DNA of 63,727 nucleotides, counting the filler, from Collodictyon triciliatum (Eukaryota): the NCBI GenBank assembly GCA_043381765.1. It is 9 parts of 9 records of this genome, joined end to end, with 100 filler letters (N's around TTAATTAATTAA, not from the genome) between each part and the next. Parts side by side here need not be neighbours in the genome. Positions count along the whole stretch, not along the records: positions 29,749 to 37,421 come from JBHJMP010003792.1; 8 more parts are not named here. One strand, given 5' to 3'. A program made the translations under genes and the position numbers. Positions 1 to 63,727 of this stretch are shown here, in pieces. Position 1 is the first letter of the stretch. Each line of letters opens with the position of its first letter. The notes under the pieces were generated by a model. The model saw only the letters and a program-made list of their open reading frames with translations, was not told where the DNA came from and did not search any database.

Positions 1-55
<55 letters not shown>

Positions 56-366
56 AACAACAAAAAAAACACAAAAACACAAAAAAACAAAGAAAAAACA
101 CAAAAAAACAAAGAAAAAACAAAAATGTAGGACGAGAAAAAATAAAAGTACCACAAACTTAGCACCAAAACTAGTGGTGTGCTTCAAGGACGCTAGTGTT
201 ATGCATAATAAAGATTTATTCTTTCCTTCCAATCGAACTTCATTCTGTTTTCACGGTTCTTTTTACACTGCCTTTTCATCTCCACTCGATAACAAGGGCA
301 AGCAGCTTGTCAGCGGACTACTTTTCAATAGGGAAAGGTGCAGCAGCTTGCAAAGTAGACACAAAC

Positions 367-1826
367 ATGACAGATTCACACGGTAAGTCTGCTCCATAGA
401 CTACAGTTTTTTTTACATTCGTGACTAGTAGCAGTTTGATCGGTGAGAAATCGAGACATTATATAGTGAAACACAAACAGAAATACCATTGTTTAAATGT
501 ATATTAACTTGAAGGAAGAAAACTTAATTCCATATTCGACTGTAATAGATAATCCAGATGTTATTGTCATCGGAGGCGGTATCTCCGGAATCGCCGCACT
601 CAAGGTTTCCTTCTTTTCCTTTTCCTACCTTTGTCTGCTAGCTGCTGTATCTTTTTTGTGGCAATTGAACTTCCCGGCCTTAATCCGATCCTTGTAGTGC
701 TCCTTAGAGGGCCAGTTGAAGACAATCCTCTTAGAAGGGAGCAATCGCCTCGGAGGCCTCTGGGCCTATAGCGAAACAGAGTACGGCGTGATGTCGTTTA
801 CCCATATCAATGTCAGGTTTGTTGATTGAAATCTCAACAAGTTGGCGATGAAAGGGTCTACACTTCATCATTTTGGAGTGTTCTGCATTGGTAAATAGAG
901 AAAAACACAGTTTCTATTAAACCTGATGGGCTACATGTTGTTTAGCAAGCAAAATTACTGTTTTTCGGACTTTCCTTTTGATGACGATGCGCCAGATTAT
1001 CCCCACCACTCTCACATGTGTGCCTACGTCAACAAATACGTGGATCATTTCGACTTGCGCAGGCAATTATCATATCCAAGAAAATGTCTCTTTTTTTCTA
1101 TTCGCATTGATAATCATTCATTACAATCCACAACACGATGGATTATGATATATTCATGGCATCAAAACTACTCTTGTTCATAGATTATGATTTTTTTTTT
1201 ATTGCATCCAGGCATGTCAAATTTTTCCATCGTGTTGAGTCGTTGAGCAAAGTCGGAGATAATTGGAAAGTTGTTACCCGCAACACACAGACCAACGAAG
1301 TTATCACTTATTATGCCAAAGGAGTGATGGTTTGTGGTGAAAATATAAAATCTGGACATGTATACTTTTTTTATAAAAAAAAACAACCAGTTATATTTTC
1401 CTTAATTTTTTTTATCTTATGAACACTAATTATGACAATATTCTGCAGGTATGTACGGGCCACCATGCTGCTCCTGTTTACGCTGATTTCCCAGGGCTTC
1501 GAGACAAATTCAAAGGAAAAGTTATGCATGCTGTGGATTTCAAAGATAACAAACATCCCTACGATGTCTATGGAAAAAAGGTATTTCCGGAGCAAAATTT
1601 TTAAGAAAAAATCATGCAATAATTCATATAACCTTCTGAATATATTCATTAAGAATAGGCTCGATGTCTTTCATTATTTTCTCAACATTTTCAATTTCCA
1701 TCATATCTGCATGGTCAATATCAGGTAGTTATTGTTGGTATTGGGAACTCTGCAGTTGATGCAGCTGTGAACTGTGCATTCACGGCTTCAGATGTAACCA
1801 TGAGGTTTATGCTTTTCTTCGCAACC

Positions 1827-1894
<68 letters not shown>

Positions 1895-4102
1895 AAAAGT
1901 AATTCCATCATCTACTTGAATTAAACTTAAAACTTAACCACGTTATTATTTGATTTTTACCTTAACCTTAGCACACGTTCTGGGGCCTGGATTATACCCA
2001 ACTATTTGTTTGGGTGACTAGATTATGTTCCATTTCTCCTAAAATTTCAAATTATGTATGGTTAGCCATTAGGGAAGTAATTATTACGAGAGTGTCAACT
2101 AATGCATTCACCGTATTAATAGACACCCAACAGACCACTATGCCAACCGATTCCTCTTTAAGATACTACCGCTCAAGTGGACTGGAATTATTTTTGAGAC
2201 TATCATACGTCTCATACAAGGTAATTTTTTTTATCTCTCTTTGCTCTTGACTCCCAAATCATATTTCTTTTAAAAATAATCATTGAAGCGCGTTGTCATC
2301 TTTTTCTTTTTGCCAAGGTGATATGAATAGACTTGGATTCAAGCCTACCATGGGCATCCTGGCCTCACAGGTAACTCAATACATTCATTTGTCGCTTTCT
2401 TTGAATAAAGTCAATAATTCATCCATATGTTGTCTCAATTTAGCCTACTGTGAGCTCGACACTTGTTCATCATGTCCAGCGAGGCACAATCAGGGTTAAC
2501 TTCCTTTTTAACATTTTCTGCTCCACATTAATCAAATGAATATTTTCAGTTAGCTGTTATTATTTCCTATTCCTATGGTTGTGAACGATTTGAATTCGAT
2601 GACAGATCAAACCCAACATCAATCATTTCGAAGAGAACGCTGTTGTTTTTACTGACGGTAGCAGAACCGCGGCCGATTTTGTTCTTCTTTGCACTGGGTA
2701 ACTAAAGCTCAATTTTCTATCATTTTCCAAATATTTGAACCCGACTCTTAAATGTCATCTCTTTTCATTTTCATTTATTCCAAATTATCGGGAAATTTAC
2801 TCTATGCGATGGTTCATTCGTCACAGATATCGCATCGATTTGCCATTTATCGATGAATCCACACGCCGTCTGTTTTTAGACCCTCGCACGAACTGCTTGA
2901 CCTTGTATAAGGTAAGTTGAAAATCGATATCAAAATAATATACATATGTATGATTTCTTTGTTTTGCTTTTGTTTTTTTTTAAGTTGTTGATTTGAATTG
3001 CATGCATTACAATCGAAGAATTAAACTATTATTATCACCGTTGTTGTCTATTATTGTGCAGAATGCCTTCTGTCCTGAAATTGGAAATTCTTTGGGATTC
3101 ATCGGATTCATACAACCCAGGTTCGAGAAATGAATCAGCCGTTTAGCAATCAATTAAGTTATCATAATATGACGACAACATATGCCTTTAAATATCATTA
3201 TCGCCTATATATAGCTCTGGAGGTGTTTTGAGTGTGTCCGAAATTCAGAGCAGATGGTTCGTTGAATTGTTGAAAGTAAGAATGTCGTACACTCATCAAA
3301 TTATCCCTTTAAATATTCATGTTCCGCCTTACATTATACAAGACGCAACATGGAATAATTGACATAACTAATTAAAAAAATATCACCCTAGAAACGCGCT
3401 ACTCTTCCGTCGCCATCTCAAATGAAAAAGGATATTGAGAGGTGACAGAACAATCCTGCATCATATATAAAACGCTTTCTATTACACTGCAAGTATGTAC
3501 TGATGTTTACACAAACGCCTACCCATTTAGCGATAACATCAAAGTATTTTCTCGATTCAAAAAGTCCCTCCGCCATACCATCCAGACCGATCCACTTCTA
3601 TATTGCGATGAGGTATATATGCATGCCCTATTGATATATGAATACGGTGCATTATCCCTTTTACATAAATGCATCGCGAATCACAATTGATATCATCTGA
3701 TTAAGCGACCTACACTTCACGTGGCAAACTGCCTCTAGATTTCGGCCATGATTGGCGCCTATCCTAGTATGTGGAGACACCCAACCATGGCTCTGCGATT
3801 AATATTTGGACTTGCAGTGCCCGCACAGTACCGATTAAGCGGACCAGGGGCTGTAAGAACGAATACTGCATGATACACACCTTAGCTATAATATGTATTG
3901 TGCAGTTGCTCTCTTCAATTCTTTCTCTAGCACCGAACTAGGGTACTAACCCCTTCTTGGCTCGTAGAAGCGTGAGTGCATGAAGATTGCAAAGAGCGCC
4001 CCAATGACTCCAATGAATCGCTTGTTTTCGTATCTGTTTGTCGCGATTCTTTTTGCCCTTGGATACTTCACCACGCAAGTCTCACGAAGACTCCTTCAAT
4101 AA
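367..4102 (+). CDS. Flavin-containing monooxygenase (FMO, class B), about 17 exons, complete
   Basis: Spliced exons give the FAD motif VIVIGGGISG, GGLW, YCFSDFPF, the FMO signature FKGKVMHAVDF, the NADPH motif IVGIGNSAVD, LCTGY, IGFIQP and PAQYRLSGPG, plus a C-terminal hydrophobic anchor. ATG at 367, TAA at 4100-4102. Confidence 0.93.
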
Positions 4103-4716
4103 AGTACCGACCAACTTTTTTTCGGGTCGCACCACTTTCTCAAAGCCCACGAGTATAATTGAGACTGTAATGTAGAGAGAAGGTGAGTGCAGACGGTAAA
4201 GGGTTTGATAACTTTGTGAATGGTCTCCTTGGTTTGGTTATACGAGAGAAACGCCTTGCATGAAAACCTGGCGTTCTTGGAAAGTCTGCATCTGCTTTCG
4301 TGTTTCCAGAAAAAAAAACCTCCGCTTTGACTGTCAGAGATAATCTTTTATGGAATTTTTTTTTCTTGGTCTTTTCATTTTGATCGTTCTCGTTCTACAG
4401 TTATTGTATCGTAGGCGTACTCAGCGAAATGGAAAAGAAAAGCAATATCGAGCATTCAATGCGTTGGTATTGAAACGATAGTTTAAGGCCTTCGCTTCAT
4501 TTACCCGTCATGATACTACTCTCATTCCTTCCCAAACGAACACTGGTGCCTGGGACTATAAAGCTGTGCTTTTTTTTTTCCGTCTGGTTCTCTTTTATCC
4601 GCCAAAGTGCGAGGGTATCAGAAGTTCTTGAGCAAGGATTATTCTCTTTGCATGTCACTCATGAATTGCTGCGACAAAGTCTGTGTAGAAAGAACCCGTC
4701 TAGTTTGAGCTTCGCA

Positions 4717-7458
<2,742 letters not shown>

Positions 7459-7596
7459 GTAATTATTTATAAAAAAATTAAAACGAAATGAAATATTTAC
7501 TTGATGCATAATATCATTAAATCGGTTAAAAATAACGTTACTTATTATCACACATATTTATTATTATTATTATAATTATTATTCTTATTCCTATTC

Positions 7597-7691
<95 letters not shown>

Positions 7692-7791
7692 NNNNNNNNN
7701 NNNNNNNNNNNNNNNNNNNNNNNNNNNNNNNNNNNTTAATTAATTAANNNNNNNNNNNNNNNNNNNNNNNNNNNNNNNNNNNNNNNNNNNN
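7692..7791. other. Artificial contig linker N44-TTAATTAATTAA-N44; also at 15481, 21873, 29649, 37422, 45191, 52959 and 60727
   Basis: Eight identical 100-nt spacers with stop codons in all six frames. Confidence 0.98.
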
Positions 7792-8066
7792 TGCAGCTGG
7801 GCTGGTGAGATGAGGAGCAGGTTGGCAATCAGCTGTGGATGCAGTTGCTTGGTTCTGGATGTACTTGTTTGAGGTAGTTGTCTCCGCGGTATGCTGTGGA
7901 TATCCTGGTTCATCGAGGTGGCGCGATGAACTGATGCGCTCCGTGGTCGCCTTTGGTTTGTGAGACGTGTGTGTTTGGATGGAGACCTTCGAGTGGGTAA
8001 TGCAAAAAAATGCAAGGATTCGTGTTGCAGTGGTCAGAATGGCAGGAGGGCTATTACTGCTAATAA

Positions 8067-8986
8067 ATGATGAAGTTTACATTACCGACCGTATTATGCT
8101 TCTCGCTTATGATAGTAATCGGTGTAATCCACGACCCGTCGAAGGCTTCAAAAGCAGCAGCCAGTTCTTCTGGTTCCAATGCTGGTGCGGAAAAACACCT
8201 TAGTTGCACGTAAGTCCAGGAAGACCCGCGCAAGGAAGCCGCCTGCAAGTCTGTCTAATCGGAAAGTATTCTTTCAATGTGTCGAGCAAGCAGTTTACAA
8301 CAAGAACAAGGCCCGCAGACTCACAGATGCGCTCGCCTCCTTCTTGAAAGCGAACAAACTTTGGGAAGAGTCCATCCAGTTGCGCTTACCGGACAGCGAA
8401 GGCCTTTGCCTGATCGCCTTCCACACTGCAGAAAACGCCCGAAAGCTTCTGGAACTGAAGCAGGTAAGTTTGAGCGATATTGTGAGCAGCTTCAGCAGAA
8501 GTAAACCAACAGAGACCTCGTTGATGCTCTACCAACTACCGCTGGACGTGTGGCTGCAACTCTTTCGTGAGGAGCTGAAGCCGTTCAGACCGACCCACGT
8601 GGATATCAAAAAGGACAAAGGCTTTTTCACAGACACGGCCGTGGTGAAGCTTCTTTGTCACAAAAACCAGCTCCTTGCAAACTTTACGGTCATGGGTAAA
8701 AAGTATCCCAAGCGCTATCCCCAAAGAGCGTCCGCCACTCGCAAACAACGAACGACGAGTAAAAGCCCCGCAAAAGAATACACCCGCCAAGCAGACAAGC
8801 AGCAACGAGGTCAAGGAAGCTAAGGCCAGGCAACAACTGAGCCCGCAAGACTCACAGCAGATACGCGCATGCAGCGACAGCGAAGACGACATGGAAGGAA
8901 ATCTCGGTTCCTCTTCAGAATCGTCGCACTTGAGCCCTTCATCGCCAACACCGGACAAGCTCGCACATCGCAAGACCCAGGAGTAA
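8067..8986 (+). mobile_element. Degenerate copy A of a repeated ORF1/gag-like element (frameshifted, 3'-truncated)
   Basis: About 8165-8983 aligns closely at DNA level with about 57057-57873. Frameshifts near 8195 and about 8720, and a stop (GAGTAA) where copy B continues. Confidence 0.7.
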
Positions 8987-9548
8987 GGCATCCTTTTTTT
9001 TTTCTTTTTTCTTTTTCGCGAATTCAGACACAAAGTAGCCGTTTTGGAGCTCAGCCATTGGGATAACTTGACAGAACACATCCTCCTTATTTCATCGCGT
9101 CTGGCGAAACGCAAATTCCGCAACCACAATCCGAATGCCTACATATATCGTCCACGGACTTTTTTCTATATTTTGGCCAGGCTACAGATGCCCTGGATTC
9201 GTACTGCATTAAGCCTTGAGAGTACACGGAAACACTTGAAACTTTGGTTATTATTGTTATTAGTTTCGGTAGGCTGGTCGTTTGCCTTCATCGAACCCTT
9301 CACCACCCAAACGAAAAAGGCGCCCGGTTTACCGAATCAAGAGAATGCAATACCCGATTTATTCGGAGTCATGAGATAATCATTCATAATTTCTATTTAA
9401 GGGAGATCCTATTGAACCGATGAGGTGGGGGGTTTTTTTTTTGAATGCACAACGGCTCAACAACACCAGCTTTCCATCGTTCTTGCAGGCATTTTCTGTT
9501 TTTGTCTGCTTTATGGGGAAAATATGATTCGCAACAGTAATTTTGGAG

Positions 9549-12500
9549 TCAGTCGTCATCGTTATCGTCGTCGTTAAACATCTGACCACGACCAGGCGCA
9601 TGCATCCACGGAAGGAGCGACGAAAGGAATAAACGAAGTGGATTCTCTGTCATGTCCTGTTGCAAGTTGTTTTTTTTTCGAGGATACATTCCAATTAGAA
9701 AACGACTTGGACTGGAGGGAATAGAGAACACGAAAAAAAAAACGGAAAAAGAAGAAAAAAAGAAGAAAAAAAGAAGAAAAAAAGAAGAAAAAAAGAAGAA
9801 AAAAAGAAGAAAAAAAGAAAATTACAAGAATATTCCGTGGGTCATCTTGGGGTAGTTCAGCCGGTCCACCTGCGTGCAAGTGTTCGGCTGGGATTGTTGC
9901 TTGGTTATCAGAGAAATCTAAGATTGAAATATATGGGGGGTCATCAATAAATAGCATGTTTGAATCCAGTTATTAACCAAGGCGCTAAAGTTCTCCAACA
10001 AAAGTCAGGTAAATATCATACTCTGCGATATTGACTTGATTGTAGTCGAGTTTAACATTATTATGTATGAATGATTAATTTTTTTTTAAAGATTTGAAAT
10101 TTAAATATAAAAGTCACACACATGTAAAAAAGAAGGATGAATGCAAGAATGAGGAGTGAAAATGGAAAATAAGATAAATTATATCAGAAAGATGTACCGG
10201 CAACGGATACACGACGATATAATGTTTGGAGGAGTTGGTCTGATTTGAACCTTGATGCTTTTTCCTAGAATGTAAGGAAATAAATTATATAACACCGAAA
10301 GGGTTGCCAAACTCTTTGTTCTGTGGGAATACACACATGCCCCGGTCATAAACCAATCAAGTTGTGCAAATCCAAAATAACATCACTTGATGGTGTTGAT
10401 AGGTTGATGTGAATTACTTGGCATTCCTTTGCGATAGGTTGATTTTCATCAAACGCCTTTATGCTGTTTTTCACTGCCTCTTTCAAGAAATCTTGACACT
10501 GATTTATGATAGACATCATTACTATTATTTTAAAAAAAAATCACTCGTATGTGCCTTTAATCTCCTAAATGAATTGTATTTTGCGAGCTCGCTTTATCTT
10601 TTCAATATCAGTTCAAGAAATATTTGATTTCGTGAGAGCACCAATATGTCATCTTCATATGATGTTGAATACCCCATCGGCTTTCCACATCGTGTGTCCA
10701 CGTTCCACAAAAACATCAATCAATGTTTTCAACAGTTCAGGTGGGGATGACCTGAAAAGACTGTATAGGAAATAAGATTATGGCGAATTCATTTACAGGA
10801 ACCAGTGATGGTCATGAGGACGGGTAATTTGGAGAAGTATACGGTCGAATAGGAAGAAAGAGGCATTGAAGTTGGTAACCTATGCGTAACCAAATCTTTC
10901 CAGGCAATACCATCACGCCCTCGGATGGATTGATTTGTGTTCCCTTTTTGAAGAATTTCAAGGACAACCTAGTAAAAGTTCGTTTAAGACCTTTAATCCC
11001 TTTGCCGAATGATACTTTTTCCATTTCTTTGCTAAAAAAAAAAAATCACGATAATGTCTTAGAGAAAAAATTGACTTCAGAACAGCACATTCGGGAAAAA
11101 AAAAAAGGTACATTGCCCAGGATAAAAAAATTATCAAAAATTAATGTATAGAAATTATATTGGTTAAATTCTATTCACAAAACGGTCATAGATAGACTGC
11201 TTCATACCCATGGAAATGTCAAAACAGCTTCTGTTATTAGTTGCGCAGCAGACTTATTTGCTATGGTGGTCGGTGGCTCTAAACGGTAAGGTAATGGTCA
11301 TTATTATTTTATCACATTCAACTAAAGTTCAGTACACTTTAAATTGAAACAACCTCAATTTCTACAAACAACATGAATTATATAGGAACAGGAAAAAGAA
11401 ACTACGATTTTTGCTGGATGATTCTTCCTGAAAACGTAGGTTACATATGTTGGTTGACAAGGAATGAAATGAGCATGTATTAAAGTTGCAGCCTCATGCA
11501 CTGTGGAAAGATTGTTTTCATGCAATAACGAATGTAATTACAAATGGTGAGGAAATATGAAGTAGAGATTTAAAACCAACCGATGTTTGCCAAAGGTGCA
11601 AAGCCAGTGGTATTGTGTAGCTAAAGTTTGGCAGATACTCTATCCAACCGCCATATTCGTCATAGATGCGAAATAGATATGCATATTCGCGGCATCGAAT
11701 CGAATAGTAATCGATACACAAAAGAATTTTACAGGGGTCCCGCTCAGGGTCGAGACTGAGAATGAATTTACAAAACTCTAACGTGGTTCTGACACATCCT
11801 TTTCTCCCCAATACTTGCATGTGTCGGAATATGCAGTTCAAGAATAGCCTACAATTTTTGTAGCCAAAAGAAATGCATGGTTCAGCGAAGGACATGATGT
11901 ATAAACATAAGCGATTCGTTTATTATTCTGGAATACTTTTGATAAACACACATATGTTGCAATAATACGGTTAATAGTTCTTTGATATAAAGTGTCCTAT
12001 TTTCTTCTTCTTTTTGTGAAACCATAATATTCACTCGTTCTCTGGCTTTGAAAAGTCCATCCGACAGTTTCCAATGTACGGGTTGAAGCTTGGAAGAAAG
12101 GCACACTCCCAAGCATATATTGCCATTTCTAGTAAGTATTATCAAACAAATAAGCAGGAAATTACACATGGATTTTGTATTTTTCTTTATTTTTTTATTT
12201 TTTTTATTTTTTTATTTTTTTTGGAGATTGCCTTATCAATCAATAGAAAGTTATGGTATAAAAGATAAAACAGGTGTATGAAGTTGGATGCTGTGGTCTT
12301 TTGAGCAAACCTAATAGCTCGGCTGATTGCACCATGTCCCCAGAGAGGCGGAAATACTCACTCAAGTTATAGAGGCCATTGATTTGGTACCTATTTGACA
12401 AATAGAAAATATTAAGTACAATTCTATGATGTTCGTTTACTCAGATGTGGAAATAAAAATTTTTTAAAATAAAAAACATTAAAAATGTGAAGAAATAAAT

Positions 12501-14928
12501 CGATGGCTGTAATTAAAGGAAGACTCCAATTGTTCCTCGCACACAATATTTTCTAAAAGAATGATTTTTAACCCACGGAAAAGTTTGAATCAAATGGATG
12601 AGACGATTCGGGTCGTACGACATTCGGCAAGCTTGAAAATGTTGCTCGCTGACCATGTACTCCTTTGTGTATATGAACTGATACCAGGTGGCACCTATAG
12701 ATATCAAATTTCATAAGAAGACAACAGAACGAATCAGAGTTCTGTGGTTAAAAGATTAGATAAAAATATATTGACTTTATTTTCATTATTATTTTTAAAG
12801 TAATACCATTCTCAGATTTTGTCGCCTCCATTCTAAGTTATTGACGAGAAAAAATTTTTATTAACAAAATGAAACTGTAACTACTTCTTTTTTTAATAGC
12901 TTCTTAATAGCCGGTAACTAGACGAATACGAGGGAAAAGAATAAGGCGGTCCATATTTGTCAATAAATGGCTGCAAAGGCTTGATAAAAAGAAGAAAATT
13001 CTGCACTGACTTTATGCCACCGGTCCATTTGGGCCAAATTGCTGAGGGATGCACCAGAGTGCATTTCTTATGAGTGACAGCAGGCAGATGATGATATCTA
13101 AAATTCTTAGAGTTACTCATCCAATTATTATTGCTATTATAAACTTTTTATATCGGTACTCCCACTCTGACTAAATAGCGAGGCACCATTTTTAAAAAAG
13201 AAAAGAAAGAGAAAAAGTTTGTCAGGTTATGCCGAGTACTTTTCAGGTTTCCCCACAATGAAAGTAAATAAATGAATAAAAGCGTATTGAACAAACCCTT
13301 CTCTTTGAGTTTTCCGCTTCATTTCGTTCTTCACCTGTCGAAGGTAACATAATGAGTCAAATAAACCAGTGTCATACGACTACAAAGCCTCTTTTTTCCC
13401 CTCTTTTTTCATTTGAAAATACGTACAACAGAGGCTCCAAACATTCTCTTCATTTCACTCTGGTAATTAAATCGCCGTTTTTCTGTCTGCAGTAAGTGGA
13501 TGGGGTTCTCTTCGACTGCCTGAGTCTCAAATTGACTGGTAATATTTTTTTGTTAGGTCTTTACACTGAAGTGAGACTGCTATGTGCGATTATTTTGTTC
13601 GAAAATAATACAAAATAAAACAAATAAAACTAATAGAATAAAATAATAACGATATGAACTCGACACGTAGCGCTATTATTTTGCTTATAGATGCTTTTCA
13701 TGAACTTCTTGTGAACAAATAATCTGCAGATTTTTCTTGGTGTAATTTCAACAGCACTTTCCTTGATTTAACAATAATCACCTTATCAATTCATCAAAAT
13801 CCTCCTCCTCCGTTTTCTTGGCGTTTCGTTTCTGCTTGGGCGTTCCGTTTGCAGCCATCTGCCTATCCTTTGCTTTCCCTTTGGATTTTTTAGGCTTTGT
13901 GCTTTTATCTTGAATCTGATTTGCCTATTCACATAAAGGTTGAAACAAACACCACTTTGCAAATAAAAAAATAACATAATTTTCATGAAATAGACGCAAA
14001 GAATTGGAGATGTACTTGCTATACATTTGATGTAAAAAGAAAAAACAATTCACTTTTGATTTTCCTCTTGTAGGTGTGACTTCACTTTCGACGACTTCCT
14101 CCTCATCCTTTCTTTCTCCTTCCTCTTCGTCGTCATCATCACCATCGCCTTGGAGCTGCAAAATGACAGACAATATGAAACAAAAGTAAATAACATAAAC
14201 TACCCATTACGCAAGAGATTGTTTTGGCTTGTGGAAAGCGATTCGTGTTGAAGAAAAATGAAAGAAAATGAAAGAAAATGAAAGAAAATGAAAGAAAATG
14301 AAAGAAAATGAAAGAAAATGAAAGAAAATGAAAGAAAATGAAAGAAAATGAAAGAAAATGAAAGAATAATGGAAGAAAAAGAAGAGAAAAGAAAATGAAT
14401 GAAAACGAAGAATATAATAAAACTATGTAAGAAACAATGATAAGGAAAAGAGAAGTTACCGACCAGAGCAAATAAGTTTGCTGTCTTGATTCTTGCAGCA
14501 GGCGCTCTCTCTTTCTCTTTCTCTTTCTCTTCTTCTTCCTCTTCTTCCTCCTCCACAGCCTCCTCAGCCCTGTGATCAGACCCAGCTCCTTCATCATCTT
14601 CCTCCTTGCTGGCAACGACGCCGTCCTCTGTGATCAAAAAACGCGGTTGGTCCAAAGCTTCTGCACTTCGAACAGACTTTCCCTTTGCAGAGGTGACGAA
14701 GCCTTCTTCAGGCCCGGACTCGTTCTCAGGCTCTGTTTGTGCTGCGTGCTTGACCGTCTTTGCCGCTTTCTGCTCTGGAAGCACAATCACTTTGCGGCCG
14801 GCCTGCGTCTTCTTTGCGCCATTCTTCTGCCCGGCTGCCCCTTTTGAAGCCGACTGGGAGACTGCGCCTGACTCGCTCAGCTGCTCTTGCTGGAGCTGCT
14901 CCAGTTTGCGGAGATGGCGAAGCGACAT
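9549..14928 (-). CDS. TCF25: TCF25/Nulp1/Rqc1 ribosome quality-control factor, multi-exon
   Basis: N-terminus MSLRHLRKL with an acidic region and NLFAL. Core GRKGCVRTTLEFCKFILSLDPERDPCKILLCIDYYSIR and YLPNFSYTIPLA. C-terminal NPLRLFLSSLLPW, TGA at 9549-9551. Confidence 0.88.
14253..14365. repeat. (GAAAATGAAA)n 10-mer tandem in a TCF25 intron
   Basis: Seen directly. Confidence 0.9.
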
Positions 14929-15337
14929 GGGTTTGCTTTTGCTCTTTGTCCTGTTGGGGTTTTCTTTTCTTTGTTTTTTTCAGTTTTTTTTCTCACGCGT
15001 TGATAAAGTCTTGAGCGAGAAGAAGGTGCGCTTGTGGTGGTTTCTCTGAGAGGCTTGCTCGAGTCCACTTTCCTTGCTGCTTGTGAGTCGAGTGTCGCTC
15101 TTTGTTTTCTGTTCTTCTGTGCCTTTTCCTGTCTCTTTTCTATCCTTCACTTTTCGCTTATTGTTACATATATGCGTTTGGTCTCCCAGAGAGATGCATC
15201 GATTCCTGGTTTGTTCCTGAGTGTTGATGTCTTTCGTTTCGACTCGTTTCGCGATTCATTCCCACTCCAGAAAGTTACCGCCGCTACCATTGTCTGGTTT
15301 AACTTGATTTCACTCTTGTTTTCTTCTCTAGTATTCT

Positions 15338-15480
15338 CTGTTTGTTTGTTTGTTTGTTTGTTTGTTTGTTTGTTTGTTTGTTTGTTTGTTTGTTTGTTTG
15401 TTTGTTTGTTTGTTTGTTTGTTTGTTTGTTTGTTTGTTTGTTTGTTTTGTTTTGTTTTGTTTTGTTTTGTTTTGTTTGTT
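15338..15480. repeat. (TTTG)n microsatellite; related tracts at about 26508-26690 and 31257-31335
   Basis: Seen directly. Confidence 0.92.
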
Positions 15481-15589
15481 NNNNNNNNNNNNNNNNNNNN
15501 NNNNNNNNNNNNNNNNNNNNNNNNTTAATTAATTAANNNNNNNNNNNNNNNNNNNNNNNNNNNNNNNNNNNNNNNNNNNNATCTTTCAG

Positions 15590-16353
15590 GAAACGGAGTC
15601 CCTGTGAACGAGGCGTACGCAATCGCCCTCCTGTCAAAGTCTGTGCAGTACGGAAACAACGAGTCGCTCATCCACCTGGGCTGGTGCCATGAGAACGGAC
15701 GCGGGCTTCCTCGCGACGCAGGCCTTGCGGTGCAATGCTACAGACAGGCGCTGGACCTGGGCGAACGCCGCGCGGCGCTCTTCCTGTCAGCCTGCTTCCA
15801 AAGCGGCCTCGGCGTGGCCAAGAGCGAGCAGCAGGCCTTCAAGCTCCTGGAGATTGCAGGGCAGGACGGCGACCCGGCAGCCCTGGACCGGCTCGGCTGG
15901 TGCCTCGAGAACGGGCTTGGCGTCGACAAGGACGAGGAGCGTGCCTTCCAGCTCTACAAACGCGCGGCCGATGCCGGGCACACGTCTGCGCAGGTGACTG
16001 TGGCGCTCTTCTACCGCCGCGGGACGGGCGTCGACGCAAACACGCAGCAGTCCTTCCACTACATCCGCCTTGCCGCCGAAGCCCGCCACCCGCAGGCCAT
16101 GACCTCTCTCGGGCTCTTCTACAAGAAGGGCAAGTATGTTGCGCAGGACTACCAGAAGGCCGCAGACCTCTTCCGCGCCGCCGCAGAAGCAGGCGATGCG
16201 CACGGCATGCACAACTACGCCCTCTGCCTCGAAACAGGATGCGGGGTGGCCCAGAGCCTTGGCGATGCCTTGAGGCTCTACCAGAGGGCCCGCGCCGCCG
16301 GACTCGACAAGGCCGACGAGGACATCGCGCGTGTGAAGATGGCCGTTGCGTGA
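15590..16353 (+). CDS. Sel1-like repeat protein, last exon; 5' part missing at contig start
   Basis: About 6-7 Sel1 repeats (LGWCHENGRG, LGWCLENGLGVDKDEERAFQLYKRAAD, YALCLETGCGV). A TTTCAG acceptor at 15584-15589 precedes the exon. GC-rich. Confidence 0.9.
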
Positions 16354-16790
16354 GGCCGGCCTTCAGTCGGGCTTATTCATTATCAGCTGCTCCATAAATC
16401 TATCCTTCATTTCTTTTTCGTTCGCGCTGCTCCGTACGTAGGCTGTGTGGTCATGTTATATTTGGTATCTTTACGCTCATTTTTTGATCTTGATTTTGAT
16501 TTTGATCTGCACGCTTGTGCTTTGCAACGGCCTGTGTTGTGTGTAGCGAGGGACGCAGGTTCGGCTTATCCCTTGCACAAGAGTCTTCCACTCTTTTTTT
16601 TTCTTTCTTTCTTTCTTTTTTCTTTTTCTCTTTCTTTCTTTTTCTCTTTCTTTCTTTCCTCTGAGTGGACTCTTTTCGATTTTTTTTTCGCTGCCAGTAT
16701 TTCCTTCATTTGTGACATTCCATTCCTGTATCTGTTGGCGTGGCCTCTGCAAGTCTAAAAGGGCGATGCAGATAGAAGAGCTGCTCTGTG

Positions 16791-19213
16791 ATGGCGGGTC
16801 GAACGAGCTTGAAAGTGTCTGCACCTGAGGGAGCAAAAAGCAGTCCAGCCCGAGCAGAGGTTCTGAGCCAGTCCACGGCCTTCTACTCTTACTTGGCGTC
16901 GAATCAGAACGTGCGGGCGGATCCGAGTGCTAATCTGGCCCAGAGTCTTTCCTTGGAAGACACAAAGATCCCCGCAAAGGACGTCTTTATGAACCACGCT
17001 TTGTATGTGCAGCAGATTCGTGACGGGCTCACACGGGCGGACGAACTGACGCGTAGGATGGTTTGTTGTTGTTTCAGGCTCGCACTCTCACCTTTTCCCT
17101 CTCTTATTTGCCAAACCAGAAGCTTTCTTTTTCTTGATCGTTTTTTTTTCCTTTCAAGCGTGTCTTTATCCATCGTATAATATTTTCATTTGTCTATATT
17201 TATTGAGTATTATGAAACCTACTTTCATTCTCGAGGAAGGAAGCCTTTTCTTTTCTTCTTTCCCCTTTCTTCTTCTTTTTCTTCTTCACGTGCTTAATAT
17301 CGATTTAGAATGGTATCCTGGGTTCTTTTGATGATCGTTTGAAGGGTCTCGTCCAGGAAATTGACCCGATGCACAAAAAGACCACTGACCTTAAGATGAG
17401 ACACGAAAGTGATACTCCATTAATATCGACATTTTCCGTGGTTGATGATTATGTTAATTAAACGTATATGATGATCGATTTATGAAGGAAGATGATCCTT
17501 TGGTCTTTAATTTTCCGAGTTTTATGCTTTTCTTTTTAATTTGTCTGATTCATCGCAATAGACATCTCTAAAACCTTGGAGTTGATGTCAAGGTATGTCA
17601 ATATGTTTGATATGCCGTTTGAGTTGCAGGATGCCATCAGAAAAGGGTGAATTTTCATTTTATTTTTGTTACATCCTTTAATAGTATGTGGCCCGTCTCA
17701 TTCTCTTGTTTTTAATTTTTATTTCCCCCTTTCATAAATCATATTTGTTAATGAATCAATTGACATCCTTTTTTTCAAATAAAAATAACCAATCACTATG
17801 CTCACCACAGTCCTGGGACTGATATTCGAGGCTATGTATCAAAACTGGATGACGCACAAAATGCTATTGATTTTTTCACGGTTAGATTGTTCCACCGAAG
17901 TCATATTTCTGTCCCAGAAAATTGATTATTCTCATTTGACCCGTTTGTTATTATTATCGCACAATATAATTTTTTTTTTTATAAAATGATACACTTACCT
18001 TTGGAAATGGTTGATGTAGAAACACAAAAACTTCAAAGGCTCGGATAAAGCAATGCAACATCTGGTACATATATTAGACATATTCATTCTTTGAAGCATA
18101 TACTATGGTATGTTATAGACAAAAAAAAAAAAATAACCAACAATAATTCCAGGAGTCACTTTTGGTCATATTCCTCTATATAATAACTAATGCTTTGTTT
18201 TTATGTAGAAACAAATTCAAGAGGAAGGACTGGAAAGGTAATTGATGTTATATCTGTGTCGATATTCAACTTTACGACGCTGACACATGTTCCATGAAGA
18301 TGCCGCGATGCGTTTTGTCAAATTCTACAGGAAAACAGTACTCCCATCAATGACCTTACAAAAGTCGAAGTCATAGGTAGAATGTAACAACCAAGTTTAT
18401 TAATTGTTAAAAACATCAACCAACAAACAATAAACAGCAACAGATAAATAAGTAGCTTCTTAACACTTTCTTATTGACACAAACAAAAATATGCAGTGAT
18501 ATGCCTCGAAGATTTCGATTTAACACTACCTTACACACAGAACCGATACCTGAAGCTGTTCGAGACACATTAAAATTCTTGACAAAGGTATCTTGCAAAT
18601 CTTCAAACAAGCTTAGTTTTAAATTTATACTGAAATGGCGTAGCACTACTTACCATTCACATTTAATTTGAACCCATCAAAGTGTCTGGCCCGAGGAAAT
18701 GATGAAAAATGGTTGCCATCGTACTGCAGCATCCGATCCGACTACTTGGTCAGCACCATCGAAAAAATCACTCCAGATCGGATGATTCGCGAGGAAGTCT
18801 CCCAGTATGAAGCCAGTCAACAGACTGCATAATTGTTGATTTCTTCATTGATACATTTGATAATTTAAGCATTTGATTACAATCATCTGGTGCATGTGAT
18901 AAATATTGGTGAAAATCTCAGAGGTGGGCGATACAAAAAAGGAAGCCACAGACTCATCACTTTAAATACGATGTTTTTAAAGCTATTACAGGTTTGAATT
19001 TATTTACTCCTTTACCATGAAGAAAAGCCGCTTCTTATACTCCACTCTTATCATTCATGTCTCTTCATTTTTATAACTGAACACTCAAATGAAGCCATAT
19101 AATAGACAGAGAAATTATTAGCATCAAATCTTGTCCCGCCTGAAGACTTCCCCGGAGCTTTTCGTGATTCTATATCCAAGGTAATGGTTGTTTTCTCCTT
19201 AATTAATTTATGT

Positions 19214-19306
<93 letters not shown>

Positions 19307-21279
19307 GTTGATCATCATATCCACGGAAGTTTTAACAAAAAAAAATTCATTTTTTCGTTGGGCTTACATAAAACATAGGCATTTGATGCATTCTTGGACA
19401 CTGCCGAGAGTATTGTAAAGCAAAAAAGACCCGAAAAGATATTCATCGTGCTAGACATTATCGAAAACTTTGAAGAGTCTCTTTCGGGATACAAATCTCT
19501 TTTCAAAGTATGTCATTTCAATTATACATGTCAAGTATGCCATTCTGTTATATTTTTTCTATTCATTCTTACACACAAGGAATTCATTCAACTTCCATAC
19601 TGGTTTTTCAGATTCAAGGCTATGTGAATGACCACGGAGACATCAACCAATACATCATCGACGTTAAAGTGACGACCAAGAAAAGCATCAGCGAGTATAT
19701 TCAGGAGGTTCAAACACACAACATCAAAGCCATCCCGACTGATGGAAGCACACATGCACTGAGTAGTAATGTGAGTATTTATTTCATGCATATCGAGAGT
19801 GGCATATTGATGAGTTGTCGTTTCTTTAAGAGTTGCAATGTAGAAAATTCTTGAACATGATTACTTGTCCAATTTTTGAATGGTAATTCTCAATATTAGA
19901 CCCTCAACTATGCAAAGAGATTGCTTGAATACCAAAAAGTAGTTGTGGGGATGTTGGAAATAACATCAGGAATCAGTGCCCTAAAATCATACATACGTAA
20001 CACCATTTATCTCCAAAAAAACTGATACTGTAGATAAAGAAAAAAGTATCATAGGCAAAATAAGCAACTGTGCAGTATTGTAAAAAAAAAAAATGCACCA
20101 GTTTATAGGACTATAAATGGTTCATGTTAATTGAGAATATGCTTTTGATATGTAACCACATACGCATTAAAATATATACATCTGCTATGACATGGAACTA
20201 GTGAAGGTTCTTAATGCTATGCTGGAAAATCTGGAGGCAAAATCCAAGCAATACGCCAGCACCAAGATGTCCCACATATTCCTATTGAATAATCTACATC
20301 ACATATCCAAGTCTGTGAGCGAGTCAGAGCTCTTGTCTTTTGTCGGCCAAGTACTTATATTTTGAATATTTAATTTGGATACATCAAATATGTGATAATG
20401 ATAGTAGATATTTCTATAAATGTAATAAATCAGATATGCCCGTATGTTGGAGCGCTTTTCTTTTTTGTGATGTGAATTCAATCAATCCTAGGATTTCCTT
20501 GGTAACATTGATGGACTAATACAGAAGAACCGACAGGCTTTCAAGGAATACAGGTTTTTATATTTATCTCATTCCAGTGCGACTCAGAAATTTCGTTTTT
20601 TTTCTCAAGGTTCACTTCAATTAATATTTCAACCAAACTTATCAATGAATATTTTGACCCATATAGTTGGGGTAAAGCCTATGAAAGCATCATCGTTGTT
20701 CCTAAAGCTGGGAAGCCACCCAAAATGGATAAGGCGCACTTGAAGACACGCTTTGCGGTAATCTACTTTTTATCTCAAAGCTCTTGATTTGCAAAGTGAT
20801 TTTCTTTTGGTCTGATGGGTTTTTACTTTATCCGATCTTTTCTTTCATGATAGACATTTAACGGAGAACTTGAGGACCTTCGTAAAAGTTTTGGGCATTA
20901 CGCAATACCAGATCGGGAGCTGCGTGAGAAAGTGGGAAATGAGAATGGATACGGCATATTTTAGAATTATGTGGCTTATGTTTTGTTTCTAGGCCTTGGC
21001 GCATACTAATTAGCATAATTTACTATTTTTATTAATCTCAATTATTATATTACAGCTACTGCAAGACATCAAGGACTACATTATCCCCACATACACTGCA
21101 TTCTATAAAAAGTGAAAATACGAGTGTTTATTTTTCTTTATGAAACATTTAGCTGATAATGGGTTTCGATGTATAGATACGGAGTGGAGCCCTTCTGTAA
21201 GAACATGCATAAGTACGTAAAGTATACACCAGACACCACCCAAGAGATAATCTCCAATCTGTTTGAGCAGTCGAGCTAG
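16791..21279 (+). CDS. EXOC7: Exocyst subunit Exo70, multi-exon, complete
   Basis: GILGSFDDRLKGL, SIRSDYL, SHIFLLNNLHHISKSV, FNGELEDL..YAIPDRELRE, IIPTYTAFY, KYVKYTPD..ISNLFE. TAG at 21277-21279. Confidence 0.92.
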
Positions 21280-22284
21280 AGCAAAAGCAAATCTGCACCA
21301 CCATCTCGTTGCTTCTTCCCTGGAAAGTTCTCTTACGAGAAACAGATATAAAAAAACAGTTCTCTTTCGTGATCTGGAGACATCTAACTGGAAATAGATG
21401 AGCACGAGTTTGATAAATGATTGGATAATCACCATGACTTAACATAGCTGTTCAATTTGGTCCAGACATTAGATGATGGGAATCGACGAGCGTACCACCA
21501 AATAAACATACATCCTTTCGATAAGTCCATCACAAAATTACAGATATCGTAGTGGACAATAGACCTGCCCAGAATTATAAAGGAATAAAATATTCAGCCT
21601 CCCATTTGTTCTGCCTGAATGTGCATCGAAAGCACGGTGTGTGGAATACTCACATCGATATATATATGTATAATGTTGATATCAATCCTCTATGTGGTAT
21701 AACTACTTTATCAATCAGATTGTTTCATTTTATTTATTTATTTTTACAAAAAGAACGTGATTATTTCCCTCTAGACCAAAAAAAAAAAAAAGGAAAGGAA
21801 AGGAAAGGAACGAATTTCGTATGTCCATTTCTCTGATTTACACGACCATGGTTCTTTATTGAAGAAAAAAAANNNNNNNNNNNNNNNNNNNNNNNNNNNN
21901 NNNNNNNNNNNNNNNNTTAATTAATTAANNNNNNNNNNNNNNNNNNNNNNNNNNNNNNNNNNNNNNNNNNNNTATTGTTATTATTATTGTTATTATTATT
22001 GTTATTATTATTGTTATTATTATTGTTATTATTATTGTTATTATTATTGTTATTATTATTGTTATTATTATGCAATCGATTTCTCGAAAAGCTTTGAGTC
22101 TTTTTATGAGGTTGTTTTCTTTTGGTTCCTTTTCTCTGAAATGTGCACATTGTTTTTATTTATTGATATTTGAAAAGGCTTGATTCTGTAATATTAGTAT
22201 TTTTTCTTTTAATGGTGTGCGTAATAATGCTCCAATATTATGTTACAATATTTTGTGTTTGTCTTTTTGTTCTCGTCATTCTAG

Positions 22285-23516
22285 AGATTCGTCTGCTAAA
22301 CTTCGCATGCCATCCTCTGTGAATGATGTTCGGGAACTAAGCGTGATTCTGCAAAAATATTGTGACCACAACTACTCGGCTGTCCTTGTTGGGTTTTGCA
22401 TATGCTACGTATTGTATCCAGTTACTGTTGTATTCATCGATTAATTTGTTTTTGTATTTCTGTATTTCTGTATTTCTGTATTTCTGTATTTCTGTATTTC
22501 TGTATTTCTGTATTTCTGTATTTCTGTATTTCTGTATTTATTGAAGTTAGTGGGGTCGATTCTATTTCTTATCCTTTTTTTTTGTAACCATGGTTTCTTT
22601 TATAAATAAGTACATCAAGATTATGTTCTTTTTTTTTTTTGACCATACACACAAAGCTTGCAAGCATTTGCCATTCCTGGTTCTCTCTTCTTAAGCTTTT
22701 TGGCTGGTGCATTGTTTGGATTCCCTGTTGGATTCCCTGTGGTTGTGATGGTATGTTCGTTTCATTGAAGCGCTATATCTACAGCATACTATAAAAAAAT
22801 AAGTATATCATTAATAATTTGACTTTGTATGACTAGTCTCCAAATCAAACAAACGAGAAAAACTGCATTTGAGTAAACTTTTTTCTGACCAGGCTTTATT
22901 GTTGTGATAAAATAATAAACAGAACTGCACTGTTGGCTCATCCATATGCTTCGTCCTGTCCAATATGCTCGGCCGTGGCTTTGTTCTTCGTTTATTCCCT
23001 GAAAAAATGGACTTCTTCAGAACAAAAGTAAATTATTTTATGACCTGAATCGCCCATGCTATTTTTAAAAGAAGAAATAGAAGTAGAGCGAAACGACTTT
23101 TCATGCCTGCAAGCTCCGATCCAATTCGTGCTTGAATGAATATCTTAAATCTATTCCTATATACTTTGGGCATTTTGAGTCATTGAGTAGAGAAACTTAT
23201 TAAGACATCAATTTGTAACCTTAGCTCCAGCAACATCAAAAACATCTGTACAATTACATGCTTTTCCTCCGCATTTCGCCACTTCTCCCCAATTGGTTCA
23301 TCAACATTTCATCTCCCGTGATTGGCGTGCCTTATGACGCATTCTTGTTTGGGACGTTCTTTGGTTGGTGTCTAATTCCTATTGAAGAACACAAATATTT
23401 TTCTTTTCGTTTGATCTTTTTTAATAATATGAACAATTTGAGATAACACTTTATTTGATTTTTCTTCTATCATTATGTGCTCATTTATATATTTAGTCGT
23501 TTATTATACAATCAAT

Positions 23517-23578
<62 letters not shown>

Positions 23579-23793
23579 CTCTTTCTCTTTCTCTCTGATT
23601 AGGTGTGATGCCAGGTACATTCCTTGCAATCCAAACGGGAATGACTATCAATGAACTCACATCCTCCGATATCGACCAACTCGGGATACGGTTTTCTGTA
23701 TCGTTGATGATTATCGGTCTGATCTCTCTAATCCCGTCCTTAATCCGAAAGTTCCTGGAAGGTCGGATGGGTGATGCTGACAAGACTGAATAA
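22285..23793 (+). CDS. TMEM41B: TMEM41B/Stasimon (DedA/VTT-domain scramblase); 5' exon(s) not identified
   Basis: YVFLQAFAIPGSLFLSFLAGALF, YMLFLRISPLLPNWFINISSPVIGVP and FLFGTFFGVMPGTFLAIQTG. TAA at 23791-23793. Confidence 0.92.
22414..22656 (+). other. Probable U12-type GT-AG intron in TMEM41B
   Basis: 5' end GTATCCAG, 3' end TTTTGACCATACACACAAAG (branch-like motif close to the AG, no pyrimidine tract after it). Removal restores YVF-LQAFAIPG. Confidence 0.7.
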
Positions 23794-24357
23794 AAAAATA
23801 ATGAGAGGCTTTGATAGAGACTTTGATAGAGGCTTGAAAAAGGCATCATTGGCCCAACATCATATCTTCCTTTTCTTTTCTCGTATGAATCCCTGGCCGA
23901 GGTTGAAATCGCACTGCGTGTCAACTAATAAAGAAAGCAACCCCAAGGAGAACTTCTCCGATATGCAACATATAGTTCTGAAAAAAAAATGCTGTAGAAC
24001 CGCTTTATTTGTTTTGGTTTTTTTTTAACCTTGCCAGTAATATGGTTATTTAATTACTTTTTTTTTTTTTTACATAGGTAAGAGGGCGATTGCTGTATTT
24101 TAACATTTATCACAGCCCGCTGGTCTACTGAATAAATCTAATACAAGATACAAAGAAAAATAAGGGGCGCGGGAATAATAGGAGGGACTGATGCGGCACT
24201 TGATGAGACTATGTTTATTCGAAACGAGATAATTCCTGTGTGAATACCCCACTTTCGTTCGAAGTAACACTTTATTGCCCACAACATAGCGTCGGTGTTG
24301 AGAAGGAATATCAATGAACCGAAGTCAGAAGCCATGTATATATGTTGCAGATGTTCC

Positions 24358-26128
24358 TTACAAGTAGACAGTGCCCTTGATGGATACAACAAAAGGCGAC
24401 ACGAGAAACTGTGCGATGACTTGCGACGGATTCGCTCCCTTTGTTGAGAAAGACATAATTATTTATTTCTGTATTTATTTATGTAATATCAAATAGAAGT
24501 GTGATTGTGGTTTAAATCCCTCATAATTAATATACATTCTTTATATTGCAAGACTGCACAAATATTCAAGACATATAAATTGATATCTTTGAATCGAATA
24601 AAGGAAAAAAAAAGACATATAAATTGATGTGTATTCAATTTGATATATTTTCATATGATAGTTTGCACAGATATGTATGTATATGTGTATATTTCCTATC
24701 TTTTGTATTTTGCTACTGCAAAAGTCACTGTGACATAAAAGACGATGAAGAAGCATGGAACGAAATACGAAATAATAATCATAATAATAAAAGATGAAAC
24801 AAAAATATCTTAATCCATATAAAGAACCCGAGTGCGATGTGCCTCTGCGTCATAGGCGACTTGGCTTGCAACGTGCCACCCCCCTTCCTGGGAAAGAATA
24901 GCCAAGTTCCTTGAGTTAAAGTAGATGATATGAGAATTCATAGTCATCAGGAATTGCCCACGTCTTCCTGCCCCAGATTGCGAGCGGGTTTGACCTCCAC
25001 TTGACTCTGTGGATACTGTAATTGAAGCATCTTGAAATATATGTTGCCAAATTAATAAGAATGAAAAATTAAAAAAAAGAAAAAAAGGGCAACTTTTCAA
25101 TTTGAACATTCTATCTGCTTGCGTAGTGTTCCTTTATTATCTCGGTCGGTTGTGTTCACTTATTCAATCCAAAAGCAAAAAGAAAATCGTGATTTTAATC
25201 ATATTTCAGTGCGAATAATAACGAAGCAAACCATCGTAAAATAATCCATGTCCTTGTGATTCGTCTGTGTGCTCGAATATCATAGCCCCGGATTCTCTGC
25301 TCAGAACTAATATTCCGGAGGACGACCCGATAATAACTTCCTGAAAAGAAGTGAGTGTGTATAGCTTCGTCTCTGAGAGGGATTCGAATCTTGAAAAGAA
25401 CAAAAAAAAAATGCTATTGTGGTAGATTTCGTTTTGCAGGATTTAATTCCACTTCATATTCAAGTGCAAGGTTAGAAGAAAATGTGTGCACCTTAACAGT
25501 GAAGGACACTCCAGCTATTGATGGCAGACTGGAAAAATCGGTCAAGGGAACAGTTTCTACATACATGGCCTGATTCTCATCTGCACAAAATGATAGCTGT
25601 TATTTTAGCAGACGAAAGGTCATGTTTATGCACATACATAAAATCCCTGATAATATCTTCCTTTTTGCATAGGCTTTAAATGTTGTATTTATCAACTTCC
25701 AACAAGCTCAAGTAATCAGCTGACAAACTGGCTATCCAGCCTTTTTATTTATCTAGTAAGATAAATAGTTTTAAATGCAAGTCAAAATACCTATGAGCAG
25801 TTTCTCTCTTGTGAGGCGCAGTGGGAGCTGCGGCTCGCTGACTGTCCAGGTAGTCTGCCGTGAGTAATTCATATGTATATCATTTAAATTATATGATTAT
25901 AATATGTATGTCATCCAAAAAGTGGATTCGGGCGTGTTCTATCAAATATTAAGCTCTAGCAAACATGCCACAAGGAAAAAAAAGCGTAAGTATATATGTT
26001 TGAACACGAATAACATAATGTAAAGATATCATTGAGGGAACATAATCCTCTTTGACCTTTTGAAACATGATCAAAGCCAGTATGAAACCATCATATGAAG
26101 CAAAGAGGAAAGCAAGGGTATCAAACAT
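24358..26128 (-). CDS. Uncharacterised protein of about 215 aa, 6 predicted exons
   Basis: Phase-compatible GT-AG exons: MFDTLAFLF..QK / TTWTVSEPQLP.. / ENQAMYVETVP..VK / EVIIGSSSGILV.. / ASITVSTESSGG..HRTR / GANPSQ..GTVYL*. No family recognised; start uncertain. Confidence 0.55.
24568..24628 (+). mobile_element. 27-bp element 3'-tip insertion with a perfect 17-bp target-site duplication
   Basis: AAGACATATAAATTGAT (24568-24584 and 24612-24628) flanks ATCTTTGAATCGAATAAAGGAAAAAAA, which matches the 3' end of the elements at 32508-32524 and 34633-34657. Confidence 0.8.
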
Positions 26129-27106
26129 GACCCTCGGCGCGACAAAGGCTCGACGCTCTCATTAAATGGATTACAGAAATGAAACATGTGTGTTCACATA
26201 AAAACCTTGGAGTCGCGGAATACTATAGATCGCAAAGTAGGGCGATCGGTGGAATAGTTGAAAAAGAACTGCAACGAGGGTTCCATGAGAGAGAAAGACG
26301 AGTGCGGCAGGAACAGAAGCAAACCGAGCAGACAAACTATACGAAGCATTTCACTCGCCTTTAATAAGGATTGCGAGCTCTTCTGCCAAAGTAGATGTGA
26401 ATACCGATTGATCTTATTTTTTTATTTATTCATTTGTATTTTTTCTTTTTTTTATTAATACTAGTATTATCTTCATTTGTATTATTTTTTCTTTTTATTA
26501 TTATTATTTATTTATTTGTTTGTTTATTTGTTTGTTTATTTGTTTGTTTATTTGTTTGTTTATTTGTTTGTTTATTTGTTTGTTTATTTGTTTATTTGTT
26601 TATTTGTTTATTTGTTTATTTGTTTATTTGTTTATTTGTTTATTTGTTTATTTGTTTATTTGTTTATTTGTTTATTTGTTTATTTGTTTATTCCCTTTCT
26701 TCCTTGCGTACTTCTCTAGACGGATGAGTAGGGGTTGGTGGTAGTTTAGCCAAGATTGCTTCGATTCTTTGTTCGGAACAGATATGCAAGATTTACTAAG
26801 CGTCGACGAATATAAGGCGCGCAGCGATATGCAGTTTTGGAGGCGCGATTATTTAGATCCCACAATATAATACTGTGGGTGCAATATGCACCATATTAAC
26901 ATCATATTATGCCTTCGCCTCTTCCTTTGCTTTTTTTTTCTCGTATTTTTTTTATATTCATCGCTCATCGTAGTCTAACAAAGCTAAAGCTACCAGAGGC
27001 TGCTTATATAAACATGCCTAGCCAAGAAATCATTAAACGGGTCGAAGAGCGACTCAGACTAAGCTGTGGAGCTGCTTCCAATGAAGATTTATTACAACCG
27101 AGGTGG

Positions 27107-28996
27107 CTATGTGGTTTGTCCATGTTGGCTTGGTGTTTGCTCTGGAGTATTATTAGCGACAATTGTTGAGGTCCAATTCTGAGTAACAAAGAGTACTCTA
27201 TTTGGATTCCTTATGTAACTCGTCACAAACCGCAGATAGAATAGCCCCACAGAGAAGAGGCTGCTGGAGAGAAATATCCTCGGGTCGATGAGGATGCGCC
27301 CCAGAAACATAATCTCCATGCGCTTTTCATATAAAGGCGACAACGCAAATCGACAGTAAACTCCGCAAGTTATTGATACAGCCACCACAAACAAGGATGA
27401 CCATGCCAGATAGCGTTTTTGTTGGGGATATGTATCCAAACACATCAACCAAACACAACTGAGAGCAAAGTATCCCGACCCGATGGTTCGGAGGTCTCCA
27501 CGGGTAAATATGACATATGAGGCCCATATTTGCAAGGAGAGGAATAAAACATACCAGAAGTCAAATGTTTGCATTGTCTTTGTCATGATGGTAAGATTAC
27601 TTGTCAAAAAAATCTGTAGACCCATAAAACACACACATGGGATGCAGAGAAACGAAGTGATATTCGAGAAATGGGACGAAAACTCCAATCCCATCCCCAC
27701 GGGATACATGAGGCATCCCATAAGCAAAGAATAGGCAATTCCTATTGAAGTATAGAACGGTGATTTTAGAACTTGAAATGTTCTTGGATACCGATTTTTT
27801 AGGTGTCGGTGAGATAGTGTATTCTGGACGTCAATTTCAATCTCATCTGTATTCATTACACCAATCAACACTGAGAAGCTGTTTTCTTTGTTGACTGGGC
27901 CTCTGGGAAACATGTATGGCTTGTCTTGATGACCTTCCATCATGTTTTTAAGATTTGATGACTCGTCTAATGGGGACGGCTTCATTTGAGAACCATCGGT
28001 GTCAGGAGCCACTTTTATGTTTCCTGCAGTTTCCGGAGTTGTATTGATGACAAGGTGGCGGGTTGCATAAGGAATGCACTTTTCTCTCTTTAACTCGTAA
28101 AATGAAGTCAGAAATATCATTTCATCAGACGACCTGTAGCGATATCGTATGTATATCACTCTTAGGCAATATATAGTGATTACAAAAAGACTGCTCGTAG
28201 CTTCAGCTTGGTAACTTAAAACTGTAGTATTGTTTACAAATAGCCCACTTTCACTCCTGGAAAGACTTGTTGAAAAGTATATGCAAAAGAGTATTGATAT
28301 CATCACCAAACATCCTATAATCGCACAAATCAGATGAAGCCGCCTGAACTTCTTTGGGAATCCATCCATAAGAATAAATGTTGTGATGGAAAGAAACGAA
28401 TGCAACACTACCATATGTATTTCCAAAGACCAATCCCATATATTACCGATACAGACAGTAAAGAAAAGAGTGTGGTACATAAGATACCAAAAATTAAAGG
28501 AAGCGAGTATGTGCTTGAGAATATCAACATGTATCAAGGACAACTGCAAAAGAGATACTTTGATATTGAGAAAAAGTGAACTGCAGACCAGTATCCATGT
28601 CCTAACAACTAGAATGTCTCCTACGTACAAGATACAAATAACTGATACAAAAATCCAGAGCAATACCCAAACCAAAATCAAGTAGGGATGCCACATCGTC
28701 TTTTTTGCGTATTCTTTTAAGATCAGAGGAAAACAAAAATCTGCTATTGTGCGACCTGGTCTAATACTCTCCTTGTGCTCCTTCAGCACCAGTGAAAGTC
28801 TCATCTTGCTTGTACTCTGGGATGTGCTGGGGGATTCAATTGAATCTGGTTCAGGGGCAGTGTCAATTCTCATGGATGCTAATTGGTGACTGCCTGACTG
28901 TGAGCGATTAGTATCCCAGGCTTCTTTTACCTGCTTCGCTGAGATGGGGGTGAAACCAGATCCATCATCCAAGGGCCTACTCATTTGTGAGGGCAT
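27107..28996 (-). CDS. Intronless 629-aa multipass membrane protein with two internal repeats
   Basis: Long ORF with two hydrophobic blocks, each containing (S/T)F(N/D)FWY...(M/L)DxxP...SSLF...LR, separated by a polar linker. Confidence 0.8.
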   Translation of the reverse strand: MPSQMSRPLDDGSGFTPISAKQVKEAWDTNRSQSGSHQLASMRIDTAPEPDSIESPSTSQSTSKMRLSLVLKEHKESIRPGRTIADFCFPLILKEYAKKTMWHPYLILVWVLLWIFVSVICILYVGDILVVRTWILVCSSLFLNIKVSLLQLSLIHVDILKHILASFNFWYLMYHTLFFTVCIGNIWDWSLEIHMVVLHSFLSITTFILMDGFPKKFRRLHLICAIIGCLVMISILFCIYFSTSLSRSESGLFVNNTTVLSYQAEATSSLFVITIYCLRVIYIRYRYRSSDEMIFLTSFYELKREKCIPYATRHLVINTTPETAGNIKVAPDTDGSQMKPSPLDESSNLKNMMEGHQDKPYMFPRGPVNKENSFSVLIGVMNTDEIEIDVQNTLSHRHLKNRYPRTFQVLKSPFYTSIGIAYSLLMGCLMYPVGMGLEFSSHFSNITSFLCIPCVCFMGLQIFLTSNLTIMTKTMQTFDFWYVLFLSLQIWASYVIFTRGDLRTIGSGYFALSCVWLMCLDTYPQQKRYLAWSSLFVVAVSITCGVYCRFALSPLYEKRMEIMFLGRILIDPRIFLSSSLFSVGLFYLRFVTSYIRNPNRVLFVTQNWTSTIVANNTPEQTPSQHGQTT

Positions 28997-29087
28997 GAAT
29001 GATCTCGACCTGTAAAAAAAGTTTGAAAAAGTACGAGTTTTTGTGCTCGATGGACTCCTTAATCTTTATCATGATCGTTTTCAGATT

Positions 29088-29317
29088 TGTTGTGTGTGTT
29101 TTGGTGTGTGTTTTGGTGTATGTTTTTGGTGTGTGTTTTTTGGTGTGTGTTTTTGGTGTGTGTTTTTTGGTGTGTGCTTTGGTGTGTGTTTTTGTGTGTG
29201 TTTTGTTGTGTTTTTTGGTGTGTTTTTTGGTGTGTTTTTTGGTGTGTTTTTTGGTGTTTTTGGTGTTTTTGGTGTTTTTGGTGTTTTTGGTGTTTTTGGT
29301 GTTTTTGGTGTTTTTGG
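29088..29317. repeat. Degenerate G/T-rich tandem (GGTGTTTTT-like)
   Basis: Seen directly, upstream of the 629-aa gene. Confidence 0.85.
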
Positions 29318-29748
29318 ATTCGTACTCCTTGCGTTGGGAATCGACGAGAATAGGACTTTTTCGTGGATGTCTGTAAGATATTGAATATTACATATTTTTA
29401 ATGTCAATAATTTTGTAAAATTTATATATATAGTGGGATAATGGATATAATTACGAACATAAAGTTATAATTATATAAAATCCAGATTTGTATAAAGTGG
29501 TAACTATAAGTATGAACGCTTCTGGGAGAATAATGGCGGTCTCATCTGTGGTTTAAATAACGCTGCCATCGAGTTGGAATCTCTCCCATGAGCCAGCCAA
29601 ACTCAGTCAAAGAAACAAGAAAAAAAAAAAAAAAAAAAAAAAAAAAAANNNNNNNNNNNNNNNNNNNNNNNNNNNNNNNNNNNNNNNNNNNNTTAATTAA
29701 TTAANNNNNNNNNNNNNNNNNNNNNNNNNNNNNNNNNNNNNNNNNNNN

Positions 29749-29844
<96 letters not shown>

Positions 29845-30555
29845 TTTCTTTTTACTTGAGAGCAACTCAAGATAGTTGCCTCGAGATGGACATTACCCTT
29901 GGGCCAAGCAGAAGAGCACGGCGAGGATTGGGAGAGGCAGGTATCCTGTCATGGGTTTCCAAGGCTTTGTTTCCTGTGGGTGAATACAAGATACTATGTC
30001 AATACGCAAACTTAGGGCGACTCCGATTCCATCAGGTGTTTGTGTCGACGCCGCGAGTTGTGATCCAACGAGCGATCTTTTATGGATTTTGAAGCAAGCG
30101 TGTCGGATCGCAGGCAGCCGAGCGCTGTCCGACCTGCGCATGGTTTTTCATAGAATGTATCTATTTATAGAAAAATATTTAATTAGACCAATTGAATGAC
30201 TATAATTGGAATATCATCATCTGTAACTGAATCCGTTGCTCCTGACTAAATTACAGCATCAACTTTCTTGTGGAGTAGCATTCATCTGCAACTTATATAC
30301 ATATGTAATATTTAAATATAATTATCAACCGATTATGAATCTTGATTCGACATAGAAAACATCAAATATGTTATATAATAATACCCAGAATTAGAAAATC
30401 CTAAATTCTGAACCTGTATGGGAAACTTTCCATAAAGGTGTCGCGTTTGATCCTGCCTGCTTCCAGAAGCAATCAGAAACTCATCCACACAACCATCGTC
30501 AAGGCAACGGACTCGACAACTGAAGCCCCGGAGGCTCTGCCTCAATGTCGAAGAG

Positions 30556-30785
30556 GAGAGAGAGTGAGTGAGAAAGCGAGTGAGAAAGTGAGTGAGAAAG
30601 TGAGAGAGAGAGTGAGAAAGTGAGTGAGAAAGTGAGTGAGAAAGTGAGTGAGAAAGTGAGTGAGAGAGTGAGAGAGTGAGAGAGTGAGAGAGCGAGTGAG
30701 AAAGTGAGTGAGAGAGCGAGTGAGAAAGTGAGTGAGAGAGTGAGTGAGAAAGTGAGTGAGAGAGTGAGAGAGTGAGTGAGAGAGT
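30556..30785. repeat. (AGTGAGTGAGAA)n-like 12-mer tandem upstream of ERD2
   Basis: Seen directly. Confidence 0.88.
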
Positions 30786-30949
30786 CTTATCTTGCTTTCT
30801 ATTTCTTTTCCTCCTCAAAATCTCATCTCGATCCGAGAGTTTCACTAGCAATTATCAATATCCTCTTTAACTTAAAGCAAAAAAAAACCCACAAACTCCC
30901 CCAAAAAACAAAACAAAACAAAACAAAAAAAAAAAAACAGCCAGAAACG

Positions 30950-32363
30950 ATGAACTTCTTTCGCTTTGTTGGAGACATGATGCACTTATTAAGTGTTCTG
31001 CTGATTTTGTTGAAGATGCAAACGTCACGCTCTTGCAAAGGTCTGTGGTTTTGTCCATTATTTTTTTCTGGGTTCCCATCCGTTCTCCTAATTACCGCCT
31101 TCGTTTGTGTTTAAAGGGCTCTCTCTCAAAAGTCAAGAGTTGTACGCACTCGTCTTTACCACCCGATATTTGGACCTATTCACGCATTACGTCTCTTTCT
31201 ACAACTCGGTCATGAAGGTAAGTAGATAGCCGTCCTAATATTTTTGAAGATCCAAGAAACAAACAAACAAACAAACAAACAAACAAACAAACAAACAAAC
31301 AAACAAACAAACAAACAAACAAACAAACAAACAAAAACATTATCGTATTAAGATTGTGGGTCTTTTCCACCTCTTTAATGATCTTCTTGGGACTATCTGT
31401 ACAAATTCATTTTTTTCAAGTAATGAATACTCATGCCCATTTCAGTGGATATCAACCTTCATCAGTTATAATGACTTGGTTCGAATTGTGGATAGATTTT
31501 TTTCCTTGTCACATCGTACGCGATCGTGTATCTCGTACGGTTCCGATACAGAAACTCATACGACCACGTCAATGACTCTTTTCGCATCGTCTTTGTGATT
31601 GCCCCCTCTCTCATCCTCGCTTTTGTTTGGAACCTAGAATATACCATCATGGAGGTACGAAAAAGATAGGGATGTTGGAATTCATTCAATTCTGTGAAGT
31701 AAATCATCCTTTCTCTCACAGACTAACAAAATCACCCTGTTCAGATTCTATGGGCATTCAGTATCTATCTGGAAGCTATCGCAATGCTGCCACAAATGTT
31801 TATGCTCTCAAGGACGAAAGAAATCGATATTGTTACGTCTCATTACATGGCTGCATTGGGCGGGTACCGTGTGATGTATGTCTTGAACTGGATATATCGG
31901 TATAGTTATTTCCCTTAAATTATAAAATAAAGATACAAAAAAAGATATTCAAAGATAGATAAAAGGGACTCTATCTCGGCCGTGATTGTCTGTTGGGAGC
32001 TGATGCCTATTCTTTCGTTCAGTCGCTGCGTCTTAAACACACTAAAATCTTACTAAACAAGACAGCCCTCATATCTCATTACTGAATACGCAAACCAGGT
32101 ACATGGAGAATGACCCAATCCCTACATTCACATGGGTTTCAGGAGTAATTCAGTCGCTACTTTATTGTGACTTCTTTTATCTTTACTTCCTTGCGTAAGT
32201 CTAGGAACCCTGTGAATCATCCTATAAAAGTGTCACTTATAATCTTTAGTTTCCTCTCGCAATTCATTCACCCTTTCCTATTTACGACATACATGTTTAT
32301 CAGTTACCCACACATTAATTCAATAGGTGGAAGACCGGAAAGAAGATGTCTCTTCCCTTGTAA
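30950..32363 (+). CDS. ERD2: ER lumen protein-retaining (KDEL) receptor, 6 exons, complete
   Basis: [84 protein letters not shown] and KMSLPL*. Confidence 0.96.
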
Positions 32364-32494
32364 TCAAAGTACCGGGGCATCTGAAAAGGCTGATTTTTTT
32401 CTTCACCTTCCTCATTTCTTGCTTTTCTGCTATTGACCACTTAAAGCCCAACACAATGGGGCTGCGCGCGGTGGGATGAAGCACAATAAACTGA

Positions 32495-33039
32495 TTTTTT
32501 TTCTTCTCTTTATTCGATTCAAAGTGCAGCGAGGTATGCCATACAAAGGGGTGAGATAGGTGCGCATGGTAGAGAGCAAACGCGAGTAGGGGAAGACACT
32601 ACTATGGAGAGGGTATCACTGGAAAGAAGTCAGTGATAGCGAGCTGGTCAGGTGGGCGTCCCAACTGGTTGATTGGCTGCGTGAATAGCAGGGGTTGGAT
32701 ATGCTGTGGGAGATATCTTACGACACATTCCCACACCTCTCTTCGCTTGCGGTCAGAGTAGCGAAGAATGCGGGCGTGTTTCAGCAGGCTGTTCAGGAAG
32801 CTGTATTGCACGAGGGTTTCAAGCCTCGGTACATCGATTTCTCGTTCGAGTGAATCATTAGAGCGAGAGAATGCACGCACACTCAATAAGGACCACAGCA
32901 TATGTCCCCTTGTGACTGTCCAGAGTATTCTAGAGCCATGAGTCATTTGGTATTGTGGGCCAAACAGGATGTCTGACGCGCTGAGTCGGTTGGGAGCATA
33001 ATCAAGTTCAAAGTGCGACCACAACCCAAAATCGTTCAA
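32495..33039 (-). mobile_element. 3' fragment of a LINE-like element, copy 1 (ORF C-terminus, 3' UTR, A-rich tail)
   Basis: 145-aa open frame ILFG..LWTVTRGHMLWSLL..YSDRKRREVW..QLAITDFF. The UTR ends TTTGAATCGAATAAAG plus an A-rich tail. Homologous to 34178-34585. No RT core is visible, so LINE identity is inferred. Confidence 0.65.
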
Positions 33040-33565
33040 TGAAGGGTTTAAAAACTATCAGTCACTCATGCATATCCCTTATACTTTTTTTTCTTTTTCT
33101 TTTTTTTTTTTTTATTGCATCATGATATGATATCCATCCTTTTTTGGGCTGTTAAGCGGGGTGAAGTTCGATTATTTTTTCAAGCCCGCAAATTATCTGT
33201 TTATAAATCCCTTCGCTACTTTTTTTTCTGCGCACAAACTTCTATCCAATAATGATTAGAGCTGTGATGATACTTCAGACATCAAAATGGAGGAGTCAGG
33301 TGGGATGAGGAGGTATGATTGTGCTGCAGATCACCAAGAGAGATCAAAACGATCCAGCTGCTCTTGTGAATAGTTCAAATCCTTTTGTACCTTCTTCCTC
33401 ATGTAAAATATGGGACAGTCGCGGCTAGAATCGACAAACAAATTAATCCAGATGCACACGGAATCTTTGGTAAACGAACATAACCCCAATCGTAATTACA
33501 ATCATCATAATTATCGCCACCATCACACACACAAAGAATATCAAGTAGTCGATACTCTCAATTTA

Positions 33566-34177
33566 NNNNNNNNNNNNNNNNNNNNNNNNNNNNNNNNNNN
33601 NNNNNNNNNNNNNNNNNNNNNNNNNNNNNNNNNNNNNNNNNNNNNNNNNNNNNNNNNNNNNNNNNNNNNNNNNNNNNNNNNNNNNNNNNNNNNNNNNNNN
33701 NNNNNNNNNNNNNNNNNNNNNNNNNNNNNNNNNNNNNNNNNNNNNNNNNNNNNNNNNNNNNNNNNNNNNNNNNNNNNNNNNNNNNNNNNNNNNNNNNNNN
33801 NNNNNNNNNNNNNNNNNNNNNNNNNNNNNNNNNNNNNNNNNNNNNNNNNNNNNNNNNNNNNNNNNNNNNNNNNNNNNNNNNNNNNNNNNNNNNNNNNNNN
33901 NNNNNNNNNNNNNNNNNNNNNNNNNNNNNNNNNNNNNNNNNNNNNNNNNNNNNNNNNNNNNNNNNNNNNNNNNNNNNNNNNNNNNNNNNNNNNNNNNNNN
34001 NNNNNNNNNNNNNNNNNNNNNNNNNNNNNNNNNNNNNNNNNNNNNNNNNNNNNNNNNNNNNNNNNNNNNNNNNNNNNNNNNNNNNNNNNNNNNNNNNNNN
34101 NNNNNNNNNNNNNNNNNNNNNNNNNNNNNNNNNNNNNNNNNNNNNNNNNNNNNNNNNNNNNNNNNNNNNNNNNNNNN
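33566..34177. other. Scaffold gap of 612 N
   Basis: Pure N run with no linker. Confidence 0.98.
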
Positions 34178-34657
34178 CATGGCTCTAGAATACTCTGGAC
34201 AGTCACAAGGGGACATATGCTGTGGTCCTTATTAAAAGCGCGCCATCCTCTCGCTCTGATGATTCTATTGAGCGAGAAATCAATGTAGCCAGGCTTGAAA
34301 ACCTCATGCAATACATCTTCCTGAACAGCCTGCTGAAACACGCCCGCATTCTTCGCTACTCTAACCGCAAGCGAAGAGAGATGTGGGGAATGTGTCGTAA
34401 GATATCTCCCACAGCATATCCAACCCCTGCTACCCACGCAGCCAATCAACCAGTTGGGTCGCCCACCTGACCAACTCCCTATCGCTGATTTCTTTCCAGT
34501 TCTAGCCATTCCACAGTAGTGTCTTCTCTCACTCGCGTTTGCTCTTTACCATGCGCTCCCATCCCGCCCCTTTGTATGGCCGTGCTATTTTATTTTTCAT
34601 ACTTGTAATCGAATAGACTATGATTATTTCTCTTTGAATCGAATAAAGGAAAAAAAA
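34178..34657 (+). mobile_element. 3' fragment of the same LINE-like element, copy 2, frameshifted and inverted relative to copy 1
   Basis: Reverse complement of about 32537-32940 with scattered substitutions. Frameshifts near 34243 and 34388. Followed by TTTGAATCGAATAAAGG and an A run. Confidence 0.7.
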
Positions 34658-34763
34658 AGACTGATTATTTCTCGAAAGGCTGAGTTCGAAAGAGTACCTC
34701 GCTTTTAGTACTTCATAAGATAGCAAAGCCATTATCATGATGTAAATCGATGAGGAAGTCAAG

Positions 34764-35231
34764 ATGACGGCGGCTGTTGGCCCAATCCAGGGGATATTTG
34801 GGCCCCTGCAACAGCTGCGTCCAGAGGTAAAAACATTCTGGGCGGTGACGCGAGGCCATTTGTTAGGGACTATGTGGATAGCACGCATATACTCACGCAA
34901 AGCAAGACTCAACAACCAGCCACCCATTCCTGATAACAGGCTGAATGGCATCAAACAAATCTCTTTCCGCAGCAGCTTTCTTCGCCACCTGGACGCTCTC
35001 CATTACTCAGACCCTGTGAGAAGAGACATGTGGAAAGAAGCTGAGAAAGATATTAAACGTCGCCTTGTATCTCTCATGCAAGCACAAGACCCAGGCTACA
35101 GGCCAAACCGCAGGATGCAATTCCTGATTACCGACTACTTCTCCGCCACGCAGCATCAAGTAGCGCCCATGCAAACAAATATCAGTGAACCAAAGCCAAC
35201 ATCTCATCCTCTTACACAATTGAAAGAATAA
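34764..35231 (+). mobile_element. Diverged subfamily of the same ORF C-terminus (copy 3)
   Basis: Shared protein motifs: IFGP, WAVTRGHLL, SF..S.LRH...LHYSDPVRRDMW and QFLITDYF. Confidence 0.6.
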
Positions 35232-36081
35232 TAATAGTAAGCAGAAGATAGCCAGCATCTCCGCCATCCTGCACAAAATTGAAAGGAAGAATAAAAAATA
35301 ATAATAGTAAACAGAAGATACAAATCGAGGCAGCTGGAAGAAATAACAGCGCCAGCGTATGCATTTATTCACCTATATTCCAAACACCTCTTCGGCCTTC
35401 CTGCAGACACACGTGGGCTGGGTAAAGTCTCCGGCAGAGAACACCCTTATCCAAGGGTAAACATGTCCATGGACCGATTGAGTGTCCCTCTGGCGCGTTA
35501 TCTCCCATACGATTTTCTCTCTCCTCCGCGCCCTGTTTGGCCACTTTGTAAAATCAGTTTGAACACACGTTGACAGCAAACACAAAAATTCACGACAAAC
35601 TCATTCCACATACTCTTTTGCACCAGTGAGAATACCGTTTCATAAGTCTACGCACATACGCAAGATGGCAAAGGAAAATGCTACCTTTGTTTTCCTTTTC
35701 CTTTTCTTTCTTAATGTTCCATCCCCTTCTTTTCCCCTCTCTCTCTCCCCCCCCCCTCTACTTTTCTTTCTTTCTCTTTCATTCCCATCCTTTTATTTAT
35801 ATGAACCAAATCGATCTTGTTAGCTTCACCCAAAGTACCCCCACACGCGAACTAATCCTGTGTTGCTGGCAGATCGTTTTGGTTCACTCCTTTATTCCTT
35901 CGGTTTTTTTTCCCACATATTCTCAATTAACCTACAACTTTGTGCCCACCAATTCTTGTTTTTCTGACTCTGTCCAACAATTGTCCTAATGCTGTCGAGT
36001 CACTTTTTACCAGTCTTCGGCACTGGAAACACACTCTTAAAAACACATAGAACTATAGGAGTCAAGAGGGACATAGCCAGA

Positions 36082-37305
36082 ATGGTCGATCCAGTGGAAA
36101 CTAGAGAGCTCTTGTTTAAAGTGATTGTTGTTGGAGATATCGGCACAGGGAAAACATCGCTGATTAAGAGACTCGTCCACAACACATTCTCCTTGCATTA
36201 TAAGTCAACAATATCCTTAAAGACATATATTCACACTATGCTTTGTTTAAACGGCCCAGCCAACATACTTTCTTGAAGAAAGGTTGTATATATTTACTTG
36301 CACTACCGAAAAGTGATTTCTTAAAGTTGTGTGTTTTTTTTTTTAAAAAAAAATTCCTTCATCTTGATAATGCACGCATAAAGGATGATTCTTTATGCAT
36401 GATTTCTTATAATATCATAATTTCCATATCCCATTTTATAAAATATAGCCAAAATCATACCATTTTCCATAACCAAATCCTCTTGCTCTTTCCCTCACTC
36501 ATTTTTGTATATTTCCCCTTCTTCCCCATCAATTATTTCCTTTTCTTCTTATTGATTGATTCAACACGTTGGAGTTGATTTTACGGTCAAGGTTGTTATT
36601 TGGGACCCAAAAACCATTGTAAGACTACAGCTTTGGGACATTGCAGGACAGGAGCGATATGGAACTATGACGAAGGTTTTTTCTTTATTGATTTGTATAT
36701 CTTCATAACATTTGCAACTACCATTATTTTCAATAGATTAGTTGGCATGCGCACAGTTGAATTAACTCATTTGTATATTAAGATTAAATAAAAAATAAGA
36801 GATCGTATGCAGTTTAATTTGAATTGAATATAGTATAAAGAAAGCAACGCACTGCTTTTATATACATATGTAATCCGTTTATGGATATAGGTCTATTACA
36901 GGGAAGCAGTTGGGGCATTCATCGTTTATGATATAACTCGTCCATCCTCGTTTGATGCTGTTGCTAAATGGAAGGCTGACATAGACAGTAGCATTTTTCT
37001 ACCGGGCGAGCGTTCAATACCAACAATCCTTCTGGCAAATAAGGTGAGGGCTATCATACTGGTATTTTAGTATTTTCCTTATTTTTTGCGATGAGGGTAC
37101 AAAAGCAGAAAAAGAATCTCTATTTTTAAAGGCTATTCTCCAAGTTCAATACAAAAATATTTAAGGGGATAATATAAATACATATTTTTGTATCATATTA
37201 AAATAAACATAACGTGTTCTGCCAGGTGGATCTGGCCAATGAAAACATGTCGAGGCCTCCTGAGGAGATGGACAGATTTTGTGAAGAGAATAAGTTTCTT
37301 GCCTG
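36082..37305 (+). CDS. Rab32/Rab38/Rab29-subfamily GTPase; 3' end truncated; first intron is AT-AC
   Basis: ELLFKVIVVGDIGTGKTS, YKST|VGVDF, the subfamily-typical WDIAGQE (I in place of T), VYYREAVGA, KWKADID and LLANKVDL. Confidence 0.92.
36211..36567 (+). other. U12-type (minor spliceosome) AT-AC intron
   Basis: 5' end ATATCCTT, 3' end ...TTGATTCAACAC. Removal restores HYKST-VGVDF in frame. Confidence 0.92.
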
Positions 37306-37329
37306 GTGGGACATGAATTCTTAAATTGC

Positions 37330-37421
<92 letters not shown>

Positions 37422-37521
37422 NNNNNNNNNNNNNNNNNNNNNNNNNNNNNNNNNNNNNNNNNNNNTTAATTAATTAANNNNNNNNNNNNNNNNNNNNNNN
37501 NNNNNNNNNNNNNNNNNNNNN

Positions 37522-37615
<94 letters not shown>

Positions 37616-37686
37616 TATCACTATTATTATTATTATGAATTGTTCTGAACCCTTGGCTAAATTCAACATCTTGTTTATAATATCAG

Positions 37687-39053
37687 TTGAATAATAACCC
37701 AAATATCCTGCCCCATGGCCGACGCCTAATTGTTGAGTTTGCTGGTAAATAAATAAATAATAATAATGACACCTTTTTTTCTTCCTCGTATTGCTGGTCT
37801 TCTCTGATTTATATGCATATGAAATACATCCCTCATCGATGCAATGAATATAGTGGAAGATAGCAGGAAGATTGCAAAGTTTAAAATCAGTACGATGTAC
37901 GGAAAGAATGGTTAGCCAACAAATTAGAATCGAGCTATTCAACTGTTCACTTGATTATTTTTGCTTCTTTTCTTTTCTTTTTTCCAAAAATAATTAATTA
38001 ATTAGAATTTACACATTTCGGAAATTCGATCGTAAATGCACTTTGCGCAAAACATATTCGTCAAGCACATATTCCTTTTTTTTTATGTTGCCTTAAAGCG
38101 AATAGAATTGATTTAGTGTTGATATCGTGGCTATTTGCCGATACACTAAACGCCGGAAATGATTGCAGCAACAGGCAACGCTGTTGCCCAGAATGCAAAC
38201 ACCTCTGCCCAAGCAACATCATCATCATCACCATCAACAACAACAGCAGCAGCAGCAGCAAGCAAAAAGAGAAAATCGCAGCAATCAGAGAATCAGGCAC
38301 GTCTCTACATCTTTTCATCGCACCATTTACAGCAATATCATGTTTGTTCATGTGCGATGAATACATGTTTCAGTATTACACCTTCTTTTTCTCCATCCAT
38401 CCTTTTAAATGCAACCGGCCACGCCCAACCACAAGACGCCCGCGACACCAGCAAAGAAGGCAAAGAAAACGGTAGCACAGAAACAACACCAAAGCCAACC
38501 AAACCCACAACCCACCGTCCTGTTTGAAAGTCAGTCCCACAAACCAGCACGCACTGATCTTCGCCTTCTTTGTTCTCCACAGCGGCCTCAAAAGCCTGCT
38601 GCAAAGTCCCCTGCAAAGACACACACAAAGACAAAGACGCCTGCGAAGCCACAGCATCAGAAAGCAGCCCAGGCCGAGGGCGATTTGGGCCGTGCAGTCG
38701 TGCGTGTTTCTCTTATCGAACCAACACAATCTGAAATCTTCCTCACCACCACCCGTCTGATTCTCTATTCTATCCTATCCTGTTCTATTCTTGTTTTCTT
38801 TCCCACTCAACCCGTCTGCAACGCAGGCCGGAGTCGGAGAAGCCAAGGCCAAGGCCAGGAAGTTCAAGGTAAGCCCACATCCCCACAGAAAACAAGCACT
38901 GCATGTTTTGTTTGCCACAGCAAGAGCGCCGCACAAACCGCCATCCGCCCCCTGCATCAGAAACCGCGGGGGATCAAGCTGGACCAGGAAGACCGCCACC
39001 TCGACGCGCTGGTGCACAAGCACCGAAGCAAGATGCTTGGGCAGCGCAAGTAG
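37687..39053 (+). CDS. RBM28: RBM28/Nop4 nucleolar RRM protein, 3' portion
   Basis: Exons LNNNPNILPHGRRLIVEFA|VEDSRKIAKF match the end of RRM4 of Nop4/RBM28. A basic low-complexity tail ends in DRHLDALVHKHRSKMLG. Exon boundaries within the tail are uncertain. Confidence 0.75.
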
Positions 39054-39180
39054 ACGGGCCGCACGGGAGGCAAGAAGCCGCGACAATAAAGCAACGGCAG
39101 AGCAAGAAACAGGCGGATGTGTGCTGTGCTGTGTTGTGTTGTGTTGTGTTGTGTTGTGGTGTTTGTGTGTGCAGAGAGGT

Positions 39181-42165
39181 TTAGTCGGGGCAGCGGGGGA
39201 GGGCAAAGACCTGGAGCCTGTTGTTGTCGCAGTCGCAGATGTAGAGGCGGGCCATGTCTGGCGCAAGGGCCATGCCGGTGGGCCCGTTGAACTGCGCGTC
39301 GGCAGAGCCCTTTGAGCCGAAGCAGTGGATCTGGCGGCCGGTGTCGCCGTCCCGCTCAAGGTCGAGAACGAGGATGCGGTGGTTTGCAGCGTCGGCAATC
39401 AGGAGCGAGCCGTGCGGGCCAAGGGTCATGTTACAGTACCCGCCGAGCCGCGGAATCGGGAGAGCGCGCAGGAAGCGGCCGGCCAGCGTGAAGATATGCA
39501 GGGCGGCGGCGCCATGGGCCAGGACGGCCAGACGATTGCCCGGCAGACAGACCAGTGCCTGCGCCTGCATCTGCATCTGCATCTGCCCAGTCTCGTCCGT
39601 GGCGCGGTGGGCAAAGGCGCAGACAAAGCGCCCGTCCCGCGTGAACTTGACGATGCGCCGATTCCCCAGGTCGGCCACAAAGACGTTGCCGAGCGCGTCC
39701 ACGGCCGTGTTGTACGGGCTGTTGAGCTGGCCCTCACCGGAACCTGCGCTGGCGTCGGCCGACCCGAGCGTGCCCACGTACTCAAAGTCCCGCTCGTACA
39801 TCTGCACGCGGTGGTTGTTCATGTCGGCGACCAGGATGCGCCCCTCCTTGCTGATGGTGATCCCCCGCGGGTAGTAGAACTGCCCCGGCCCCGCACCCTG
39901 TGTCCCGAAGCTCCGCACAAACGCAAGATCCGCAGTCAGCACCTGGATCCGGTGGTTGTTCTTGTCCACCACGTAGACATCCCCGCTCGCTGGATGCACT
40001 GCAGCCCCCCACGGGTAGTGGAACTGCAGCGGCCCGAATCCGTTGGCGAGCCCTCCGACTTTGCTGCTCATCTGCCCGATTAGCCGCAGATCCACGCGCG
40101 GCCCCGCCTCTCTCCCCTGCGTGTGCACCCACCCGGCATAGAGCTCCTCCTCTTCGTCGTCCTCTATGTCGTCCTCCTCACCGCCTTTGCCATCGTGGCT
40201 CTGGGCGCTCTCTCCGCTCTGCGTGTTCCCATCCTCCTCTGGTTTTGGCTTGCTCTCTGCTGTCGTCGGCCGCTTGCGTGTCCGCTTCGTCTGCTGTTCG
40301 CCCTCTTCAAAGAATATCGGCATTTGACTCGTGGGCTGGAAGACAGCCTGCTCTATCCTCTTGCTCGGTGCTGGAGCCTCACGCTCGAGCCCGGACTGCA
40401 GAACCTCCCGCGCATATGGAAATTGTACAAGAGTCCCATATTGCTGCTGGGCGCTCCAAGCTTGTTGGTACAGCTCCAGTCCCAGTTCGATTTGCGTGCG
40501 GATGCTATACAGGTCTTCCAAATCTAACTCCAACGGCTTCATGATGGATATCTCTAGCTTCTCAGTCTATAGCCGGTCGTTGATGCGGTTCAGTATTGTA
40601 TCAAACTTTTTTTCTACATCGCCATGAGAAATCGTGCTTATAGGCATATGAATCGTGGATATAGCCAATTCATTTTGCTGAGGTTTTTTGTTTTGTACTC
40701 ATTTACATTTATATATTAATTAATTAATTAATTATTTATTATTGTTATTATTTTGCATTCATTTGTCCATTCCATATCGATATACATGCCTTATCCATAA
40801 GTTTTTCCTCCATTTGATTGATTTTCTTGTGATAGTCCACCATTTTCTTACGAATTTGACTTCTAACACTCTCAAAATTATCTTCGACCTGTAAGGATGC
40901 AAAGTGAGTGCTTTCATGCAAACCAATTATATTGGTTTTTTTTTGTAGTCAGTTTTGTATCCAATCATTATTTACATACTCTAAGAAAAAAACCGTATAT
41001 CTACACCATCTTATGGCTTTATTTCTTAACTTATTTTTTTTTGTTTAATCAAACGAGGAAGAGAGGCTCATATTCATAAAAATAACCTCCTTTTTTTAAA
41101 AAGGATGATACATGTATTGTAAAAGGAACTGTATAGGTACTTGCTCCATGCTGTCTCTGACCCTAGCTATTAGAGTGTCCAAATCCTCGATCTTTCTTTG
41201 ACCTTTGGAGCATATCTCTCCCATCCCTTCATCCACCCACTTCAGGCACTCTGAGAATGGGATGTGGGATGACAAATGGGATGCATCGTCATAAGCACAT
41301 TTCAGACAAAGGAATGGAGCGTGGGTGCATATTTTACAATAGTACTCTAGCGGATGTCCTCCATGTTTCGAGCATGTATTTGAAAGAGCCTGGTGGTCGA
41401 TTCCATCTTCCGCAATTTTTCTGCAATTAATAATTATAATAAAAACGATGATAATAGAATTGATTTAGATATTTGCAAGGAAAAAGTTGCATACAAGAGT
41501 AAAAATAAAAAAATGATGTTGCACGATAAAAGAGTAAAAAAAAAAAAAAATGCAATGACTTGCGATAAAATATCACATCAAAACTTTGAACAAACACGAT
41601 ATAACATTTATCAAACATGCATATCTTGAATTGAGGCTGAATACTTTGTGCGATGGAACTTTGTAAACGGAGCCTTCTGGTGGTAGGCATAGCACCCACA
41701 ACACAGAAAGCCGCATCCGTGGAGACATTCTACACTTGCTGGGATGCTACAGCCGTCAAATGCACAGCTTGGTGCAGGCTCCTTTCCCTTCGGTGCCTCT
41801 GCTGCTGAGTCTCCACCCGAACGTGTCCTCCAAGACGGACGTGTCTCAACCTCCGGGAAGCTCAGTGGATCGCCTTTCGGAACCGAAAAGGCCTGATTGC
41901 ACAAAGGACACTGTATTGGCAGAAGAGAGGAAGCCTTCGGGTTGTCTGCATTCTGCTGCTTGACTGCAGTTGCTTTTGGACTGCGCACAGCGTGTGCGAA
42001 TGCAAGAGACTCTGCGTGGAGGTGGAGCCGAAGAATGCACGAAGCACAGACGCCGTGGCCGCAAGGAAGTCTTCTTTTGCACTCTTTGTCGTCCCGGCAG
42101 ATCGGGCAGGGCTGTGCAAAGTTCGGGGTTTCCTTTGTGTCCCGTTCTTCCCGGCACCCTTGCAT
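39181..42165 (-). CDS. RING - B-box - B-box - coiled coil - NHL repeat protein (TRIM-NHL architecture), 4 exons
   Basis: RING: CPIC..LPCGHGVCASC..CPLC. B-box 1: CAFDGC..CLHGCGFLCCGC..H..H. B-box 2: CSKH..YYCKIC..LCLKC..H..H. Helical exon VEDNFESVRSQIRKKM..EEKLMDK. NHL repeats QFHYPWG, QFYYPRG, QLNSPYN and QFNGPTG, each followed by D..N(H/R/N)R(I/V/L). Confidence 0.88.
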
Positions 42166-42835
42166 GGCCTGCTTCTGCCTTCTGCTGCTCTGCTGCTCTG
42201 GGTGATTTGTGATGAATGTGTGTCGATAAGAGGAAAGAAAAGAAAAAGAAAAAGAAAAAGAAAAAGAAAAAGAAAAAGAAAAAGAAAAAGAAAAAGAAAA
42301 AGAAAAGAAAGAAAGAAGAGAAAAGAAAAGAAAATAGGCTGCAAGAATAGTAACACGAGACCAGAATGAAGGGAACTGATTGTTTTTTTTTGGTTACCAC
42401 ACATTCATTCACTTTCTTTTTCTTTCTGTTATTTGGGTGTTCGATAGGCGCGGGTGGCGAGTCCAAAGAGAAGCAGCGCATTTACCCGCATGCCGGCGTC
42501 CTTGCCGAAGAAATGCCAGTCTTTGTTGGTTGTGCGATTTACGATTTGGTTTGGTTGCTGCGCCTGCATCCAAGTACATGCAGCGAGACAATAGATTGCT
42601 GGGCTTTTCAGTGCCTTTGATGAATGTACATCGCCTCTTATTTATTCTTTTAATCACAGTTTTGTCAATCGTTCTCATAATTGATATAGGGATAATCCAA
42701 GCATAAAGCAAGGAATAAGAAAAAGTGTGCAGCGGTCGGTGGGCAAAGCGGTTCGGCGGTGCGATACTTTCTTCCTTACTCTTTCATCCCGCTTTTTTAT
42801 TATTACTTTTTTTTTCTGACGTCGTGAATTCTGGT

Positions 42836-44298
42836 TTATATTTCCTTTTCGCATGTTATTATCAGGGTGTTTTCGGTGTAGACGAAGTGGGTGTTTGTTT
42901 GGTTCTGGTGCTCTAACTCGGCGATTCCTTCTTCGAGCTGCGCGTCAGTAAAGTCGGAGAACACCGACCAGAATCGATTTCGAACCATCGTATACCACCT
43001 CTCCTGTAATAATAATTATATTAAGGACGAAAATCACAGGAGAACATTGCATCATCAAATGCGATGCGAATATTATCGATTTGGTGTTATGCACAAGAAG
43101 CCGGAGAGCTTTGTCGTAAAGCTATCCACATCAGTAAAATGAACCACTATGGTGCGATTGGGAACTGGCACCTTCTCCAAGTGAACCTTGAACTGGATGG
43201 GCTCTACCCTCATCTTGAACCCCGCTTCCTCAATCACCCCAATCTGGGTCAGTGGGTCTATGGCCGTCACTTCCCACCGTCTAATCGATTTTTAGGTGCA
43301 AACCATATGAATTGCAGGCAAATATATAAACTGAATAACGAAATAACAAAATAAACTGAATGGCTTTCGCATGTCGTTTTTTTTTCTTTAAGTATCACGC
43401 CCTTTGGCAATCATCAATATTCATATGGAGAAACAAAGAGAGAAATATACACAAGGTAAGTAAGAAGGTAAATACTGTCTCGCGGCTGAGAATAAGGGAT
43501 GCTCCATGGGCTTGGATGGTCGTGTGGTAATGACGATTCTGCCTCCAGGACTGAGCGACTTGTATACTGACTGAAAGTATGAAAGGCGCTCCTCCATTTT
43601 GATGTGATGCACAACCTCCTTCATCAAAACAGCGTCAGCGTGCTTATCCCCACTTTTCCAGTAGCTGATACCGTCTTGGCAGACAGCCTCAATTCCTTCG
43701 ACACCGACACACTGGAAAACATAAATACAAGAGTTGATGGGTTGAGCAACAAATACAAGACATCAGACAAATTATTTATATGGATTTGCATTTTTATGGG
43801 TTGGTGGGTTTTACATCTTTATGGGTTAATGGGTTTATGGGTTTATGGTACGGGTGTGGGAGATAGGAAGGAATGACATACGTGCTGAATCATGTTTGAG
43901 GAGGGCTCCACACAGACCCACGTCTTGGTGGGCTTTTCGGACATTCTAGTTCGTAGAGCGCGCATGAATGCACCAGTCCCGCCTCCAATGTCGACGAGCA
44001 CAGAGTCTTTTTTCAGGTTGAGACGCTTCTCTACCTACACAAATGCATGCTTGAACATAACAAGACGAAACAGAAAACAAAACAAAAAAATAATCTGATC
44101 TACATAACTACAACACTTCGAAGCATGATAATGGGGTGTAAAGGGATAAAAAAGTGTATATATGCAGACGACGAAGAAGCTCTGCAGAAATACCTCGTCA
44201 AGCAGCCAGTGCTGGTAGTCGCTATTTGGTCGATCGAGGCACATCTCGTCGAACTTGGAGGCAAGGCGCTCGTAGTGGGAGTTTGGGTCTGACGTCAT
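42836..44298 (-). CDS. Class I SAM-dependent methyltransferase, 5 exons
   Basis: Motif I LVDIGGGTG, CVEPSSNM, DAVLMKEVVHH, LSPGGRIVITTRP and MVRNRFWSVFS. TAA at 42836-42838. Confidence 0.88.
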
Positions 44299-45582
44299 GG
44301 CCTGTGCGTAGGGTGCGACGAATCAGGTGTCTTTTCATGGGATTGCGGGTTTGTTGTCGTTTGCGTGTGTTTTAGCACAGGACAACTTTGTTTCTTGGGT
44401 GTGTGGTATGCGATTTGTTGAGTAATCACGAAAAAGTTATATGCTGCGGGTGGCAATGGAACATTCCGACGACATAACCCAGATGTAGCGCAGTACCCTA
44501 GATAGCAAAGATATATTCATGACTATTTTTTACACAATGTATTACATATATTATACATCAAATATGTATTTGTTGTGGTTGTTGGTCATAAATTACAGAA
44601 AATTAAGGTATTTATATATAAATCCCGCATTTATAAAGTGACCACAGGCGAACATTCAAAATTCTGTCTCCATTCTGTCACCTGTCAAAAGCGCCCTTTC
44701 CAGCAAGAAACACAAAGCCGCACGCCACAAAACCCACAGCCGGATCCGTTCTATAAATAAAACCGAGCAAACACCAGATCACATTCTCCATCGCTTAGAA
44801 GATCCTGCATTCCATATCCACCAGCCACACATGCAGAACCACCCGGCCAAACATGTGGACAAAAGCGCACCTATCCCCTCATTGCGTTTCCCACACACCT
44901 TCACATGCACACCCACACCCACATTGACACTGACATTCACATTCATTCCTACACCCTTACTCAATCCCGCGTACACTCACGACTCACAGGAGAGGATGAA
45001 GACTGCGCTGCACGAAGCAACAAGCCGCCTTCTGTCGTGGCTGCCTGGCTGGCGCAACACAAACACAAACACAAAGACAAACGCACCGTCAAATACCGGC
45101 ACGCACAAGACAGCCATTGCCGCATCGCGCATCCGCAAGAGCCACGGGGTGCACGCCTCGCAGCTGGCCCACCCGCACGGCCCGCTCTCGNNNNNNNNNN
45201 NNNNNNNNNNNNNNNNNNNNNNNNNNNNNNNNNNTTAATTAATTAANNNNNNNNNNNNNNNNNNNNNNNNNNNNNNNNNNNNNNNNNNNNAAAACAATAA
45301 AAAACATTAAAAAACATTAAAAAACAATAAAAAAACAATAAAAAACAATAAAAACAATAAAAAAACAATAAAAAACAATAAAAAAACAATAAAAAACAAT
45401 AAAAAACATTAAAAAACAAAGTATTAGAAATTAAATTTGTTTCGGCGCAGAGTAAGTTGTGAAGTGAGCTTCAACAAAGCAAAGCGCATATCCAGTGCTA
45501 TAATTTCTTAAATAACGCTGGAAGAGAATTGCAAAATCAGAAAAAAAACTGAGAATCCTTTATATCAATCTCTGTAATTTTT

Positions 45583-45629
45583 GAGCACACAATCTCTTTC
45601 TCCTTTATTCGAGCACACAATCTCTTTCT
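45583..45629 (-). mobile_element. Possible 9-bp element 3'-tip insertion with a 19-bp direct repeat
   Basis: GAGCACACAATCTCTTTCT occurs twice (45583-45601, 45611-45629) around CCTTTATTC, whose reverse complement is GAATAAAGG. Confidence 0.55.
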
Positions 45630-47706
45630 AATCGTGAGTCTTCATGGCTCAGTGTCTTATCTATGGTTCACATAGCTAATTGACTCTGTCCTTGAAAATG
45701 CCAAATCCAAGTCCTTCTTATGTCCATATTCAGAAAAGTGTCCATTTTCAGAAAAGAAACTACAGGAAGACTCAACTCACCGAAACATGCATCCAGCAAC
45801 TAAATATGATAATTTTGCTCCGTATCAATTCCTTCGTTCACATATTAGCCAAGAAAATAAAAGGTAAATTATAACTTCCTTACGTTAACATTAAATACTC
45901 GCATATTGAAATTATTTTGTGTGATTTAGGGGTTTATCCAAGGTTTTATCATGTATTTTTTATGTAAATGATATCATTGATATTTAAATCATACAATCTG
46001 GAAGGAGACAATCATTTATTACATATCTAAATAAGTACTGGAACAAAAAGTGACCGGTTAGAAATAAAAAGAAATCTAATTATTATATACATTTCCTTCC
46101 TGGTTATTACAGCCTACAAAGTTGTCTTGAGTATAGTGATATGATATCTCAGTATATTTTTTCTTTTGATATTTCATCATTAAACATCGGTCTTCTTTGG
46201 TTAGGTCATTTTGGCGCTGGGTACTGAATGCAGATAGAACTGAGCTGCAAATCTCCTAAACGGCCAAAAATTATGTAAAGTCAGTGTGCCTAGAACGAAT
46301 TCAGTTTTTTGTTCAAAAATCACCGCGATAGTGAATGGAAATGAGTGGAAATATTTTTTTTTTTATTGAAAATCTGGCTTCACTTATCCAACCTTTCAAA
46401 ATGTAAATTACAAGCATCAATATTCCCAACATAGGTTCTTATTTCTTTTCGAATTCAATTGATTATGTACATTTAAGAACGTGATAATTTAATGAGAAAT
46501 TTACGAACAATTTATCCACAAGAATTATTTTCCAACAGTCTATATGTGTTATTTTATATTTTCATCTATTATAAAGTGGAAAAAGTACCGTTTTAATTAT
46601 AAATAGATCTAAATGAAAAATCGGGAACTTGACTGAATTTAACATTTCTTTATTTTCTTAAGTATAATTACAACCAAATATTTGCATTTAGATTTTCACT
46701 AACAAACTAATATTTTAACATATTATATTATTTTCATGAGAGTATAAGATTAATGTCTTCCAATTACGATGTTTGAATGCTATTCTACTGACGCGATATT
46801 AGCTTATTTTTAATTTTTTTATTCACAAAAAAATATGAAGCATCGAAACTTTGACGATAATATACCAAAAAGCTAAAAATTTATCCAAAAACATCATCAA
46901 AGAGAAATTTAATTGTTACAATGAACAATTTTTAATGGAATTAAGCAATCATTTGTTGTATGAATATTTTACCTATCTGATACTTTTAAATACCACTACT
47001 TTATTCCAATATATTGTAGTAAAATGCAAAGTCAAAAGATATCCATACAATCACATATTTTATTTGAACTCTGTACGAAAATTCCTTTTAAGTTTTTATC
47101 TAATAGTGGCTGACTTTAGTGTACTGATATATTCATTTATGTCGAAAAATCAAAATAGGAACAATTCATAAATTTTTCTTGCATTCATATTATTTTATAT
47201 CTACAGTTGATTTTGTCTTCAATTTAAAATATTGGGTACATCTAACTATATGCTAAATTACTCTTATTAAGCGACTAATAATGATTCATTTAACTATTCT
47301 GACAAATTATTAAAGAAAATTTATTTCATAATATATAATTGCATGATAAGAATAACAATATTCGTCAAGCGACATGACATGATGAATATATATTTGAACT
47401 AATTTGATATGAATCTATGAAATCATTTGTAATTCGTTAATAAAAAATAAAAATGAATAAATATCATATGAAAAAGAAACAATCTTCTAAACTGAATTAT
47501 TATTTTAAATGTTAATTATAGATATCAAACCTAAATATTTTAAAATTAAATGGTTTATTGAAAACCGGTGCTTAATTGAAAGTAAAGTAAAATGATGTAG
47601 TTGAATGGCTTGAGCCTTAAAAATGAAATTAATCAGAAAAAGAGCATAAAATATCATCTAGAATCGTTTTAATATATCCAAGGTTTAAATTCATTTTTGC
47701 ATTTCC

Positions 47707-50700
47707 ATGATAGATGAAGAGCACAACATTCGGTCTGTTGCATGTTACTTTCCTCGGTTTGTGATTTTTTCTATGAGACATAAATACTTTTTTCTAACTC
47801 ACTTTATTCTAACTCACTTTATTCGCATAGGCCTCATTTTTCTCTGCAATCTTTTGCTATCCACATGCCAGGTTTCGTCGATTTACACAGTTGGAACTGG
47901 CCATACTAATCTGGTATATAGTGTTGCTTTTTCTCCGGATGGTTCAAAGATTGCTTCAGGGGGATGGGATTCGATAATTAGAATATGGAATACTTCTGAT
48001 GGAAGGCAGATTCACACATTGATCGGGCATACCTATTACATCAGTAGTGTTATTATTACTCCTGACAGCTCAAAAATTATATCTGGAAGTTATGATAACA
48101 CAATAGGCATATGGAACATTTCAGATGGAAGTCTTAAACTTATGCTAGCAGGCCATTCCAATGATGTTTTAAGTGTTGTAGTTTCCCCTGATGGCTCCAA
48201 AATTGTTTCTGGAAGCTGGGATTTTACAATAAAAGTTTGGCATATGTCGAATGGAACCATCATAAGAACTATGATTGGTCACACTAATCTTATTCGAAGT
48301 GTTGCAGTTACTCCAGATGGTTCAAAAATAATCTCTGGAAGTGGAGATAAAACAATAAAAAATTGGAAACTGTGTGATGGAACTCTGATTCGAACATTGA
48401 TTGGGCACGAAAATACTGTTCGAAGTGTGGCAGTTACTCCAGATAATTCAAAAATAGTCTCTGGAAGCGAGGATAAAACCATAAAAATATGGAATGTTTT
48501 CGATGGGATTTTGATTCTAACATTGACAGATCATACTAGTAGCGTTAATTGCATCGCTATATCTCTCTCTGGTTTGGTATTCGTCTCGGCAAGTAGTGAC
48601 AAAACATTAAAAATTTGGAACTTGTCAGATGGCCAATTAATTAGAACAATAATTGGTCATCTCGCAACAGCTTATAGCGCTACCTTCAACACCGATGGCA
48701 GTCTAATTGTTTCAGGAGGTAACGACCGAACGGTTAGACTCTGGAATTTCTCTGACGGAAGTCAAATTTACTCAAGAGGTTTCATCATTTCAAGTATATC
48801 CACATCACAAACAAAATCGATTACAGTTTCTGGACACTCCGACAATCAAATCAGAATCTGGAATCTATCAAATGGGCAGTTAATTCGTTCTCTTTCTAAC
48901 CACTCCAACGTCGTCAATACAGTCATCATAACTCCTGATAATGAGAAAATCATCTCAGGAAGTGCTGATAAAACAATCAAAATTTGGAACGTTGATGACG
49001 GGTCTTTGATTAGAACCATCCAAGTCCATTCTGATTCGGTGAATAGTATCACAAACAACGCAGACGGGACAATAGTTATTTCTGGAAGCAGCGACAAAAC
49101 GATAAAAATAACCAATATATTGAATGGAAGTGTGCTTAAGACGCTTAGTGGACACACAGGCTCAGTTACAAGTGTCGTTTTAACTCCAGATGGCTCGAAG
49201 GTTGTTTCTGGAGGTACTGATAAAGCAATCAAAGTCTGGAAAATGACCGATGGAACTCTGATACAAGATGTGAGCGTTCATAGTGATACTGTCAATTGCG
49301 TTTGTATTTCACCAGATGGAAGCAAAGTTATTTCAGGAAGTAGCGATAGAACAGTGAAAATAACGAGTATTCTCGATGGTGGTTTGATTCGCACCCTGGG
49401 TGGACACACGGGAATAGTCAAATCCGTAGCAATCTCTCCTGATGGAGCAAAGGGTGTATCGGGAAGCGGTGACTCCATTATAAGAATATGGAATTTCCAT
49501 ACAGGAACAACAATTCATATTATGAGCGAGCACGCGGCAACGATTAATGGAATATCGATGTTGTCTGATGGCGTGAGGTTTCTTACTGCAAGTGACGATA
49601 CAACGATGAAAATGTGGAGTTTCCCTGATTTCAGTCTGATTCTAACAATCTCAGGACATACTAATACTATCAACAGCGCTGTTTTGAGTCCAGATAAATC
49701 GAAGATTATATCGGGTAGCAGTGATAGCACAATCAAAATATGGAGTTTTGTTGATGGGTCTCAGACTCTTTCGATAAGTGGACATTCTGGTGCTGTGAAC
49801 TGCGTTTTAGTCTCGGCTGATGGTTCAAAAATCGTGTCAGGAAGCAGTGATAAAACAATCAAAATGTGGAATTTCTCTGACGGAACACTAATAAAGACGT
49901 TTGATGGACACGCATCAGCCGTAAGAAGTGTTGTGATATCATCGAATGGCTCTATGATAGCATCCGGAAGCGATGACACTAACATTAATCTTTGGAGAGT
50001 CTCAGACGGTACTTTGATACGTACTATGGTGGGGCATACCAAGGGAATTAATTCTGTATTCATCTCACCCGATGCTACCAAAATTATATCAGGCAGCGCA
50101 GACTTCTCTTTAAAAATATGGAGCTTATCAGACGGTGCATTGATAAGAACGCTTACTGGTCATGGAAACTCTGTCAGATGCGTGATAGTCTCTCATGACG
50201 GTGCGAAAATAATCTCTGGTAGCAGCGATAATACAATCAAAATTTGGAATATATTTGATGGCTCATTAATTCGGACACTCACCGGGCACACCAGCTCGGT
50301 AAATGGCATTTCAATATCAACAGACGGAACGAAAGTGTATTCTGGAAGCAGTGACAAATCAGTCAAAATATGGTCACTGTCAGATGGAAGAGAAATTCGG
50401 ACACTCTTGAGCCATACAGATTCAGTCAATAGTGTTTTCGGAACTCCTGATTCCAAAATCATATCAGCAAGTACAGACAGATTTATCAAGGTCTGGAGTC
50501 CGTGTCAAGGAGGATACTTCTTCAACCAAGAGTCGAATACATGCGAACAGTGTGCGGCCGGTTCGTACAATAACGGAAACGAGCTGACCTCATGCATTCC
50601 TTGCCCAACAGGAACTTACAACCCATCCACAGGCTCCACGAGTCTGAGAGAGTGTATTTTATGCGACGAGGGCTCTTTTAATAACCAACTAGGACAATCA

Positions 50701-52958
50701 GAATGTAAAAAATGTCAAGCTGGGACATTTGTCAATACAAAAGGGCAGGTAGTATGTAACAACTGCACAGCTGGATTTTACAGCAACTCAGGAGATACAA
50801 CGTGCACTGCATGTCCAGCTGGAACTTATAATCCGAATTCTCGAGGTGCAGGAAGCTTGTCTTGTCTTCCATGCGAACCAGGTACGTACAACAGTGTCGA
50901 TGGTAAATCCAGCTGCTTTGGGTGTCCTGCCGGATTTCATGTGAACGAAAAAGGGAAAGAATTCTGCAATCCATGCCCCACGGGCACTTACTCAAACAAA
51001 ACGAGGTCTACAACATGTGAAAAATGTCCAGCCGGGACTTTCAATGCAAATGTCGTATCAACAAGCATAAGCAGCTGTCAACCGTGCCCAAAAGGGCGAT
51101 TTTCATCAAAAACAGGGGAATCAACATGTGAGGTATGCCAACCTGGCTTCTACAATCCGTTTTACGGTCAAAAGTCATGTGTGGAGTGTCCTTTGGGAAC
51201 TTACAATCCCGAGTACGAAAAAACCAGCAATAATTCATGTATTACTTGCCCTTCAGGGACATATGGAAATTCCAAAAAGAACACATGCACACCATGCCCA
51301 GCGGGTACATTCAACGATAAAACTGGGGCATTGAATCAATCATCATGCATTCCGTGTCTGAATGGCACCTACAGCTCAGAGAGAAGCTCATCATGCACTT
51401 TGTGCTCATCCGGATACTATCAAAAAGAAGGAATCACAAAAGACTCAAGTTCATGCTCTCCTTGTCCAAAAGGCTCATTCAATTCAAACTCCGGCTCATA
51501 TGGCAACTCATCATGTATTGATTGTCCACAAGGCACTTGGAATGATAGAAATGGTCAAGCATCATGCACATCATGTCCAGCTGGTACATTCAACGATAAA
51601 ACTGGCACATTTAATCAATCATCATGTGTTTCATGTCCAAACGGTAGTTACAGCTTAACTGGAAGTACATCATGCATCTCATGTTCACCAGGACTCTATC
51701 AAAAAGAAAGCATCACAAAAGACTCAAGTTCATGCTATGCTTGTCCAAAAGGCACATTCAACTCAAACTCTGGCTCATATGGAAACAAGTCATGCATTGA
51801 ATGTCCACAAGGCACTTGGAATGATAGAGATAGGCAAGCATCATGCACATCATGTCCAGCTGGTACATTCAACAACAAAACTGGCTCGTTCAATCAATCA
51901 TCATGTATTTTATGTCCAAACGGAAGCTACAGCTCAGAAAGAAGCTCGTCATGCAGTCTGTGCTTATCAGGATTCTATCAAAAAGAAGAAATCACAAAAG
52001 ACTCACAGTCATGTCATGCTTGTCCAAAAGGCTCATTCAACTCAAACTCTGGCTCATATGGAAACCAATCATGCATTGAATGTCCACAAGGTACTTGGAA
52101 CGATAGAGATGGCCAAGCATCATGCACATCGTGTCCAGCTGGAACATTTAATAATAAAACTGGCTCATTCAATCAATCATCATGTGTTTCATGTCCGAAT
52201 GGAAGCTACAGCTTATCTGGGAGTGCATCATGCAGTCTATGTTTATCAGGATTCTATCAAAAAGAAGACATAACAAAAGACTCAAGCTCATGCTATGCTT
52301 GTCCAAAAGGCACATTCAACTCATACTCCGGCTCATATGGCAATACATCATGTATTGAATGTCCACAAGGTACTTGGAATGATAGAGATGGTCAGGTATC
52401 ATGCACATCATGTCCAGCTGGTACATACAACAACAAAACTGGCTCATTCAATCAATCGCAATGCATTTCATGTCCGAATGGAAGCTACAGCTCAGAAAGA
52501 AGCTCATCATGTATCTCATGTTTATCAGGATTCTATCAAAAAGAAGGAATCACAAAAGACTCAAAATCATGCTATGCTTGTCCAAAAGGCTCATTCAACT
52601 CAATTTCCGGCTCATATGGAAACTCATCATGTATTGAATGTCTACAAGGTACTTGGAATGATAGAGATGGTCAGGCATCATGCACATCATGTCCAGCTGG
52701 TACATTCAACAATAAAACTGGCTCATATGATCAACCATCATGTGTTTCGTGTCCGAATGGAAGCTACAGCTTATCTGGGAGTGCATCATGCAGTCTATGT
52801 TTATCCGGGTACTACCAAAAAGAAGGAATCACAAAAGACTCAGAATCATGCCACGCTTGTCCAAAAGGCACATTCAACTCAAACTCCGGCTCATATGGAA
52901 ACTCATCATGCATTGAATGTCCACAAGGCACTTGGAATGATAGAGATGGTCAAGCGTC
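47707..52958 (+). CDS. Giant intronless protein: hydrophobic N-terminus, 21 WD40 repeats, Cys-rich (CxxCPxGT(Y/F)) repeats; 3' end truncated
   Basis: Open frame of more than 5.2 kb. GH...SGSxDxTIKIW repeats span about 47896-50500, and TNFR/GCC2-GCC3-like Cys repeats start at about 50503. Start is either 47707 or 47773. Confidence 0.92.
51290..52958 (+). repeat. Coding tandem repeat, 279-bp (93-aa) unit, about 6 copies
   Basis: The GTWNDR codons recur at 279-nt intervals (GATAGA at 51544, 51823, 52102, 52381, 52660, 52939). Confidence 0.9.
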
Positions 52959-53281
52959 NNNNNNNNNNNNNNNNNNNNNNNNNNNNNNNNNNNNNNNNNN
53001 NNTTAATTAATTAANNNNNNNNNNNNNNNNNNNNNNNNNNNNNNNNNNNNNNNNNNNNTTTTCTTTCTTTTTTTTTTCTCTCTTTTTTTTTTCTCTCTCT
53101 TTTTTTTTTCTCTCTTTTTTTTCTCTCTCTTTTTTTTCTCTCTCTTTTTTTTCTCTCTCTTTTTTTTCTCTCTCTTTTTTTTCTCTCTCTTTTTTTTTCT
53201 CTCTCTTTTTTTTCTCTCTCTTTTTTTTTCTCTCTCTTTTTTTTTCTCTCTCTTTTTTTTTCTCTCTCTTTTTTTTTCTCT

Positions 53282-53327
<46 letters not shown>

Positions 53328-55166
53328 TTTTGTTTTTTTTTTTGTTTTTGATTGGATGATAGCGGGGGAGCACTTGTTTTTCGATGCGGTCACGATCGAA
53401 TGTTTTTTTGGATTTGATCGTTGTGAATGGTTCGTAATTTTGAGCGTTTGAATGTTAATCTATATGCGGAATTTATTATAATTTAAAATAATTTCATCCG
53501 TTCGCCACACAACACCCGCGTTGGTTTGCTCGAACCCAAAAACCTCTAGGTCATGCTGTAGACAAAAACAAGATCAGAAATGAGAGGCTTGCCGTTGCCT
53601 GTCTACTCGCCCCGTCATTAGATGGTCGAGCGGGGCTAGGTCATAGCGTTTTTATCATCTCTATTTTTTTTGATTTTGATTTTGATTTTGATTTTGATTT
53701 TGATTTTGATTTTGGTTTTGGTGTGAGAATATATGATTACCGAAGAAAAAACCTTTTGAATATCAAAGAGTTTCATCTTCATTTCCACGTACCTAGACGT
53801 CGTAAAAAAAAAAATGCACATAAGGAGTTGATTCTCTGCTGATAACTTTAATTTCCGATTCGTCGAATACAACGATAACCGCAAGAAAGCGTTGAATCCA
53901 ACATATTCGATTGAAATAAATCTTGAAACATCCAGTAATACACGCCTCATATCATCCATACCACAAACCATCTGATATTTAGGCAATCATACATGCAGTC
54001 TGAGTCGATGCTTTTCTTCCAAATAGGAAGTTGTTGTAAATATACTACTATATCAGCACTTATGCTCAACCGGTAACCAAAATCAACAAAAAAAAAACCC
54101 CATCGCACGACTAGTAGCGTTGGGTTGTCAAAGAAAAAATAGCAGCCTCCAAACATGCAAGCAATGCATATTATCCGGTGTAAAAAAGTAAATATTACAT
54201 TCCATTTGTACGCAGGACGACAATCTTTGGCATTCTCCTTAACTATGCGGCAGAATGCACTCATACGTCGGGTTTGATTCATGGCTGATGTATGTAAAAA
54301 TGTATCCGGCAGCGATGATGTAAGGCTTCTGAGAGCGATAACTCGCATATCGACTCCATCTTTCAGTTGTATGGGGAGAGAGGAAGTATTCGGCTCATAA
54401 AAAAAATACTCTTGGTATAGTCTAATGGGAAACCCAACCAAACAATAAAAGAATATTACAAAGTCCTCAACAAACTCAAATACCAGAACTGAGAATTAAA
54501 GTGCCCAGAATAACTGCCTAGTGGAGTGAACAAGATGAATTTGAGGTCATGTCTTTGGATAGTACTCTCAGATGTACGACATGTTTTCATAAAAACAACC
54601 GGGTGGGTGTAACAAAAGAAGAAAACTAAGGAGCCATGTATTCGCATCCCTTGTGATGGAAGGAATTAATACAAGCAATTTTTATGTGAAAATAATATAT
54701 CACGTCAGATACACACGTTGTAATTATTTTGCACATAATGTAATGACATGAAAAGACCTTGACTGTAGGATACAGAAATCATAAGATGCAGAGAACTTAT
54801 GGAGTGGAGTTAGTGATAGTAGAACCTGGCGGCATTTTTTTTTTAAATTTTGAAGCACAGCAGACATATTAAGCATATCAAGAGGTGATTACAAAACACT
54901 CGTTTTCCTAGAATCGAAGTAGTCACTTTATTTAATATATAATTGGAGCAATAAACTATGTGTAAGAGACTCTTTTATATTGTATAGTAGAATCTCCATA
55001 TACGCTTTTTAAAATTCCAGAAATAAACTGTTTGTAGTTACCATTATTACACACGCGATTGAGTCGACATGACAGCTCGACAAAATGATATACTTTTTCT
55101 TGGATTCTTTTATGAATTTTTATGGGAAAAAAAATGTGTTTCAATAAATGAGAGGAAATATATGTT

Positions 55167-56948
55167 ATGATAACCACTTCTTGGTTTCCTTCCTCGTTCC
55201 TTTTGAAACCCTCTGTTTGGCCTCTTCAAAAAATTTTAAGCTGGATTCTTACATACCTCATAATAAAAAGATTACATAATCTTAGGACTCATAAACAACT
55301 AATAGCGAAAGAAGAAAGATCGATGGAAGTTGATATCAACATTGAAGAAATCGAGGAGCTGGGTGACTCTTCTGTCTCCTCTATGCTCCCTAATCAAATA
55401 GAAGTTATTGCTGAATCCAATATAAGTGATCAGAGGGCTCAAACTAGACATAATTCATCTATCAAGGAAGGAGCAACAGAAGAAGTTGTTATGTCAGAGA
55501 CGAACGATTTATATGACATCAAAATCCACAGTTCAGTGGAGGAACAAGGTGAAAAGCATCACCATCTTCCTTTACCCTCATCCGTCAATCTATATTCCCA
55601 AGCCTGGCATAAGTCAACTAGACAAGCCTTCTCAATCTGGTCTCGAACAATATCCGTGAATGCCCTAGTTATTCTATTGAATGTGGTTTTTTTGTGGGCA
55701 TACTGCTTACCAACAATCGTGCTGACTCCGGAGCTACTCGGCTCAGTCGAAGAATTGTTATACGAAAAAGTGCTTATTCTGGTATGGTTATCAGCTTTCT
55801 GGTTATCTGTTGCTATGGCTTCTATTCAGCTATTTAGCTTCCATTTTTGCACAAAGGCTATGATCTATTCTCTTTTTCCAGGCTATATTATCGGTATTAT
55901 TGCCAATATTATGCCCCCAACCAAGGATATACTTCTTCGAAATATTGGGAGCTTTTCGGCATTCTTTTTTTTAGCCTTATGCTTTTTCATAATTCATCGT
56001 TCAAAAAGACTCGAAAACATGTCCAGAGAGCAAGAGAGATACTACAAAATGACTAAAGATGGAACAGTTTTGGCATTATTCAAAGGATTAGTAGCATTCT
56101 ATGTATTAATTGTCTTCGTATTTAAGAATATTCTGAGTACTTATTTGGAGTCTCCGTTCTACGTGCAAATTGTACTAAGATTTATTGTTTTCCCCATAAC
56201 ATTTAACCTCTCCAAATGGATGCAAACGAAGGTGATTTTTAATTTGTCAGACGATTCCATGAATGAAAGGTTAGTTATGAACAAAATATGTAATCATTTT
56301 ATTCAGTTGATTGGCAGGGTTTTGGTATCAAATTTGTCCGCAGGCAGTGCTCTTTCTTATGAATTTATCTTTGTCAATGTGGTAGCTGCTTTAGTGGAAA
56401 TAATATCCAATGTAACTTTTAAGCACCAAGTAAAACTGGGCTTTAAATTCCAATTTTTTATGAGAATCACATGGTACAAAATTGTGAACATGGTAAACTC
56501 AATAAGGATGTTTTTATTTTCATCATTTTCATACTTTGAGACTCAGACCCCTATCAGAAAAGATTATGATGAAAGCAATATCTCTAACGATGAGGAAAAA
56601 TACATACAAGATGCTATTTCATTTCGAGCCAAATATATGTACGACGATATAGTATCTGAGATTAACTCTATCGTTCTTGCCCCTTTACTCATGTATTTCA
56701 TCAGCCACCTGGAAAGAGGTTCAAATTTTCAGGCTATTAAATCTTTTAAACAGTGTTTTTATCAAATATTAGTCCAGTTCGTTTTTGAGTTCACATCTGA
56801 TATGGTTTCATTGACATTCGAAATACATAAGGGATACACAAACATAGATATTTTTAAAAGATGGAAACCTGTTAGCCCTATTTTACTTTTCATTTGGTCA
56901 ACCTTCTGTGTTTTGAATATTGTTTGGTTGATTATTCTCCATTCATAA
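55167..56948 (+). CDS. Intronless 593-aa multipass membrane protein of unknown family
   Basis: Long ORF with an acidic N-terminal region and roughly 10 hydrophobic segments. The true start may be the ATG at 55322. Confidence 0.75.
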   Translation: MITTSWFPSSFLLKPSVWPLQKILSWILTYLIIKRLHNLRTHKQLIAKEERSMEVDINIEEIEELGDSSVSSMLPNQIEVIAESNISDQRAQTRHNSSIKEGATEEVVMSETNDLYDIKIHSSVEEQGEKHHHLPLPSSVNLYSQAWHKSTRQAFSIWSRTISVNALVILLNVVFLWAYCLPTIVLTPELLGSVEELLYEKVLILVWLSAFWLSVAMASIQLFSFHFCTKAMIYSLFPGYIIGIIANIMPPTKDILLRNIGSFSAFFFLALCFFIIHRSKRLENMSREQERYYKMTKDGTVLALFKGLVAFYVLIVFVFKNILSTYLESPFYVQIVLRFIVFPITFNLSKWMQTKVIFNLSDDSMNERLVMNKICNHFIQLIGRVLVSNLSAGSALSYEFIFVNVVAALVEIISNVTFKHQVKLGFKFQFFMRITWYKIVNMVNSIRMFLFSSFSYFETQTPIRKDYDESNISNDEEKYIQDAISFRAKYMYDDIVSEINSIVLAPLLMYFISHLERGSNFQAIKSFKQCFYQILVQFVFEFTSDMVSLTFEIHKGYTNIDIFKRWKPVSPILLFIWSTFCVLNIVWLIILHS

Positions 56949-57045
56949 CCAATTCCTTCGATGAGGGTTATTGCCTCTCGCCACAAAGGAGCTATCAAAC
57001 TCAATATTATGTAAATATATCATCAACGGATCGGAGACATCTTAA

Positions 57046-58362
57046 GGCTCGGTTGGTTCTTCCAGTTCTAACCCCGATGCAGAGAAATCCCAAATTGTAC
57101 GTAAGTCCAAGAAGACCCGTGCAAGGAAGCCGTCTGCAAGTCTGTCTGAGCGGAAAGTATTTTTGCACGGGGTCGAGCAAGTCGTTTACAACAAGAACAA
57201 GGCCCGCAGGCTCACAGATGCGCTCGCCTCCTTCTTGAAAGCGAACAAACTTTGGGAAGAGTCCATCCAATTGCGCTTACCGGACAGCGAAGGCCTTTGC
57301 CTGATCGCCTTCCGCACTGCAGAAAACGCCCGAAAGCTTCTGGAGCTGAAGCAGGTAAGTTTGATCGATATTACGATCAGCTTCAGCAGAAGTAAACCAA
57401 CAGAGACCTCGGTGATGATCTACCAACTACCGCTGGACGTGTGGCCGCAACTCCTTCGTGAGGAGCTGAAGCCGTTCAGACCGACCCACGTGGAGATCAA
57501 AAAGGACAAAGGCTTCTTCACAGACACGGCCGTGGTGAAGCTTCTTTGTCACAAGAACCAGCTCCCTGCAAAGTTTACGGTCATGGGCAAAAAGTGTCCA
57601 AAGCGCATCCTCAAAGAGCGTCCGCCAGCCGCGAACAACGAACGACAAGTAAAAGCCCCGCAAAAGAATACACCTGCCAAGCAGACAAGCAGCAACGGGG
57701 TCAAGGAAGCCAAGGCCAGGCAACAACTGAGCCCGCAAGACTCACAGCAGATACGCGCATACAGCGACAGCGACGATGACATGGAAGGAAATCTCGGTTC
57801 CTCTTCAGAATCCTCGCACTCGAGCCCTCCACCGCCAACACCGGACAAGCCCGTACATCGCAAGACCCAAGAGCAGCGCATCTCCAAACCCCGAAAGAAA
57901 TCCCCCCTTAAACTACCCATTCAGACTGACGTGAATATGGTTAACATAGGAGGCCTCAAGGCAGTCTTCGTTACTTATCCGAAAGGATACTCCAAATCGA
58001 AGGCAACACAAGAACCAGCGCCCACCAAAGATAGTCCGTTTACCCTGCCCCAGCCCGTCGCACCGAGAACCAAGGAGCAAGAGCAAACAGCACAAGTCGA
58101 ATCCAAGCTTGGAACTTCACACACTAAAGACAGTCCGAGCAAGCAGGAGCGTATGTTTCTAAAACCACAAACGCGTATCCATACTCCGGTTAAGCAAAGT
58201 CCACTGCCGGCTACGCATGGTCCCGATGCCAGGGGACGGTCAAGCGCCACTTCCGATAATTCCAGACAAACAACGATGTATCGCTTTTTGTCAGAGTCGC
58301 CCAGCAAGAAACGCAAGGAAAGTGACCCGTTGTCCGCTCAAAAGACTCAATCTGTGGAATGA
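57046..58362 (+). mobile_element. Copy B of the ORF1/gag-like element; open frame but no 5' ATG
   Basis: Frame open from 57046 to TGA at 58360-58362. RRM-like segments (GLCLIAF; VMIYQLPLDV..LREELKPF..TAVVKL) are followed by a disordered S/P/K tail. Duplicated at about 8165-8983. Confidence 0.65.
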
Positions 58363-58850
58363 AATAGGATGTTAACCTTCTCTGAGATAAATGGTTGAAA
58401 AGACTCGTCGGAATCGATTTGAGAAGTAACTGACATGCGTGTACTTTCATCGACCCGACAACTTTATCCGCCCTTCTGTCAGTCTCGAATACAACCAGAA
58501 ATCGCGTTGGAGCTGAACTACCTCGGGTAGAATAGTCTGCGTGTGAGAACACTTTCTCTCTTTTCTACGTTATTTTTCTTTTTCATTTTCTTTTTTTCTT
58601 TCTCTTCCTTCCACCCAAAACACAAAAACTCCAACCACACAATCCTCGGTTTTCCACTGTTTCGTCTGCAGCTCATTTCTGTCCTAGAGCCAAAGGCTGT
58701 TTCTCCCCTGGAGATCTGTAATATACGGTTCGCCTGCTCCTCTAGGCCCATCAATATGTCTGGAAATGGAATGGTTTTTTATTTTATTTTTTTTTAGTGT
58801 GACGGTGGTTCCAAGCGGAGAAGTCAAAGCGGACTTATCAAAGGTATCTC

Positions 58851-60726
58851 TTAAAGGATTTGATTGAGAGCTGCGCGCATAACCTTGTCAAACAGCTCAG
58901 AAGCCTTTTCCTTCAATTCACTGATTCTAGGTTTGTTAGAGGTGAGCTTTGTTGCAATACCATAAAGCAGAGCAAGGACAGAACTGAAGGCTTCCAGGGC
59001 GAATGGAATCATAAAGTCCACGATGAACAATCCATTCAGCGCGATAATTGCATAGGCTATCCAGTCGTTACCAGGCACTAGTTGTTGAACAAGTGCACCG
59101 AAAAAAGAAAGGTACAGCAACAGCCAGCAGTTTATGGAAAGACTGTCATCCGAGTCCAAGAGGTACGGCTCAAACCGATTTTGGAGCGTAATCGACATCT
59201 AGAAGTTAATTAAAATGGTTCAATCCTCTGTGATCATTTAAATTTATACGAAGGCATCAACCTGAATCAGGATGAAGAATACAAAATAGAGAATCGCCGG
59301 TGATGTGTAGGGAACAACAAATGCAGTAAATCCAAACAAAATCGATTGAAATACTCTGATGACCACCCACCAGTCATATTTCTGCGTATTTATTTGTTTT
59401 AGTATTCAAACTAATTCAGTAAAGTGAAATGAGTAATGTCGTTATTATTATGTTCACCTCTTCGTAGATAGCTGAGATTCGATCAACTTGAACTTGGCAA
59501 ATGATTTCAAAAGTTGATTGACCTGTCACAATATTCTCATTTTCTCCAGTTTGTCTATTCGTACTGCCCTGTCTTTTGCTACTCAAATTGCTCTGGGATA
59601 CTGATAGAATGCTGGAATCATTGTCAAAATTTTCTAATTCAACAACATCACTATACGCCTTATGGATACATTTACTAGGCTTAACACTCTTAATGTCAAT
59701 TTGTATGTCGCACTCTTGTACAATATGCTCTGCGTCCTATGTGATAAAATATATTAAATGTTTATCTTTGATAGATCATATTTCATGTTAAATCAAACTG
59801 ATTCAGCTCGCTCAAATACTTCAAAATGCTCTTTGCGTTGAATCCTCCGAAGTTTTCTTGCTCTTTTTACGATTAACCACAAGAAACTTGGATACAAAAT
59901 CATATACAGCAAGCCTGGTATCGCAGCAGCGATCATTTTTGCATAATTATCGGTCATAGGGTTACATTGTATCCACGGGTATGTGTTGACAAACCACAAA
60001 TCAAATCCTTTATCATGTATGGTGCAACCAAAAGTGCTGATTACATCTTGAACCACGGAAAAATAAGTCCCTTCAAGGAAAATAAACATGACTGCTACAA
60101 CCTAACAAATATCATGGTCAGTTTTGATGTCGTTATAGAGCGGTTTTTTTTTATGATTGAAATGATGTTGCATTCAAGTCAGAAAGATGTCGAATGCACA
60201 AACCTTCTCGACGTTTTTCACGTCTCTTTTTGCGATAAACTGTTTCAAAGCCAACAAAGCTATGAAAAATATGGCGGGGATTCTAGCCAAGTTCAGCAGT
60301 GATGTGATGTGGGGGCGATTTCCAACGATGCACTCAAGAGTAGGCAACTTGAGCGAAAATAAATTGCCAACAAATTTCCCAGCTAGGTTTATCTCTGGCA
60401 AAGATACTATATTGCCGAGCACTTGGAGTATTTGCGTGTAAAATAGGAAGATGTCCAACGATGCTGTCACACAAAATTTTGAATTCAAAAACGAAAGAAA
60501 TAAAAGATAGCGACTTATTATTTAGAAAATATGTGTAGTTTACTGACCTGATTCGATTTGGTTGTCGGGTCCACCTTTGATGCTCAATTTCTCCTCGATT
60601 TCATCAACACTCTCACCTAGCCAAGCAAAGCCGACCTGATATAGAACTCCAAAAAAAAGTAGAAGAAGAAACACAAAGACCCTGAGAGCAGAGTAATTAG
60701 ATGAGCATTCTCTGCATTCGCCACTG
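58851..60726 (-). CDS. C-terminal multipass (about 7 TM) region of a Cys-rich ectodomain receptor-like protein; 5' end truncated
   Basis: Exons ECRECSS+TM, DIFLFYTQIL, FGC..TYPWIQC, IYEE|KYDWWVVIR, FEPYLLDSD and two final TM segments. This layout resembles protist orphan 7TM proteins (inference). Confidence 0.7.
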
Positions 60727-61556
60727 NNNNNNNNNNNNNNNNNNNNNNNNNNNNNNNNNNNNNNNNNNNNTTAATTAATTAANNNNNNNNNNNNNNNNNN
60801 NNNNNNNNNNNNNNNNNNNNNNNNNNAGTGGACATTTTTTTGTACCACCCAAGCGTAAAAAATTTTGCTTCATTATCCACACAACTCACGTTTTTTTGTA
60901 ACGGAAAGTCCAAATTTATTGTATAGATGTGGGTTCAGATGGTAAAGAAGACAAAGGGGGTGGGATATTCCAAGCGTGTTCTTTGATCCTGCGCAGCTCA
61001 AAGCAGATCGCGACAGACGCGTTAATCGCGAAGGCATCCCCGCGATCCAGTTCGATGTGCTTTTGCCACGGAGGCAAGCGAAATCCAAATAAGGGAAAAA
61101 ATATTCCCGAGATTATTTCCTACTTGATATAAATTTACCGAAGATACATGCAAATAGTCCATAATGGGGTCCACCTTCGGCGAAAATCTCATGGCCAAAG
61201 AAATAAACGCGTTTTTTCCTGGCTTGCGTTATCCATATTCGAGGGGAAGCTTTCAATGAACTGATGCTAAAGCAGAAAATTCTTGGGAACAACAAGAATA
61301 TGTTTAAATCAAATGTGGAATTTATGCATCCAAACAGAATTCTCATTGTTGAAGCATCCAATCCAGTTCGATAAGTAAATCAAATTACATTAAGGTAACG
61401 ATACATTGGAATCGGACATGCTTAACTGCTTCTTCTTACATTGCCTGTAACCAGTCATGTCAATCACAATTGCAACAAAATCAGAGTAGATGAACATGAG
61501 GCAGACAAATGAAAATAATCCAACTCACTGTTAACCAATTCCTACTATATGAGCAT

Positions 61557-63445
61557 TTATTGGATATTCAAGTCCCCGAGAGAGTCTATCGCATAAGTTG
61601 GCTGCAGAGTGGAGGATGCAAGAATCTCTGGTGTTGTCACGCCTGCAGAGTGCTTCGTTAGCAGGTAATAATGCGCTTTGTAGAACGCAAACACGAAAAC
61701 CAATCCTTCGTCCCAATAAATAAAGTTTGTCCGCATAAATGAGATAGAATTGATGGAAAAATGAATCAAAACAAATAAATCAAATGAAAAAAAAGTTCCG
61801 GTAAGGAACTTTGGACTCAAGAATGAGCACATTAACCCAGTTCCTTTTTTTTTTTTCCTATAAAAGAGACAGAACCCGTCATAACAAGAAGGGTGCTGAT
61901 TCCTCCGCGCGCACCAAAAGCGATGTCCGTATCCAGGCGGTCGCCAACCATCACAGTCTTTTCTCTGTCAAGCTTATGCCTACATTACAGGACAGCAAAT
62001 GGAAACATTATTAGTGAGAGAAAACGCGAGGACATTAAAAAGCACTCTTCACAGGACGTTTGCTGCGCTTTAGAGGAAGGAAAAGAAGAGAGAAAGGAAG
62101 CATGATATACACACATACACATCAATCAGAGCTTCTAGCATCCATTTTTCCGGTTTTCCAGTGGTAACTGGTTCAACACCACTCGAAGCAGCTACAGATG
62201 CGACGATGGAGCCGCCTCCTTTTAGGTTTGATTTTTTGTATACAAGAAGAGTGTTAAAATGTTGAAATGGCTTACTTGATGAATTATATTTTTCACACGA
62301 AAGAGTCGAATATGTGGTAGTTTCTGATTCTCTCTCTCTTTTTTGGATTACATTCCAAATGATGCATATACCAATCAATGTCCTTCCATCAGCAGGGAAT
62401 GTCAAATCACGATTTGTTGCAATGAAGGCACACTTTTGCGACTTGATGTAGCAGAACGCAGCGCAAAGTTTGTAGTAATTAACATATCGGTCGAGTCCGA
62501 CAACCACCGCGGTTACCTTAAAAATATTACATATAATGGACACGAATTTCTTTTCACATTTTTAAGTGAATTTTTATGTGGTAGCAAGTTGTGGGACACA
62601 CTTTTTTTTAATACAAAGACATCATATAATTTTCTATTAATTTTAAACATGGCCAAGAAAAAAAATTAAGCTTTTCTTTTCTAGTAACAGCTTATACTGC
62701 AAATTTGTCATAGTGTTACAAATAATAGATGGAGAAGAGCAAAATTAAAAAAAAACCTCAGGGTCAGGGACGAAGTCAGCGACATCTTGAGGGGTTTTGT
62801 TTACATCTTTGGTGACAGTACATATTAATTGATATGTCGTCAATGGGCTTCATAAGGTCACAAAAATACGAAAGCATGGAGGCCAGAGCGATTGGTCTGG
62901 TTTCATGTTCTTTTATGTACAGTATTTATCCATGGATATTTGTTCATACCATCCGGGCCACCACACCAGCGGATTCCCGCCTCCTCAAGTTCGTGACATA
63001 TTCCGGCCTCGCCAACAACATACACCTTGCCAGTAAAGCCTTGGCTCTTGAGATAGTAACTTGTCGCAAAAGCAGAGCCAAATACTTCATCCTACATTTC
63101 GTTCATGTGAATCAGAAAAAAGAAGCGAATCGATATTTAGATGAAGGCATTAGAAAAGTTTTGGTCTGAAAGCAGTTTTCGATTATCTCTTTCTTCTTTA
63201 ATTACCTTATTAGCTTGCAAATGCAGAGAATTGAGCTTTGAAACGTATGTTTCACGCCCTTTGGTGGCGTTATTGGTGACGAAAAACACTTTCTTTCCCT
63301 GTAAGATTGTCGGAAAATGAGAGCATTCCAGCAAAAGGAAAATGCGGATTTATGTATGCATCATAAGATTTACTTACTAATTTTCTTAGTTTTGCAAGCA
63401 CGTTATCGACATTAGGGACGAGTCTATCACCCAACCAGATCACTC
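61557..63445 (-). CDS. HAD class IIA phosphatase (phosphoglycolate/4-nitrophenyl phosphatase, Pho13-like); first exon missing
   Basis: GVIWLGD, GKKVFFVTNNATK, KVYVVGEAG, AVVVGLDR, FIATNRD, GKP, MVGDRLDTDIAFG and TLLVMTGVT. Confidence 0.93.
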
Positions 63446-63487
63446 CTACCAAACAGGAAATGCGCATTTAGATGCATATTGAAAAAA

Positions 63488-63727
63488 GAGAAGATAAAAG
63501 AGAAGATAAAAGAGAAGATAAAAGAGAAGACAAAAGAGAAGACAAAAGAGAAGACAAAAGAGAAGACAAAAGAGAAGACAAAAGAGAAGAAAAAGAAGAG
63601 AAGAAAAAGAAGAGAAGAAAAAGAAGAGAAGAAAAAGAAGAGAAGAAAAAGAAGAGAAAAAAAGAAGAGAAAAAAAGAAGAGAAAAAAAGAAGAGAAAAA
63701 AAGAGAAGAAAAAAAGAGAAGAAAAAA
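63488..63727. repeat. A/G-rich tandem repeats; comparable T/C tract at 53059-53345, (CT)n at 23521-23573, poly-A at 1-54 and poly-T at 29749-29843
   Basis: Seen directly. Confidence 0.9.

What the first reader, a model, noticed from the sequence alone, without database searches (positions are those of the whole stretch)
32602..35231. LINE-like ORF C-terminus carries a conserved PCNA-binding PIP box in two diverged subfamilies
Seen: three homologous C-terminal fragments end in QLAITDFF (32623-32646, minus), QLPIADFF (34472-34495, frameshifted copy) and QFLITDYF (35118-35141). Copy 3 is very diverged elsewhere yet keeps this motif. Known: Q-x-x-[ILM]-x-x-[FY]-[FY] is the PIP consensus, and TD at positions 5-6 marks the high-affinity p21/Cdt1 type. 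Human L1 ORF2p has a PIP box, but between the endonuclease and RT domains, not at the C-terminus. The +4 basic residue of a PIP degron is absent here. Inference: this family may tether to the replication or repair clamp through a C-terminal tail.
Basis: partly seen in the sequence, partly recalled or inferred. Interest (0 to 1): 0.72.

Follow-up and report, generated by a model that had tools for sequence, protein, structure and literature searches.

The report
LINE enzyme tail with PCNA-docking motif
Three dead fragments of LINE jumping genes show that one small group of these elements has added a short tail to its enzyme ending in a classic docking peptide for the DNA sliding clamp PCNA, which suggests, but does not prove, that they latch onto host replication or repair sites in a different way from human LINE-1.

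Summary
Observation confirmed. The three fragments are 5'-truncated dead copies of two high-copy LINE families (A: copies 1 and 2; B: copy 3) whose ORF2 has endonuclease, RT and zf-RVT domains. The motif is canonical in 55 of 64 A and 71 of 90 B copies, 7 or 14 codons before the stop. A third family and a lineage not found in this genome keep it too. Across four lineages identity is 65% in the motif and 13% in the 30 columns before it, with synonymous changes as frequent as in the core. It lies beyond the part matching the human ORF2p C-terminal domain; 0 of 45 out-of-clade tails carry it. A model docks it in PCNA's PIP pocket (0.74, best control 0.02), possibly from memory. Correction: most B copies carry the +4 arginine of a PIP degron (51 of 82 full pattern); A has none. 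Against: one clade member is non-canonical, within-family data do not single out the motif, and binding is unmeasured. This scan noted the motif three times before in the same genome.

The parts
32492..33016 (-). Copy 1: 5'-truncated family A LINE fragment (end of ORF2 C-terminal domain, linker, PIP box, 3' UTR, short A tail)
   Evidence: 90.9% identical over 526 nt to family A copy L042
32623..32646 (-). PIP box QLAITDFF of copy 1 (majority family A form); stop 7 codons later
34183..34658 (+). Copy 2: decayed family A fragment with two 1-nt indels; 5' part lost in an assembly gap
34472..34495 (+). Decayed PIP box QLPIADFF of copy 2 (private variant, 1 of 64 copies)
34759..35305 (+). Copy 3: 5'-truncated family B LINE fragment, frameshifted just after the motif, with a short duplication in the 3' UTR
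   Evidence: 89.8% identical over 481 nt to family B copy L043, plus a second 56-nt match
35118..35141 (+). PIP box QFLITDYF of copy 3 (majority family B form)
   Evidence: contacts the PIP pocket in the model
35151..35153 (+). +4 position after the PIP box: Gln in this copy, Arg in most family B copies

Best explanation
The fragments are dead copies of L1-like (APE-RT-CCHC) non-LTR retrotransposons. The ancestor of one small clade (families A, B, C of this genome, plus the lineages of P0124 and probably P0126) gained a 25-35 residue extension after the folded C-terminal domain of ORF2p: a fast-evolving linker followed by a canonical, TD-type PIP box kept by selection on the protein. Most likely it binds the PIP pocket of host PCNA and tethers ORF2p to clamp-loaded DNA (replication forks or repair sites), either to find a nickable target or to help finish the insertion. 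Shown: architecture, position, conservation, protein-level constraint. Inferred: single gain in the clade ancestor, exposure on a flexible arm, PCNA binding. Not shown: the step of transposition it serves.
For: Architecture: Exo_endo_phos + RVT_1 in L137, RVT_1 then zf-RVT then tail in one copy, L042; best solved match human ORF2p, E 7.6e-45. Retention: canonical in 55 of 64 A and 71 of 90 B copies; 17 of 23 and 40 of 51 among copies found by the zf-RVT search, which does not see the motif. Further lineages: family C QTAI[NT]DFF in 2 of 2 copies here, P0122 QTAITDFF, P0124 QSVITNFF, P0211 QTVITDFF; P0124 has no close match among the scored candidates in this genome. Four-lineage identity: core 48% (441/912), 30 columns before the motif 13% (23/171), motif 65% (31/48), after it 29% (12/42). 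Of identical residues, 9 of 15 in the motif use different codons against 56 of 98 in the core, and no shared RNA structure covers it (z 0.1, -1.9, 1.0). Control: 2 of 49 zf-bearing tails have a PIP in the last 40 residues, both in the clade; chance about 0.003 per tail. Clade support 95/95; tails run 169-177 residues from the zinc finger against 114-152 outside. Model residues 18-226 match human 1079-1266 (Z 11.4, rmsd 4.0, 173 aligned) while 231-258, holding the motif, have pLDDT under 50. The human internal PIP aligns to KTNIQNFY in family B, without the Gln. Complex model: 0.74 against best control 0.02; the mark was reached by 51 of 78 solved complexes and 2 of 108 mismatched pairs; runs agree in at least 84% of contacts, partner pLDDT at least 64; contacts are tail residues 28-39 (the motif) with PCNA 40, 43-47, 124-129, 208, 233-234, 250-255.
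Against: No binding measurement. The model can pass from memory of solved PIP-PCNA complexes, peptides were not in its calibration, and the PCNA used (P0001) is a stand-in, 95% identical over the 106-residue first exon. P0126, inside the clade with a full-length tail, has QYFNTPFF, lacking the hydrophobic position 4. Within families the motif is not singled out: shared non-CpG variants give pN/pS 0.03 in the A linker against 0 in the motif (2 syn, 0 nonsyn), and in B 0.21 in the linker against 0.97 in the motif (1 syn, 4 nonsyn: two F2L, Y7F, D6G); numbers are small. The motif window ranks 28 of 196 windows in the domain: it stands out from its neighbours, not from the core. Family D and four full-length relatives transposed without such a tail. 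Only four or five lineages, pairwise counts not independent. No single intact full-length copy was seen; family B was linked across overlapping copies. PIP-like motifs can bind other hubs (PMC7145657, passages).
Confidence: 0.75

Rival explanations
1. The tail is a PIP degron: PCNA binding triggers CRL4-Cdt2 destruction of ORF2p, limiting its lifetime after insertion or in S phase. This would be an addition to the best explanation, in some lineages only.
For: Full pattern Q-x-x-I-T-D-[FY]-F-x-x-x-[RK] in 51 of 82 family B copies; +4 codon CGG 62, CGA 5, AGG 1, AAG 3, CAG 15 of 89, the CAG share lying within the range of other CpG sites (3-16 of 84-90) and unlinked to other variants. +4 is Arg in both family C copies here and in P0211. 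Signature taken from PMC3973308 (passages).
Against: 0 of 59 family A copies; P0122 has His and P0124 Pro at +4, and P0124 has TN. The CpG loss at +4 (16 of 89) is at the top of the range, so nothing shows the Arg is protected; the linkage test is weak because few sites are linked at all. Host Cdt2 was not looked for.
Confidence: 0.15
2. The motif is a PIP-like double-aromatic helix whose main partner is another repair hub (Rev1 C-terminal domain, Mlh1) or a surface of ORF2p itself.
For: ELM review: many PIP-like motifs bind at least two of these hubs (PMC7145657, passages). The A linker is as constrained as the motif within the family; P0126 keeps Q, T and FF but not position 4.
Against: Q1, I4, T5 and F8 are invariant in four lineages, matching the full PCNA signature including TD; the model leaves the tail undocked on its own domain (pLDDT under 50, shallow alignment).
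Confidence: 0.12
3. The sequence is conserved for an RNA-level reason (3' end recognised by the RT) or is a chance match.
For: 16 canonical matches occur by chance in the window's six frames; A and C share 19 of 24 nt in the motif and a weak 3' UTR similarity near the A tail (score 27, shuffled max 26).
Against: B differs from A and C at synonymous sites (4 of 5 and 3 of 4 identical residues; 15 and 13 of 24 nt), no common fold over the motif; same position in four lineages with chance about 0.003 per tail.
Confidence: 0.04

Closest known systems
Human LINE-1 ORF2p and PCNA (internal PIP box, residues about 404-419; wrist PUB motif)
   Same: APE-RT-CCHC protein; best sequence match and best fold match (Z 15.0, rmsd 3.9, 369 aligned); PCNA reported as a needed partner (PMC10830420, PMC7617806, passages).
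   Different: Here the motif is a canonical TD-type PIP on an extension past the end of the human-like C-terminal domain. The human internal PIP position lacks its Gln in family B, and the wrist holds a predicted beta-barrel where the human PUB helix may map (low-confidence mapping).
p21/Cdt1/Set8 PIP degrons (CRL4-Cdt2 substrates)
   Same: TD at positions 5-6 in families A, B, C; basic +4 residue in B and some C (signature from PMC3973308).
   Different: +4 basic residue missing in A, P0122, P0124; carried by a transposon enzyme; degradation untested.
Drosophila pogo DNA transposase PIP box
   Same: A transposon enzyme bearing a PIP box (PMC4103810, passage); its C-terminal position is recalled, from no call.
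   Different: Cut-and-paste DNA transposase, unrelated protein; here a retrotransposon ORF2p.
R2 retrotransposon protein
   Same: Non-LTR RT with related thumb and C-terminal fold (Z 10-12).
   Different: Restriction-like endonuclease, no PIP box and no known PCNA role (PMC10830420, passage).

Membership tests
L1-like (APE-type) non-LTR retrotransposon | N-terminal APE endonuclease in ORF2 | tested here: met
   PF03372 E 1.9e-16 at 8-233 of L137 ORF; endonuclease pieces upstream of RT in family A copy L129
L1-like (APE-type) non-LTR retrotransposon | Non-LTR type RT followed by CCHC zinc finger domain | tested here: met
   RVT_1 and zf-RVT over cut-off; fold match to human ORF2p 779-1247
L1-like (APE-type) non-LTR retrotransposon | ORF1 upstream of ORF2 | tested here: inconclusive
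   Long low-complexity frames end just before the ORF2 start in both families; only broken pieces seen, no family scan run on them
L1-like (APE-type) non-LTR retrotransposon | Dispersed, mostly 5'-truncated copies ending in an A-rich tail | tested here: met
   First-look candidates: tails 1521 and 1617, RT 217, endonuclease 184; A tails in most of the 16 copies printed
L1-like (APE-type) non-LTR retrotransposon | Target-site duplications; placement in L1 versus Tx1 by RT tree with named references | not tested
   No reference set at hand; closest solved structure is human L1
Canonical PIP box | Q-x-x-[ILMV]-x-x-[FY]-[FY] | tested here: met
   55 of 64 A, 71 of 90 B, 2 of 2 C copies, P0122, P0124, P0211; not P0126
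Canonical PIP box | Exposed, in a flexible or terminal region | tested here: met
   7-14 residues from the end, outside the folded domain, pLDDT under 50; prediction only
Canonical PIP box | Binds the PIP pocket of PCNA | not testable with these tools
   Model supports it (0.74, best control 0.02; mark reached by 51 of 78 solved and 2 of 108 mismatched pairs) but may pass from memory
PIP degron (CRL4-Cdt2) | TD at positions 5-6 | tested here: met
   51 of 64 A and 66 of 90 B copies canonical with TD; P0124 has TN
PIP degron (CRL4-Cdt2) | Basic residue at +4 | tested here: inconclusive
   Met in family B (51 of 82 full pattern) and 3 of 4 C-type sequences; not met in A (0 of 59) or P0124
PIP degron (CRL4-Cdt2) | Cdt2 in the host and PCNA-dependent degradation | not tested
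   No Cdt2 query was run; degradation needs an experiment
Human-type PUB site in the wrist | Helix bearing W1011 and I1014 equivalents | tested here: inconclusive
   The human residues map with low confidence to model residues near 239-245, which are strands in the model

The most novel reading that the evidence does not exclude
This LINE lineage rebuilt the wrist of ORF2p into a Tudor/SH3-like barrel, losing the human-type PCNA surface, and one clade then regained PCNA binding by adding a high-affinity terminal PIP box, tuned in some families into a self-destruct degron; PIP-like peptides in ORF1 proteins of the same genome would be further independent gains. Clamp binding would then be a repeatedly reinvented need of LINEs, and the barrel a possible chromatin or nucleic-acid reader for target choice.
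Probability: 0.2. Interest if true: 0.8.

Novelty: new variant of a known kind. Interest (0 to 1): 0.55.

Why it matters
How human ORF2p binds PCNA, and at which step, is unsettled (PMC12503042, passage), partly because the proposed sites are buried in or part of folded domains. A LINE clade with a canonical PIP on a detachable tail offers a clean test: the motif can be mutated, or grafted onto another ORF2p, without touching the fold. It would also show that LINEs far from mammals select for clamp binding. It is limited by resting on one genome plus a few database fragments and on no binding data. Seven paper searches (open-licence PMC and bioRxiv only) listed nothing that describes a C-terminal PIP in a LINE ORF2, judged from listings and the passages read.

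Tried and rejected
Pfam on the window fragments and the 57046 and 8128 ORFs: 0 of 5 hit. The window ORF at 57046-58362 as ORF1 of families A or B: rejected, it was not found upstream of the endonuclease in the loci (one short 38-residue match in L267) and ends in its own 3' tail. Full-length relatives with the alignment A3: none among 7433 candidates; near-length search gave 8 proteins, all in the clade; metagenome scan gave 1 locus, a family A copy, so the host range of the clade stays unknown. Single-sequence search of the B C-terminal half against solved structures: nothing meaningful; Foldseek on the small model: no E under 0.001, human ORF2p ranked first. The second structure model was cut about 50 residues short and does not include the tail, so it says nothing about tail docking. 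Atlas search of the wrist barrel: only unnamed clusters. Family E (L121, L122): 2 copies, C-terminus not recovered. RNA-structure explanation rejected. Tree label test needed 2 changes because P0126 (non-canonical) and P0212 (truncated) sit inside the clade; root is midpoint only. Copies under 78% identity or not spanning the motif were dropped before the counts. Host lineage was not determined; expression data were not examined. No supplements were read.

Full report
Observation. The window is a join of several contigs of a fragmented 75 Mb eukaryotic assembly; the finding lies on contig C3792. Copy 1 spans 32492-33016 (-), copy 2 34183-34658 (+), copy 3 34759-35305 (+). Copies 1 and 2 are one family (A; 89.6% identical), copy 3 another (B). 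The PIP pattern alone is common: 16 matches in the window's six frames, 2 with TD.

What the fragments are. Searches of the own genome gave 1617 and 1521 first-look candidates for the two tails, 217 for the RT and 184 for the endonuclease, the gradient expected of 5'-truncated LINE copies; most of the 16 copies printed end in a short A tail. Copy L042 holds RT, then zf-RVT, then the A tail. L137 holds a 749-residue frame with endonuclease and RT, linked to the B tail through overlapping copies L124, L125 and L133. Its best solved match is human LINE-1 ORF2p (E 7.6e-45), far ahead of R2. A and B are about 50% identical in the C-terminal half. No intact full-length copy was seen.

Conservation within families. 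Among distinct copies spanning the motif at 78% identity or more, it is canonical in 55 of 64 (A) and 71 of 90 (B); among copies found through the zinc finger alone, 17 of 23 and 40 of 51. Singleton changes are near neutral (pN/pS 0.7-1.1 in most regions, up to 2.3 in the B linker), as expected for dead copies, whereas changes shared by four or more copies are purified in the core and linker (0.03-0.29) and not after the motif (1.15 in A, 0.78 in B). This shows selection up to about the motif, but it does not single the motif out: A has 2 synonymous and 0 nonsynonymous shared changes there, B has 1 and 4 (F2L twice, Y7F, D6G).

Conservation between lineages. A rare third family (C, 2 copies found) ends in QTAI[NT]DFF, and database proteins P0122, P0211 (C-type) and P0124 end in QTAITDFF, QTVITDFF and QSVITNFF. 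P0124 and P0126 have no close match among the scored candidates here, so they probably come from other genomes. Over A, B, P0122 and P0124, pairwise identity is 48% in the core, 13% in the 30 columns before the motif, 65% in the motif and 29% after it; Q1, I4, T5 and F8 are invariant. Nine of 15 identical motif residues use different codons, against 56 of 98 in the core, and no RNA fold is shared: the constraint is on the protein. Of 49 zinc-finger-bearing proteins with long tails, 2 have a PIP in the last 40 residues, both in the clade; the rest include one truncated family A piece and P0126, leaving 0 of 45 outside. A tree of the core, tail excluded, groups A, B, C, P0124, P0212 and P0126 at 95/95, and these have longer tails where complete. 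The exception is P0126 (QYFNTPFF), which lacks position 4. Family D of this genome ends without a tail.

Position in the protein. The modelled C-terminal domain matches human residues 1079-1266 with model residues 18-226 (Z 11.4, rmsd 4.0, 173 aligned); the motif (237-244) lies beyond, in a stretch with pLDDT under 50 (five-sequence alignment, so low confidence may also reflect depth). The human internal PIP (QTTIREYY) aligns to KTNIQNFY in family B, and the equivalent helix lacks a Gln at that place in family A and four full-length relatives. A second, confident model (pLDDT 91) matches human 779-1247 (Z 15.0, rmsd 3.9, 369 aligned) and shows a beta-barrel in the wrist (residues about 173-243) resembling Tudor/KOW/PWWP folds (PHF19 Tudor Z 6.1, rmsd 1.9, 48 aligned). 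Such Z values can reflect only a common small fold. The barrel seems shared with PIP-less relatives, so it is older than the tail. Whether it displaces the human PUB helix is inconclusive.

PCNA. The host has a PCNA gene split by introns. P0001, 95% identical over the first exon, served as a stand-in. The last 43 residues around the copy 3 motif scored 0.74 against a best control of 0.02; the mark was reached by 51 of 78 solved complexes and 2 of 108 mismatched pairs (in eukaryotes 71 of 105 and 2 of 126); runs agree in at least 84% of contacts, partner pLDDT at least 64; contacts fall on the motif and on PCNA 40-47, 124-129, 208, 233-234 and 250-255, which from established knowledge is the PIP pocket. 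Solved PIP-PCNA complexes are many, so this shows likeness, not binding.

Degron. In family B it is Arg or Lys in 71 of 89 readable copies; the 15 Gln codons are the CpG-decay product, at a rate within but at the top of the range of other CpG sites; the full degron pattern is in 51 of 82 B and 0 of 59 A copies. Both C copies here and P0211 have Arg; P0122 and P0124 do not. So active B elements probably matched the signature of PMC3973308 (passages), but the feature is patchy and its function unshown.

Mechanism. Shown: a selected, terminal, canonical PIP-pattern peptide on a fast-evolving linker. Inferred (0.75): it binds PCNA and tethers ORF2p to clamp-loaded DNA, as PCNA is proposed to do for human L1 in target finding (PMC7617806, passages) or in RNase H2 recruitment (PMC10830420, passages). 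Rivals: degron in some families (0.15), another hub or self-docking (0.12), RNA-level or chance (0.04).

Novelty. LINE-PCNA contact is known for human L1, and a PIP box is known in pogo transposase (PMC4103810, passage). Seven searches listed no paper on a C-terminal PIP in a LINE ORF2; the library omits most subscription papers, and I read only passages of six papers. The scan itself noted this motif three times in the same genome; those notes are not independent evidence. Verdict: new variant of a known kind, interest 0.55.

Noticed in passing
L043:858-2300 (-), model residues about 173-243 (not in the window fragments): Predicted beta-barrel in the ORF2p wrist resembling Tudor/KOW/PWWP folds (best Z 6.1, rmsd 1.9, 48 aligned), apparently shared by families A-D and four full-length relatives. 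One paper search found nothing; fold likeness only.
   Followed up: partly
window 57046-58362 (+) and 8164-8992 (+): A separate high-copy element (514 first-look candidates) with one ORF1-like frame and its own 3' end, no ORF2 seen behind it. Its tail holds a PIP-like QTTMYRFL followed by a basic patch; the pattern Q-x-x-M-x-x-F-L is in 21 of 25 loci fetched. No selection test done.
   Followed up: partly
L266, L278, L286, about 560 nt upstream of the ORF2 start: Family B ORF1 region carries a PIP-like Q-x-N-I-A-x-F-M in 3 of 5 regions scanned; 0 of 9 family A regions had a match to the relaxed pattern. May be chance.
   Followed up: partly
L135, L162-L181; L110, L182-L191: A distant LINE family D ends without a PIP tail, and a non-coding SINE-like repeat shares its 3' end.
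   Followed up: partly
L121, L122: A fifth RT family (E), 2 copies found, C-terminus not recovered.
   Followed up: partly
families A and B, 3' region: CpG sites show frequent TG/CA changes (3-23 per 60-90 copies), which may point to methylation of these repeats in the host; no non-CpG control was computed.
   Followed up: no
window about 30900-32200 (+) and from 36083 (+): Flanking intron-rich host genes look like a KDEL receptor and a Rab GTPase (names recalled from the translations, not tested).
   Followed up: no
window 47689-53010 (+), 15581-16353 (+), 39181-40566 (-): A 1773-codon frame with WD40-like repeats followed by cysteine-rich repeats, a Sel1-like repeat frame and an NHL-like repeat frame (labels recalled, not tested).
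   Followed up: no
L061 (G000:C7255): Host PCNA gene, one match in the genome, split by introns and incomplete on this contig.
   Followed up: partly
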